Part shown: positions 1-64,000 of the stretch, one piece after another | Layout of the letters: each line of letters begins with the position of its first letter | How positions within the stretch are numbered: position 1 is the stretch's first letter | Assembly: GCA_964019335.1 (NCBI GenBank) | Contig: OZ025690.1 | Span: 1 to 64,000, forward strand | From: Diplonema japonicum | Taxonomy: Eukaryota; Protista; Euglenozoa: Diplonemea | Direction: 5' to 3' | Length of the DNA stretch: 64,000 nt | Position numbers and translations under genes: made by a program | Notes under the pieces: model-generated | Database searches by the model: none | The model's input: the letters and a program-made list of their open reading frames with translations, nothing else | Told to the model about the DNA's origin: nothing

Positions 1-560
1 CTTCTTATCCTCCTTCTGGGAGGAAACAAAGGGGGGGGAATCCACTTGGGGGGGGTTTGCAAGGGGGGGATTTACAAGAGGGGGGACAGATAAACCATAA
101 ATAGAAGAAGCAGAGGAAGGGGCGCTACCCTCTCTCGGGAGTGCACCCTTCCCTTTTTTTTTTTCTTATCCTCCTCCTGGGAGGGAACAAAGGGGGGGGG
201 ATCTACAAGGGGGGGGTTTACAAGGGGGGAATTTACAAGAGGGGGGACAGATAAACAAGAGAAAGAAGAAAAAGAAGAAGCGGAGGAAGGGGGGGAGTTT
301 ACAAGAGGGGAGACAGATAATCCAGAGATAGAAGAAGCAGAGGAAGGGGCGCTACCCTCTCTCGGGAGTGCACCCTTACCTATTTTTTTCTTGTCCTCCC
401 CCTGGGAAGAAACAAAGGGGGGGGGAATCTACAATGGGGGGGTTTACAAGGGGGGAATTTACAAGAGGGGGGACAGATAAACAAGAGAAAGAAGAACAAG
501 AAGAAGCGGAGGAAGGGGGGGAAGGGGCGCCTCCCTCTCTCGGGGACACCTCCTTCGCAC
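1..560. repeat. Degenerate tandem repeat, about three copies of a ~160-225 bp G/A-rich unit
   Basis: The blocks CTGGGAGGAAACAAAGGGGGGG...TTTACAAGAGGGGGGACAGATAAAC...CCCTCTCTCGGG recur near 16, 177 and 403, with internal sub-duplications. Confidence 0.8.
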
Positions 561-1424
561 TCTCTTTCCTTCTCCCCACAAACACAGTATTTTTTTTTTC
601 TATTTCCTCCACAGAGGACACAGAGGGGGAGGGGAGGGGCACGGGGCAGCCAACCGTCCGCAGGGTGATCGACACCCTGGAGCCCGAAGAACACCCTTCG
701 GGGATGTGGTGGGTCCATTCGTAGCGGGCCTCACCCTCCAGAATGGCCCAGGTGAAGGGAGGCACCAGGTACTTCGATACCCTGGACCCCTTCTTCAGGA
801 CCATCGTGGTCTCTGCGCCGTACGAGAGGATGAGGACCACTGGTCCCAACCTCACGTCGTCGGTGTGGTGGGCGATTCCACACCCAGGCTCGTATCGATT
901 TACGAGCACCTGGTCTGGGGTGATCCCCAGCCCCGCTGCGGTGGCCACCTCCGCCACCCAACCGGCCCCCTCTGGGATCGGGGTGGTGCGGCGCACTTTG
1001 GCACGGGCACCCACCCACCTGAAGCCAAATTGGAGGGTTTCCCTCCCTTTGTTCCCCGAAATGGACTCCCACCCCCCCGAGAGCAAGGTCTCTGGGTGGG
1101 TGGGAGCTGGGCCTGTTCTTAAGCCCGGGGGGTGGTCCCCTCCCGTACCCACCCTCCTTCTTTCTTTTTTTCCCCCCTCTCAGTCTTCAGGCGGGTGGCG
1201 GTGGCGGCTGCGGAATCGGGAGCGGGCGCGCTGGCTGCGGGTGGTTCTATTTTTTTATGTTTTTTATTATTTTTTACGACATCTAGAGGGGATCTAAGGG
1301 GAGGGGAGGGGTCATACTGCCCGGCCAGATTTCGGTCTGGTCGGGTGGTCGGCTTGGTCGGCGTCTCTCGTAGGCGTTCCTCCTGCGGGCGGCGGTCTCC
1401 GACGACGTTTCGTCTAGGGTCCAT
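376..1424 (-). CDS. SL-headed ORF with an AlkB-family 2OG-Fe(II) dioxygenase domain; probably one frameshift between the 1424-1119 and 1152-376 frames
   Basis: Motifs VNRYEPG-GIAHHTD (NxY, HxD), LSYGAETTM, WTHHIP (distal His) and RVSITLR (RxxxxxR). The upstream MDPRR ORF begins 141 nt after an SL exon and changes frame in a homopolymer-rich stretch near 1150-1180. Confidence 0.8.
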
Positions 1425-1565
1425 TTTTATTTTTTTTTTTTTTGTGTTGAGGGGGGAGGGGATCCTTTGCTAAACGGCAGGCGGGCCGGGCCGAAACAAC
1501 CCCCCCAGACGACGACGAACGGACACCGAGCGGACGCAGCAGGCACCAACAAAAACACAGACGAC

Positions 1566-1604
1566 CAATAAAGTACAGAAACTGTAGCTTTAGAATCGTT
1601 GGTT
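1566..1604 (-). ncRNA. Spliced-leader exon copy 1 (39 nt, followed by GT)
   Basis: Reverse complement reads AACCAACGATTCTAAAGCTACAGTTTCTGTACTTTATTG|GTCGT, matching the euglenozoan/diplonemid SL consensus ending CAGTTTCTGTACTTTATTG. It may be a retroposed copy rather than a functional SL RNA gene. Confidence 0.9.
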
Positions 1605-2002
1605 TTTTTGGCAAATAACAATGGACCCACCCGTGCGAAACTAGGGGGAGAGGATATCGGGGTGCACGGCGGAGTGAACAAGGGACGGGAAAGGCTTTTT
1701 TTATTTACTTTCGTTCTTTCTCGTTCACTGGGAACCAAGGAGAGGTAGGGGGGGAAAAAGGTGAAAAGAAGTTCAAGAAAGTTGGGGGGGGTGGGAGGGC
1801 TATCGAAACTTGAGAGGAAGAGATGGAGGAGGGAAAAAGAATTAATTAATTTTTTTTTTTTTTTAAAACCTAGAACCCATATCAAACAATCTTTTTCATT
1901 TTCTTTCTTTTAAACTTTTAAACTAGGAAGATTAAAAATTTTAAGATAGAAAGAAAAATAAGAAAAAGAAACAACAAAAAAAAAAAAAAAAATTTTTTTT
2001 TT

Positions 2003-2229
2003 AAAAAGGGGGACTTGAGAAAATAAATAAAAAGGGGGACTTGAGAAAATAAATAAAAAGGGGGACTTGAGAAAATAAATAAAAAGGGGGACTTGAGAAA
2101 ATAAATAAAAAGGGGGACTTGAGAAAATAAATAAAAAGGGGGACTTGAGAAAATAAATAAAAAGGGGGACTTGAGAAAATAAATAAAAAGGGGGACTTGA
2201 GAAAATAAATAAAAAGGGGGACTTGAGAA
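2003..2229. repeat. Perfect 26-bp minisatellite, about 8.7 copies
   Basis: Unit AAAAAGGGGGACTTGAGAAAATAAAT; ACTTGAG starts at 2013, 2039, ... 2221 with period 26. Confidence 0.97.
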
Positions 2230-2257
2230 TGTTTTTTTTTTTTTTTTTTTCTTCAAA

Positions 2258-2415
2258 AGACACACAAGGCACACAGGCACAGACGCAAACACACGCACGC
2301 ACACAGACACATACACAGACCACGCACGCGCACAGACACACCACGCAGATAAATGCAAGCACACAGACCCATACACGCACCCGCACAGACACACACACAG
2401 ACACGCACACCCACA
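2258..2415. repeat. Degenerate (CA)n microsatellite
   Basis: Run of ACAC/GCAC/AGAC variants. Confidence 0.85.
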
Positions 2416-2455
2416 ATTCTAAAAAACCAAGTGATTGCTTTATTTCTCGTGCGGG

Positions 2456-2760
2456 TTAAACCCACCCGTCAGCGAACAAGCTGTAGAAGGAAAACTTCTA
2501 GTTAAACCAAAAATAAAAATAAAAAGGAGTCAACTTAAAGCCATCAGCAAACAAGCTGTAGGAAAACTTGTAGTTAAACCAAAGATAAAAATAAAAATAA
2601 AAGAGAATCAACTTAAAACCATCAGCAAGCAAGCTGTAGAAGGAAAACTTCTAGTTAAACCATAAGATAAAAAATAAAAAAGAATCACTCAAAACCATCA
2701 GCAAACAAGCTGTAGAAGGAAAACCCCTAGTTAAACCAAAAAGAAAAGAAACGGAAACCC
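2456..2760. repeat. ~76-bp tandem repeat, four copies
   Basis: CAAGCTGTAG...AAAAC(T/C)...TAGTTAAACC starts at 2477, 2552, 2630 and 2706. Confidence 0.92.
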
Positions 2761-2814
2761 AACAGCAAACATGTTTTAACAAAGGAACTTCAGGGGGAAA
2801 ACTCCCGGACCCCG

Positions 2815-3077
2815 TTTTTTGCAAATAACAATGGACCCAAAAGTCATAAATCTCAGTTGCGGCAGGGGCGGCTGCAGCGTTCAAGGCGGCAGGGGCGGCT
2901 GCGGCGATCGTGGTTGTGTCGGCCGTGGCTGCGGCAGGGGCGGCTGCGGCATTTGGGGCGGCAGGGTCGGCTGCGGCGTTCGACGGACGCAGCGGCAAAC
3001 CCAGGCAGAGGCGGCAGGCACCAGCAGAACACGAACGACCAATAAAGTACAGAAACTGTAGCTTTAGAATCGTTGGT
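2815..3077 (-). mobile_element. SL-headed, short-A-tailed ~260-nt non-coding unit (SINE-like)
   Basis: SL exon, then a leader homologous to the one after SL copy 1, four GCGGCAGGG(G/T)CGGCTGC repeats (plus-strand reading), and GGGTCCATTGTTATTTGC-A6. The same terminal motif directly precedes SL copy 1. Confidence 0.55.
3040..3077 (-). ncRNA. Spliced-leader exon copy 2 (38 nt, first A absent, followed by GT)
   Basis: ACCAACGATTCTAAAGCTACAGTTTCTGTACTTTATTG|GTCGT on the minus strand. Confidence 0.9.
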
Positions 3078-3084
3078 GGGGTTT

Positions 3085-3600
3085 GCGGGGTTTGCGGGTT
3101 TGCGGGTTTGCGATGGCCACGTCCATAGCCATTGGGCGGGAACCCCCCACCCCACCACGTCCGCAGGGCGCTGGATCAGCCCCGTCTTCTCCATCGTTGC
3201 GCTCACCCCGGCCCACTGACAGTGTCTGTGGATGGTCTCCTTGTGTCGTGCCTCGCAATCCTGGCGTTGCCGCATCCCTGGGCATGGTCACCCCATACGT
3301 CCACCCCCTCAGTCTTGCACCTCGGGTCGTGGCAGCTCTCACCCTGCTTGTAGACCGGAGCCCCCAACCACCACTTGATCAGAGCCCCAAACTCGTTGTC
3401 CGACAGCTGGTTGTGGAAGTCAGGCGTCGCCGTCAACCACGCCCCCGCATAGTGCATTGACTCCGACATCAACCTCGCTCTCGAGCGTGCATCTGCTTTC
3501 GCCAAGAGGAAGCTTCTCTACCACCACGGCCAAATATCGTTGCAGCTCAAGACACAGGAGCCATCTTGTCCTGTGTAGCGGCTCAAAACCGTCCTGTGTG
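3085..3600 (-). mobile_element. Decayed CRE/SLACS/CZAR-clade non-LTR retrotransposon fragment (zinc knuckle and restriction-like endonuclease)
   Basis: Stitched across frameshifts: LQRYLAVVVEK / ARSRARLMSESMHYAGAWLTATP...LSDNEFGALIKWWLGAPV...CHDPRC...DVWGDHAQGC...RIARHD / ETIHRHCQWAGVSATME...RPADVV / MAMDVAIANP. This is the AGAWL, CCHC, RHD, E, RPAD, DV order of CRE-type endonucleases. Confidence 0.85.
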
Positions 3601-3862
3601 ACAATATAAATTCAAAGCGTCGTTTCAAGACGAATAAAGAGTAAAGAGTAAAGAGTAAAGGAAGGAGGAATTGAGACTGGGTCAAAACGGGTTTTAAACA
3701 AACAAGCAAGGGAAAATAACTTTTTTATAACTAGATGTCTTTGTTGTTCGCACAAGCAAAAAAGGTTTAAAAAAGTGGCGAAAGTTTTTTGCTCTGAACA
3801 AGTTGCATATAGTTGTAAAAACATTTTTTGAAAGATTAATATTTGTAACAAAAGATAATAAA

Positions 3863-3905
3863 TATATGAGCTGAAGGAAGTCTTTGTGAGACGCTCCCTT
3901 GTTCT
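3863..3905 (-). repeat. 43-bp dispersed repeat matching the end of the element at 59058
   Basis: 40/43 identical to 59058-59100; A-rich flanks on the plus strand. Confidence 0.8.
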
Positions 3906-4007
3906 TCAAACAAATAAACAAAAAAAATAATAGTAGTAGAGAGGAGTTCATTAGTAATCAAGATATCAGGAACGTAGTTCCTCATAAGGATAATGTATTA
4001 AGATCAA

Positions 4008-4038
<31 letters not shown>

Positions 4039-4291
4039 AGTCGAGGTGAGAGCAAGAAAGGGGGGGAGAATGGCAAAAAGCAAATTATTGCTCTTAGAGA
4101 TTTTGTTCGCTTTCCTCCACGGGCTTTTCCTTTTTTTTTTCTCAAAAGCACGAGTGAACGTACGCTGTTTACCCCGTTCAGGACGAAAAATCTTTACCAA
4201 AAGAAAATGGGAAAGAGGAAAGGGACCTACCCCGTTGAGGCTAATAAGATCTGTGTTGCCACGAACACGTGCTCTCATAAGGGGGGGGACC

Positions 4292-4387
4292 GGCTATACT
4301 GGCAAGAACGGGGAAACGTTTCCGTTTCCTTAGCCGTTTCCTTATTTCAAAAAAATGCTTGGAAACGCGTTTCTTGCCAGCATAGCC
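4292..4387. mobile_element. MITE family A, short copy
   Basis: Terminal inverted repeats GGCTATACTGGCAAGAA / TTCTTGCCAGCATAGCC, internal GTTTCC repeats, followed by CTAGG; homologous to 8799-8955. Confidence 0.8.
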
Positions 4388-4627
4388 CTAGGGAGGAGGA
4401 GTCAAACAAAACTTCTTTTTTCTTTTCCTTATTTATCATGTCTGCTCGAGCTTCTTTCTTTCTTCTCTGCACATATTTCCTAAAGTAAAGGTATATTGCA
4501 TAACATGAAGGGTGGAATTTCGGGAGTTGAAATAACCAAAAATTACTTTGATCTTTTATTTTATCTTGTTCCCTCATCTTCTCCTATCCCTCTTTCACTT
4601 CTTTTATAGTAATACTCAGTTTTGAAA

Positions 4628-7600
4628 TTAGAGAACTGGCTCCACACCAGAGTGCCCGTCTGGGCAAACAGTGCTGCAACAGGCAACACCGGCGGAGGTC
4701 TGACCGCAGTCCCCAGCAGGCATACTGGGGCACCTGTCCTTGTCGGCAGACATGGTGCAGTAGTCGAGGGACCATTCCAACCCAGGTGCGGCAGTCCTGT
4801 CGTAGCTCACCTTCACGTAGTGGTCATGACCATTAGCAAGCGTGGACACAGCGGTGATGGACGTGATCTTCCCGTCCTTGAGTCTCGACAGTTGTGCTGG
4901 GCTGATGTGAACTTCGTGGCTGTGTCCGCCCCCGGACAGAAGCGTCAGGTCTGCTCCGTAGGCCTCCCACCGTGTCTCCTCCAAGATGCTCTTCAGGGCA
5001 GGGCTTTTCCCACCCACCAGAATCTCCTGGACTGCCTTAGTCTCCTTCCAGATTGTGTTACCGTACTCGTGTACAGGGAACATGGGATACCTCTGTCGCA
5101 CTCTCCCGATCCCATCGATCCCCGGGAACAGTATCCAGTGGCCAGACGCCCTCACCTCGCGCTCCTTCCCGTTCTTGTCCTCCACATAGGTGACCCCACC
5201 CGAGGTGTCCGCCGGGTCCACGTTCGTCGCATCCTTGAAGAAAGAAGCGGGTGTTTGGTAGAACAGGTTCTGTCTGCCCCCTTTGTACGGTTTGCCCTTT
5301 TGCCCGTTCCGCCCGTTTTCTGTCACTGAGTCGTAGTTCGGGTCAGATTTTGCAAAGTACTCGATGTTGTACGGGTTCCACTTCGTGAGCGGGGTGAGGT
5401 ATATAATCTCCAACGGGATGGCGTACGACCATCGCTGCTCCCAGCACTTTTTGTAGACGCATTTCCCTTTTGCCCACGCACACTTCGCCTCCACGGCCTC
5501 CCCGTCCAGCTCTGCCTTCTTCCAGTGAACATACTTGGAGCATGCGACCTTGGACTTCAATCCTCTGCATTCGGTTGTGCGATCCTTGTCGCGCTGCGAT
5601 GCTCGCTTCAGAGGGCCTTCGTCCAGCTTTGCGCACACCTTCTGCGGGTTCACCTTCTTGTGTGTGGTCTGTGCTGCGAACATGTAGTCGTTGAAGGCGC
5701 GCTTCTTCTCAGTTCGCCCCATCGCGTCTTTCTCGAGCATGGAGTAGTAGCGGCTGTATTTTGCTGTGTTCAACGCTTGACTTCCCTTGTATTCTCCACA
5801 TGTCGACCCGAAAGATGTGTCCACCAAGTCTCCGTTAGGGCCATCGAAACCAGAGACTTGCTCCATCAGCGAGTCGATGAACTCGAAGCCTGTCATTCCC
5901 TTCGGCCACGGTGCGTCTTCTTTCCACTTGCTTTCCTTAGTCGGGTTCAGGTCGAACACCGCATGTTTTGTCTTCGCTGTCATCTCACGCGTGGCAGGCT
6001 TGGAGAACCGCAGCTGTACGTGGAGATCGTTCCGCGCCCTGAAGCGCTTCGTGCTGATGTGCTGGTTCATGGGCTTGCAGCTGATGCGGTAGAACCACTG
6101 CGCGAGACGTGGCTCAAAGGTTTCATCGCCATTTTCCAACATGCTGCGGATGGCAGAAGGGAGGTACGGAAGGTTTTCTCGGTTGTTCTTCTGCCCGTTT
6201 TGGAACAGGAAGTTGTTCTTGTCGTTCAGGTCCGACCAGCTGTCTGCATCCACGTGGTGGCGTTCCGAAGCAAACGGTTCAGCGACGTCGTCGTGTGCTT
6301 CCACCCATGCCCCTTCTAGGTAGCATAGCACGGGCTTGAAGTAGTCGCGGAAATCACGATGCGTCACGTTCTGCGTATGGAAGGCGCGGAAGTACTCCCG
6401 CATCTCTGCTGCTTGCGCATTCGTGTTCCCTGCAGCCGTCACAGACGGTGGCACCTCAGGGAAGTCGATACCCTTTGCCTTCGGTGGCCATGAGGAAGTA
6501 AATTCCGTCACTGTCAGGCTGTTGTTGGGCTCTAAAAGCGAGTAGTCATTGTGCCGTGTAGTGAATTGCACTCCGTTCAAAACAGCACCGAACTCCCCCA
6601 TCCCCATAGTGTGGCGAGTGTTTGCATGATTGTGCATCCCAATAGCACCCCCCCCAGTAAAGCTGTTCGAGTGGTACGCGTGTGACCCCTGCCCGTAAGA
6701 GCGCACGAAGGTGACCCCTGACTGTCCTTGCTCGCGGACCCTTTGTTGGATTCTGGTTTCATAAGAGATCAACTGCCTTCCCATAGCGGCCACTGCCCCC
6801 TTCAGCCTGTCCACGGATGCCGAATCAGGGATCTGTCCAGGATTAGCCCCCAGCCCATAGGCAGCAGGGTCGTACAATGGACACTCTGCCATCACCTCTT
6901 CTGTGGGGTTCAGCACTTGCACTTCCAGCCTCACGTTTCTGCCCCATCCCTTTGGCATCGAGCTCACCACTCCGAACGGCGTCACCGTATTGTCCCAGCA
7001 GTACTCCCTCCTGCTGGGGTCTGGTTTTCCCAAAGTTGTTGATCCAAAGTAGTGGCTTCCAACTGTGTCAAGTTCCAAGCTGAAGTTCTTGCCTGCCATT
7101 TCCAGTCCCTCGAAATCTTTCTGCCCAGCAAGCAAGTCCGCACGGTCGAAGTCACATTCTTTGAACGCTTTCTCATCTTTGAATTTCCACAAATCGATCT
7201 TGCTGGACCCACGCCAGACACCAACTCGTCCCCAAGGTAGGCATACATCGCACCATTGTACATGTTCGTTGTCCACTTGCAAACATCGTCGTTGATGGTG
7301 GGGCGTGTCGGCATCGAAGGGTTTCCACTAGAGCTCCCAGCACGGGTGGCAGTCCCTCCGACCACGCACCTGTTGTTGGCGTTGCCCGCACTCCTGTACA
7401 CGTATCGTGTCACGGGAACGTAGACGGACGTCACGTTGGGTGTGATGGTGCAATAGCCATCCCTACCAGGGGGGCCTGCGATCCCGTTCGCCAGCTGTGT
7501 CAGATTTGCCACTTCTTCTCGGAGTTGCTGGATATCGTCCTGGTGGCCATTACTTCCACCGCAGCATGTTGCTGTCACATTCTCCAACTGCAAGGTCAAG

Positions 7601-7986
7601 TTGGCGACCTGCTCTTTGAGTCCGAGCATCATTTTCTCTAGTTCGCCAAGACGGTCGAGCACCTGAGGGCTTGTTGCGCTGTTCTTCCTCGTACGCGTCC
7701 ACGTCATTCCATTGCTCCAGCTGATCATCCCTTCACCATGCCAAGGCGAGGACTTCCCACGAAAGTCTAGAGCATGCAGAAGCCCGCCCACAGGTGTCAC
7801 AACGTCGCCGTCCACGCGAACCGTGCCGTACTTCGAAGCCAGCACACAGCCTGTTGCGTCAGCTGTGCTTGTCACCGTCATCAGGGCATCCGAAGCACTG
7901 TCATGCCACTTGCCGTCGAAGTCATCGCACCCTGCAGTCACTACACTGGCAGCCATGGTGGCTAAAAGCCCCCTAAGCAACATCAT
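4628..7986 (-). CDS. Large secreted multi-domain protein (signal peptide, coiled coil, phytocyanin/cupredoxin-like segment, uncharacterised conserved domain, HxH motifs) with a 1-nt frameshift near 7218
   Basis: Hydrophobic N-terminus MMLLRGLLATMAASVVTA. Restoring one T at ~7218 joins the two long ORFs as LGDELVFWRGSSKIDLWKFKDEKAFKECDF...GSHYF. Later motifs FTTRHNDY, YAIPLEIIYLTPL, RQRYPMFPVH, GHSH, GHDH. Confidence 0.75.
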
Positions 7987-8798
7987 CGTTATGAAACTGT
8001 GAAGCTTGGGATGCAAAAAAAGTAATGGAAGAAAGAATATAACCCATGTCAAAGTACTTGATCTTCTTAGAGAGGAAAAAGGGAAACATGGTCCGAGACC
8101 TGCCGGTGACCAGTCGGCTTGAAGTGCCATCCCGCAGTTCCATTGTCTGACCTGTATTACTAACTGAAATGACCTTCATGTCAGGGAGTTGATTGTCACC
8201 ATGAAGAGCGGGCACACGAAGTTCGCGTTCGCTTTCGAGGCGCAGGGTACCCAATCACACAGCAGTCCTCCAGGGGCTGACCGTCACGGTGTCTTCCCTC
8301 CTGCACCCCCGAGAGCTTCCAGCACCTCGCCCGCCTTTTCCGCAATGGGGTCCGCCACGGCCCCCTGAAGGCATCTACCGTGTCCCCCTGCGACGTGGAC
8401 CCGTTGCGAAAGAAATATGAACGTTCGTTCAAAAAGATAAGTAAGGTGTCAGCTTGACCAAGACGAAGAAATAGGAGAAGTCAGAGTACAACTAGGGGAT
8501 TCGTGAGAAAGGAATGAACACATTCGGGATAACAACCCTGACACCCTGACAAAGTTGGCAATCCACAGTCATCATATGATAATATCCCATTATAGACTCA
8601 AAAAGGCTGCGTCGGCAGGTCGGGTTTGTTGTAGTTGCAATCAGGTTCCGGTCTTCAAGGAACAAGGTGTACCTCAAGTTCATCAACTGTACTCTGGTTT
8701 CGATCACGTGGCTCGTCCATAAGCTGCTCATACGATATTCAACAATAGGTCTGTGAACCTTTGCTCCATTTTTTCTTTTTCTGTGTTGCCAGCTGCCC

Positions 8799-8955
8799 GG
8801 CTATGCTGGCAGGAAACGTGGAAACGTTTCCGTTTCCGTTTCCGTTCCCGTTTCCATACTTTTCAAAATTCTTATGGAAGCGCGTTTCCGTTTCCGTTTC
8901 CGTTTCCCCTTTTTTCAAAAAATGCATGGAAACGCGTTTCCATGCCAGCATAGCC
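8799..8955. mobile_element. MITE family A, long copy
   Basis: Terminal inverted repeats GGCTATGCTGGCA / TGCCAGCATAGCC with (GTTTCC)n inside; followed by CTAGG. Confidence 0.85.
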
Positions 8956-8957
8956 CT

Positions 8958-9628
8958 AGGCATAGTGGTGAGACGACTCGCATGCGAGAATGCGAGTCGT
9001 ATTCTCGCACCAAATTCTCGCACATTCTCGCATGCGAGAATTTTTTTGGCTGAAACTTCAACAGGGAAAGCTAGGTGCCTGAGTGTCAAAATCTTCTAAG
9101 GACCTCAACAGGCAGTGCTTTGCCCCGTGGTGCAGGGGTTCATAGACGGGTGGGCGATGTTGTGTTTGGTCGCAGGCACCACCAACCACCAAGCAGCAAA
9201 CACGCCTTCTCAGCATCCCATTGGTGGAGCTCGCGCATGAAGATACCGACACCAGACACGCTGCTGTCACAGGGGCCCGGATTCGAGAAGGAGACAAGGG
9301 ATCGAGAAGAGTGAAGCAAAGCATCGAAAAGACCCTGTTGCCGTTAAACACAGACGCCACCAGTGCCAAACATTTCTGGGCTGGTCGGGTACTCAAAGGA
9401 ACCCCTCCTATCAAGGAGGGTGAATCACACACGGGGGCGGACGTGAACGCACTGATCGCGTTAGTTCGGGAGGAGTATGAAGGTCGAGGGGGGGTTATTT
9501 TTGACACATGCACACCTGAAGTGCACACTAGCATGTGCGAGAATCGTGCGAGAATGCGAGTCGTTTTGCGAGAATTTCGGCTCAGATTTTTTTTGTGCGA
9601 GAATGCGACTCGCACCACCACTATGCCT
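8958..9628. mobile_element. Non-autonomous TIR element, family B
   Basis: Terminal inverted repeats AGGCATAGTGGTG / CACCACTATGCCT with many subterminal TCTCGCA/TGCGAGA motifs at both ends. Confidence 0.8.
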
Positions 9629-9904
9629 GGGGGGGGGGGGGGGGGGGGGGGTCATATTAGCATAGATAAAGTCACTTTAGACGCTTTATTGTAGCCAGAA
9701 GCAATCTATTGAAAATTGCCCGATGTGGTTGTTGTCCAGGCGGGCATACTTTACCCTACGCACACAATTTTGAGAAAATTTCAACTTTTTTTCATGCACC
9801 AAGAAACTACCAAGTTTCAACAAATGCCTACGTACCCCGTTGGCCGTTTCCTTAAGAAGGGACATGTTTCCCTCTGAGAAGCACAAGTATCTGAAAAATA
9901 TAAA

Positions 9905-9958
9905 AACGGAAACTGAACCGGAAACGTTTCCCAATTTCTTGCCAACATAACTCCTAGG
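9905..9958 (-). mobile_element. Diverged end fragment of MITE family A, inverted orientation
   Basis: Reverse complement TAGGAGTTATGTTGGCAAGAAATTGGGAAACGTTTCCGG resembles the family A left end. Confidence 0.55.
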
Positions 9959-10254
9959 GGGGTTTAAGTGTATAATCTTTTGCCGATCTTTTGCTGTGTA
10001 ATTGGTGGACCAAAATCCAAAAATTCCCAAAATGGACTAAATGCATTCTATGACTGGGGACTTTCGAAAAACAAAAAGGATGAGAAGGTTTCTAGGGGGG
10101 AGAAAAAAAATACAATGCAAAGCAAACGTGTCTTATCGAGTGGGTTTGAAAGGCCGGGGGTTGCTGAGGGCCATCCTTTCTCAAGAACGAGGGAACAGAA
10201 CATAAAATAAACAAGGCAAACGAAGGGGCGAAAAGGTTTGAATTAAAACTGAAA

Positions 10255-11972
10255 CTATGACTGGTACGTGTCGATCTGTATGAGTGACGATGATTGTGAT
10301 AATTGTTTAACCAATTGAATACCTTATCAAGGAAAGTGTTCGGGGTGGAGGGGTCAAAGTAGTCAACGATTTCGGGTGGGTAACATTTGTTGATAATCAT
10401 GATAGCTTCTTGTAACTTTGAGCCAGGCTCTGCCTTAACCTTCTGCAAGGTGGCGAGCCCCCTGTTCGCTACGAATTCCCTCTTTGCACCAATGTCGTTG
10501 GGCAATATCTTCGCAAACTGCCCGCACACATATTTCAAGATGTTGTGGGGCGCGTTGTTATGCAGAAGCGGCTCCAACGCAGGAAGGTGCACGCATTTCA
10601 TGATTACCGACTTCAGCGAGCGCTTAGCCTTCATCTTTAGGTCCTCAGACGAGTCTTTGTCAAGATACGCGTCCAGCAGCTTGGGAAGGATATTGCAATC
10701 GGCCACAGACTTTGCGTGTTCTGGTGTGTGCCTTCCTATCTGCCCTAAAGACCACGCTGCTGCTGCTCGCAAGTGATCTTCTGTCTCTTTTTCAAGAGCA
10801 TGCCCCAGTGGTGGGATCCCCCTGCTGACCACCACTGCAAGCGCCAAAGTATCCGAGAATGCACTGATGTATCCCAGCGTCATGATGCCCGGCAGCCTTG
10901 CGTTCCCCGTTGTTTCCTGCACGTAATCCACTAGCGCCCCCACACCACCTGCATTCACGATGAGCTGCGCCAGTTCCGGGGTATGCTTGGCCACCTCCCT
11001 AATGCATGTTGCCGCGTTCTTTCTCACAACGTCATCCAAGTCCTTCAGCAGCGAAAAAATCTTCGGGAAGATCTCACCTTCCACAACCAGCTCCGCCAAC
11101 TCAACAGAATGCTTCGCAATCTGCGCTAGGCACTGGCACACCTGTTCCGGTTGCTTTTTTTTGTGTGGCATACCTGTCGTTTAAGTTTTGAGTCCGTGCT
11201 TGTGATCAAAGGTGCTAAATGGTTGATGGCACAGCTGTCGACAACCACCTGTGCCAGCTCAGGTGAGTGTTTCGCGATATCGGACAAGGTAGATGCTGCG
11301 ATGCGTTTCAAGGTGAGCTCCGGTTCTTGCACGCAAAGCACCAAGTAGTGTGTGGCACCGTTGTCCACCACGGCCTGTGGTAATTAGATTTATTTCCTAA
11401 TATTCTTCGCTTCTTCATACCTGCGCTAAATCCGCGTTATGCCTAGCAATGTACCCCAATGCCCAGGCAGCGCCCTCTTTCACGCCAGGATCGAACTCTT
11501 CAAGGCAGCCAACTAGCTGGTCGACTGCGCCAGCATCGACGACGGCCTGCGCCAGCTGGGGGGAATGCTTGGCAACGGAACGCAGCACGAAAGCGGCTGA
11601 TTTTTTGTAGTATCTGTTCTGTTCTGACAGCGAGTACACCTGTGAGGTAAGAGTGGTCTGTGGACATACCAACTGCTGCAGGATGTCCTGTTGCACGACT
11701 TGTTCTGCCAGCTCGTCGCTGTACGCGGCCAGTCTGTATGTGTGATCGATGTACGAAAGAAAGATAAACCAATACCTTCCTAATGCCAGTGCCGCTGACT
11801 GCTGCACGCTTTCCACGTTGTCAAGTAGCAGCGGTCGCAGAAGCGCCATCACCCCAGCGCTCTTCAGAGCGAGGATGTACGGCGGTCGTGTAGCAAACTC
11901 AGCCACAGCTTGCACAAACTTCACACGTGCTCGCTGGTACTCCTCAAAGGTCTGCATCATTTGCCGCGACAT
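10255..11972 (-). CDS. PF16: Axonemal central-apparatus armadillo-repeat protein PF16/SPAG6, six exons
   Basis: MSRQMMQTFEEYQRARVKFVQAVAE..., repeated IAKHSPELAQ ARM motifs. GT-AG introns at 11734-11775, 11640-11669, 11375-11420, 11142-11173 and 10276-10322 give a continuous frame. Confidence 0.95.
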
Positions 11973-12335
11973 CTTGCCTGTGCATGGTGCGCATGGTGAA
12001 GCAAAATGCAAAAACAACTGATCCGCGATTGATGGAAAAAAAACAGGGGTAGAAGTGTTCGCAATGATCCCACAAAAAGGGGGGGAAATAGAAACACAAC
12101 AAGGCAAATGAAAAAAAACTCAAACCTGTTTTTCTTGTTGCCTTCTTTTGGGGCTAGGAATTAATATACTCATACGTTTGAGCCCCCCCTCCCTACTACG
12201 CTTAGGTCTTTTGATAAGAAATTCTTTTTTATCACCCCCATATCCCACCCCCCCACCCCCCCCTATTCTTTTTTCGCTTGTTTCTTCTTCCCCGATTGTT
12301 TTTCCATCTGTAGTTCTTTTTTTTTCTTCTCCTGT

Positions 12336-13184
12336 TCATACCTTTTTCTGCCTTTCCTGTTCGAAGTATTGACCGGACGCCATGAGCTTGTCCTCTGTTC
12401 TGAGAGTCGGTTCTGGAGGGAAGATGCTTTTTGGCTTCTTGGGCTCTCTCTTGGGTTTCTTCTTTGGTTTTTCCGCCCCTTCGTCACCCTCTGCCTGGGA
12501 AAGGTTGCGTTTTTTCTGGTGGGTTTTTCTGAATTGCGGGACGTAGCGGGTCCAGTCCTCGTTCTTCATCTCATCGTCCTTTCCAAGCTCGCGTTTGATG
12601 AGGAGCTGCTTGATGCCGTAGATGGGGTGGATGTTTTGCATGCAGTCGGTGACTATCTTGCGGACGGCCTTGCAACCCTTCCAGGTTCCCATGACTGCGA
12701 CTGTGTTTCCCTGTACGAGAATGTAGCTTTCGGTAAGAAGCTCGAGTGCTTTGAGCGTTTGAGCGTTGGGGCCGATGAGACGCTGCCTCCTTTTGACAAA
12801 GCGTTCCTTGTGCCTGACAAGGGAACCGATTTTAATGATATCGTAAGTGATTTCGTCCTTGAAAATCTTCTGCGCCTGATGAAGCGGGACACTCCTGCTC
12901 AGCAGCTTTATGAAATCCCTCGCTTTAATAATGCTGTACGGGTCCCACGTCGTCTTCGTGGTCAGAACTGTCACGGAGCCGTCAATTAGGTCGAGCTTTC
13001 CCTCCAGGTTCTGGTTCTTCAGCACAACCATGACATCTTTCCACACCGTCTGAAGGTAGTTCTCCAAGTACTTCGGGAACAATGTTGCGAACTTGCTCTG
13101 CTCCGTCAGGAACGGCTTCACAGTATCCTTTGTCCACTCCGGGACAACGTACTTTCCTTCCTCTGTTTTCTCCGTTTCGGCCAT
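12336..13184 (-). CDS. KRR1: KRR1 small-subunit processome KH-domain protein (3' end may continue after an intron)
   Basis: SKFATLFPKYLENYL, TWDPYSIIKARDFIKLLSRSVP, ERFVKRRQRLIGPN..TLKALELLT, NIHPIYGIKQLLIKREL. Confidence 0.95.
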   Translation of the reverse strand: MAETEKTEEGKYVVPEWTKDTVKPFLTEQSKFATLFPKYLENYLQTVWKDVMVVLKNQNLEGKLDLIDGSVTVLTTKTTWDPYSIIKARDFIKLLSRSVPLHQAQKIFKDEITYDIIKIGSLVRHKERFVKRRQRLIGPNAQTLKALELLTESYILVQGNTVAVMGTWKGCKAVRKIVTDCMQNIHPIYGIKQLLIKRELGKDDEMKNEDWTRYVPQFRKTHQKKRNLSQAEGDEGAEKPKKKPKREPKKPKSIFPPEPTLRTEDKLMASGQYFEQERQKKV

Positions 13185-13685
13185 TTCTTTTAAATTTGTA
13201 TTTTTCTGGTACCTTTTTTTTCCCCCTTTTATTTTCATACGCCTTCAAATAAATAAAATATATCAACCCCCACCATAAGAAAAAAAAAAAGGACACACAC
13301 TTTTTTTTTCTTTTTTTAAATAAACTTTCTAACCATTATTTTCTCTTTTTCTTTTCTTCTTTGTACTTAACTGTCCTCCGCACCATAAAAGATAGTTAAA
13401 GAGTGCCCTTTTTTTTCTTTCTGTTATTACTTTAAATCTTGGGGACAGGGAAGGGAAATGGGAAGATAATGTTAAAAAAAAGAAGGGGGGGGGGGGAGCT
13501 GTTAAAAAGGTAAGGTTTGGAGGGAAAAAAAAAAGCTGTGGGAAGAAGACTCTAGAAAAACACACTTTCTTTTTTAAACGCCCTTCCCCACTACTCAACC
13601 AAAGAGGGGAAGGTCCAACCTTTTCTTATTTTTTATTTTATTCTGTTTTCTTATTATTTCCATCTTTTTTTCGTGTAGGTTACTT

Positions 13686-15004
13686 CTATTTCTCAGCCAC
13701 TCTCGCGAGCCTTTGCACTCTGTTCAGCAGAATATCACCCTCTTTCAGGAACTATGGGAATAAAAAAAAGTTTTTTTTCAAAAAAAAAAAAAAAAAACTA
13801 TGGTGTATACCTTCTGGTACTGGAAACTCCTGCTGTTCGTTTGCGCGGTTTCGACGCTACCGCTCACCTTGTCCACCTTGCAGCTCAGCCTGCCTGATGC
13901 GATGAAGATGCTGAGCTGGTGATCCAGCAGTTCAATAGGCTGTAAAAAAAGAATTACAATTATTTCCCCTCCCCGTCTTCATACAATACAGAACGACTCA
14001 GCCATGGACTGCAAGGTGACGGACCTGTACGACTGGAGGAACTGCTTGAATGCAAGCAGCCTCATTTCTCGGTAGAAGTAGTTGACGTGAAGCGCAGTGT
14101 AGACATGGCACAGCATCTCCTCACAGACGGCACTGAGAGAGTCGAAGAACTCATGGTACTTGCAGTCGTAAAGAGAATGGATACACTTCTTGAGGTTGGG
14201 CAGTTCAGGGAAAACCTGCAGGACCTCGGAAGACGAGAGCACCTTCTTCTTGAGCCCCTGTCTGTCGAGGGTCACGACGGCGGTGAGCGTGGTGTAAAGA
14301 ATGAAGTTTTTGTACTGCACAAGCTCGCCGCTGCTGAAGGCGCTGAGCGCTTCAAGGAGCAACTCTGCAGACTTTTTGAACTGCCTCTTCGACAGAAGAT
14401 AAACACCTTCATAGACCTTCAATCTGTTCCGCCTCTCCCAGTCGCCTTCCACTAAGAGTAATTCATGAGCCGCATCGATGCCCTCCTGAATCAGAGTAGG
14501 GTCGTTGAATGCAAAGCCCAGCCTGATCCTTTGGAAGGCAAGGTCCAGCTTCGGGCCCAAACCCACTTTCCCCGTTTCAAGCGCCTTTTTGTTGAACTTC
14601 AAACACTCCGCCCTATCTCCTATCCTTGCCATGTAGTTGGCCTGCTCGATGATGATCTCGCGCACCTCTGTCTCCCCGTAGTTCTCTTCGGCGTCGGCGA
14701 GCTTGTCCTCAAGCTCCTTCATCTTTTTCTCGTTGTTCTCCTTCATCTTTTTCATCTTCACCTCGTCAATCGGCCACATAAAGCTTTCATACAGGAACTG
14801 GTAGTAAGGCGCCATGTCGTGTTGCTCTATCTCCGCCAGAATGTCCTTCTGGATCTTGTCCTTGTCCTCAAACTGCTTGTGCTCTGACGTGTACTCGAAT
14901 CTCTTCTGCAGAAGCAACAGCAGCGGGTCCACTTCGACCACCTCCTCCTCTACCTCCTCCTTCTCCATATCAATGTCATCAACATGCACCTTCCACGAAG
15001 TCAT
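13686..15004 (-). CDS. RPN7: 26S proteasome lid subunit RPN7/PSMD6
   Basis: MAPYY, GDWERRNRLKVYEG, YYREMR..AFKQFLQSYRSVTL. Introns 13940-13984 and 13752-13810 add the PCI tail ending GDILLNRVQRLARVAEK. A possible extra in-frame 5' exon lies near 15243-15294. Confidence 0.95.
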
Positions 15005-16499
15005 TTTGCCTATGGGAATAGTGTGTTTGGTTAATCCTTTATTCCCGTTCTTGTTCTCCTCGAAAAAAAAAAAAAGACTGATTTCTTTTTTTCCCTCTTT
15101 GTTTTTTTTTTTTTTCTAAGAAATTTGAAACGAAGCCTTTTTTCCTTCTCCCCCTTCCTCCCCTCCCCTTCTGTTCTTTCTTTAAAAAAAAAAAGGAGGA
15201 AGCATTATTTTTCTTTTGCCATAGCTGCTCTGTTACACATACTTTCTGTTGGTGTTCTTACACTTGGCGACCTCCTCCCGCCCCAGGTGGCCATGGTGCC
15301 TTCATGAGTGGTGAACTCATGGAAGGCCCACGCGTGACACATTATAAAAAAAAACGACGGGGAGAAAAAGTAAATGGGGGGAATACTACAATGAAAGTTT
15401 CGGTGGGATATATAGGGCAGTTCAACCCAAAGACCACGTCAGGGAATTGGAAAACAAAAAGAAGCAACAACGACAAATCAAGATAAAGATGGCAATAAGC
15501 TTGAGGATACTTCTTTTTTTTTTTTTCCTTCCTTGCTAGAGGAATCTAAAACTGATAGGGAAAATAAGAGTGGCAGATTTCCGGCTAAAAAAAACCAGGC
15601 AAAATCTTTTATGGAAGCCCTCCACTAGAATACCCATGACCCGTAAACCCGCTTTCCCGTAGTATTAACAAATAGAGGTGAAGAATAAGGAGAACACGGA
15701 CAAAAAAATGCAAAAAAAAAGGGGGTGTTCTCAAATGCAGGACTAAAAAAAGAAAGAAGATTCCTTTGATACTTATTACGGAGGACCAACTGTAAGGGTT
15801 TCTGTGGTGTGAGCACCAAAGGGATCCTCATGCCATGCTTTCACACGGACCAAGTACTGAAGATCTGCCAGCTCGCATGAGCAAGCCTTCTAGTTTATTC
15901 TCTTGTTTCTATCCAAGTTTTTTGTGTTGTTCTTCTTCGTTCCTTTTTTTTTTCTTTGTTTCTTTCTCAGCAAAGCCTGCAAGTTTCCAAAGTCACCCGG
16001 CCAGAGAGATGCATCGTAAAATAAAAGGGGGACAAAAAGATAATAAAAAGGGGGGAAGGGGGGGGGGGGTGCGAAAGGGCTGATGGAGGAAAAAGAGAAT
16101 AAAAAATAAAAACGACCACAAAAAGACAAAAGAAAAAAAACCCCCCTTTTCCCCTCTCCCCTACAATAAGCTCCCAAGACAGAAGTGATTTTCTGGCCAA
16201 GAGTAAATCACAGGCCTGTTTTCCTTATTGGTTTGCTCCCTTTTTTTTTCTTCTTTCTCCCTCTTCCCTTCACAGCACCATCACAAAGCGCTGCAGTATC
16301 GAACACAATAGGGAAAAAAGGCGATGTTTAGGGAAAATCCCACTTGAGGACCCCTAGAACAAAACAAAAAAAAGGAAACGTGCTCCAGGAATGAAAACTG
16401 TCTGAGAGCAATAAAGTCGGGAAAAGGCAAACGCCAAGAAAGTCGCGAAGTGCTGACAACCAAGAAAGAACAGGAAAAAGAGAAACAAGAAAAGAGAAT

Positions 16500-18578
16500 C
16501 TATAACACATTCTCAACAGGTTCGTACTCGTACCCTGCTGAAGTGATGCTGAGGACATTCGTGTGTTGCTCCGTAAGACACAAACTTCTTGCCGCAGTTA
16601 TCACAGTGATACCAAGAGCCTTGCAAGTCTTGTACACATACGCCTCGACCTGATAAGAGGGTAATGCGCATGTAAGTTAATAACATACCTCAGCAGACAG
16701 GTGTGACGTGCACTCGTCGAAGAGCGCGTAGCGTGGAAGGTGGTAGAACATCCTTGCGATGCCAACACACTGCCTCTGCTGCATCGAGAGGCACTCCCTC
16801 CAGTCCTTTGTTTCCTTCAAGCTCCACGTCCCGAGGATCGTCTGTTGTGGTGATTTAAGGTTAACCATTTACCAGAATACCTGACTATGGTCTATTAAGC
16901 ATAGCAACTTCGCCAGGTTGCCGTCACTCACGCCCAGCGCCTTCGCCTCCTCCTCCGTGTGCGGATAGATCACTTGGTCCCGCAGTGTCCCGTCAACCAG
17001 ATGCGTCATTTCAGACAAGTACTGCATGTCACTGGGCCGCGGCTTCGTGATGCTTCCGGAGTGCAGTTTCCACAACCCGCCCAGCATTCTGAAAATAGCG
17101 GTCTTCCCAGACCCCTTCCTCCCCGTGATTAGCAGGTTCTCCCCCTCCTCGACTGTGAACGACAAGTCCTTCAGCAGCACAAGCCCCTCCGGTGTCGTCA
17201 CCGCCACCTTCCTGAACTGTATGTTGTTCGCTGCGTGTGTCGGCGACGTGTTGGGCGACGACCTGTTCGACGGCGGGGACCTCCTGCCATGGTAGGACCT
17301 CTTGCCCTCTTCCTGGTCCTCTTCCCTGCACTTCGCCCTCCACGATGCGATCCACTCGTCTGCCTGCTCAGGAGCATTGTGCACATCCCTTGGCTTATCT
17401 TTCAGAGTAGGGGGGTATGCTATTCTGCACTCCTCAACAGTGTCAATAAGCCCGGCAACGTTGATGGTGACGTCTTCGATGCCTGTCATGAGGCTGAACC
17501 CATCCCTTATCTCGCTGATTCCTCTGTTTAGCTCCGTCAGGCTCTTCAAGCAGATGATGTAGTCCCTCATCATCACGTTGCTCGTCTTGAACTTCACTCT
17601 TTGCAACCCGAGAAGGTACGGCGACAGTAGCACGGCATACCCAGCGACGGAGGCACCGTACTTCAGGAGCAGCGTATCGTAGGCTGTTACGAGTGCGTGC
17701 CTGGCGCGTACAGACGTGCTGTCTGTAGTGGCGGCATCCAGCAAGTTCTGGATCATGATCCTGTCGCGCGAGGCGCCGCCGTTGAAGGCGATCTCATCTG
17801 AGTCCTTGATGACGTCGCGGTGTGCTGCTCTGTGGCGCTTCTCGTAGGCTGATTGCGGAGTCTCAGTCTTGGGCACTAATAGATTCGAGAGCTGCTGCCT
17901 CATGCCGAAGTAGGCCCAGATGATGGCAGGTCCCTGCCAGCCGATGATGCTGGCGAGACTAAGAGTGTAGATAACAACATCGATAAAAGGCTTCACAAGG
18001 TGGCAATAGATGTTGGCAACCTGCTCGCTGTACTGCTCAACGCCCTTTGTGATGGTCTCGTCGGGTCTGTCCGTGCTGTTGTGTGCCGCCCTGAGGAAGG
18101 ATGTGCCGTTGAGGTATCTCTTGTTGATGTACTGCGAGAGGTTTTTCCTCATCGTCATGCTTAGCATGTCTTGCACGTACTTCAAGGCGGCGTTCACGAA
18201 CGTCGCAGGGATGGACAGCAGTGCGAACTGTGTAATGCTCCTGTTGAGTCCTGTCCACCTGCGGCTCACGAAGTTCGTCGCCGTCATCGCACCCAGCTTC
18301 ACGTGGATGATGCTCAACCCCGTCCTAAGTAACAGTAGCACGGTTAACGCCACCATGTACCCAGTCTCCTTCGAACGCGCTGACGGTACGCATATCGACA
18401 GCAAACTCACAAACTTCCTCAAGAAATGCAGATTGTTCTTCCTCCTCTCCTGAATAGTCTTTACACTAACTCCCCGGCTTTTCCTGTTACCCAACACGAG
18501 TCTCATAAGCATGCACAACGTAGTTACGATGAAAAGCATCCTGATAGAAGGCATCTTGGCCATGCTTACAGACGTCAT
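16500..18578 (-). CDS. Peroxisomal/glycosomal ABCD-family half transporter with degenerate signature motif
   Basis: ABCD-type membrane domain (PATFVNAALKY, VKPFIDV, EIAFNGG), Walker A GRKGSGKT, IARMFYH.PRYALFDECTS. Introns 16842-16880 and 16650-16688. Confidence 0.9.
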
Positions 18579-18699
18579 CTTGGGGTTGTGACAAAGGCCC
18601 CTATTGTGGATACGCTAAGATACGTAAAGGAAATCAGATTTATGGGAACGGTAAGGGCCCACGATGAAAAATATAAAAAATAAATTCAAATCCAAAGGT

Positions 18700-19920
18700 C
18701 TAGACATCAAAACCTGGCATCGTTGCCCTTCGCGGATTGGTGAGAAGGTCAGCTAGCACTGCCACCATACCTGCCACACCCTCGTACAGGGAGAGGGGTC
18801 TGTCGCTCACGCGGTAGAACCTAGTGTATTCGTGTACCATGTACATGGATATATGTATCGTGACCCCCAGCCATGCAATGTTTCCTGTGACTCTGTACAG
18901 TGCAAGGAGAGCATATACACTCCCAGACACACCGTGGCAAAGCCCCACACCTTTTGTTTTTATGTTGTTTTTTAAAAAACTACCCGTCTTCTCCGCCTTG
19001 GCTAGGTACAGCGAATCTCCGAACACCTCGTACGCCTTGCAGTACAGCAGGATGAATCCAGGTGCGCCGTGACAAAACTGTGCAAGCCGTCCTCCCTTGC
19101 CGAGTGACGAGGGGTAATTGCCTGTGGGTAGCTCTAACAATGTCAGTTCCTTTAATGTGGCCTCGATGCTGGGGACTATGGCAGGGTTGATAGACATGAG
19201 TAGGTCGAGGGGGCAAAGCAGCAGCGTGTGCAGGATGCCCGCCACGCCATGGGCCGCGCCGTAGTACACCTTGTCGTGCCACATGTACATCAGCGTCTGA
19301 AGGGGGGTTACGCCACTTCGTTGCAATGCAGTAGAGCAGTCGACACCCTGTTGGAAAATCTGACGTATGACCCTGCACAAAACGTCGTTGTACCTGCTCT
19401 CGTACTTAGCAGGTATCACGTCCTTCACTTTCAGCAGTGAATACAAGTACCCGCTCCTTCCGTATAACAACTCACACTCCGATGCAGGCAGCATGAGCAC
19501 TGCCCTTGCCAACGACAGCAAGGCATCCGTGTGCGACTCATTATTAGCATGGTGCGTGCACTGCACAGCTAGGATACCCGACTTGCCTTCTAAGAACGTT
19601 GCATCTCTCCGCACTTCGTCTGCCTTGGTCCGTAAGATTCCCTCTCTCACCTTACAAACTTCTTCTCTTAAAGCATCAGGTAGTTCAACACCACTATCCA
19701 GCACCTTATCTATTGCCAATGCGAAGCCCATAGTTCCCACGTACACGCCAGCACCCCTTGTGTCTTCCTTATCACCACTGCACAACAGCTCCAAGCCGCT
19801 TACTAAACCCTCGATCAGGACGCTCCGCACCTGCCCGTTGCCTTCTGTTAGCATATGTTCCGACGTAACATTATAGGCCGCGCTGTAGCCATCGGCTTTG
19901 AGGTCGATTGTGTATTCCAT
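18700..19920 (-). CDS. LanC-like protein (LANCL/GCR2 family)
   Basis: ELLYGRSGYL, YYGAAHGVAGI, QFCHGAPG, GLCHGVSG, DRPLSLYEGVAG. Confidence 0.93.
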   Translation of the reverse strand: MEYTIDLKADGYSAAYNVTSEHMLTEGNGQVRSVLIEGLVSGLELLCSGDKEDTRGAGVYVGTMGFALAIDKVLDSGVELPDALREEVCKVREGILRTKADEVRRDATFLEGKSGILAVQCTHHANNESHTDALLSLARAVLMLPASECELLYGRSGYLYSLLKVKDVIPAKYESRYNDVLCRVIRQIFQQGVDCSTALQRSGVTPLQTLMYMWHDKVYYGAAHGVAGILHTLLLCPLDLLMSINPAIVPSIEATLKELTLLELPTGNYPSSLGKGGRLAQFCHGAPGFILLYCKAYEVFGDSLYLAKAEKTGSFLKNNIKTKGVGLCHGVSGSVYALLALYRVTGNIAWLGVTIHISMYMVHEYTRFYRVSDRPLSLYEGVAGMVAVLADLLTNPRRATMPGFDV

Positions 19921-19990
19921 TCCTTTGTGATGGGTAGCACGGAGGATGCCGTGGGGTGTAAATAGTACTCTAATTCTATGTTTTGGTTTC

Positions 19991-20502
19991 TCATGCTTTA
20001 CTCACCCAGTTTTGAAGGACCTTTTCGCATGCGTCGGGAACAGGGGTCTCTTTGGCTTCTTCAAGTGCTTTGTTCAACAGCTGCATATACAAGTGCATCT
20101 TAGACTCCTGCATACCTCTTTTAAAGAGTCTACATCCACATTTTCCATATCGGGGAGCTTCATAAGCTCCTCTACGATAGTAACCCGAAACAACCGTTCC
20201 TCGCTGAGGACTGAGGCAACACGTTTCTTTTCTTCCCTGTTTGTTTGTGTAGAAGCAAGAATGAACATACTTCTTCACCTCAGGCCCACCAATAATCCTG
20301 AACTTCGTCACCGTATCCTTTTTACTCAGCGTGAACTCTACTTCGCAGTTTGATGCGACGCTCATTGCATTCACATAACGCTGTTGATTCTGAACCATTA
20401 TTTTATTTTTCTTCATACAGCGTATTGATATTCCTTTCCGCCCACCATGATCGTATTAGCTGCTTTGTTCATCGCCGTCATCAGGCCACGAATAGAGGAC
20501 AT
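19991..20502 (-). CDS. Hypothetical ~134-aa protein, four exons
   Basis: GTATG..CAG introns at 20381-20418, 20237-20270 and 20081-20115 give an open frame MSSIRGLMTAMNKAANT...EKVLQNWVSKA. Confidence 0.7.
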
Positions 20503-20790
20503 CTTATCTAGTCGTGGTTTCCTAGTGGATTATGTAGATGCAAAGGACAAAAGGAGGAAGGAGGTGATCCTTGCTGATTCGAAGTGGGACTGATTCGAAG
20601 TGGGACGCTCTTGGAGGATACCGTTGGTTGAACTCGTGGGGTCGAAACAGTTCGCAAAGCCACCCCTACAGTAGTAGGAAAGTAGCCTGCGCGGTGAATC
20701 CATCCAGTTGTTCTACAAAGACCGGGTATTGACTTGGCATATAAATAATAACTCATTAATAAGAAAAAGAAGGAAGTGTACATGGTATTA

Positions 20791-22140
20791 TTACTTTGGT
20801 TTTCTGATCAAAGCCGTGTAAGTCTCCCCCGCACAGTAGCTGTCGTATTTTCCGTCAGTCGCATCACGTGTCAGGATGTACTCGAAGCGGTAGCCAAGGT
20901 CCTTGAGACAACCCTCCACGCTGAGCATGCGTATATTCTGCCAGCACTTGACAGGGTGCCAGTCGGTGTAGGTTTGCATGATGAGGAGTGTTCCGCCAGG
21001 CTTCAGGATCCTCATTACGTTTTTGTATGTTTCGCAGTGCCCGTCGCGCGTTACTGAGAAGACACCGTTCTCGAAAGCATAGTCCATAGACGCCGAGGGG
21101 ATGAAACTGAGGTCTCGCACGTCTGCCACACAGAAAGTTCCCTTCTTGTTCCGCTCCCTCACGTACGCCACTGCTGCCTTCGAATAATCTATGCCGTACA
21201 TGTCAATGTCGACGTGCTGCTTAATGTACTCTGTCAGAGTCCCGCAGCCCATCCCAATGTCCAGCACCTTGGACCCCTCCCGCACACCCAGTGTCTCTGC
21301 TATGCTTAGTGCAATCGTCTTCGTCATCTTCTTCGTCAGCCCCAGCCACATCCCATTCGTGTCATTCATATTCTTGCACCGCTCCTCCGTGCGTTGATCC
21401 CATTTTTCCGCGCTTGGCGCGCTGATGCTCTGGTCCACGCACTGGTCCTGCATAAAAGCATTCACTGTGACTGCTTCACTGCTTGGCTTCATCTCAACGT
21501 TACAGAGCCACCCCGTCCAAGGTGGCACACACGTGCACACACCTCTACTGTAATCGCACACACCTCTCCCACTGCACTCGTGAGGCTTGCCCGGACACAG
21601 GTGTGGCTTGCGATACTTATACTTCTCAAAGTACCTCTGGTCCGTCTTCTTGTCGAAGGTGGGATGAGCGCTTTGTGGAAGCTTGTTCACGAGGTAGCTG
21701 TCTGCAGTGATTTCGACATCTTTCAGGGCATCGTAGCGGTGCGGGCTGTCTAGGAAAGAGTAGTAAGGGCTTGATAGGTGGATGGCCAACTTTTGCTGTG
21801 ACTTCTTCGCCTCGTAGTCTTCGGGCTGCAGAACGTTGAACTCGTCGAGTATCGGAAATCGAACTACTGTCAACTTCTTAGTCTTCTTCTTGAGCTTCGG
21901 AGCCTTGCTCTCACTCACCACAGGAGCAGGTAAAGGCGAGGGAGGTGGTGTAGCTGGCAAACGGGGACGCATCGACGAGGGTATGTTGCGCCCATGCCCG
22001 ACTGCACGTATGCGGGTCTCTTTATCTAGCTTGTTCTCAAGGACCTGTATCCTCCGCATGAGGTGCAAGTACCCCACCAACGACAAGGCGATTATGATGC
22101 CATACAACCAAACTGCAGTGCTTTTCGTGCCTCGTGACAT
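20791..22140 (-). CDS. Type II membrane protein with EGF-like domain and class I SAM methyltransferase
   Basis: N-terminal TM helix, CSGRGVCDYSRGVCTCVPPWTGWLC, KVLDIGMGCG, YGIDYS, VADV, RILKPGG. Confidence 0.88.
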   Translation of the reverse strand: MSRGTKSTAVWLYGIIIALSLVGYLHLMRRIQVLENKLDKETRIRAVGHGRNIPSSMRPRLPATPPPSPLPAPVVSESKAPKLKKKTKKLTVVRFPILDEFNVLQPEDYEAKKSQQKLAIHLSSPYYSFLDSPHRYDALKDVEITADSYLVNKLPQSAHPTFDKKTDQRYFEKYKYRKPHLCPGKPHECSGRGVCDYSRGVCTCVPPWTGWLCNVEMKPSSEAVTVNAFMQDQCVDQSISAPSAEKWDQRTEERCKNMNDTNGMWLGLTKKMTKTIALSIAETLGVREGSKVLDIGMGCGTLTEYIKQHVDIDMYGIDYSKAAVAYVRERNKKGTFCVADVRDLSFIPSASMDYAFENGVFSVTRDGHCETYKNVMRILKPGGTLLIMQTYTDWHPVKCWQNIRMLSVEGCLKDLGYRFEYILTRDATDGKYDSYCAGETYTALIRKPK

Positions 22141-22618
22141 CTTTAAACTGCAGGGCTAGTCATGACATATGGTTATATTTAACAAAAACAAATATAAACA
22201 AATGACAAATCACAAAACCTGCACCTTTGAAATGCGAGAGGCAAGGTTGCAAATGATGAGAGATTTGAGGAGGCAACCCTCCATGTCGTGAGGGATTGGT
22301 GTAGGAGATGCATCTTGCGAAGCGGAGATGGCGATCAGCTGCTGAAGCAAAGCTCTTGTCGCGTCCAAGGACACGCACTGAGCAATGCCATGCATGGCAA
22401 CATTGCCATGCGCCATGCTTGCATCAAGACCCTTCATGCAACACTCTTCGTCCTCGATCCCATAATTTGTAATAAGTCGTCTTTTTTTTGACATGTGTAA
22501 AAGCCTGAATGTAGCCTCAGAGGTGAGCAAGTCTTAGGCATCATATTACTAAATACTATCTTCTTTGGTTGCCTTTTTCTTTCATTCGTTTCTTCTCTGC
22601 CTACTGCTAGGCCAAACA

Positions 22619-23224
22619 CTATTCTACAAGCCAGGAGAGACAGCCCATGACAGACTCCCGTAACTCTTCAGCAGGAACTGTAAGATCTAAGTCACGTACC
22701 GTCCATTTGACGTTGGTAAGGGGAGCGAAGGCTGAAAAAGCGGATATGGGTGTCGGGGGAGGGATGGCAAGACCTGAGGCGGGGCCTGTTCTAGTCATGA
22801 TGATAAGGACTTTCGGTATGCTACGGGAGTTGACATGTGCAGCCATCTCCGACCACGCCATGGGAAGCCTTAGGGGATCCGAGTTGTTGATAGTGTAGAC
22901 GACGTAGGCGGCACCCTCGCACACTTCGTCCCAATACTCCCTCATGGGAGCAAAGCCCGAGGCAACCCAGACGTCGAGTTGCCGTGAGCTAACGTGGCAT
23001 GTGTACCTCTTCCACGGTATTGTCCTTCCCATCCCAGGGTACAGCGGACTCCCAAGAAGCACCTCTGCTAGCTGTGTGGCGCCAGACCCCTCGAAGCCCA
23101 GCACGGCCACCTTCTGTGTCATTTCATTTACGGGCGACCTATCCACCTCCCCCTGCACTGTCCACGCATCCGTCTTCGGTCGGAGTATAGCTTTCTTCTT
23201 TGCCTGACTCTGGCCACCTCCCAT
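22619..23224 (-). CDS. Divergent ARF/ARL-like small GTPase
   Basis: MGGGQS myristoylation start, KVAVLGFEGSGAT, MREYWDEVCEGAAYVVY, C-terminal LSWLVE. Confidence 0.7.
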   Translation of the reverse strand: MGGGQSQAKKKAILRPKTDAWTVQGEVDRSPVNEMTQKVAVLGFEGSGATQLAEVLLGSPLYPGMGRTIPWKRYTCHVSSRQLDVWVASGFAPMREYWDEVCEGAAYVVYTINNSDPLRLPMAWSEMAAHVNSRSIPKVLIIMTRTGPASGLAIPPPTPISAFSAFAPLTNVKWTVRDLDLTVPAEELRESVMGCLSWLVE

Positions 23225-23259
23225 TTTTATGTTGTGTTACCTTTAGTTATGCTTGGCCC

Positions 23260-23649
23260 TCACGATCGCGTCCACAGCCATTCCCGGACGTCGCGCTTCA
23301 CAGTGCCGGGCAGCAAAAGGAAAGCAGCGCTGCCCAGGATGAATCCTTGCGCATGCTTCAGGAAGTGGTGAAAATCAAATCTTTTATGGCCAACAAGCAG
23401 CGTAGTCTCCAATGAGCTCAGCAGACAAAGCTCCCCTACAACGCGGGGCAGCAGCTGCCCAGACCTGTTCAAGGCCATACCCACAAACCCCGTCACTGCC
23501 GACTTCGCAACAGCAAACACATCAGGAGAGATGTACTCCACACCCAACGTCTCTAGCGTGTCCTCCAGACTTGACACGGTCAGCAACACGGCCAGGCAGG
23601 CGTAGTACGCCCTATCCTCGTTATAGTCATGGTTCGCTAGAGCTCCCAT
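23260..23649 (-). CDS. Hypothetical protein
   Basis: 129-aa ATG-initiated ORF filling the gap between RFC1 and the ARF-like gene, same strand as its neighbours. Confidence 0.45.
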   Translation of the reverse strand: MGALANHDYNEDRAYYACLAVLLTVSSLEDTLETLGVEYISPDVFAVAKSAVTGFVGMALNRSGQLLPRVVGELCLLSSLETTLLVGHKRFDFHHFLKHAQGFILGSAAFLLLPGTVKRDVREWLWTRS

Positions 23650-23745
23650 CTTTGTATCTCATCTAAAAGGCATACACTGCAGGACACCAAAATAATATCA
23701 GTGAAATAAACTCTAGTGCTATGTGAGGAAGGAAAAGAGATGAAT

Positions 23746-26508
23746 CTACTTTGTAGATTGTTTCGGTTTTCTTTTTGCGGGCGCCTTTGTCTCCGTTGCA
23801 GCCTTGCGGGTCCTCTTTGCTCCTGGCTTGGCAGCGGCTTTAGACGCCGCCTTCTTGCCCGCCTTCTTAACTGCCGGCACTTCGTCAGACCCTGCGTCAC
23901 TGTCCTCGTCATCTGTAGTAGCCTGCGTATCGGTAGCTACGGTGTTCCCTCTGCGCCCCCTCACCGTCGCAGAGTCAACGACCTTGTTCAGCGCCCGAGT
24001 CATAGCTGACTTCGTCTTGCTTGCCATCTCTGGGTGCTTCGTAGGCCTTCTCATCTTTTTGAAAGTGTCAATCTCCTGCACGAAGTCCCAGTCTAGCTTG
24101 CACATCTTGTACCTCGCAAGCATATTGGCAGCATCCTGCGGACTATCTTCAGTAAGCAGATTTTCCACCTTGTTTCTAAGCACAGGAACGTATTCCAGTG
24201 ATACGTTGGTCATCGTTCCCTGCATGCTCTCCTCCACGCTGTTCACTTCTCTAGCAATGCCAGCCGCCAACCGAAGGTTTTTGTTCTTTGTCGATTGCTT
24301 CCCGAGGTACCTGAAAACAGATGACGATGAACATAAGGCATACCCTGGGAACTGGGGCAGATGCTGCCTCGCAGCCGGCGGCAGGTAGGAATGGAGCTGG
24401 TGCCGCCCGAGGAGCTTCATGGGATAATAGGAAGCATTCCAAGCAGCAGCAGAACCAAGCGACCACTTATTCTCTTTTCTGATAGTGGTGTCGTAAAGGT
24501 CAGCGGTGGCGATGGCATTCGAAGCCCCAGCCATAGTTTCGATGCGTGCAGTGCCCATCATGCCACCGCTGTGGATGTAGTTCTCTTGCATGAAGCTGTG
24601 GTGTGTCTTGTGAGTGTCTTATTGCATACAGTCCCAGTAAATCGTTTTCAAAAAACATCGCGCGCACTACTTCCCACGGATGGTTCCCAGAGAACAAGCG
24701 CTGCGCGCTTTGGAAGGGTGAAAGGTCCGCGTTCTTCATGGCGCTGTTCTGCGCGCTCTTAATAGCGTCGTATGACATTCTGTTCGCTGTCCTGCACCAC
24801 ATTTGCAAGTTGTTTAATGTGCTACGTAGATCGTTGCCTGCAGCTTCCACAGCTTCTGTGAGCGCCTGCTCGTGAAGGTCGACACCCTCATGTTCACGCA
24901 GCAACTTCTTAAGGTGCGCTGCCACTTGGTTCTTTGCAGGGCGCTGGAAGGGCATATCTTTCATGTGATTTGCCAGTGACTTCAATTTCTGCGCGTACTT
25001 GTCGTTGCAGATGCAGATAATAGGTGACTTCGCCTTTTTCAGCATCGATATGATCTCTGTGGTCCCACCTCTGTCCAGACCACCGATTTCATCCATAACC
25101 ATCAGCACTTTCTTGTCAGGAGCCTTGCTAAACATCGACGTGATGCTCTTGTTGCCCAAAGCAATGCTCACACGCTCAGCAAGGCTTTTCTGCGATCGCT
25201 GGTCGGACGCGTTGAACTCCACTACCTCATAGCCGCACTCTCTCCCAACCTGTAATGTGATAATAAGTCTCGTGATGTTCATACCAACAGTGCTGTGGTG
25301 GTCTTCCCGATACCCGGGGGCCCCGAGATCAACACACCGCTTTTCCATTCGGTCTTCTCCTTCGGGTTGAACCTCTTTGCCATGGACTCCCACGAGTTTA
25401 GCCAGGCCTTCAGTTCCCCTACCTTCACAGAATTCCCGAGCACCTTGTTCGATGTCTGAGGAGCGTACTTGTCGGCCCAGAGGGCGGCCTCTGCATCGTG
25501 TGCCAGGGGCTTCAGTGTTGATGTTGGGACGTCCACCTTCGCAGGCTGCCTTGCAGGAGTCGTCCTTTGTTGCTTTGCGGCGGCAGGAACTATAGTTGGG
25601 GGAGCCCGCCTTGTCGGTTTGATCTCCTCTTCAGGCGGCGTGCCAACGGAGATCATGTCAACGTCAGCGTCGTCGACATCCATAGCAGTCTCACCTGAGG
25701 ACTCTACGGGCTTGCCTCCCCATACGTCTCTGTCCACATCGGTTCTGTGTGCCCATGCGTCGACACCTTTTGCTTCCGACTTCTCGACGATCAGCTTGAT
25801 AAGCTCGTCTTCAGCGAGCTTGTTAGTTCCCAGCTCGTTAGCCTTTGCAATCTTGCTCTCACCAGGCTCCGCTCCAACTACAAGGTAAGAAAGCTTTTTG
25901 GTAACGCCAGTCCGCACAGCACCACCGTGCTTCTTAATGAGCGTCTCGCAATCCCCCCTGTCCATAGACTCGAGCCTCCCTGTCACCAAGAAAGTCAACC
26001 CATCTAAGCAAGTGTCATCGCCTATTGGCGATGGCTTGCTGCCCTTATCCAGTGCGCTGTTGTCGTACCCGGCTCTTCCATAGAACGGCCGTTTCTTGAT
26101 CTCGTTCCCGTCCTTGTCTAGCTTGGGTGCTGGCTTCTTCGCTGCTTTTTTATCTGTCACGGGCGTGGTATTCGCGGCCTTCGGCTTCCTGTCTGGTGTC
26201 TCTGTCTTAGGTGCCTTCTTCGCTTTTTCGGGTGTTGCGTCCCTCTTTCTCTTCTCACCAGCTTTTTTTTCCTTCGGCGTTTCTGCTTTCTCCTGCCTCT
26301 CTTTAGCTTTTGGCGAGGGCAGCTTCTCCCTTTTAGGTGATCTTTCTTTAACTTTTTCCCGATTTTCCTTCTTAGCGACCCTGGGTGACACCTGCTCTGC
26401 TTCCTGCTTTTTAGCTTTAGGTGATCTCTGCTTGGGTGACGGGACCTTCACTTCCGGCTCTGCTTTTTGCCCCTTCTTAAAGTAGCTCAGCAAGTTTTTG
26501 GGAGGCAT
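23746..26508 (-). CDS. RFC1: Replication factor C large subunit
   Basis: BRCT (CLDGLTFLVTGRLESMDR), LWADKYAP, SGPPGIGKTT, EFNASDQRS, PIICICND, MQENY. Introns 25250-25284 and 24596-24629. Confidence 0.95.
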
Positions 26509-26559
26509 ATTAACGTGACCTCCTGTGGTGTATGTGGGTGAAGGCAACAGAAAAATAGA

Positions 26560-29115
26560 TTATATCTCAGATGTGGTAAATGCTTTTAAGGGCTTTGGTG
26601 GAAACCTGATAGCAACAGGGGTCAGCTTCGGGTGCTCGCGGACGCGGAGCTTCACATTACGAAGAGGGAAGTGATTGAATTCTGAAACGATATTTGTTCC
26701 AAGAACAGCAGATACGGAGGACCTGTGGGAGGGTTTGTGATCCTGCAGTTCGGGTGTTTTTATGCGTGGCGGGGGTTCAGAGCAAGGCATCACTATTTGC
26801 TTGAAGTGCTTGAAGCATCCCGAAAGATCAAGGTCATGGGTGGGGAAGCACTGCTGAGTATGAAGTCTCTTACTGAACCCAACTCTGTAGTTAAATGCTA
26901 ATTCGCTTTTCCTCTTTTCGCTGTCATGGGTGTTTTTAGGGGTCCCAATAGCGACACCACCTATGGCCAGTGAGGCGGAGAGGTCCTCACTACTTTCCTG
27001 TCGGAAGACGTAGCACATCTCTTCCGCATCAACCACCTCTTCGACCTGAGCTTGTTCCCTAAGGCCACATCCAGCAACTCCTTCTGGTGGCCCCTCCGAG
27101 CACTGCGGCTCTTTTACCCGCCACCACGCTTTCACTCTCGTCCCTCTCCTCTCCAACTGCTTGCACTGTTCGAGCTTCTGTCTCTGATTCCACAGTCGGT
27201 GCATCTGCTGTATTTCAGAGTATTCCCTGCCCGCGTCCCAGTAATTGAGGATGGACTTCCTGCAGCACTCTTCTTGGTGCACAACAGCTTTCCTCTTCAT
27301 TTCTTCCTTCGCAACTAGGTCACAGATATACTTCACAAATTTCTGTGCGGACACGAGGAGGATCTCCACCTTGGGGTGTCTAGGCATCCATTCAAAGGCA
27401 TTTTCTACAGCCTGCATCATTACGCATCTTGCCAGCGCTTCGGTGTATTGTACGCAGGCTCGGTCCCTGCCTTCCTGCTCGCAATTGTTGACAGCCTCCC
27501 TTAGGCATGCTTCCTTCTTTTCAACATCGCGTACTTGGAAACGTCGTACGCATAGTAGGACACAGGTCATCCCAGTCAGACATAACAGCTTTTTAACCGC
27601 TCTGTTGAGTAGCATGTCAAGTATGATAGGGTCTAAAGCTACTTTTTCGTGCTCAGCAGCAGGGATCTCAATCGTACATCTCTGAATCTTGCGGACTTCA
27701 TTATTTAAGTTTCTGCACTTATCTGTGATGGGCTGTTCCGTGTTGCTCACCTCGGCAGCCTCTGCTACAGTGGAGACTCCTGCTACAGTGGCGACCTTTG
27801 CTACAACGGCAACCTCTGCTACAGTGGCAACCTCTGCTACAGGGCTAGAACTCGCCTCGCTGTCCTTTGTAACCTGCAAATCACTGATCACAAAATCCAG
27901 ACTTATGTCTTTCGGCGGTTGCTGTTTGACATTCCCTATCGCACTTTGAGAGCAGCTGCGGATCCTTACTGCTGAGGTGGTGTCCTCGAACGAGACGTAC
28001 GGGTACACGTGTCGACTCACTTGGAACAAACCCGCGACATCAAATACGTGGCGGAAGTGCTGAGCCCCATTCCTGTGCAGCACGAAGGTCACCCGCTTCG
28101 CGGCCCCGTCATAAGTGGCGAGGATCTTGTCATCGTCTTCGAGTGGCGGCGCTGTTGCCTCTCTGTTGCCACTGTGGAGCACCATCCCCTCGGCTTTTAT
28201 ACAGCATGCTTGTTTGCAGTTGTGAGGGTCAGTGCAATCTAGCAGGGCCTGTGTCCCGACACCAAAGCTGAACTTCTTCATGCCACTAGAGACCACCTCG
28301 TACCACCACGCCGTGAGGTACACATCAAGTTTCTTGCTGGCCAAGGTAGCAACAGGGCTCTCAGAAGTGCCACGTGCTGTCGCAATCTTACAGCCTTCGC
28401 TGCACCGCCATGTCAAAGGTGCTGCTGCGTGGAAGTGCTTCTCCAGATGCGTTCTCGCTTCCTGTGCTTCCCTCGAGAGGTCGTTTCTTGACAGCACCTC
28501 CTTCTTCATCATCAGCTTCAGTGCCACAGAAGCCCCTTCCTCCCAGACAGTCTTGCGCTTTTTCGCACTCTCGCGTCTCAGCACTACGGGTGCGCTCCTT
28601 CTGTGGGACATCGCCATCAGGTCCTTTAATCTTTTTGTGCTAAAGATGGACCGCCGTGTTGCTCTCCTCGCAGTACCTGTGCACCGCCTGTTCAACCGCT
28701 TGGGCTCATCATCGTCGGAGAAGAAGTCCGCCTTCCCGAAATTGAACTCTGCAGTGCTGTTTCCCTTCTTCAACAGCGTCTCGTAGTCCAGCAAGGGGTC
28801 GTACTGCATGTACTTGCTGCTTAAAATCTTCTCGTGACACCAAAGGAGTTTCTCCCGGCATTTGTTGACCACGTCACTCGTAACGGAGGGACACCCCACC
28901 ACGGACTGCAGCAAGGTCCGCACTAGGCAGTTGTACTCGATGTGCCCCCTGTACGCTATCCGTGTCACGTCTGGCGGTAGCAGCGGTGCCAGAACACACG
29001 CCATCCAATAGTAGTACCGCAAGGACACCCTGTCGTCCGCATTGTGAACGCGCACTATACCTCGCAGCTGTTCTACCGCATGTTTCACGTCCCCGTCGCT
29101 CAGCGCTGCCTCCAT
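26560..29115 (-). CDS. Hypothetical protein with probable SPRY/B30.2-like domain
   Basis: 851-aa ORF; pattern WWYEV...FSFGVG...DKILATYDG..KRVTF..NG...VYPYVSF. Confidence 0.7.
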   Translation of the reverse strand: MEAALSDGDVKHAVEQLRGIVRVHNADDRVSLRYYYWMACVLAPLLPPDVTRIAYRGHIEYNCLVRTLLQSVVGCPSVTSDVVNKCREKLLWCHEKILSSKYMQYDPLLDYETLLKKGNSTAEFNFGKADFFSDDDEPKRLNRRCTGTARRATRRSIFSTKRLKDLMAMSHRRSAPVVLRRESAKKRKTVWEEGASVALKLMMKKEVLSRNDLSREAQEARTHLEKHFHAAAPLTWRCSEGCKIATARGTSESPVATLASKKLDVYLTAWWYEVVSSGMKKFSFGVGTQALLDCTDPHNCKQACCIKAEGMVLHSGNREATAPPLEDDDKILATYDGAAKRVTFVLHRNGAQHFRHVFDVAGLFQVSRHVYPYVSFEDTTSAVRIRSCSQSAIGNVKQQPPKDISLDFVISDLQVTKDSEASSSPVAEVATVAEVAVVAKVATVAGVSTVAEAAEVSNTEQPITDKCRNLNNEVRKIQRCTIEIPAAEHEKVALDPIILDMLLNRAVKKLLCLTGMTCVLLCVRRFQVRDVEKKEACLREAVNNCEQEGRDRACVQYTEALARCVMMQAVENAFEWMPRHPKVEILLVSAQKFVKYICDLVAKEEMKRKAVVHQEECCRKSILNYWDAGREYSEIQQMHRLWNQRQKLEQCKQLERRGTRVKAWWRVKEPQCSEGPPEGVAGCGLREQAQVEEVVDAEEMCYVFRQESSEDLSASLAIGGVAIGTPKNTHDSEKRKSELAFNYRVGFSKRLHTQQCFPTHDLDLSGCFKHFKQIVMPCSEPPPRIKTPELQDHKPSHRSSVSAVLGTNIVSEFNHFPLRNVKLRVREHPKLTPVAIRFPPKPLKAFTTSEI

Positions 29116-29227
29116 AGCATCGTGTACCTAGCTACGTACAGGAGCAGGCAGCATGATAAAAATAAACAAAGGGGGCAAGGGAGGCTTTTAAAAAGTGTTT
29201 CTCTAGGTATTTTGTACTTATTTTCTT

Positions 29228-30136
29228 CTATGATGCCTCCTCTGTGAAGGTGTTCCTCTCCTCCTCAGGAATGATGTGCCAGTTTGGGGAGTGCTGCGCC
29301 TTTAGCCATTTGAAATCGTTGACCTGTTTTTTTTTTGTTTGTTTTTTTTGTAGGTTTTAAACAAAAAAAAACCCCCCGACCCACACCTGATCCCATTTGT
29401 TAACATAACCCCCTAGCGATGTGCCGTCGAGGACGGTTTGTTTCCCTTCGAAGTCCCAGAGGTAAGGGGCGAAGCCGACATTAGTGGTGTCTTCGATAAT
29501 GGGCTCAGAGGAGCAAAGGAGGTAGAAGGAAGAGGCGGTGGTGGTGTGGACACGAAGCTGTCGGCAGGCGGCGACAAAGGTGCACCCTTTACAAGAGTCA
29601 ATGAACACGGAGCCTTCGATGGGCTTGATGAAAATCTTGCAGTTGGTGAGACGGGAGAGGAAGATAGATGAGTTGGGTGCGATGTGGATGGTCTCGTTCA
29701 CCTTATTCGAGATCCTAGCGTCGTTGCTGGTGTTGGTGTCGACAGCCTGCACCGCCTGCTTAGTGCCTACATCGATGATGACTGAGCGTGTGGGACGGGT
29801 GAAAGCGAACTTCTTCTTCTTTTTGGCTTTCTTCGCATCAAGAAGCTTTATACACTCAGACGCTACTTCATTCGCTCTTTGCTTGTCCCACTGAGGAAGA
29901 TACCCAACAGCCTCCTGGAGCACCCTCTGCATCTCCCTGTATACCTCCACCGCTCCATCGATGTCTCCTCCTTCTAAAACCCCATCAAACTTCTGTCTCA
30001 ATTCCCCATAAAACAGCTTGTCAAATGCATCCACGTCGTCGCTCAGCCTGTCTGTCTTGTCCACCTTGATCTGCTCTCTGGCACGGTCCCTCTCTTCCAT
30101 GCGTCGCTTCATCTTATCTGCGGGGTGCTCCTCCAT
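29228..30136 (-). CDS. TBCC: Tubulin-folding cofactor C
   Basis: KKKFAF, GSVFIDSC, ACRQLRVH, SEPIIEDTTNVGFAPY, NKWDQ|VNDFKWLKAQHSPNW across intron 29324-29386. Confidence 0.95.
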
Positions 30137-30139
30137 TAT

Positions 30140-33100
30140 TTTTCTCTTTTCTCTTTTTTTTTTCTCCTTCCCGCTGTTTTGTGGTGTTCTCTTCTTAATT
30201 GTGGGCAGTGCAAGATAGAAAAAAGAAAAAAAAAGAGGGAAAAAAAGAAAATCATCAAAATATTAGAAGCAGTATGAAAAGAAAAAAAAAAGAAAAAAGA
30301 AAGGAGGGAAAAGAAGAAAGAAAGGAAAAGCGTTTTCAACCTGGGGAGAGGGAGGGGACGGGACGGGGGCAAGTATAAGGAAAAAAGGTATTATGAAAGA
30401 AAGGGAAAAAAAGGGAGGGGGGAAGAGTGAGTTACACATAGTCAGAATAGGGGGGAGTAATTTCATGCACACACCGCCAGTCAAAGTAGTACTATCATCT
30501 GCGCGGCCCAGCGGCAGGTTTGGTCTCTTTGGCTGGGACCCCACGTTCGCTGCGTATCATGTGCGGTAGAGCCTGGGGGGGGGGAATAAGTTTACAACGA
30601 AGGATTTCTTTTTTGAAGTGTTTTTTTTTATGTTTTCTTTTTTTTTTTTTTTTAAACAAAGGGGATAAAACTCACTCAGGAGGGAGAGAAAAGAAGAAAA
30701 AAAAAAGACGTGAAAATTGGAAAAAGAAAAAAAAATATGGAAAAAAAAAAAAAAAACTTGACATAAAAAGGTTCGCGTTTTCTGGCTCACCAGTCTGTAT
30801 CAAAAAAAAAAAAAAAAAAAAGAATGGACTGCTGGGTTCTCTCACGAGAAAGGAAAAGGGGGGGGGAAAAAACAGAGAAAATGGGAATAATAGAAGAGAA
30901 AAAAAAACGAAATAAAAACAACTTTTTTTGCCCCCCCCCCTTGCTACAACGTAGCAATTTCTACCCTCAAACAATCCAAAAGCGATCTTGCAAAAGGTAT
31001 CCAAGCATATTCCGCCCCCCAAAAAAAGCTGATTATCTGTTACCTCCTTCTCGATCACACTGGCCGTTTGAGGAGAGCCCCCTGGGGTAAAAAGAAAACG
31101 CTTTTCCACGTTTATCTTCTTGTTTCTTTTGAAAGACCCCTTCGTTGTTTTTTTAAATTCTTTTTTAAAAGTTTCTTTTTAAATTTCGGAAATAAAAAAA
31201 AAAAAACACTTAAAGAGATGTGAAATAAAAAGGGGGAAGGGGGGAGAATCAAATAAAAATGATCAAGTTGGCGCCGTTTTGTGACTCTTTGGACTTTCGG
31301 CATTAGTGGTACCTTGCGAAGAGGAAAGGGGGCAGGGGGATGTTATATATCATGAGAGGGCTAATGCAACATTGGAGCAGAGAAGAAGAAAAAAGCCTAG
31401 GAGAATTGAGGAGAGGGGAGGGGGGATTTTTGCAGTATTCCTTCTTCTCTCTTATCCCCTCCCCCTATTTCTGTCATTTCTTCCCACACGGTGCTGAAAC
31501 ACACGCATGGAGAGGGGGAGGCATTTTGTTTTTTTGTTCTTTCTTTTTAAAAAAAAAAATGAGGGGGTGTTTGTTCCTTCATTTGTTTTTTTTTTTTTTT
31601 TTTTTTCCCCTTCTCAATCTTTTTTTTGTCAATCTTTTTTCTTCTCTTTTCATTGCTCGTAAATCAAAAAAAAAATAAAGAGGGGAATGGAAAAAGCTTT
31701 TTTTTTTTTTTCCCCTCTTTTTTTTTTTTTTTTTTTAAATTAAAGAATTAAAACAAAAACAAAAAAAAAGGGAGTGGGAAAATATCATAAACCCATGAGG
31801 TTACTTCATACTTTTCTTCTTTTTTTTTTAATAAAAAAAAAACACTCTCCACGGTACCTAAATATTTCTTTCTCATTGCTCAACTTGCCTCGAGGAAGTG
31901 TGTCAAATATAAAAAAAAAAAAAAAAAAAAAAAACTGAAAACTGGAGCCGATTTAAGAAGGCTGATCTGCGCCATAAAACTACACTTTCTGAAATGGTTA
32001 GGCCTGGCTTACGTACAATAGGCTCAAATAGGGAGGGCCAACCAGTGAACCTTTTTTTTTTTACCCATGAAACATGAAAGTTCCTTCCGGATGTGCTTCG
32101 CGTGGGTTGACAAGGGGGAGGTGTCACAACTCACCTGGGTAATAATCTACCCTGCTGCCCCACCAAAGATGTAAAAAAAAAAAAAGATTTCTTTTTTTTC
32201 ATTATTTCTTTTTCTTCCCAATGACACATTCTCCCCCCCCCCCCCCCCCCCTCGTTTTTCTTTTTGAAGTTTAGTTGTTCTTTCTTTTTTTTTAAAGTAA
32301 GACATTCGGCACGAGGGCACCACGATATGCCAACAAATAAAAAAAATAAAAAAAAAGGAAAAGCAAAAAAAAAGAAAATACACGAATCCAAAAAAGGTCT
32401 GAAATCCTTACTAGTGAGGAGAAACTAAACAGCAGTTAAGAGGGAGGGGGGAACAGGTTTCACACACACAAGTCCATTTTAAATGGAAGAAAAAGAAAAA
32501 AAAGAAGAGAAAGAGGGGTTGCAGGGGGAACAGATACGGCTGTCGGAGGAAATTAAAAAAAAAACGCAAAAAAAAAAAAGAAAAAAAAAAGAGGGGCTAG
32601 TGTCAGTAAGGAAGAAACAGGGAGAAAAGGGTGTATACATGCAGAGGGGAAATGAACCACACAAGAAGAAAAAAACCCACACACACACATAACCTTTTTT
32701 TTGCCAATAACTTTTTGCGTTTTTTTTTTTTTTAAACAATAGGAATGGAGGAGGAGGGGGAGTCAAGGGTCTTCAAAAAAAAATCATTTTCTCTCTCTCT
32801 TTCTTTTTTTTTTTTTACTTACGTATTGCCATGCCACCCTTGTTTTTTTGTTAAGGGGAAAAGGGGAGAAAGAGAGACAGAGAGGATGATTCATGACAGT
32901 ATTCTGCACCATCCCCCATCACTCCTTTTTTTTTTTTCTCCTTTTAGTATGTTCCACCCCTTTTCTTTACTTTCCTCTCTTTCCCTTTTTCTCTCTTTTT
33001 TTTTCCTTCAGTTTCTCCTTCTTCCTTCACTTCGATGTTTCATTCAAGAGACAAAAGAAGAAAATGCATTTCTTTCCAGCCACCCCTTCTACCTTGAATC

Positions 33101-33586
33101 ATACAAGTCCCACTTGCATAAAGAAGAAAATAGAGCGGCACACTCTTTTCTCTTTACCACACGAGAAACCGTACAATAGATAAGAAAAAGAAGGAGGGGG
33201 GGGGGGAGAAGAGACAAATAGACTCAGCGGGGATAAACAGGGCAAATAGGGCCGAAGCGAAAAAGAAAATGCACCTTAGAAAACACGTGAGAATGAAGGA
33301 CAGGAGGAGAAAACTAAAAAGAAAAAAAAAGAGAAAAAAAAAGTACAGGGTTGGAGTGGGGAGTTGGGAATTTACTTCTTCTTTTTTTTTTTTTTTACCC
33401 GGACATCCCGTTTTCCCGGAGGTGTCACTTTTGTTTTGTTTGTATTCTTTTTTTTCAAAAAAGGGGAGGAGGAGGAGGAGGGGAGAATATAGGGTTTGAA
33501 TTTGTTAAAAAAAAAAACCTTCTTTTTCTTTCTTTTTTTTTCATTGGCTATTTTTTTTTTGCACCCCTCCCAAAGTAACATAAACG

Positions 33587-33617
<31 letters not shown>

Positions 33618-33630
33618 AACGCACAAAAAA
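30140..33630. repeat. Long low-complexity A/T/G homopolymer spacer
   Basis: Dominated by A, T and G runs; the ORFs here are poly-F/poly-K artefacts. Confidence 0.8.
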
Positions 33631-33637
33631 AAAAAGA

Positions 33638-35944
33638 TCAGTTTTCGAGCCTTTCGTAATATTTCTTAAAAGCATTGAAGTGATCCGAAGCGTGCCTGAT
33701 CCAGTTGAAATCGTCCCCACGCTTGCCAAGAGCGGTGTTTGTGGTAATATTCTCAAGCTGGCCGTCGAAGGAAGCGTGGATAAGATTGCTGTAAACATTG
33801 AGGATACAAGCTATGGGGACGAAGGCGTTGCAGTCATCGACAAAATCGTTGATATGCTGCTCCTTCTCCGCCTCGGGCATCCCGTCGCAAAACACCCCCA
33901 TCCTGTCCAAGTAAGCAGTGACAACCGTGCGAAGAAGATGGGGAACCTCATCGAGAGTGAGGTTGACCTCTTTCCTCTGAATCTGAATCTCCAAACTTGA
34001 GATCAACTTCGCAAAATCATACACCGCCAGGCTAGGCCCACACCACTCAATGTCGATAAGTGTCACGAGTGTTGGGTTTTCATTATCATTGACAATTGCG
34101 TTGCTGAGGTTGACGTCGAAGTGGCTGAAGACGATCTGCGTACTGAACCTAGACTTCAATCTCCCCAGTACTACCTTCTTCACCTCCTCGATGTCCTTCC
34201 TTTTGATAAACTCCGAATAGAACCCCGACCACACGTCGCTGTGCTTCAGTTCCGACCTCTCTGCGCTGATTAGTGCACACCTCCTCCACACCTCAAGCAG
34301 TGTGAAGCACAATGGCACGCCCTCCAACTTCTGGAAATGGTAGTCCACAATCGTGTCCTTGAAGTCTTTGTCCTTAATGACGTTGTGGAATCTTGCGATG
34401 ATATCCCCCAAGCACCTGAACATGGCCGTGCTGTCTGTGTTCTTCTTGTTCAACGCCTTCAACAATGTCATCCCGCTGACCCATTGTTCGATCCGCCCGA
34501 GGTACCTCTCGCACCCGTAATATGACGCGTTGATGTCGTGGTACTGAACGGGGCCCAGCCCAGCCCTGAAGAGCCCTTTTGCCACATTTCCGATGAAGTT
34601 GATCTCATCATGTATTATTCTGCGTGGCTTCTCCCAGTTGTAGAAGGTTACGAGCGCTTTACGGAGCTCCATGTCCTTGCGGACGCCTTTGTTGAATTTC
34701 ACTTGGAAGATCCTGCTGTCCACGAGCCTGCGTACCACCAGCTCATCGGGCTGCACGTTGTTCGCCTTCCATGCGTCCAGCTTCCCGATGCAGTACGACT
34801 TCAGCGCATGGTCGTTCCTGTTCAGCTGTGCGATGTCAAGCTTCAGTCCGTGCCTGATGCCGTGTCTTATGAAGAGCTTGTTCATGTGGAAAAGGTATTT
34901 ATCAACACCCTTGAAGCCGGGCAGCACGTTGGCATCGACGACGTAGTGCGTCTTCGTGTTCTTGTCTACCAGCACATCGAAGCCGAAGAGCTCGACGTTC
35001 CACTCCAACTCCATCGCCAGCTTGAAGATGTTCACCGTGTTGAAGTCCAGATCGCTGGACTCCTCCTTCATGTGCTCGACGAGGCGTTTGCACTCCACCC
35101 TGCCGGCCCTGTTCGTGATGACGTCGGAGAAGAAGGTGATGTACGCGTTGCACTTCTCGCTGGTTTCGTACTCAACGTAGCTTCCCTTAATCTCCTCGGC
35201 ATAGGCCTTCAGGGTGTCGGTGTCGGTCGACTCAAGATCTGGAAGGGACGGCCTTCCTCCTACGAAGATGTGTTGCGCGATGACGTAGATTTTGTAGACA
35301 ACACCCGAGTGCGGGACGTACTGCTCAAGAGAGAACTCGTCACAAGGTGCGGCTTCGGTGAAGGCACGCAGGCCATCTTTGTTGAATACGACGCCCATCT
35401 GTTTGACAGCAGTGGACTTGGGCTTCACGACGATTGGGAAGGGCGGGAGGTCTGCAGAGGGAAGCTGTTCACCTTTCTTGCAGCAGGTCCACTTCGGGGA
35501 CTCGCACCCGCAGCCGTTGTTGTTCACGACCCTCACAACAGCGGCAAGCCTCTTCAGGAAGGCTACCATGTTGTACCTGTCGACAAGCACCCTCTCACAC
35601 GCCAGTGGTATGAGGTTCAGTTTGTTGAACTCGTCTTTGTACTTGCTCCTCATCATTTCGTCGTAGTTGCCTAGACATGCGTCGTGCATCGGGTCACCAC
35701 GGCTGCCCAGCGCCTTGTGAAGCTTGCTGATGATGATATCCGGCTTTGTGTCCATTTCGTCTAGCTGTTCCACCAGGTCGTTCTTGATGTCGAGAGCAAC
35801 CACGTTGACCTGTCCCTCTAGCTCTTGCTCCTTGTCCTTATACTCCTGCGACAGCATCAGCTTTCTGTTTTTATCAACAGCAAAGCAGGTTGCGAGTTGC
35901 AACTTCCTATTCCTGCCAAATGTGAATTCATAATCTGCCGTCAT
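33638..35944 (-). CDS. Fusion of inositol-tetrakisphosphate 1-kinase (ITPK1 ATP-grasp) and choline/ethanolamine kinase-like domain
   Basis: N half: PDIIISKL, FPIVVKP, QYVPHSGVVYKIYVI, RPSLPD, LFGFDVLV, VVDANVLPGFKGV. C half: GLGP, GRIEQWVSG, VFSHFDVNLSN, LIDIEWCG...YDFA. Confidence 0.88.
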   Translation of the reverse strand: MTADYEFTFGRNRKLQLATCFAVDKNRKLMLSQEYKDKEQELEGQVNVVALDIKNDLVEQLDEMDTKPDIIISKLHKALGSRGDPMHDACLGNYDEMMRSKYKDEFNKLNLIPLACERVLVDRYNMVAFLKRLAAVVRVVNNNGCGCESPKWTCCKKGEQLPSADLPPFPIVVKPKSTAVKQMGVVFNKDGLRAFTEAAPCDEFSLEQYVPHSGVVYKIYVIAQHIFVGGRPSLPDLESTDTDTLKAYAEEIKGSYVEYETSEKCNAYITFFSDVITNRAGRVECKRLVEHMKEESSDLDFNTVNIFKLAMELEWNVELFGFDVLVDKNTKTHYVVDANVLPGFKGVDKYLFHMNKLFIRHGIRHGLKLDIAQLNRNDHALKSYCIGKLDAWKANNVQPDELVVRRLVDSRIFQVKFNKGVRKDMELRKALVTFYNWEKPRRIIHDEINFIGNVAKGLFRAGLGPVQYHDINASYYGCERYLGRIEQWVSGMTLLKALNKKNTDSTAMFRCLGDIIARFHNVIKDKDFKDTIVDYHFQKLEGVPLCFTLLEVWRRCALISAERSELKHSDVWSGFYSEFIKRKDIEEVKKVVLGRLKSRFSTQIVFSHFDVNLSNAIVNDNENPTLVTLIDIEWCGPSLAVYDFAKLISSLEIQIQRKEVNLTLDEVPHLLRTVVTAYLDRMGVFCDGMPEAEKEQHINDFVDDCNAFVPIACILNVYSNLIHASFDGQLENITTNTALGKRGDDFNWIRHASDHFNAFKKYYERLEN

Positions 35945-36453
35945 TTTTTCGTTTTAAAAGTTTTTTTTTTAGTTAGTCTTTTGAAGGGGGGAAGGGGGTC
36001 CGGAGAGGAAAAAGTGGGAGAAATAAATTGTGAGCACCCCAATCCTGTGTTTGAAAAAAAAAAAAAATCACTGAGGAAACGAAGTGGTTAACAACGGTGG
36101 CTTGCCTCCTTATGACCCTTTGGGTCGTTCCCTGCTTCCCACCGTAGGTAGCTGACGTTTGTAGCATCTAATTTCTTTTTCTCAATATTCTCAGCTTGGC
36201 TGCTGTCATCCTCGACACAAACAGGGCCTCAATCAAAGCCAACGACGTGGACAGACGTTCCCTCCTCCGCTTGGCCCGAAAGTGAGTCACAGTGCTGCGA
36301 TAAAGAAAGGGGAAAAATATTATACAGGGCCAATGCCCATTTGCTATAAACAATAAATACTTCAGAACAGAATGATTCACAAACCTGTAAAGGCAGTAAA
36401 AACCCACCTTGAAAGGAGGAGACAAAAGCCGTAAGGGTCAACAAAAAGCTTAC

Positions 36454-38913
36454 TCAATCCGTTATCCATCCCACTGTACAGTAAAGGCAAATTTCAGAGA
36501 GAACCTCTCGAAGGATTAGGTTCATGGAGGGAATAACAGGGAGAGTGTAGGAGGTTTGTTCCATATCTGGTGACATGACGATCACAGTGAGAAGGTTTGA
36601 GTTAAAGAGGATCTGGTTGACCGGTGCAGAACCGTCCTCTTGAACAAGGCTCATGTTCTTTTTGGCATTTATAAATAATGACATTGTTTCGCGCAGGGGG
36701 CGTTTCATCGAACTTTCGTCGGAAACATTTGAGTGTGCATTTGATGGATTTGAGTATGCGTGTTGATACGAGGATGTGGTCGAAGACTCAAAAGATTCTT
36801 TTGTCAATTCGTGAAGTTCAACCACATCCAAGTTGATGCTGACACCAACACCAAGCTTCAAGCAGCTATCTATCACAAACGGCACTATTCGACTCCTCGA
36901 CAGCACCACCTTGACGTTCATCATTTGGTCGTTCGGCACCGTCCCCAACACTACTTCCATAGTCCTCATTGACAACTCGCACTTCGTCACGGTGCACTTT
37001 GTGTCGTCATTCACAATTAGCATGTTGCGCAGCGTCACCAGGTTGCCCATTGCGTCCAGGAAGCTGTTCATCTCGTACTTGATGCCCCGCTTTGCAAGGA
37101 ACACCGAAACATGCTTCAGAACAAGGTTCAGCGATTCTTGCTTTAATTGTATGGTCGGCTGGTGGCTCGATGACCTTGGGATGAAGCAGGTGTTCGCGTT
37201 GTCATAGTACAGCATCTTAAGGTCGTAGGCCACATCATCCCTGACAACCTCCGTAGCTAAGGTCCCCTCGCGATCCCTGATCAACCACAGATTGTCCTTC
37301 GTGTCGAGGAGTGCCAGACCTTGCGGAATGAGCGCCGTGTTAACGTCAAGTATGTGCAGCAAGGCCTCCCAGACGTTATCTTCAGCAGGGAGCACATCCA
37401 CAACACCAATAGATATGACCAATGTGTTCATGTTAAATGTAATGTAGTCCGCCTTCTGCGTGACACCGTCAGTGCATGCGTACAAGCTGCTTTCTTCAAT
37501 CCTGAGCAACACCTTTTCCCCATTCACCCCTAAAATACAGCAGTGATAAAAGGGCACATCTGGGTGGATATGATGCACGTGTGCAGAGATGTCAGCAGGG
37601 TACTCGATATCCAGCTGCCTGTCGCCCATCATGCACTTGCCGGAATACTCATTAAACACGATATACTGCTCCGTTCTGTCTTCGCTGGTTATAACTATCT
37701 TGTTGTCATGCGTCACCACGTAGCTCAAAATATTCTGATTGTCCTCCTTAATGGCATAGCTGAACGGGCAATGCACAATGAAGCAGAAGGACTTGAGGTA
37801 CGGCACAAAAGATTCGGAAATGCTGATGGAGATCTCCCTCCCGTTACCCGTCAGGCAGCGCAGCTGGCTGGAAGGGAGAATCATCACGGAGGCGAATTCT
37901 CCTAACTTTGCGGTGTTCTTGTGTATGGATATCTGCCCCCTCCCAGTTTTGATGAACCACCACCGTGTCGTGTCTTCACTATACTTCACGTGCGGTGTGC
38001 GCATATTATGTAACACGATCAGAAGCTCCTCGTATTGCTCCGGCGTGCATGAGCACACTGCGAAGTTGATTATCGTCTTCTCAAGCATAGGGTCATACAA
38101 GAAAACGCTGATAGGCTCCCCGTTACAAAAGTAGCCGCTGTCGGACTTAGTAATCCTTGTTGCCTGTAGGATGACGGTGTGGTGTATCGTGGTGCTGCAC
38201 AAGCTTTGAAGGAGCTCAAGCTTCTGTTTAGTTTCGCAAACCATTGGTATTCGCCTGAGATCATTGAATGTTATTGTTGCCGTTTCCAAGTTTAGAGTAA
38301 GTTCCCTGCACTGAGATCTGGGCTTGTTGTTCGACAGGTCCCACACTTGAACCTCTCGCTGCATGAACTGCAAGTACACAGAGCCCAGATTCATGAGGTG
38401 TCCTTCCCCGTTGAGCTTCTCAAACAGCTTTCGGTATACTTTTACCTTCGACACCGCCTGACGCCAACAGCACTGTATCTTGATAGCAGCATTCTGCTTC
38501 CTTTTTTCTTCCTTGCGTTGTTCCTCCTCGACCCTCAAGCTCATCTTTCCATGTACACGGAGTTTCGCCAGCGCGGCGTATGCGAAGCTCTGGATCACAC
38601 CCGATGCTGCGTCGTTCCTCTTGACCTGCACCCTGTCTATATGTAGCTGGAGCAAGGACTGCTGTGAAACCTCTAAGCTCCCGCTCAAGTCCAATACAAC
38701 AGATTCTAGCTCCCCGATCACCTCCTGCTGCTTTAATATCTGTGTCTTTAGCTCCTTGATAATTGTGTACAAAACTTCTTGTTCCGTTCCTGTCCGAGGT
38801 CCAGGGCCCACCCCTGACCGCACCCATTGCGTGAGCCTTTGCGTCTTTCTTTTGTATTCATGTAAGTCGGCATAAGAAGGCCGTGGGTGCGCCGGAGGCC
38901 CTGGTTTAATCAT
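36454..38913 (-). CDS. Hypothetical protein with coiled coil and IQ calmodulin-binding motifs
   Basis: Long ORF; AAIKIQCCWRQ and VIQSFAYAALAK. A further 3' exon is possible near 36229-36295. Confidence 0.7.
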   Translation of the reverse strand: MIKPGPPAHPRPSYADLHEYKRKTQRLTQWVRSGVGPGPRTGTEQEVLYTIIKELKTQILKQQEVIGELESVVLDLSGSLEVSQQSLLQLHIDRVQVKRNDAASGVIQSFAYAALAKLRVHGKMSLRVEEEQRKEEKRKQNAAIKIQCCWRQAVSKVKVYRKLFEKLNGEGHLMNLGSVYLQFMQREVQVWDLSNNKPRSQCRELTLNLETATITFNDLRRIPMVCETKQKLELLQSLCSTTIHHTVILQATRITKSDSGYFCNGEPISVFLYDPMLEKTIINFAVCSCTPEQYEELLIVLHNMRTPHVKYSEDTTRWWFIKTGRGQISIHKNTAKLGEFASVMILPSSQLRCLTGNGREISISISESFVPYLKSFCFIVHCPFSYAIKEDNQNILSYVVTHDNKIVITSEDRTEQYIVFNEYSGKCMMGDRQLDIEYPADISAHVHHIHPDVPFYHCCILGVNGEKVLLRIEESSLYACTDGVTQKADYITFNMNTLVISIGVVDVLPAEDNVWEALLHILDVNTALIPQGLALLDTKDNLWLIRDREGTLATEVVRDDVAYDLKMLYYDNANTCFIPRSSSHQPTIQLKQESLNLVLKHVSVFLAKRGIKYEMNSFLDAMGNLVTLRNMLIVNDDTKCTVTKCELSMRTMEVVLGTVPNDQMMNVKVVLSRSRIVPFVIDSCLKLGVGVSINLDVVELHELTKESFESSTTSSYQHAYSNPSNAHSNVSDESSMKRPLRETMSLFINAKKNMSLVQEDGSAPVNQILFNSNLLTVIVMSPDMEQTSYTLPVIPSMNLILREVLSEICLYCTVGWITD

Positions 38914-39402
38914 CCTGTGGGGGGTTAAAAAAGGGGGCAATATACGTAAAAGATAAATAAACTCACGGAAGGTGGGCTTCGCAAAGGAGAGAAACAGGGG
39001 GGGGGGGGGGGGGGGTATTCTGCGTGTGCACACCATATGCAAGTTTTCTCAACCCACTAAACGTAGCGTAGTAGTTTAGGGGTATAACCTTTGAAACTAA
39101 GCATGGGCCATCAGGAGGCCACGCTCTTTGGGGCTGGTGCGGCTGCTTCCGCAGTTGAGTGTGAAGGGTGACTTTTTAACCATATGTTCGACCCCAGGCA
39201 CCTTCGTCAGCTCAGTCCCGCTGATTGTCATCGGGAATTCACTGCAGTAGGTTCTGGTTTGCTTAAGCAAATCCTGTTTTCCCTGAGCCGTGAGAATTAT
39301 GCTGGTTAGGGGTATATTAAGGCGGGGAGCCATTCGAAGAAAGTCTAGCATCCACCAAAGTATAAAACATCCACCAAAATATTAAAAAAAAAACAACGCT
39401 AC

Positions 39403-40518
39403 TTATGGGGCAGCGCCGTTCAGCACACAGCCGTGCTTCCTAGCGTACGCCTGCAGGTCGTGGACGAAGGGCGTCATTTCAGATGAAGACATGAAGCTGG
39501 AAGAGAAGGAATTCCTGGCTAGCTCGACCAATTCTTGTTTAGAAAGCGAAGAGTGTTCTTGAGCGTACTTGAAGTTAGCGTTGAGGTACCCACGGAAGTA
39601 GGCAGGGTCGTCGGAGTTGATGGTGACCCTGGCGCCAGAATCGACGAGACGCCTGACGATGTTGGTTTCGTTGTTGAAGAAACGTGCGTTGACCTTCAGC
39701 ATAACGTTGGAGAGGGGACACGTCGTGAGAGGGATGTTGTCACGAACAAGCCTCTGCAACACGTCAGTGTCGAGCAGTGAGAGCACACCATGGTCCACAC
39801 GTTCGATTCCAAGTGCTAGGGCCTCTGTGATGTAAGGAACAGGCATCCCTTCCTCACCACAGTGCGACACAAGACGCACTTCAAGCATTTTTTTCGCTTC
39901 ATCAAAAACGCTTTGAAACACGCTGGGCTTTGTGCTGATCTCAGCATTTGACATGCCAAGACCGATGAAGTGGTCCTTCAAGGGTTCCAACAACTGCAGG
40001 GTGGTAAAAGCGCTGGGGAGGCCTGAGAAATTACCGAGAGGTGTCCGGTCGTCGGTGTCACTTACCTTCCAGTCGCGGAGGATGCTAGGGATGAGCCTCC
40101 CTTTGAAGGTAGCAGCGTTGTCAGAAAGTGCCTCAGAGAGGCCTAGTACAATGTCTTCGATTGTTACGCCACGCTCGAGATGGCTTTGGGGGTCGAAAAA
40201 AATCTCGGAGTACCTGATGTTGTTCTCCTTTGCGCGGGTTATGTACAACACCATCAGGTCATAGAAATCCTGCTTCTTCCTCAACACCCCTGATGCGGTG
40301 TTGTACAGGTTCAGAAAATCGCTCAGGTCCTCGTAATTCTCCCTCTTGAGTAATATCTCTTTTATCGCATCTTCCTTCCCGCTCCAACCACCTTCCTCCA
40401 AGACCCCCGCCAGCATCCCATTTCGTTCCGCAATGTCCATCATCAGTTGTGGCTCCAAACACCCTTCAATGTGAACATGCAGTTCGGCTTTTGGTAGACC
40501 TTCTATAAAAGCATCCAT
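39403..40518 (-). CDS. Adenosine/adenine deaminase
   Basis: LPKAELHVHIEG, EIFFDPQSH, SHCGEEG, ERVDHGV, LTTCPLSN, TINSDDPAYF. Confidence 0.95.
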   Translation of the reverse strand: MDAFIEGLPKAELHVHIEGCLEPQLMMDIAERNGMLAGVLEEGGWSGKEDAIKEILLKRENYEDLSDFLNLYNTASGVLRKKQDFYDLMVLYITRAKENNIRYSEIFFDPQSHLERGVTIEDIVLGLSEALSDNAATFKGRLIPSILRDWKVSDTDDRTPLGNFSGLPSAFTTLQLLEPLKDHFIGLGMSNAEISTKPSVFQSVFDEAKKMLEVRLVSHCGEEGMPVPYITEALALGIERVDHGVLSLLDTDVLQRLVRDNIPLTTCPLSNVMLKVNARFFNNETNIVRRLVDSGARVTINSDDPAYFRGYLNANFKYAQEHSSLSKQELVELARNSFSSSFMSSSEMTPFVHDLQAYARKHGCVLNGAAP

Positions 40519-41053
40519 TTTCTTTTCTTATTTTCTTTTGTCTCTGCACTTTTTTATTCTACGCGGTTGGCAAGAAAAGAAAATGGAAGAGAAAAAAAAA
40601 AGGGAGAGGGGAAGAAAGAGGACAAAAAAAAAAACAACAATAAAAAAGCTTGGTAAGGTATTACTAAGAGGGAACAAAAAAAAGGGGGGAGGGGGGAATT
40701 TCATAACTCCTTTTTTTTTTAAATGAAGAAAATATAAGGTCTGAGGATGTGTGCACCCCTCCTCTTCAAAACACCCCGCCCACCCCCGTAACATCTAATA
40801 AATAGTGGTGGGGACTCAAAGCGACTTTCAAAAAAGTCAAATAAGAGGAAAGCAAAAGGGAGGGGGAACAAAAAGGGAGGGGAGGGGGGAACAATTGTGG
40901 TTCATAAAAAAATATACGTTGGGCGGTGGTATCACATAACTGAATGGTGTTTCTTTCTATTCTCCCCCCTTTTTTTTCATTCATCTACTCTATGTGCTTT
41001 TATTCTCTAATACTTTAGTCGTATAGAGTTTAGTTAGTTTTCACGCTTTGTCC

Positions 41054-43429
41054 TCACCCTCCATTTCCTCTGCGTCTGTCAGAAATAAAATATTGTATGC
41101 CCCCCTTCTTCATACCATCCGTGCCAGGGTATTTCATACCCAAAGACTGTGGTCCGTACATCCAGAACGCGAAGGCCACCCTTGGCTGGTTCATGGGCAA
41201 AACCTCGTGGTAAGTGTGCGACTGGAAAATGGCAAGCGAGTTGGCTCTGGGAAGGAATTTCTCAGATTTCGAGAACATTTCAGCGTTCTTGCGCTCTTTC
41301 TCCTGCGGGCTATCGGTAGTGCGGGGCATCAGCCTGGGATCCCTTGAGCGCGGGTATAAAACGAATTCTCTGTTTTTTTTTTTTTTTTTTTTGTCCCTAA
41401 CCCATTTTCCATACCCTCCGTACTCTTCTTTCCAGTCTTCGTTGCAGTAGTACGTGGCCGTGATGCGCCTCCTCTCAGGTTCCTTCGTCCCCAGCCTTAC
41501 GTCTCTGTGTCTTACGTAGCCCTTGTTGTCGCCAGGGTACCTTGCGAGCTGGATGGACGTGCGGTACAATGGTTTCTCTAGCAAGTAGGCCAGAGCCTTC
41601 CTAAGCCTGTGCAGCTTGCACAGGAGCACGTCTATGCCATCGGGCACAGTGTTGTCGTAGCCATCGAACGACTTTTGCTTCGGCATCCATCTGATGTGGT
41701 CGCCCCTGAGCGTCCCGTCGCGCTTGCGGTTGTCTCCTTGTCCTGTCCCACCCACGATCATCTTCTCCTCCTCTGTGCACATGGCAACGGCGTCCCTGCA
41801 TGCCATCTTGGCGCCCTCCGGGTCGAGGAAGTTCTGCGTCGTCCACATGCCCCCCTCGCTCCTCAGTGCTTCGATGATTTCCGCTGCTAATTTCAGCTCC
41901 TCGGTGTCAGCCGCCACGGGGCCCCTTACAGGGCCGCAGTACAATTTCATGGCGTTAGGAGGAAATTTCAGCTTCTTGCCGCATTTGAACAAAACGGACA
42001 CACACCTCGAGGGGTGCGTCGCAGTCACCACACCTACCTGGCCCAGCATCCCTTTGTGCTCGGCTGTGTAGCAATTCGTCTTCCATTTCGCGCATGCCTC
42101 TCTCAGCTCCTTGTCTGTGCCCTCTAGCGCAACGACTGCGCTCTTTCTGAAGTATCCCGCACCTGGTGTTCTGTTTTTGTTCATCTTAACATGCGGCGCG
42201 ATCTTCAAGGGCTCCTCGTCGCTGTTCTCGCTGGCGTTTGTCGACTCGGGCTTCTCACCCCTTGCCTTGAGCACCTTCTTCCTGTTCTTCCTTGCCGAGG
42301 TGCGCTCCTCACTGTCGACGTCCCGTTCGCTCCCGCTACTTTCCAGCTCAAGGACTTCAGGGCGATCGGCACCAGGGGCCACCTCAGGGGGGTCCTCTGC
42401 AATGTCGAGCTCGTCTGGCAGTAGGCCGCCTTCGGCAATGTCGGGGAGGGACTCGTCATCGTCGGGGAGGGCTTCGTCGCCACAGAGCTTTCTCAACGCG
42501 TCGCTGTTTCGAACGGCCCACAGCTGGCGAATCTCAACTTGGAGCTCCTCGCTTGCTGCGTTAAAGCCTTCGGCAAGAGTTGGGTTCGAGGCCAGGATCA
42601 TGTCGAAAGGGAGCGACATCAAAGTCTCGTCATCAAACTCCGAATCAGTCCATTCTTCTATGGCATTCGTTTGACCATGCCCCTGGCACATCCCTTGCCC
42701 ATGGCTATGCCCGTGACTATGCCCGTGACTATGGCTGTGACTGTGGCTGTGACTATGGCTATGGCTGTGATTGTGGCTGTGATTGTGGCTGTGGCCTTGC
42801 TGTGCCTCGTTCCTCAGCGCCATCACGTCACCCCACCCTACCATGTCTGGCGCCTCATCACTGTCGATTTCCATAACCTTCGGCTTGCGTGTCTGCAAGG
42901 CCTCCTTCAGTGCCTTCCTCAGCTCTTCTTCCTCTTCTGCCCTCACCTTTGCTTCCTCCTGTGCCTTCTCTTCCTCTTCCTTCGCCTTCATGATGTTTTC
43001 CGTCCGCCTTTGCACCTCCTTCATTTCATCGTTATATGCCTCCCATCCGGCCAACTTGTGCCCCTTTGACATCTGAGACTTTTCTTCAGGGGGGTTGTCA
43101 GCACCAGTGCCCAGCTCGGGTCGCGGCGGGAGGGGGTCGTTTTTGTAGACTTCGGGAAAAGGGTTAATGGCGGACATGGGCTTGACGCTGAAGTCGCAGT
43201 CTTCTACAGCAGGCTCCTTGAACATAGGGGCTGCACCAGAGGGCTTTGCTGTGGGAGCTCCAATGTTGTTCTTCCCTGCCCACGCCACACGCGGGACAGC
43301 ATTCTCCTTTTCATCTTCGCGTGCAACCTTTCGCTGAACCTTATCGCTCCCATTTTCTTTGTCTTTCTTGTCGCCCTTCTCGTCCCACCATCCACCCAGC
43401 CACCACGGGCTGTCAACACGACCAGACAT
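41054..43429 (-). CDS. PHD/EGLN-like 2OG-Fe(II) prolyl hydroxylase domain protein with His-rich tract
   Basis: RGDHIRW, QLARYPG..KGYVRHRD, RITATYYCNEDW...GG, HEVLP...RVAFAFW. In-frame intron 41370-41414. Confidence 0.88.
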   Translation of the reverse strand: MSGRVDSPWWLGGWWDEKGDKKDKENGSDKVQRKVAREDEKENAVPRVAWAGKNNIGAPTAKPSGAAPMFKEPAVEDCDFSVKPMSAINPFPEVYKNDPLPPRPELGTGADNPPEEKSQMSKGHKLAGWEAYNDEMKEVQRRTENIMKAKEEEEKAQEEAKVRAEEEEELRKALKEALQTRKPKVMEIDSDEAPDMVGWGDVMALRNEAQQGHSHNHSHNHSHSHSHSHSHSHSHGHSHGHSHGQGMCQGHGQTNAIEEWTDSEFDDETLMSLPFDMILASNPTLAEGFNAASEELQVEIRQLWAVRNSDALRKLCGDEALPDDDESLPDIAEGGLLPDELDIAEDPPEVAPGADRPEVLELESSGSERDVDSEERTSARKNRKKVLKARGEKPESTNASENSDEEPLKIAPHVKMNKNRTPGAGYFRKSAVVALEGTDKELREACAKWKTNCYTAEHKGMLGQVGVVTATHPSRCVSVLFKCGKKLKFPPNAMKLYCGPVRGPVAADTEELKLAAEIIEALRSEGGMWTTQNFLDPEGAKMACRDAVAMCTEEEKMIVGGTGQGDNRKRDGTLRGDHIRWMPKQKSFDGYDNTVPDGIDVLLCKLHRLRKALAYLLEKPLYRTSIQLARYPGDNKGYVRHRDVRLGTKEPERRRITATYYCNEDWKEEYGGYGKWVRDKKKKKKNREFVLYPRSRDPRLMPRTTDSPQEKERKNAEMFSKSEKFLPRANSLAIFQSHTYHEVLPMNQPRVAFAFWMYGPQSLGMKYPGTDGMKKGGIQYFISDRRRGNGG

Positions 43430-43564
43430 CTTCTCTGTTTGTTGTGGGAGACGAAAAAAATGACAAAAGCAATAACGAACGCTACTCGGACGTATCTAAA
43501 GGCCAAGGCGGTGATTGTTACAGAAATCTAAAAGCAACTCGCAAGGTCTAGCAAGCTGGAAGGT

Positions 43565-45514
43565 TTAGCTACCACTCTTACTGTCCCCCCATGACTCGAG
43601 GTTATTGGGTAGAAGTGGCGTAGGGGCAGGGGCAGCTGGCCCCTCCATGTCAGGTCGTGAACGGTCTTGAATGTTCGAGAGTGATAGTGCAAGATGTTGT
43701 GGCTGTGGCTGTGGCTGTGCCTGTGCCTGTGCCTGTGGCTCGGAACGGTAGGCCGCTGTAGAGCCAGGGGCACTCCACCCACCGCCTATCCTTGCAGGCG
43801 ACACAGTGGACTTGTGCTTTGCGTCACTGGTCGACGCCTTCGGGTTCCCCTCATCAGCGGATGGCAGTGGCGACGTACGAGGCTTTGAAAATGTCGGTTT
43901 TAAAGCTTCGATTCCTTCAGTCATCTGCAGCACGTCCTGCAGCAGATCATCCTCCTTCTTGTTTTCAGAAGCAGGTGGCATTGTCCCCTCACTCCCAGTC
44001 CTTCCGAATTGGCTTTGGTTGTTTTGACTAAGGTTCTGGCTCGGGGCAGTTATATTGCTTTGGTAGTACATGTCATCCTTTGTCTTCAGCAGTGTCTGCA
44101 GGTCTTGCAGCTGCTGGTTGTGCTTGGCGTCCACCTGCTCCATAATATCCTTCAGGGTGCTTCTCTCGTCTCTTGGCGACGACACGTTCGGTGACGTGGC
44201 GTCTACCTTAGTGACGACCTGCCCTGCAGGGAACGGGGTGGGCATCGGCACAGGGGACACTCGTTCGTTTTTCTCCTTCAGTTCTTTTTCTAAATCTTCG
44301 ACTCTAGTTTTTGTCGAGCTCAACTCCGACCTCAGTGCCTGCAGTTCTTTGAGGACGTCACCTGGGACAGACTGCTGCGTTTCTGGTGCAGAAGCAGGCG
44401 GGTCGCTTGCGGCGAACGTTCCAGGAGGCTTCCCAGAAATGTTTGAAGGCATCATGGACGGAAGGGGAGAAGCGTAGCTGATGGACATAGCTGCCGACTG
44501 TGTGGGTGGTGCTGGCGACACGTGCAGCTTACCGTCCGATGCTTTGTCTACAACGATAGTAGGAGGTGAGGGGGGTCGCGTACTGGGCAGATTTGCCCGC
44601 CTCTCAACATCCTCCCACGTGCCGTAGGCAGCCGGACGTCTCTGCGGAGAACTCTTTCGCAGTTCAACCTTTAGTGGAGACGCCGAGCGTGGTAAATCCA
44701 ACTCTCTAGGGGGCTCTTCATACGAAGGAATCGAGGGCTGCACGTAGCTAGGTGGCTGGTACCGCCCCTTGGGTTGCTGTGTGTACTCTTGGTGGAGATA
44801 GTCCGCTGGCTGTTGTGTACCCGCACGCTTCGGCGAGACATTGCCCGGCTCCCTTTCGGAGTACCGTTTGAGCGGGAAAAGAGGGGCTTCCTGAGGCCGG
44901 AACGAGTACATGCCCTGTGCGGGCTGTTCGAATCTACCGCTGTGTTCCCTGGGTGTGACAGGCCGTGCAAACTGGTCGAAGGACTGGATGGTACTCCTGA
45001 GGACTTGTGTCTGGCCCTTGATGGTGTCGATCTCGTCACGGATGCGTTTTTGTTCTTCGAGGAGCGTACAGCGGCTGGCTTGTAGGTTTTGCATTTCTTG
45101 CAGACGCTGCTGGACAAGGTTTGCTGATCCCTGCAGGGGCTCGCGGACTGCTAGGGGCTCATGGTACGGCTGCTCAACAGGTTCGTTGTAAGGCTCCACT
45201 ACGTAGTCGACGAAGCTGCGTAGCTGGCTTTGATCAAAAATGCTGACTTTGTTGGAGTTAATCGGCTGCTTTTGTGAGTGCCGTGGGGTGGTCGCGGCGG
45301 CATTGGGCGACGGCTGCCCTCTGTTGTTCTCATACAACGCCTGTGTGTTCCTAGGCCCCAAGCCGCCTGACCGCCTTTCCTGCCTCGGGCTGAGCCTCCC
45401 CACGTAACGATCCAGCACCTCTCGTGCGTCCTTTGCGCCCTCCGCCTCTCTGCTCCGCAGCATGGCCTCCGCCAACCTCCGGGCGTCGTCCACTGTCCTC
45501 ACATTGTTCAACAT
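43565..45514 (-). CDS. Hypothetical low-complexity/coiled-coil protein
   Basis: 649-aa ORF rich in P/Q/S with heptad segments; may have a 5' exon. Confidence 0.7.
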   Translation of the reverse strand: MLNNVRTVDDARRLAEAMLRSREAEGAKDAREVLDRYVGRLSPRQERRSGGLGPRNTQALYENNRGQPSPNAAATTPRHSQKQPINSNKVSIFDQSQLRSFVDYVVEPYNEPVEQPYHEPLAVREPLQGSANLVQQRLQEMQNLQASRCTLLEEQKRIRDEIDTIKGQTQVLRSTIQSFDQFARPVTPREHSGRFEQPAQGMYSFRPQEAPLFPLKRYSEREPGNVSPKRAGTQQPADYLHQEYTQQPKGRYQPPSYVQPSIPSYEEPPRELDLPRSASPLKVELRKSSPQRRPAAYGTWEDVERRANLPSTRPPSPPTIVVDKASDGKLHVSPAPPTQSAAMSISYASPLPSMMPSNISGKPPGTFAASDPPASAPETQQSVPGDVLKELQALRSELSSTKTRVEDLEKELKEKNERVSPVPMPTPFPAGQVVTKVDATSPNVSSPRDERSTLKDIMEQVDAKHNQQLQDLQTLLKTKDDMYYQSNITAPSQNLSQNNQSQFGRTGSEGTMPPASENKKEDDLLQDVLQMTEGIEALKPTFSKPRTSPLPSADEGNPKASTSDAKHKSTVSPARIGGGWSAPGSTAAYRSEPQAQAQAQPQPQPQHLALSLSNIQDRSRPDMEGPAAPAPTPLLPNNLESWGDSKSGS

Positions 45515-45712
45515 TACCTGAAGTGGGATTGGGGCGCATCAAGAAAAAGAGAATGTTGGAATATATAATATGACACACTCCCTTCTGGCCCGCAGAAGGA
45601 TGATGTAGGACTGCGTAAGGTGTGGGCATGATGAAGCAGTGATGAGACAAAAAAAGAAGAATGGGGGGAGAAAAGAAATGAAGGAATATAAAAAAAAAAA
45701 GCGTGTGCCCGT

Positions 45713-47850
45713 TTACGTCCCGTATTCCTTTCTCCAGAAACACGGTGGGATGGAGAGGAACGACTTGTCAGCAGAGTACGTGTTAACAAGGAGAGACTTG
45801 CCGGCGTCGGTAATGAGGGCGCCTTGCACGAAGTGGTAAAAGACGGGGAGAGTGGAGGCGGAGGCGGGCTTGGACTTCTTGCCCTTGACATGGTCGTAGA
45901 ACCTTGTTGCCTTGACTTCCGTGTACTTCGGCGTGGTGAGGTCAATCACTGTGAACCAGCTGTTGAAGGTGCAAGTGGTTTAAAAAAGAAACATACTCAT
46001 TGCTGGATAGTACGACATAGTTCTCGCACCCGCTGATCCATTTCACTTTGCTGAATGAGCTCATGTTGGGCATGTTCTCCCTCCCCCAGACAGCCTTACC
46101 CGTCGTTGCCTCGTACGCACCTGTTGTACCGTCCACCAGCAGCACGAACACTACAGGAACTCCCTGGTAATATTTTTGTGTCTTGAGACAATTTCACATA
46201 CCTTCACGCTGCACATGGCCATGTCCTTCACCTGTCGGTTCATCTTCTTCGTGCACAGCTTCACCATTGTGCCCGGAAGGCTTGTCCTCTTCTTCCCCTT
46301 TGATTCTTTCACAGGCCCATACATTGTCAGCATGCCTTGTGTTGCATCGTGCTTCGAGCACACCACAGCAACACCATCCTTCAGCTTCCCGTTCGTGGCG
46401 CCTGTCACCGCATCGGGGATGTCCAGCACTGTTGCCCCAGGACCGTCTGCCACATCTTGTATAACCTTGATGCCGCCCTCATATGTCAAGAGCAGCGTGT
46501 CACCGTCGAAGCACAACCCCGTGGCCGCGGGCAGGCGATCCCACTCTTCTATGAGTGTAGCTTCGTCGTCGTCCAGTCCCACCACGCACGTCCTTTCCCC
46601 CGTGCTAAACACCATGCACTTCCCATCGTTGTGTACCACGAACCTCTTCACGGCAGCGTCACCTTCTATTTCGTACCTCAGCAGGGCAACGATCTCCTGC
46701 TTCGCATCAGCATCAGGGATAGCATGGATGGTTATGGCGTGGTCCTCAACGGCCACTACCCTGCTGTGGCTCTTGTAGGGGTAAATGTGATGGTGGTATG
46801 GCAGATCGGTGTGGAAAACGGACCCCTTGGCAGTTGCGCATTTTGCGGGGAACATCTGTGTTGCGTGTTGTGCCTGTGCATGTATCATACCTTCCGTGTC
46901 TCGCAGACACCAATGCAGCCGTCCAACGACCCTGTCAGCAGCAGCCCGTTGCCACCAGGAGTAAGGCTCGTGATGTCGCATCGTGACCAGTTGCGCCCTT
47001 CGCTCTTCACCCACTCGCCCTCCCATTGCTTGAAGGTCGCCAGGTTGTTGTCCACGCCTGTCGTGAACACGATGTCGTCCACTTGGCATATTGAGAGCAG
47101 GTCTGCCTTGTGCGACCGTATCGATTGCAGCAGCACTCCTGTGAACGGGTCCAGCACCTTCACCTCCCCTGTGGATGTCACTGCCAGCACGCTGTTATTC
47201 ACCTCCAGGATGCTCCATGCCATTGCCGGTGTAGGCTTCGATGCCTGCTGTCGCGGTTTGAACGTTGCGAGTCTGGTCGACATTTCTGTGTCCCACACCG
47301 TGGCGCTATCCTTCCACTGGGCGCACGCCAAGCACCCGTTGTTGTCGCCGTAGTACACGCGGCTGCCGTTTGCATTGAACTTCACACACAGCACCCTGTC
47401 CGCGTCGGGCCTCACCATTGTCGTGTACTTCGGAAGCAGTGTCAGGCTGTCCGCGACCTCGAAGAACCTCACCCTGGCGTCCTCGCAGGCGATGGCCACG
47501 ACACCGAGCGCCCTACAATAGTCCATGCCCCAGACGGGACCACCGTGCGAAGATGTCACGCTCGTGATTTCAAGCGCCGTGTTGTACTCTATCAGCTGGC
47601 CGCCTAGTGTGCACGTCAAGATTCTGTTTTCCCCAAGCCACACTATGTCCCTCACGGTCATGTTCCTCCTGCCTTCTGTGGCCTGCTCCCTCCACAGGTA
47701 AGGCCTTGTCTTTTTGTCCACCTCCCACATTTCCATCGCTCCGTTCACCCTGCACACTGCAAGCTTGTTCTTCGCCTTGTTCATTGCCATGGCAGCGACG
47801 CCTGTGGTCTGCTTGGGCAGGAATCCCAAGTCTAAAACGTCCCTCGACAT
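45713..47850 (-). CDS. UTP4: WD40 U3 snoRNP protein UTP4/cirhin
   Basis: LAVCRVNGAMEMW, GGPVWGM, AIACEDARV, HKADLLSI, C-terminal RKEYGT. Introns 46856-46890, 46164-46201 and 45960-45996. Confidence 0.8.
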
Positions 47851-47913
47851 GTTGCTTTCCCGCATCCCACCTACCTGTGTGTGTGAGGGGAAGGAAGGGA
47901 ATGAAAACATAAA

Positions 47914-48351
47914 TTAAAAAACCAGCAGTGCAGCTACTAGGTTAAAGATGGCAGCCGCCGCAAGTAAGGACACCATCGAAGGTGACAGGGCTACTAGCGA
48001 GGCTGGGTCGGTCAGTAGCAGAGCAGCATGCCTTGTGTATTTAGAATGCAAAATGCGCAAACGAATAATGTACCTCGTGTGCTTAGCATGGAGGGTGAGC
48101 CTGAAGTGCTCCTCGGCCATCTGGATGCGCAGCGCTTCGCACTGCCTGGCCTCTTCTGTTGCTGTCCTTGCACGTGCAATGAGCTCGCTCTGCTGCATGA
48201 GCAGCACATCTTGCAGGACCACCAACAGTACCTCGTTGCAGCGCACCCATATGGAAAACGCCTCAGTGAAGTCCTCCCATTCCTCCTCTTCTTCTTCTTC
48301 TTTTTCTTCTTCTTCCTCTGGTGCCAGTTCCACTAATTCATCAGAGCTCAT
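47914..48351 (-). CDS. Hypothetical protein with C-terminal TM helix
   Basis: MSSDELVELAPEEE..., coiled segment, hydrophobic C-terminus. Confidence 0.55.
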   Translation of the reverse strand: MSSDELVELAPEEEEEKEEEEEEEWEDFTEAFSIWVRCNEVLLVVLQDVLLMQQSELIARARTATEEARQCEALRIQMAEEHFRLTLHAKHTRYIIRLRILHSKYTRHAALLLTDPASLVALSPSMVSLLAAAAIFNLVAALLVF

Positions 48352-48921
48352 TTCATTACCTCTATCTGGGTCTCTTTTTGCAGCACAAATAAATAAAAAA
48401 ACATAAACGAGAGAGAAAGAATCATCAACAGGAGTGGAACAAAAAAGGTGCGGGGGGGGCAAAAGATTCATAATGAGAGTAAATGGAGGGGGGGGGGGGG
48501 GGGGGGGCTGGAATGAAACAACAAAGTTAAAAAATCTAAATAAAATAAAAAGAAGTATTACAACCTGTTAGCGCAAAAAACGGATGCCGGTTCTTTTTCT
48601 TTCTGACAAAATTCTTAAAAGCAACTTTTTTTTACCCCCCTTCTTTCATGTGGGCTTTCTTTTTCTTTTCTTCTTCTTTTTCTTTTTAGTTCAACCCAAA
48701 TTGTGAGAAGTCATTTCTTTTTTTTGAATCCCTTCATACGATGTGCTGACGAGGTCTATTTATATATATTTTTTTATGTTTTGTATCTTTTTTTTGGGGG
48801 GGGGGGAGAGACAAAAAAGAATAGGGAGAGCATGAAGAAAACACTTTTTTTTCTTTCTCCCCTCTCCCCGATTTTTTCCCTTCATAACAACAAAAAAAAA
48901 AAAAAAAGAAACCCCTCCACT

Positions 48922-50370
48922 CTACAGCAAAACAAGGGATTTCAGGTGATTAAGAAGCTGAAAGCGTTTTTGAAGCGTCTCTTTGCAAGCAGGTATCGTA
49001 GTGCGGTCTGGGTGCATCTTTGCCATGAGCTTTTTGATGGTGGTGCTTGGGTTGACATCGGTTGGGAAAAATAGGCCGAGCGCACTGGAGGTGATTCGCG
49101 TGAGATTACCGGTAAGAGCGTCTATATGGGTATCGGAAAGTTCATCGATTGGGCTAAGCTGAACGGCAGCGAGTGCCTCAGCATACTTGTCTTGCTGCTC
49201 TGCCTGATGCTCACGCAGCTTGCATTTCAAGTGATCATTGTAGTTCTGAAGAGACTTGACACAACCCTGGACTCGGTATAGTTCTTGAGATGTGTACTCC
49301 CATCCAGCACGAAGCTTTTCAGTTTCAACGTCTTTTCTTTGGAACACAGTTTCCAGTTCCTCGTTGCGGTCCCACAGTTGGTGGTAGCTGTCTTTCAACC
49401 GCCGGTACTTCCTCTCGACCTCTTCCCTGAGGTACAGGATGCTGTTCATGTCGTCCCGCATTTTATCGCGTTCCTCTGCAATCGTTTTCAAACGGATGCA
49501 CTCGTCGCGAAGCTGCATGAGCCAGCCCTCTGCCTTCGTCCTGTTGCGCTTTTCCGAGTTCACCTCGTCGAACAGTTCTTCAATACGTTTTTGTTGCTGT
49601 TTCATGACCATCTTCCCCTCTGCTAGGTCTTCTATGTTGTCGAAGTACCTTTCCTTCCTTTCCTTCACCTCTGCGGTGAGCTCTTCTATTTTTTTACACT
49701 GTCTGTCGATGACGACCCTTGCTTCGGATAACGCTTCATCGCTGTCTTGTTGTTCCAACATGCGGATTTCGGATTCTAGCTGGGTGACACGGGACTGCAG
49801 TGCGCTGTTCTGGTCGGCGAGGGCAAGGGCTTTGTTCTCGAGCTTCGCGCGCATTAGGTATTCGTGTCTTGCGTCGCCTTGAAGTGCTGACTTTTCATTG
49901 TCATGGCATGCTTTGCAAATGGTGGAGAATTCAGTTGATTTGCATGTTAAGCAGGACATTGAGTGGTCATCGCTTTCCGGGCTTTCGTTGAGGACGATGC
50001 CGTCGGTGATTTCAATAGTCTCTTCCGGTTCAGACTTTGATAGGGACCCCAGCCGGAATGGCTCCTGAAGAGCTTCTTTGAATTCCTGTTGCTGGCGGGT
50101 TTTCTCATTTTTCAGTGCTTCTCGTAGGCTGTCCAGTTCCTCTTGTAAAGTTGGCGACGCTGTTCTTTCTGAAGATAGAGAGCCATCGCTGTCGATATCC
50201 GGTGACGAAGGTGGGTGGGAAGGAGGCGGGGGGACCCTCCCTGGATCTCTGACTGATATTACAACATCCCTTTGCCATGATGGCCCTGGAATGAGCTCAG
50301 GCGCTGCTTCTTCATCCTCTTCGTATAATTTGCATAATTCTTTTATAATACTATCGTTTTCATTGGTCAT
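48922..50370 (-). CDS. Coiled-coil protein with C-terminal J-domain-like HPD motif
   Basis: Extended heptads, CxxC..CxxC, IKKLMAKMHPDR...FQLLN at the C-terminus. Confidence 0.75.
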   Translation of the reverse strand: MTNENDSIIKELCKLYEEDEEAAPELIPGPSWQRDVVISVRDPGRVPPPPSHPPSSPDIDSDGSLSSERTASPTLQEELDSLREALKNEKTRQQQEFKEALQEPFRLGSLSKSEPEETIEITDGIVLNESPESDDHSMSCLTCKSTEFSTICKACHDNEKSALQGDARHEYLMRAKLENKALALADQNSALQSRVTQLESEIRMLEQQDSDEALSEARVVIDRQCKKIEELTAEVKERKERYFDNIEDLAEGKMVMKQQQKRIEELFDEVNSEKRNRTKAEGWLMQLRDECIRLKTIAEERDKMRDDMNSILYLREEVERKYRRLKDSYHQLWDRNEELETVFQRKDVETEKLRAGWEYTSQELYRVQGCVKSLQNYNDHLKCKLREHQAEQQDKYAEALAAVQLSPIDELSDTHIDALTGNLTRITSSALGLFFPTDVNPSTTIKKLMAKMHPDRTTIPACKETLQKRFQLLNHLKSLVLL

Positions 50371-50880
50371 TTTTTTTTTTTTCTTTCCCTCTTCTCTCCA
50401 CCTCCTGTTGTTGGTGTTGTTGTGTTGGTGTATAAAAGAAATTTAAAAAAAAAAAAGAATAAAAAAGAACAAATGGTGGATAAAACTATTTTCTTTTTCT
50501 TTTGGTTTTTTTTTTGTTTTGTTTTCTTTGTCAGAAAAAAAAAAGGAAAAGAAAATACTTTTGACGGAGTGAAACCTGAAACCCTAAAAGGGAGGGGGGG
50601 AAGGCTGGAAATAGAAACCGCTTTGCAAGAAAGAAAGAAAATAATAAAAGAAGAAGAGTTCATTTTTTTTTTGTTCAATGCTTGAGAAACGTGATAAAAG
50701 AAAAGAAAAAAAGTAGGCAAATTCTTAGAGAAAAAAAAAAAGAAAAAAAGTTAAGGAATCCCTTCAGAGTTCCATCGTTTGCAGTATATTTTTTTTTTTT
50801 TTTCGTTTTAATTTTTTTTTTTATTGCACATATAATCCCTCTGTAGTTGCAGACCAACCCGGCCTGCCACTTCTTTTTTA

Positions 50881-50914
<34 letters not shown>

Positions 50915-51850
50915 GTGTGCACACAATTTAATTTTCTTAAAAAAAAGAAACAGGACAGGCAGAGTAGAGAAAGGAGCTTTAGCTAATCATTATGGAGTCA
51001 ATGGAGGAAACAGTTAAAAAAAAAAAAACGTTGGTAAAAGAAAGAAAAAACTTCTAGGTTTTTTATTTCTTTTCTTTTTTTTCCTTTTTTTTTTTTTTCC
51101 GAGCTATAAAAAAATTGAAAAAATCAAACGTTACCTATTGTAGTGTAGAAGGGGAAAACGGGGGAAGAAAAAAAGATTTAAAAAAAAAATATATATATTT
51201 GCCTTACTTTTATATTCAATTCTTGTTCTATTCTCATTTCGTCATTTTGCATTATTCTTTTTGAAATTCTTGTAGTGGTCCCAAAGCTGTGCTTTGACAT
51301 TCAAAAAAAAAAAAAGAACTTTTCTTTTTCGTTATTTCACTAGTTGAAAAACCTTTTTTTTCTCTTCTTCTTTTTTTCTTTTTCTTTTTTTGCAATACCT
51401 CTCTTCGCCCACTCAATACCCATTCCAACAACATCATTATAAAAAAAAAGAAAAGAACATGGCACCTTTTTTCTTTTTTTTAAATTTAAAATTTCTTTTT
51501 TCGGTATTTTTTTTTTTCATCTTTACTTTTTGTTTTGTTTTTTTTTCTTTTTCCTTTCTTTTTTTTTTCCAGATATTTCTTCCAGAAAAAAAAAAAAAAA
51601 AAAAAAGAAAAAAGACTAGAAATATCAAAACGGTTGTGAACACCTTTCATTTGAAAAGAAAAAAAAAAAAAAAAAAAAAGGGTAAGAAAAATTAAGAGAG
51701 GAGAAAGAAAACTTAAAAAACAAAAGAGGGGAAGCAGGGAGAAAAAAAAAAAAAAAAAAACAATAGGAAGAAAAAAAAACGTGTGCAAGTTCTGCGTGTA
51801 GTTATCAGTTTTTATATGTTACAAAAAAAAAAAAAAAAAGAAGTCCAACC

Positions 51851-52189
51851 TCACGGGGTGAGGTCCACCTGGCCCCTGGTGTAGGTCACGTCGCTCAGCA
51901 TCAGGGTGTTGAGCATGAAGAAGATGCCCTTCTTCTTTCTCTTCAAGCTCAGCTGGTCCTTCTTGAAGGCGAAGAACTCAGTGTGCTTCGTGAGGGGTGT
52001 GTTTGAGGGAAGCTTCTCTTCATCGATGATCTGCTTCAGCATCTCAAGCGGTGCGGGCTTTGTGTCCTCGGGTCCTGCCGTCGTGAAGAAGATACCGGGT
52101 CCCAGCGCACAGGACCCTGCACGGATCTTCCCTTCTTCTTCAATCAGGGCGGCGTGCTTGACGGTGGTGTAGAAGTAGTAGATCGTCAT
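51851..52189 (-). CDS. 112-aa protein, possible ADP-ribosyltransferase fold (Tox-ART-HYD1-like), copy 1
   Basis: YYFYTT...AALI.EEGKI...GPGIFFT...P; identical to 53332-53670. Confidence 0.65.
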   Translation of the reverse strand: MTIYYFYTTVKHAALIEEEGKIRAGSCALGPGIFFTTAGPEDTKPAPLEMLKQIIDEEKLPSNTPLTKHTEFFAFKKDQLSLKRKKKGIFFMLNTLMLSDVTYTRGQVDLTP

Positions 52190-53232
52190 ATTGGCTTTCT
52201 TTTTTTTTTTTTTTTTTCTTTTTTTTTTTTTTTCGAGCGGGGTTAAATAAATCCTTTGGGGGGAAAAAAAAAGTTTTTTTTTAAATTATTATTTGGCACT
52301 GCAAAAAAAAAAAAAAAAAAAGAAAAGAAAAAAAAAGAATTGGGGAAGGGGTAGGGAAAGAGGAAGGAACTTAATGGGAGGGAAAAGAATAAAAAATAAT
52401 GGGGAAGTAATAAAAAAAAAGAACAGGGGGGGGGGGGGAAGGGGAATCGTTTGCAGAAAAGAATAAAAAAAAGAAATGCGGATTTTTCCATTTTTATTGG
52501 TTCTTACAGAGTGGAAAAAAAAAAAAGGTTTCTTCAATTTTCATTTACAACACTTCTACTTTAAAAAAAAAAAAAGAATTATATCACAGAAGTAGAAAGC
52601 CGGGAAACAAAAAGAAAATTGCTCCCCTCAAACCTTCTTTTCCAAACTATTATTACCACATTCTTTAATTTCACAATTTTATTTATTAATCAAATGTAGC
52701 TTTTAAAAGAAAAAACAGGAGCAGTTTTCTTTATTCTTTTTACTTACTTATTTTTAGAATATTTCTCTTTTCCTTTGCCATATTTTCTCTATTTCTCGCT
52801 GCTTAGTTTATTAAACACCCTTGACACAGTACCCCTCTTTTTTTTTCTTTGTCCCTCTTTTTTCTTTCCCCCTTCTCTTCCGAATTCGTTTCCCAATTAT
52901 GCAGTCTTCTTAATACAAAAACCTATAGGAACGAAAGGGGAAAAAACATTTTAAAAAAAAGAAGAAGAAAAGACAATAAAAGAGCAGCACAGCAAAGTCT
53001 CATACAACTCGTCACGGTCAATATGGCAGAAGGAAAAAAAAAATTTTTAAAGAAACAAAGAAAAAAAACACTAAAGACGTGTGGACAAGAAGGTTTTAAA
53101 TGCCCCACGGCAGTAGTAAAAAAAAAAAAGAAAGAAAGAAAAAAAAAATAATAAGTAAGACATCACTTTTCTTTTTTTAAAAAAAATTACTTTTTTTTTG
53201 TGTAAACGTTGGTGAAGAATAAAAGAATTATG

Positions 53233-53283
<51 letters not shown>

Positions 53284-53331
53284 TATTCCGTTTGAATTTT
53301 TTTTTGTCATTTTTTTTATATCTGCCAATCC

Positions 53332-53670
53332 TCACGGGGTGAGGTCCACCTGGCCCCTGGTGTAGGTCACGTCGCTCAGCATCAGGGTGTTGAGCATGAA
53401 GAAGATGCCCTTCTTCTTTCTCTTCAAGCTCAGCTGGTCCTTCTTGAAGGCGAAGAACTCAGTGTGCTTCGTGAGGGGTGTGTTTGAGGGAAGCTTCTCT
53501 TCATCGATGATCTGCTTCAGCATCTCAAGCGGTGCGGGCTTTGTGTCCTCGGGTCCTGCCGTCGTGAAGAAGATACCGGGTCCCAGCGCACAGGACCCTG
53601 CACGGATCTTCCCTTCTTCTTCAATCAGGGCGGCGTGCTTGACGGTGGTGTAGAAGTAGTAGATCGTCAT
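53332..53670 (-). CDS. 112-aa protein, identical copy 2
   Basis: Same sequence as 51851-52189. Confidence 0.65.
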   Translation of the reverse strand: MTIYYFYTTVKHAALIEEEGKIRAGSCALGPGIFFTTAGPEDTKPAPLEMLKQIIDEEKLPSNTPLTKHTEFFAFKKDQLSLKRKKKGIFFMLNTLMLSDVTYTRGQVDLTP

Positions 53671-54536
53671 ATTGGCTTTCTTTTTAAAAAAAGGTGTGTA
53701 GAAATCTGTGTTATGTTTGGATAGGACCGCGTCACATTAGAGCAAGTAAGAGAAAACGAGGGGAAAAAAAACAAAAAAAAAAAACAAACAAAAAAATACA
53801 AAACAGAGGAGAAGGGGGCAGGAGAAAGACACAACAGAGAGCGAGGAATAATAATAAAAAAAACAAAAAACAAAAAAAACAGAACTTCGTGCCCCCACCC
53901 CCTTCCCCTTCAACATCGGTGGGAAAAAAAAAACTGGTAAACTGAGGTACAAATAAAAAAAAAAAGGAAGAAAGGGGGAAGAACAGATGAAAAAGAATTC
54001 CCCTTTTTTTTTTTAAAAAAAAAGGGAATTTCACCCCTTTTTTTTTCTTTTTCCACAGCAGCAACGATACAGCACAGAGGTAGGCTTACGTGAACATGTT
54101 TCTTTTTTTCTTTTTCTTTCCCCCCCCCTTTTTATTTATAATTTCAACACTGGTTCCCCACCCAGATGCTCTCCATAGGGAGTGTGCCTTCAAGATCCTC
54201 CACCTGTAAAAAAAAGAATTAGAGATAAAAGGAACACGCACAGCAGGCCATGCAGCTGTCTCGCCTTCTTCCCTATCAGTATCGAGCCCCACGCACTATG
54301 TATGTCCACGAAGACGAGAAGGAAGCTGAAGCCGCACGAAGCAACCGCGTCCGATGACGGACATACAGGCACAACAGGCACAACCGGCATACACCAAACG
54401 CGGAAGGGTCAAGAGAACTTTCCAGGCAGTGAAGATCGGAAACAATAAAGGGATCGCATTCCCTTGGGCCAGAAAAAGAAATGAGATAAATTGGTGGCAC
54501 TGCACAAGCATTGTACCAGAGGGCAACCGACAATCT

Positions 54537-54643
54537 TCAGCAGGCAGCTTCTGCTGGCTACGGAGATAACGTAGTACGAAAAGCAAGAAGAAATTTAATT
54601 CAAGAACAAAGAAGAGCTTATATCCCATGTTAGTTCCAACTAA

Positions 54644-54693
<50 letters not shown>

Positions 54694-55436
54694 CATACAA
54701 GAGTCCGTGCCACCTTGCAGTCTCTGGTGAGATCGGTGTCCAATCTGCTGTCGGTGTACATTTTACAAAAGTCGCTGACATCCAGCCCCCTGTCAGGGTC
54801 GGCACCGATGTAGCTGCACATCTCTGTCCACTCTTCTTTAGTGAGCTGTGTGCCTTCTGTCTTCTCTTGCATCAGGCTAGCATCCTTGTACCCGATCAGG
54901 CCATTGTTGTCATCATCAAAAGCCATGTGCACGAAGGTGATAACCCTGAGCTTGTCCTGGTCCACCATAGGGGAGCGGGCAGATGTTGAGGCAATGCTCA
55001 GAGCGGAAGGGATCTGGAAGAGGGACTCGAGGCGCAGCTCGTTGGTGCTCTTCTCGTTGTGGTCGGAGGGGGACCTGCGGAAGGGTGAATCGTACTGCAT
55101 ATGGCGCCGGTCTTCCAGTTCCTTCATCACCTTCGTCTGGAATGCTTCGTTGGCCTGCTTCTGTGCCCTCAGCTCTTCCTCCAATACCTGCACCCGTTTC
55201 ACCAACGCCCCCACCCCGTCAGTGCCGTCGACACTCTCACACGGTGTGCTCTGCACAGGGCTCGTGACCCCCGACACCGTTGTCGTCGTTATCATGAACT
55301 CCCTGTCCACCCGTCGCTTCGTCTCCTCGGTGGGCGACTCGTACCCCTCGTCTTTGTACACATTGTCTGCAAGGCTCCTGATGCGTACCTCTGCTTCCGC
55401 TACCCGCTTCAGGGCCTCCTGAGTGGCATCAGGCAT
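54537..55436 (-). CDS. EF-hand-containing protein
   Basis: AFDDDNNGLIGYKD...LTKEEW..MC..IGADPDRGLDVSDF. Probable intron 54558-54698. Confidence 0.75.
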
Positions 55437-55488
55437 ATCTCGTGTCTGTGATGGAATATTAAGAAGTACCGAGCAAGGGTCAAAGGTA

Positions 55489-56319
55489 CTACAGTCTTTT
55501 CGTGATCTCTTCAACGCGCGCTGCGGACCGTGCACGGGCAGCCTCAGTGCGGCCTTGGCAGTCACGCGGGAGGCAGACGTGAAGTGTGTCCAGCAAATAG
55601 TGCGAGATGGTGACACACTGGCTACCGAGGAGGGGGAGGGGGCCGAGCGACGCCTTTACAAAGGGCAGCCCATGGTGCACAAGGGTAGAGGTGACCACGT
55701 CTGACTGTGCAGGTGTGAGGCCGTGGTTGTCACCTAGGATGAGAAGCACCCCCGAATCGGGGTTAGAAAGGGAAGATGAGAGGCTAGGGGCATCCTCATC
55801 CAGCAGAATGGCCAAAGGAGGTGCGTCCTTGTAGTAAGAAATCATCTTGAGGAGACCTTCTGCAAGGGCAAGGTCCCTGTGAAGGGCTATACCCTTCGTG
55901 CACAGAAGCGTCTTTGCCATGATCTGCTCCATGGCCTCGGTGGGGGGGACACCATTCTTCTTGGCGTAGTCCTTGACCTTCCTGTCGTTGGGAAGGTCGG
56001 GCTGCAGGACCTTCTTGAAAAGGCTTGCGATGTTCCGCTCATCGGGCCGCAGGTGCTTCACCTCTGCACCTTTGAACACGACGAGGTTCCCGTTGTCGCC
56101 TTCCTTCTCCAGCATGCAGCACCCCATCGTTGTGTTGCGCCGCAGCCCAAAGCTCATGAAGAAGGAGTTCGCCACCACACGCGACATCATGTCGACCCGC
56201 CCTTCCACAAGGGAGTCCAATGCGAAGTCACCATTCCATGCCTTCGTGTTGCACACAAGAAACACACCCCGCCTGAAGCAACCCTCACCGCAAAGGTCGA
56301 ATGCGCCACTTGCTGCCAT
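55489..56319 (-). CDS. TrmY-like SPOUT methyltransferase (tRNA pseudouridine-54 N1-methyltransferase family)
   Basis: GRVDMMSR...SFFMSFGLRRNT, LRPDERNIA, LILGDNHGL, SLGPLPLLGSQCVTISHYLLD. Confidence 0.85.
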   Translation of the reverse strand: MAASGAFDLCGEGCFRRGVFLVCNTKAWNGDFALDSLVEGRVDMMSRVVANSFFMSFGLRRNTTMGCCMLEKEGDNGNLVVFKGAEVKHLRPDERNIASLFKKVLQPDLPNDRKVKDYAKKNGVPPTEAMEQIMAKTLLCTKGIALHRDLALAEGLLKMISYYKDAPPLAILLDEDAPSLSSSLSNPDSGVLLILGDNHGLTPAQSDVVTSTLVHHGLPFVKASLGPLPLLGSQCVTISHYLLDTLHVCLPRDCQGRTEAARARSAARVEEITKRL

Positions 56320-56793
56320 GACCTTCTTAAAAGATGGGGTACATTGAAGCGAGGTGGGAGGTTCAAAAAAAAAATAAGAATTTAAAAAAAAAAAAGAAAG
56401 AAAAAAAAAAGTATATTTGGAAATAAAAAAAAGACCAGACCAGAGAGAATTTGAAGAAAAAAAATAAGAAGAAGAAAAAAACGGAATTGCCAGAAGGGTG
56501 TGACGGGAAACAAAAAAAAAAGAGAAAAAAAGAATGAAGGGGTGGGGGAGGAAGCCAAGAAGAATGAAAAAGTTGGAAAAAATAAAAGAGGGTGAAAAAA
56601 AAAAAAAAAGAGGGAAGTGATAAACTCCTTTTTTTTTCTTTTTTTTTTTTTAAAAAAGTTCCGCGTAGTCTTTCCCCTTTCTTTGTGATTCGTTCTTTTC
56701 TTTTCTTTTCTTTTCTTTTTCTTTTGGAAAAAAAAAGAGGGAAAAAAGAGGGCCAGAATAATTATGAAGCACTCTGTAGAGGTGACAAAAAAA

Positions 56794-56833
56794 GGTGTCT
56801 TTGAACGAACCTGCAGTAGGTGACAGGATCGCC
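56794..56833 (-). mobile_element. 40-bp terminal fragment of the SL-headed element at 57256
   Basis: GGTGTCTTTGAACGAACCTGCAGTAGGTGACAGGATCGCC nearly matches 57256-57296; flanked on both sides by plus-strand A runs. Confidence 0.8.
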
Positions 56834-57148
56834 AAAAAAAAAAAAAAGGACCAAGAGGAAAAAGGAAAACACAGGAATACGGTTGGCCGCTTTGTGCCCA
56901 CCAACAACTTTTGTACAACTACTTGCGACATAAGGAGCACAACATGAAGCAATTCTTTTCGTAAGACAATAAAATATTTTATGGCTAAAAGAAGAAAAGA
57001 AAGGGGTTTGTCTTTTATGCAGGATTCTTGTGCTAGTTTTCTTTTTTTTTTTTCTATTGTTTTCTCTCCCTCTCCCCCCCCCCCCCCCCACGCCTCTTTG
57101 CATCCTTTTCTTCTGTTTCGTTACTTTTGCTTATAAAATACAATAACG

Positions 57149-57192
<44 letters not shown>

Positions 57193-57255
57193 CCTGAGAG
57201 GATGTGGAAAATAAAATTTTAAACTAATTCGATGGGAAAAAAAAAAAAAAAAAAA

Positions 57256-58091
57256 GGTGTCTTTGAAGGGAACCTGCAGTATGTGACAGGATCGCCTAAC
57301 ACAATCAACTCATCTAGTGTTTGATTCCTTCTGTCGTGGTACAGTTCAGTGCCACCCACGAATGGCTTGGTGCAGATGATTTTGAATCAAGGCCGAGCGC
57401 CTTGAGACGAGAGGAGAGTTGGACCGGTCCGAGGGATTGAAGTAGATACCAGCCGTGAGCTGGTCGGGAATCACGTTGTGGATCTGCTGGGCTCCCCAGT
57501 GTTGCTGTACCAGTGCTAAGGGGGGTTTAACAGGGGCAGGTCTGCTCGTCCAATTGGTGGCCGCCCCGAGTATGTCTTGGCGCTTCCTCTTGTCTCCTTC
57601 CTCGGGGGTGTCCTCTTCGATTGTTGCTGCTGCTGCTGGGCCAGCTGTCCCTTCGATTGTTGCTGCTGGCGCGGTTGCCCCTTTGCCTGTTGGTCTTGGA
57701 GCTGCTGCTGAAATTGCTGGGGTTGACCCTTCGGTTGGTATGGCTGTGGAGGTTGTTGCGAGCAAATGACTGTTGGGGTTGCGACGGGGGCTGGTATTGT
57801 TGCAGAGCTGGCTGTTGCTGCGGGGTGGGCTGTTGAGGGGAGGCCTGTGCCTTTTCGACCAACTGTAAGATGCAGCTTAGTGTGGTCAGCACCAGGCTCC
57901 TGTTTTCCTCGGAGAGGTCGCCCGCTAGCAGGCTCTGTGCCCTCTGGACCAGATGATGGGGGTCCATGGTCGCGTCGGTGAGGGGGGAATAAAACTGACT
58001 TTGTAAAAACTCGCTCTCTTGTCTACCGATCACTATAAACTCTTGTACTCCTACAATAAAGTACAGAAACTGTAGCTTTAGAATCGTTGGT
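57256..58091 (-). mobile_element. SL-headed retroposed element/retrocopy in a T tract, with two overlapping ORFs
   Basis: T run, SL, 86-nt leader, ORF MDPHH... (57967-57527) overlapping a second frame ending at 57346, defined terminus, T run. Confidence 0.7.
58054..58091 (-). ncRNA. Spliced-leader exon copy 3 (38 nt, not followed by GT)
   Basis: ACCAACGATTCTAAAGCTACAGTTTCTGTACTTTATTG|TAGGAG, the form expected of a mature trans-spliced junction. Confidence 0.9.
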
Positions 58092-59057
58092 AAAAAAAAA
58101 AAAAAACACCACCCCTAATAGAAAAAGTAGGTTTTGCGAATTAACTTTACTGTAAAAGCTCTTAATATTTCTTGGAGCAAGTCAACCAAAGCAGAAAGAT
58201 AGGACTCAGGATCACAGCGGCCTGTACAACAAAGTACCTACTCCGCCCGAGCCCCCATCTCGCACATATGAGCCGTCTAACGAACGCCAAGACGGTGACC
58301 TGGCACAATTTTTTATTCCCGGACAAAAGTTAAGAGTTTTACAGTATTTTCCTTCTCCTTTTTTTTTTTTTTTAAATTTATATGTGGGGTTGAAAATCGC
58401 TTTAAAAAAAAAAAAAAAAACAAAGGACTTATCCACCCGTCAGAACATACTGGAAGAAGAGGGTGGGGGGGGGGGGGGGGGGGGGGGGCAGGGGTTGAGG
58501 ATGCCAAAACCTTTAGCAGCAGAAATCGGCACTATAGTCGCATCGGGCACCTCCTTGAATAAAGCTTTTGCGCTAATAACAAAAATAACAAACTCTTTTA
58601 TATAACTCCAGCCAGACCCTCAACCGTGGGAGTCAATCTAATATTTTCACGCTAGAAAAACAGGTGCAGGAATGAAAACTACTTTATGCATGAATATAAA
58701 GTACTTAACATTCACGCTTGGGCAGCACCACACGGACCTCCCCCCACACCTTCAAATCTGACTGACGTTAAATAAAACAACGGATTTAGTGAAAAATAGA
58801 TCCGATTTTCACTTGTGGTGGCATGTTTAACTCGTCGGCGTTACTGCACTCGCTTCGCTCGTGAAGTCATATACCCACTCGTTAAACCACTGCTACCACG
58901 CGTGAAAGCACACGATCTTATTTCACTAAATAAATAGTTATTTTTTCTTTTTTGTTTCTTGTTTTTTTTTTTCTTTTTTTTTTCTTCTCTATTTGCTCTC
59001 CCAACACAATACCCCAATTTCAAAAAAAAAAAAAAATGGAAAGAGAAAAAAAAAAAA

Positions 59058-59540
59058 TATATGAGTTAAAGGAAGTCTTTGTGAGACGCCCCCTTGTTCT
59101 CATCTTCTACCTGCACCTATCCCCTTTCAGCAGCGGTTTCTCCTCCTTTGGTGGTCTTGCCGGCCTTCTCCCCAGCCTGGCCGCTCTTTCTCTTCGTTCT
59201 CTCGCCCATTGTCCTTTCAACGCCTCTAGGTCTTGCTTGGTCTTCGGTGATGCAAATATCGCCCTCCTGTTCCATCCGATCACCGCCTTTGTCCTCCCGA
59301 TGGATCGTAGTGTGTGCACCCTTGTGCTCGGCTCAGCTGGGAAGGCCCTCCTTCCTTTCACCTTCTTCAGTACCCTCCCTAGCTCCCATGTGTGCCAGAT
59401 CTTCTTCATCAGTCCATGCAATCTCCTCGCTTTCTGCTGTACTTCTGCGAGATCCCCCAGCTTCCCTCCAAGGGTCTTCCCGGTCACGTTCTCGAAATCC
59501 AGTGCCAGCTCCACCGTCGACACTGACGTGTTTCTGCTAC
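59058..59540 (-). mobile_element. Probable 5'-truncated insertion carrying a basic ORF fragment (59107-59523)
   Basis: Bounded by homopolymer runs, ORF has no ATG start, terminal 43 bp recurs at 3863-3905. Confidence 0.5.
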
Positions 59541-59788
59541 AAAAAAAAAAAAAAAAAAAAACAAAAAAAAGGAGTAATCTGGAGGGGAGGAAAGTGGAAT
59601 GAAATACTGGGGAGGGGGAAGGGGAGGGGGGAAGGTGTTGTAAGGAAAGGATAAAGAATGCCTTTTCTTCTTCTTTTTTTTTTTCCCTTTCATTCTCTTC
59701 TTTTTCATTTTTTTTTTAAAAAGAAACAAATAAGTTTGTTTGCCCCCCCCGATCCCTTACCCTTTATTTTTCTTCTTTTTAAATTATT

Positions 59789-61781
59789 TCACAGCGAATT
59801 TTGTTTTCCAACTAATTGTGGTAGTTCCACGCAGGCCCTATTTGAATTTTTTTTTTCCCCCCAATCAAATATATCTTCATACTTCAAAGTAGATACAATA
59901 TCAGAATCTTTTACCTCAACAGGTGAAGGTTGAAGAGGTAGAGAAGAGACGCTGCTAAGGGCGGTCTGTTTTTTTTTTTTTTTTTCTTCCCCACATACCG
60001 AATGCACAAACGTGATTGTCGCACCATCACAAGAAGGAGTCCCTGCCCTGGACCCACCTGTCTCCCAAACGGAGTCAGGCAGCTCAAGGGGGGTGGCGAG
60101 GAAGATAACAAGCGAGACACGCGGCGCGTGGAGAACCGTGTCAGGAGTAGCCGTGAAGAAATGTTCATCCGGCAATGGCGCTACGCCTTCCCGTATAGGC
60201 ACAGCACCAGCGAACTCAGCAGTGTCGGTGGCAAGCTCTGCATCGGCACAGATGACAAGCATAGAAGGTACGACGATGGTGGAGAGGATGTGCTCAATGA
60301 ACTGGAACTGGTCCAACAACTGGTCAGCAACGCGGAAGAAGTGATGCATGGTGCCCTGCAGCTTTGCCCTTATGGGTGTCTGCATCCCGACAGGAGGCTC
60401 GAAGGCTTCCGCACCACTGAACACCTTTACCGGAGGGGCGTCTTCTTTCTTCTCGGGGACGACGAACCTCGTCGCGCACCTGCCTACCTTCTCCGACTGC
60501 TCCACCGTCACAAGCGTTGTCTTGTGGTTCACTACATCTTTGACTTCCTCCAGGGTCGACACAGGGATGCCATTCACATGGGTGAGCCGCCTCCCTGTGA
60601 ACCGGCTGACACCGTGTGATGCAGCCTTCAAAGACGGGTTCACAGACTTGATGACAAGGCTGCCGTCGATGAATTTGATGCCCAGCCGCTCCTTTGGGTA
60701 CCGCTTGATGGTCACCTCCGACTCCATGAAGACGTCGTCCAGCAGTGCCTCCGTGTCGTCGTCGCGGTCCTTGTACTTCGAAGGCTTCTTGAACCTCTCG
60801 ATGAAATACATGCACCAAGCGTTTTTCTTCTTTTTGCCGCCTGTTTCGTCCCTGAACCGCAGCGTCAGAGGCGCCGACCCCGGCACCGTGCAGTGGTTCG
60901 TCTTCTCGTCGATGGCCGTCACGGACACCGTGAAGGGAACGCCTGTCACCCGCCCGCCGCATTTTAGTTTCCTCTCGTCCCACCAGATGCCCTCTGCAAA
61001 CCCACGGCCTTCGAAACGCAGATTGATCGAAGTCTTGTTGGCCACGATTCTGTAAAGAAAAAAAAAACGTTCTTTTTGTTTCGTCGGGATAATACCTTGC
61101 CACCTGGTCCAGCGAGCTCACCTCGCTGCCGTTGACGTGTGTCAGCCGCTTCCCGACGAACTTCCCGGCGCCGTAGTTGTGTCCCACCTTGCCGGAGTTC
61201 ACGGATTTCAGCACAAGCGTCCCCTCGTTGAACTTCAACCCGATCCTCTCTTTGGGCCGCCTCACGATTCTCACGCGTGTCCCCTTCTCGTTCTCAGATG
61301 TCGGTAGCGTGTCGACGATACTCCGCACGGTGTTCCTTGTCGAGGCGAGGGAGTCGTAGTGGCAGATCACCGCAAGGTGCTGCGGCAGGCGTGAGATGGC
61401 CGCTTTCCATAAAGCGGCGATCACTGCCGTCGTGGTGACCCCTGACAGGGACTGGCACTGCAGGACAGCATCGATACCCATTGCAAGGGGGGCTACCAGT
61501 GCGCGCTGCAAGGGCAGTGGCTTGCATATCCAACTGTTTACGTTCAGCCACCTCAGCAAAGGCTCAGGCAGCATGAACCCAGGGGTTCCAACACTTTCCC
61601 ACCCCGTCACTTGCGAACTGGAGTACAACCTCTCTACTAGGTCGAAGTCCTCATGCACCAGTTCCCTCCATAACACGCACACCATGCTCGCGCACGCCAA
61701 CGATCTTCTGTCTAACATACTCAGCACCAACAGCATCATGTCCTTCGCAAGCAATCGTATCGAAGGTTGCATCACAGCCAT
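59789..61781 (-). CDS. F-box + degenerate eIF4A-like DEAD-box + two PDZ-like domains
   Basis: LAKDMMLLVLSMLDRRSLACASMVCVLWR; LPEPLLR...KPLPLQRAL..P...GIDAVLQCQSLSGVT; two copies of R.PKER(I/L)G(L/I)KF..G.LV...G(K/R)RLTHVNG; VSLVIF...GSRAG...GATITFV. Introns 61050-61095 and 59966-59998. Confidence 0.75.
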
Positions 61782-62097
61782 TCTTAGGCCCTCGGACCTC
61801 CTCCCCGCCCTCCTCCCCCCTGAAGTGGGCTGGTTATTGCAAAAAAAAAAGTTGTCTCGATTTTAGTGGTGCCATGCAGTATGTGACACAGCGGCCACCC
61901 ATGTGAAACTTCGCCCCGAAGCCTCCCAAGTCCCCTGTGGTCCCGTAGAAAGTAAAAGTGGAGAGGTAAAGAAAGCTTGGAAATTGAAATAGGGAGAGGG
62001 GCCACAGAAGCAATTAAACACCAACTAGAGAGTTGTGGGAGGCTTGCTTCACTGACAAAAAAAAAAAAAGAAAAAAACTGTGTATAAATATTACAGG

Positions 62098-62446
62098 CTA
62101 CGAAATGGGCCCCATATTGTCAGAGACGTGCAGGGATGGGGTCATGGAGCTCGGCCACCCTGAGCCGAACTGGAAGCTGTTCGGGTTCGAACCCTGTTGT
62201 TGTGTTTTGCTTGGATTACAACAGTGCGTACCTTGGGATACGTGGACCAGTCAGGTGCGGAGTTCGTGACGCCGGCCGCAGCGCCAGGATCGGGGTATGT
62301 GTATTTAGAATCACTCAAACTAGGAGTTGGTTTGTGTCTGCTTTGTGGACATACGTGGGGATCTTCCTGAAGGACGGCCTCCAGGGAGCCCCGGATTTGG
62401 CTGATATCGGCGGCCCCACCGCATGTGTGCTGAGTTTTGCCACCAT
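62098..62446 (-). CDS. Hypothetical ~91-aa protein, three exons (absent from the ORF track)
   Basis: Introns 62320-62354 (GTATG..TAG) and 62194-62231 (GTACG..CAG) give MVAKLSTHAVGPP...DNMGPIS*. Confidence 0.55.
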
Positions 62447-62622
62447 ATGTCAGTTGGTTTCTTGTTTGTATTTGTGTAAGTGTTCTTTTTTCTCCCTCTC
62501 TCCCCCCGGCACCCTCTGCCGCCTTCCTGTGCACTGATGAGGGAGGAAATGAAAAAAAATACAAGGGGGGGGGAAAGCCGGTCGATAATAAAAATTCAGT
62601 TTTTTTCTCGTTTTCCGCTGGC

Positions 62623-64000
62623 TTAGTTCTCGGGGAGCTCTGTGCCACGCTTTCCTGATGAATTTCGTCTTGCCGCCGCTACCTCGTATTCCCATCTTAG
62701 AAGTGATTCGCGGGTGAACTCCCGTTCTCGGGGGAGACCGGTGGCAACGCTCGTGCCAAGGAAATCTTCAATATGCTTGTTGCGTGGCTCGTTGGTCTCT
62801 GGGTCGTCATACGCAAGAACCTATATTGTTCTCTTAAGTCTAGTGCCATACCTGTGACTTCGAGTACCCTCGTGAGAAGGTGTCCTTCCTGTGATCGTTG
62901 AAGCTCTCCATCGCTGCAAGCACGTCGTCACCAGCTTGCTTCCGCAGCGTCACTGCGTCCGTCTCCTTTCTCACCTGCCTCGCGTCTTGCCTCATAGCTT
63001 CTCTGTAATGTCTCTTTAGCCTTGGATCATCTGTGGCCAGCTCCCACCAATCAGGGTCCACAAACCCTCTCGTAGGGTTCTGCACAGAACCCGCCGTCGC
63101 CTCCCAGTATGCGTTGACCTCTGGCATAGGCTTTCCTTTGTTGCGGTTCTTGATGACCTCTGCCCTCTTCTGTCGCATGGATGCCATCATTTCGTGGGAC
63201 TGTCTGTTCAGATCGTGCTCGCCGCTCAAACTGTGCTCGTTCTCAAAGTCTTCGTACTCCTTCGTCCTTGCGAGGGACTCGCTTAGGTTTTGGGCAGCGC
63301 CGTCGCGCCGCCTGTGCTCCTTGTAACCGTTTTCGAAGACTGTTTTGTACTCTTGCAACACCATCTTCTTCTCAAGCTGGTTGAGCTTTTTTCTGTCTGA
63401 CACGTGCTGCAGTCGCTTCCGGGCCACCTCTTCGCGTGCCTTTTGGATGTTCACCACGTACTCGTCTGCGATCTCCTCGCCGACCTCCCTGCGCAGCATG
63501 TCAAACTCGTCCTGTTCCATGAAGCCCACGTTGTCGAAGGCAGCAAGCGTCTCGCCGTCTGCATCGGGCCTGCCTTCCATTTCGTTGTCCGCTTTGACCC
63601 GCCTCTCGTCTTCTTGTGTGCCCAGCAAGGACGCCTGATACCTCTTATGCGCCGCTCTAGCATAGTCCCACTTGTGCTGTGCTCCGTCTACTGCAACATG
63701 CTGCAGATACTCCTTCGCTTTCTGCTCGCAGTACGGGTCACCACTTCGCAGGTCCGCGTCGATCCCCTTATACCGCCGAAGGACCCTTGCCTTCGCTTCT
63801 TCGATCCTCGCTGCAATCCTCACGTGCTCCTCCGGCCCTATTGGTTCGCCTCTCCGCACAGCCATCTTGTAGATCTTGTCCTCGGCAGCTTCCTGTTCCT
63901 TCTGCATCATGTACCTGCAGCCCCCGTCCATCTCTTGCTCTTCGTATATCTGCTGGTACACATCCAGTCTCTTATCAAACCTGGGATCCTTGTCCCCTGT
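62623..64000 (-). CDS. Hypothetical helical protein, 5' end outside the window
   Basis: Long charged ORF reaching the window edge; intron 62821-62851 adds VLAYDDPETNEP...TELPEN*. Confidence 0.75.

Follow-up and report, generated by a model that had tools for sequence, protein, structure and literature searches.

Non-LTR retrotransposons that encode a restriction-like endonuclease include the CRE clade, in which SLACS, CRE1/2 and CZAR occupy spliced-leader (SL) genes while MoTeR1, FoTeR and Cnl1 are found at telomeres. Briefly, these elements have one large ORF in which the reverse transcriptase (RT) is followed by a CCHC knuckle and a PD-(D/E)xK endonuclease, and MoTeR and FoTeR stack in tandem at chromosome ends with their 5' ends toward the terminus (PMC12857005). 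The R2 element targets 28S rDNA, whereas NeSL and Utopia carry an extra N-terminal cysteine protease, which is Ulp1-like, with NeSL targeting SL genes (PMC4640811). A quite separate set of RNA-templated replicons has acquired AlkB-type 2OG-Fe(II) dioxygenases. In the Flexiviridae, an AlkB domain is followed by an OTU protease upstream of the polymerase in one replicase polyprotein (PMC544882), and viral AlkB domains repair m1A and m3C in RNA (PMC2553587), while Ty3/Gypsy LTR elements of the orchid Phalaenopsis carry an AlkB in a separate extra ORF with measured m6A demethylase activity (PMC9289625). Here, we describe a chromosome-end retrotransposon of Diplonema japonicum whose single giant protein joins AlkB, OTU, RT and restriction-like endonuclease domains, a combination that we could not find described in print.

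The starting point was the window, a 64,000-nucleotide stretch that forms the very start of one contig of the assembly (C43:1-64000). A first-pass annotation had described, on the minus strand, a CRE/SLACS-type endonuclease remnant running into an SL exon, a repeat-rich unit of about 1.4 kb with a short A tail, and a second SL followed by a leader and an ORF with a complete AlkB catalytic set and tandem repeats. We find that this description holds, with each of these features present on that strand (Table 1), although four telomere-type octamers between the remnant and the first SL had gone unmentioned. A 21-nt core of the 38-nt SL sequence, ACCAACGATTCTAAAGCTACAGTTTCTGTACTTTATTG, has 3 hits in the window against 0 expected. 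The AlkB ORF is, however, cut off from its own start codon at 1424 by a frameshift at 1147 and stops early through another at 425. The copy in the window, with these two frameshifts and cut by the contig end, is dead, and no RT is visible only because the contig ends at base 1.

Table 1. Features at the start of contig C43. Coordinates are window positions; C22 and C24 are other contigs of the same assembly, and ORF-A is the full-length ORF of the family-A element.
Coordinates	Strand	Feature	Supporting observations
3113..3505	-	Fragment of the CCHC zinc knuckle and restriction-like endonuclease region of a different element family; frameshifted, truncated at both ends and broken inside the endonuclease domain	blastx of 3487-3236 to ORF-A residues 1781-1862 (CCHC and the start of the endonuclease), 44% identity, E=1e-12; 92% identical in DNA to a copy at the start of C22 that is truncated about 45 nt further on
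3078..3112	-	About four telomere-type octamers, (CAAACCCG)n on the minus strand; a former chromosome end now buried	TRF finds GGGTTTGC x4.1 at 3079-3112; the same octamer forms the terminal arrays of 10 of 14 contig starts and 8 of 15 contig ends sampled
3040..3077	-	Spliced-leader copy 1 (38 nt), 5' end of the non-coding unit
1604..3039	-	Body of the 1.47-kb SL-headed non-coding mosaic unit (unit 3077-1610 with its SL): family-B-type leader (3039-2981), GCC-rich repeats, 76-bp x3.7 (2469-2747), GT-rich tract, 26-bp x8.8 (2002-2229), 385-bp module and A7 tail (1609-1603; base 1603 may equally be the first A of the next SL)	No second full-length copy in the genome, but each module recurs at other subtelomeres
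1566..1603	-	Spliced-leader copy 2, first bases of the family-A element
1425..1565	-	141-nt leader that begins with GT, contains no ATG and has AG dinucleotides near its end	99-100% identical in more than 20 copies
1119..1424	-	Start codon and first ~100 codons of the element ORF, out of frame with the rest in this copy	Identical to the N-terminus of the 2,990-aa ORF; a 4-nt gap at 1147 separates them from the AlkB frame
376..1152	-	AlkB ORF as it stands in this copy (258 aa)	Reaches Pfam PF13532 above its gathering score
658..1047	-	AlkB (2OG-Fe(II) dioxygenase) domain	PF13532, E=3.5e-10; conserved catalytic residues; AF2 model and Foldseek matches (see text)
61..522	-	226-bp x2 tandem repeat encoding the 75-aa Ser/Pro-rich repeats that follow AlkB	TRF
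1..1609	-	First 1.6 kb of a 10.66-kb family-A element, cut by the end of the contig and carrying two frameshifts	99.2% identity over 1,619 columns to unit positions 19-1636 of the intact C24 copy

Intact family-A elements elsewhere in the genome are 10.66 kb long and consist of the SL, the leader, one 2,990-aa ORF, a 1.5-kb 3' UTR and poly(A). The ORF runs through AlkB, the 75-aa repeats, zinc fingers, an OTU protease (motif GDCLFRS), the RT (PF00078, E=1e-18, with YLDD at residue 1512), a CCHC knuckle plus R2-like restriction-like endonuclease and an acidic tail of approximately 900 aa. Linkage of AlkB to an RT and endonuclease, which had been set beforehand as a check together with copy number and a possible host origin, is therefore shown, with AlkB in frame with these domains. 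The AlkB is also multi-copy and at most 34% identical to any other AlkB-like sequence in the genome, so the refutation test set beforehand fails to refute. At least 147 AlkB matches exist, about 90% of them within roughly 10 kb of contig ends and pointing outward; taken together with 95 RT matches, nearly all lie near contig ends in this orientation. Contig C24 carries tandem units with a period of 10,659 bp, and RT segments are 100% identical between copies, so the system is apparently recently active. Evidence for expression is weak, with one sequencing run of unrecorded kind that behaves like RNA covering the leader and ORF at depth 4-9, against about 1e5 on the SL; the many apparent joints in one set of reads (X5) are SL-bearing mRNA contigs that hit the A-rich stretch before the ATG and are not splice forms of the element.

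The AlkB domain has the features expected of its family at the level of sequence and predicted fold. In a 50-sequence alignment, Y87, H96, D98, H148, R159, S161 and T163 are invariant and N85 and R165 are at least 90% conserved, which together cover the Fe(II) triad HxD...H and the NxY and RxSxTxR motifs for 2-oxoglutarate and substrate, and these residues are kept in families A and B and in Diplonema papillatum. The AF2 model has pLDDT 90.3 and pTM 0.86, and Foldseek matches it to ALKBH6, Ofd2, NMAD-1, ALKBH8, ABH2, ALKBH5, ALKBH3 and AlkB, all at probability 1.0. Between families A and B, the domain is under purifying selection (dN/dS 0.26 at dS 0.92). It is also fused to OTU and RT in gene models of D. 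papillatum, counted here as a second genus, including KAJ9442719.1 (2,635 aa). A search for AlkB restricted to long proteins returned nothing, but is uninformative as it depends on shared words, and two scans of JGI metagenome contigs for the AlkB module also found nothing.

With its YxDD-type RT in a single ORF, its poly(A) tail, the absence of LTRs and the presence of 5'-truncated copies, the element has the organization of a restriction-like-endonuclease non-LTR retrotransposon. The endonuclease model has pLDDT 94.9, and its top Foldseek hits are R2 proteins at probability 1.0 (TM 0.46-0.62) followed by Prp8, with C52, C55, C69, H79, E100, D113 and D129 invariant and H65 and K159 nearly invariant across 41 sequences; in the window itself only the remnant of another family is present. 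R2 is also the closest solved structure for the RT (E=4e-6), although sequence identity to R2 is only 13-17% and R2 has no AlkB or OTU. As in SLACS, CRE1/2, CZAR, MoTeR and FoTeR, the RT is followed by the order C..C..H..C..RHD..E..(K)P(A)D..D, the location and stacking at chromosome ends are as for MoTeR and FoTeR, and the host trans-splices an SL. The strict published CRE-clade motif, C[1-3]C[7-8]H[3-4]C[9-10]RHD/N[19-33]E[9-21]R/KPD[12-14]D/E, nevertheless gives no match, as the observed spacings are 2, 9, 3, 8, 19, 9 and 15, three of them off by one, with KPAD in place of KPD, and the only pointer to grouping of the RT with this clade is the automatic name SLACS on the D. papillatum homologues. 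The ORF is also 2.5 times longer, with AlkB, OTU, coding repeats and the acidic tail, and its 3' end faces the chromosome terminus, the reverse of FoTeR and MoTeR. NeSL and Utopia lack AlkB and are not telomeric, and their extra protease is not of the OTU type. The Flexiviridae share the order of AlkB and OTU before the polymerase, and the AlkB fold, but carry RdRp, helicase and methyltransferase instead of RT and endonuclease, are plant viruses, and provide no evidence of common descent of the module. In Phalaenopsis, the AlkB is of the plant ALKBH9/10 m6A-eraser type and is a recent capture in one orchid genus, while here it is fused to the RT polyprotein and shared by several families and two genera.

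The relationship of the element to the SL differs from that of SLACS, CRE1, CZAR and NeSL-1, which insert at a fixed site inside the SL exon and are flanked by the two parts of the SL gene. Here, a complete SL heads each element as its own 5' end, and is preceded by poly(A) of another element, by telomere octamers or by unique DNA, with poly(A) followed directly by base 1 of the next SL. At 41 loci the identical junction SL|GTCGTC follows TG and not AG, and the SL is therefore mostly copied from the parent element rather than newly trans-spliced. Among variant joints, 3 follow AG and 4 follow CG or TG, but all end in G, such that microhomology with the SL 3' end explains them as well as trans-splicing at alternative acceptor sites. 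Telomere-repeat-targeting retrotransposons (MoTeR, FoTeR, TRAS and SART) have insertions flanked by telomere repeats in a fixed orientation. Here, at least 6 SL 5' junctions abut octamers, including that at window position 3078, and the orientation of the elements is fixed, although no poly(A)|octamer 3' junction was seen in the genome sequence read, and the terminal octamer arrays join element bodies at arbitrary points. The elements do not replace telomerase repeats in the manner of HeT-A, TART and TAHRE, which form the terminus with their 3' ends toward the centromere, as octamer arrays cap most sampled ends, a TERT RNA-binding-domain hit above the Pfam cut-off lies at C41:533974 (another contig of the assembly), and the 3' ends of the elements face outward. 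Canonical TTAGGG repeats are absent from the assembly, and a literature search for the octamer returned only chance primer matches.

We therefore read the stretch, with high confidence, as the inner edge of a stack of retrotransposon copies at an unfinished chromosome end, in which a broken endonuclease fragment of one family, capped by octamers as an old healed end, is followed outward by the non-coding SL-headed retro-unit and then by the beginning of a family-A element. What the analysis establishes is that AlkB is an integral, selected module of this non-LTR retrotransposon, that the elements lie head to tail at chromosome ends with the sense strand pointing outward, and that the SL is their own 5' terminus. 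The remainder is inference, namely that the endonuclease nicks the G-rich octamer strand, whose TTT-3' can pair with the poly(A) tail, and so primes reverse transcription, a targeting step that rests on 5' junctions only; that template jumps by the RT, or insertion at the 5' edge of a resident copy, give the direct poly(A)|SL joints; that AlkB has demethylase activity and acts in cis on the element's own RNA or RNP, removing base methyl groups that block the RT or flag the RNA for host control; and that OTU processes the polyprotein or removes ubiquitin. The interpretation offered in the first-pass annotation is thus partly supported, since the AlkB ORF is the 5' part of an SL-headed retroelement, while an association with SL RNA genes is not supported and the proposed demethylation of the SL is weakened.

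Which methylated base AlkB would act on can only be approached by analogy. A tentative possibility is repair of alkylation damage (m1A, m3C) in the long RNA template or cDNA, as shown for plant flexivirus AlkB domains, given the shared order of AlkB, OTU and polymerase, and with beta-flexivirus and closterovirus replicases and picorna-like polyproteins among the viral fold matches, although sequence identity to those viral domains is 14-26%. Somewhat less likely is that AlkB is an m6A eraser shielding the element's RNA from host epitranscriptomic control of transposons, as proposed for the orchid AlkB; ALKBH5 is among the structural matches, but the best sequence and fold matches are ALKBH8, ALKBH6, Ofd2 and small AlkBs of unknown origin rather than the ALKBH5/9/10 or FTO type.

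The mechanism first proposed, in which AlkB strips cap-4-type base methylations (m6,6A, m3U) from the SL so that the RT can copy the RNA to its first base, appears unlikely. AlkB-family enzymes can remove m1A, m3C and m3U-type methyls, cap-4 bases stop primer extension in trypanosomatids, and full-length copies keep the SL down to its first or second base. Against this, the shared SL|GTCGTC joint indicates an SL inherited from the parental DNA copy rather than added afresh from modified SL RNA, and 20 interior SL-headed units, as well as the one at window position 58090, keep a complete SL with no AlkB match nearby, although mobilization in trans is not excluded. A comparison of coordinates gave no consistent link between the interior SL-headed units and an interior 1,640-aa RT family. 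Cap-4 is also not established for diplonemids, and the closest folds (ALKBH6, Ofd2 and ALKBH8) are not a known m3U or m6,6A eraser. Equally unlikely, though not excluded, is a broader reading in which diplonemids harbour an old lineage of chromosome-end retrotransposons with their own RNA-demethylase and deubiquitinase pair, the same countermeasure pair that plant flexiviruses evolved independently; in this view AlkB would be needed to make a full-length cDNA of an SL-capped, base-methylated RNA, and the elements would also serve as the buffer zone of telomeres whose C-rich strand, unusually, runs 5'->3' to the end.

An SL RNA gene array with SLACS/CRE-type insertions is very unlikely; although the SL exon is followed by GT, as at the SL RNA 5' splice site, and the D. 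papillatum homologues bear the name SLACS, there is no spacer or promoter between the poly(A) and base 1 of the next SL, the upstream sequence varies, an Rfam scan of 1-8000 found no SL RNA family or other credible RNA, and no true SL RNA gene was found among the 100 of 214 SL hits that were inspected. An ordinary or processed host ALKBH gene trapped among subtelomeric repeats, as the solitary ORF in the window might suggest, is refuted by its 97% identity to copies in frame within 2,800-3,005-aa RT-bearing ORFs, with other AlkB-like sequences in the genome only 31-34% identical.

The elements shape nearly every chromosome end of this genome, and the fusion of AlkB to the RT polyprotein of a non-LTR element provides a natural, multi-copy system in which to ask what RNA or DNA methylation does to retrotransposition. 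The recurrence of the AlkB-then-OTU arrangement of flexivirus replicases points to a common pressure on RNA-templated replicons. The fusion also changes the reading of the dozen AlkB-type genes reported for D. papillatum as host regulators (PMC10161547), as at least 12 gene models of this AlkB type fall in clusters with RT-bearing models named SLACS.

The window forms the first 64 kb of its contig (C43, positions 1-64000) in a 62.5-Mb assembly of 132 contigs, and the features described here therefore sit at the outermost bases of an unfinished chromosome end, all of them on the minus strand and reading toward base 1. The arrangement described in the first-pass annotation, namely an endonuclease remnant followed by two spliced-leader (SL) copies with a repeat-rich unit between them and then an AlkB reading frame, is present as claimed, although that annotation did not note the telomere-type octamers lying between the remnant and the first SL. 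The 38-nt SL, ACCAACGATTCTAAAGCTACAGTTTCTGTACTTTATTG, resembles the Diplonema SL as reportedly described by Sturm et al. 2001 (cited in PMC10161547). In one sequencing run that behaves like RNA (X5), it has a depth near 1e5 against 4-14 for flanking sequence, and is joined to hundreds of different sequences, as is expected of a trans-spliced leader. These features of the SL, and the nearest protein relatives of the element, which are from Diplonema papillatum, point to a diplonemid. The two SL copies are each followed by GT and by homologous leaders about 85% alike, while the 1.47-kb unit that the first of them heads has no second full-length copy in the genome, being instead a mosaic of modules that occur separately at other subtelomeres.

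Coordinates of the features in the window, in the full-length element protein and at other loci of the assembly
Sequence	Position	Strand	Feature	Observation
Window	4628-7282	-	First host-like gene inside the retroelement stack	884-aa ORF with no significant Pfam domain
Window	3487-3236	-	Endonuclease remnant, upstream of the first SL	Aligns to the CCHC knuckle and the start of the endonuclease of the full-length element protein, 44% identity, E=1e-12; the frame-shifted continuation carries the RPAD and (A/I)DV motifs
Window	3079-3112		Telomere-type octamers	GGGTTTGC x4.1
Window	3077-3040	-	SL copy 1	38 nt
Window	3077-1610	-	1.47-kb unit	Non-coding, rich in repeats, ends in A7
Window	1609-1	-	Start of an element copy	99.2% identity to positions 19-1636 of the 10,659-bp unit on contig C24
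Window	1603-1566	-	SL copy 2	38 nt
Window	1119-1424	-	ORF	Equals the N-terminus of the element protein
Window	1147	-	4-nt gap	Relative to the intact copy
Window	425	-	Extra C	Relative to the intact copy
Window	376	-	Stop codon	Created by the two frame changes
Window	58052-58090	-	SL-headed unit of another family	Followed by a 168-aa ORF with no Pfam match
Element protein			N-terminus	MDPRRNVV...
Element protein	128-258		AlkB	PF13532
Element protein			75-aa Ser/Pro-rich tandem repeats	Follow AlkB
Element protein			Basic region and zinc fingers	Follow the repeats
Element protein	846-931		OTU protease	PF02338, catalytic GDCLFRS
Element protein	1350-1560		Reverse transcriptase (RT)	PF00078, YLDD
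Element protein	1831-1908		CCHC..RHD..E..KPAD..D module
Element protein			Acidic tail	About 900 aa
C41	533974-534300	+	Telomerase RNA-binding-domain match	PF12009, 28.4 bits, above the cut-off, in a 1,086-aa open frame
C9	7233-10859		Recombinant element copy (L023)	Family-A SL leader and N-terminus joined to a family-B AlkB domain
C20	~398.8-400.3 kb		Interior cluster	SL heads and AlkB fragments far from contig ends
C30	~333-335 kb		Interior cluster	SL heads and AlkB fragments far from contig ends

The element to which the AlkB reading frame belongs is a 10,659-bp unit, repeated head to tail on C24, which holds a single ORF of 2,990 codons encoding the domains listed in the table. The predicted structure of the C-terminal module has pLDDT 94.9, and its only significant structural matches are R2 retrotransposon proteins, followed by Prp8; across 41 homologues its Cys, His, Glu and Asp residues are invariant and its Lys nearly so. 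The copy in the window is, by contrast, a dead fragment, whose two frame changes split the ORF before it is cut off by the end of the contig. On the inner side of the retroelement stack, about 1 kb of low-complexity DNA, including a run of about 30 C, separates the stack from the first host-like gene.

The AlkB domain has at least 147 matches in the genome and the RT has 95. Minus-strand matches lie almost all within 10 kb of a contig start (up to 41 kb in the C24 array), while plus-strand matches track the lengths of their contigs and, where that length is known, lie 2.5-7.6 kb from the end. The exceptions are the interior clusters on C20 and C30, which may be old chromosome fusions or misjoins, and inward-pointing copies on C12, C8 and C100. 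At least nine copies keep open frames of 2,700-3,005 aa. There are several families, AlkB being 97% identical within family A and 64-71% between families and the RT 56-63% identical between families, and the recombinant copy on C9 implies exchange between them. Between families A and B the AlkB domain has a dN/dS of 0.26 at a dS of 0.92 and keeps every catalytic residue, whereas other AlkB-like sequences in the genome are only 31-34% identical, so this is not a recent copy of a host gene. Four host-like AlkB loci lie at C4:861953, C90:313845, C62:280885 and C101:74814.

In a library of 1.8 billion representative proteins, no hit is better than E=8e-17. Among the few long hits are gene models of Diplonema papillatum, from which the nearest protein relatives of the element come. 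One of these, KAJ9442719.1 (2,635 aa), is named "SLACS 132 kDa protein, partial" and has AlkB, OTU and RT in the same order, and the module is therefore shared by two genera. Public D. papillatum models of the same element type (KAJ9439924.1, KAJ9446222.1 and KAJ9442719.1) are named either "tRNA (carboxymethyluridine(34)-5-O)-methyltransferase" or "SLACS 132 kDa protein", the AlkB part having apparently been read as a host ALKBH8-like gene. Among the closer AlkB relatives is also a 646-aa protein from a JGI metagenome (P0107), in which an mRNA cap guanine-N7 methyltransferase domain is fused to an AlkB domain.

The predicted structure of the AlkB domain (pLDDT 90.3) matches ALKBH6, Ofd2, NMAD-1, ALKBH8, ABH2, ALKBH5, ALKBH3 and E. 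coli AlkB, all at probability 1.0, while by sequence the best solved relative is the AlkB domain of ALKBH8. Among viral models it matches giant-virus oxygenases, picorna-like polyproteins, and the replicases of beta-flexiviruses and closteroviruses, matches that do not resolve the subfamily and hence the substrate.

The SL is the first base of the mobile unit. Upstream of it lie the poly(A) of another element, telomere octamers (at window 3078 and at least five other loci) or unique DNA, and as no SL gene spacer is present this is not the situation of SLACS and CRE1. The leader that follows begins with GT, has AG near its end and contains no ATG. Forty-one loci share the identical joint SL|GTCGTC, which follows TG rather than AG, so daughter copies mostly inherit the SL from the parental DNA copy rather than by canonical trans-splicing; variant joints also exist, but these do not discriminate between splicing and microhomology. 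Several other families of SL-headed units lie in chromosome interiors (20 loci, in addition to the one in the window), each starting with a complete SL joined to a different body and usually sitting just after a long T-run, with no AlkB match nearby.

A search of the assembly for TTAGGG found no arrays of this repeat. Instead, on the plus strand, 10 of 14 sampled contig starts begin with (GGGTTTGC)n and 8 of 15 sampled contig ends finish with (GCAAACCC)n, so that the C-rich strand runs 5'->3' to the terminus, the reverse of canonical telomeres. The arrays range from 0.17 to more than 1.5 kb, with a GGGGTTTGC variant on C2 and C24, and join element bodies and other sequence at arbitrary points, as healed breaks would. 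In this view, the octamers buried in the window mark such an event, in which an end that had eroded into an endonuclease domain was healed and then received the SL-headed units. The telomerase RNA-binding-domain match on C41 suggests that the genome probably encodes a TERT despite the odd telomere repeat, and the elements thus probably do not replace telomerase.

Taken together, the analysis establishes the architecture of the element, the linkage of AlkB to an RT and an endonuclease, the location and orientation of the copies, and selection on AlkB. How the element moves, in contrast, is inferred: reverse transcription would be target-primed from a nick in the G-rich octamer strand, and copies would be stacked either by template jumps of the RT, an activity of the R2 RT, or by insertion at the 5' edge of resident copies. 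It is likewise an inference that AlkB is catalytically active and acts in cis on the element's RNA, and that OTU is a processing protease or a deubiquitinase. The interpretation in the first-pass annotation, that the AlkB frame is the 5' part of an SL-associated retroelement and demethylates its RNA so that it can be reverse transcribed through the modified SL, or counters host RNA methylation, is supported only in part. For the AlkB substrate we tentatively rank the repair of damage (m1A, m3C) and the erasure of m6A about equally, and consider the proposed action on the SL cap less likely than either.

The element works like a CRE-type, restriction-like-endonuclease, site-restricted non-LTR retrotransposon, and in habit resembles MoTeR and FoTeR, but with the opposite orientation. 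It lacks the insertion into SL genes that defines SLACS-like elements and does not fit the strict published spacing of the endonuclease motif and, in the absence of a position for its RT on a tree, we file it in the restriction-like-endonuclease group, with membership of the CRE clade neither claimed nor excluded. Full-text literature searches found no paper that combines AlkB with a non-LTR retrotransposon and OTU. AlkB in a retrotransposon has one precedent, in an LTR element of orchids, and AlkB followed by OTU in a polymerase polyprotein is known in Flexiviridae.
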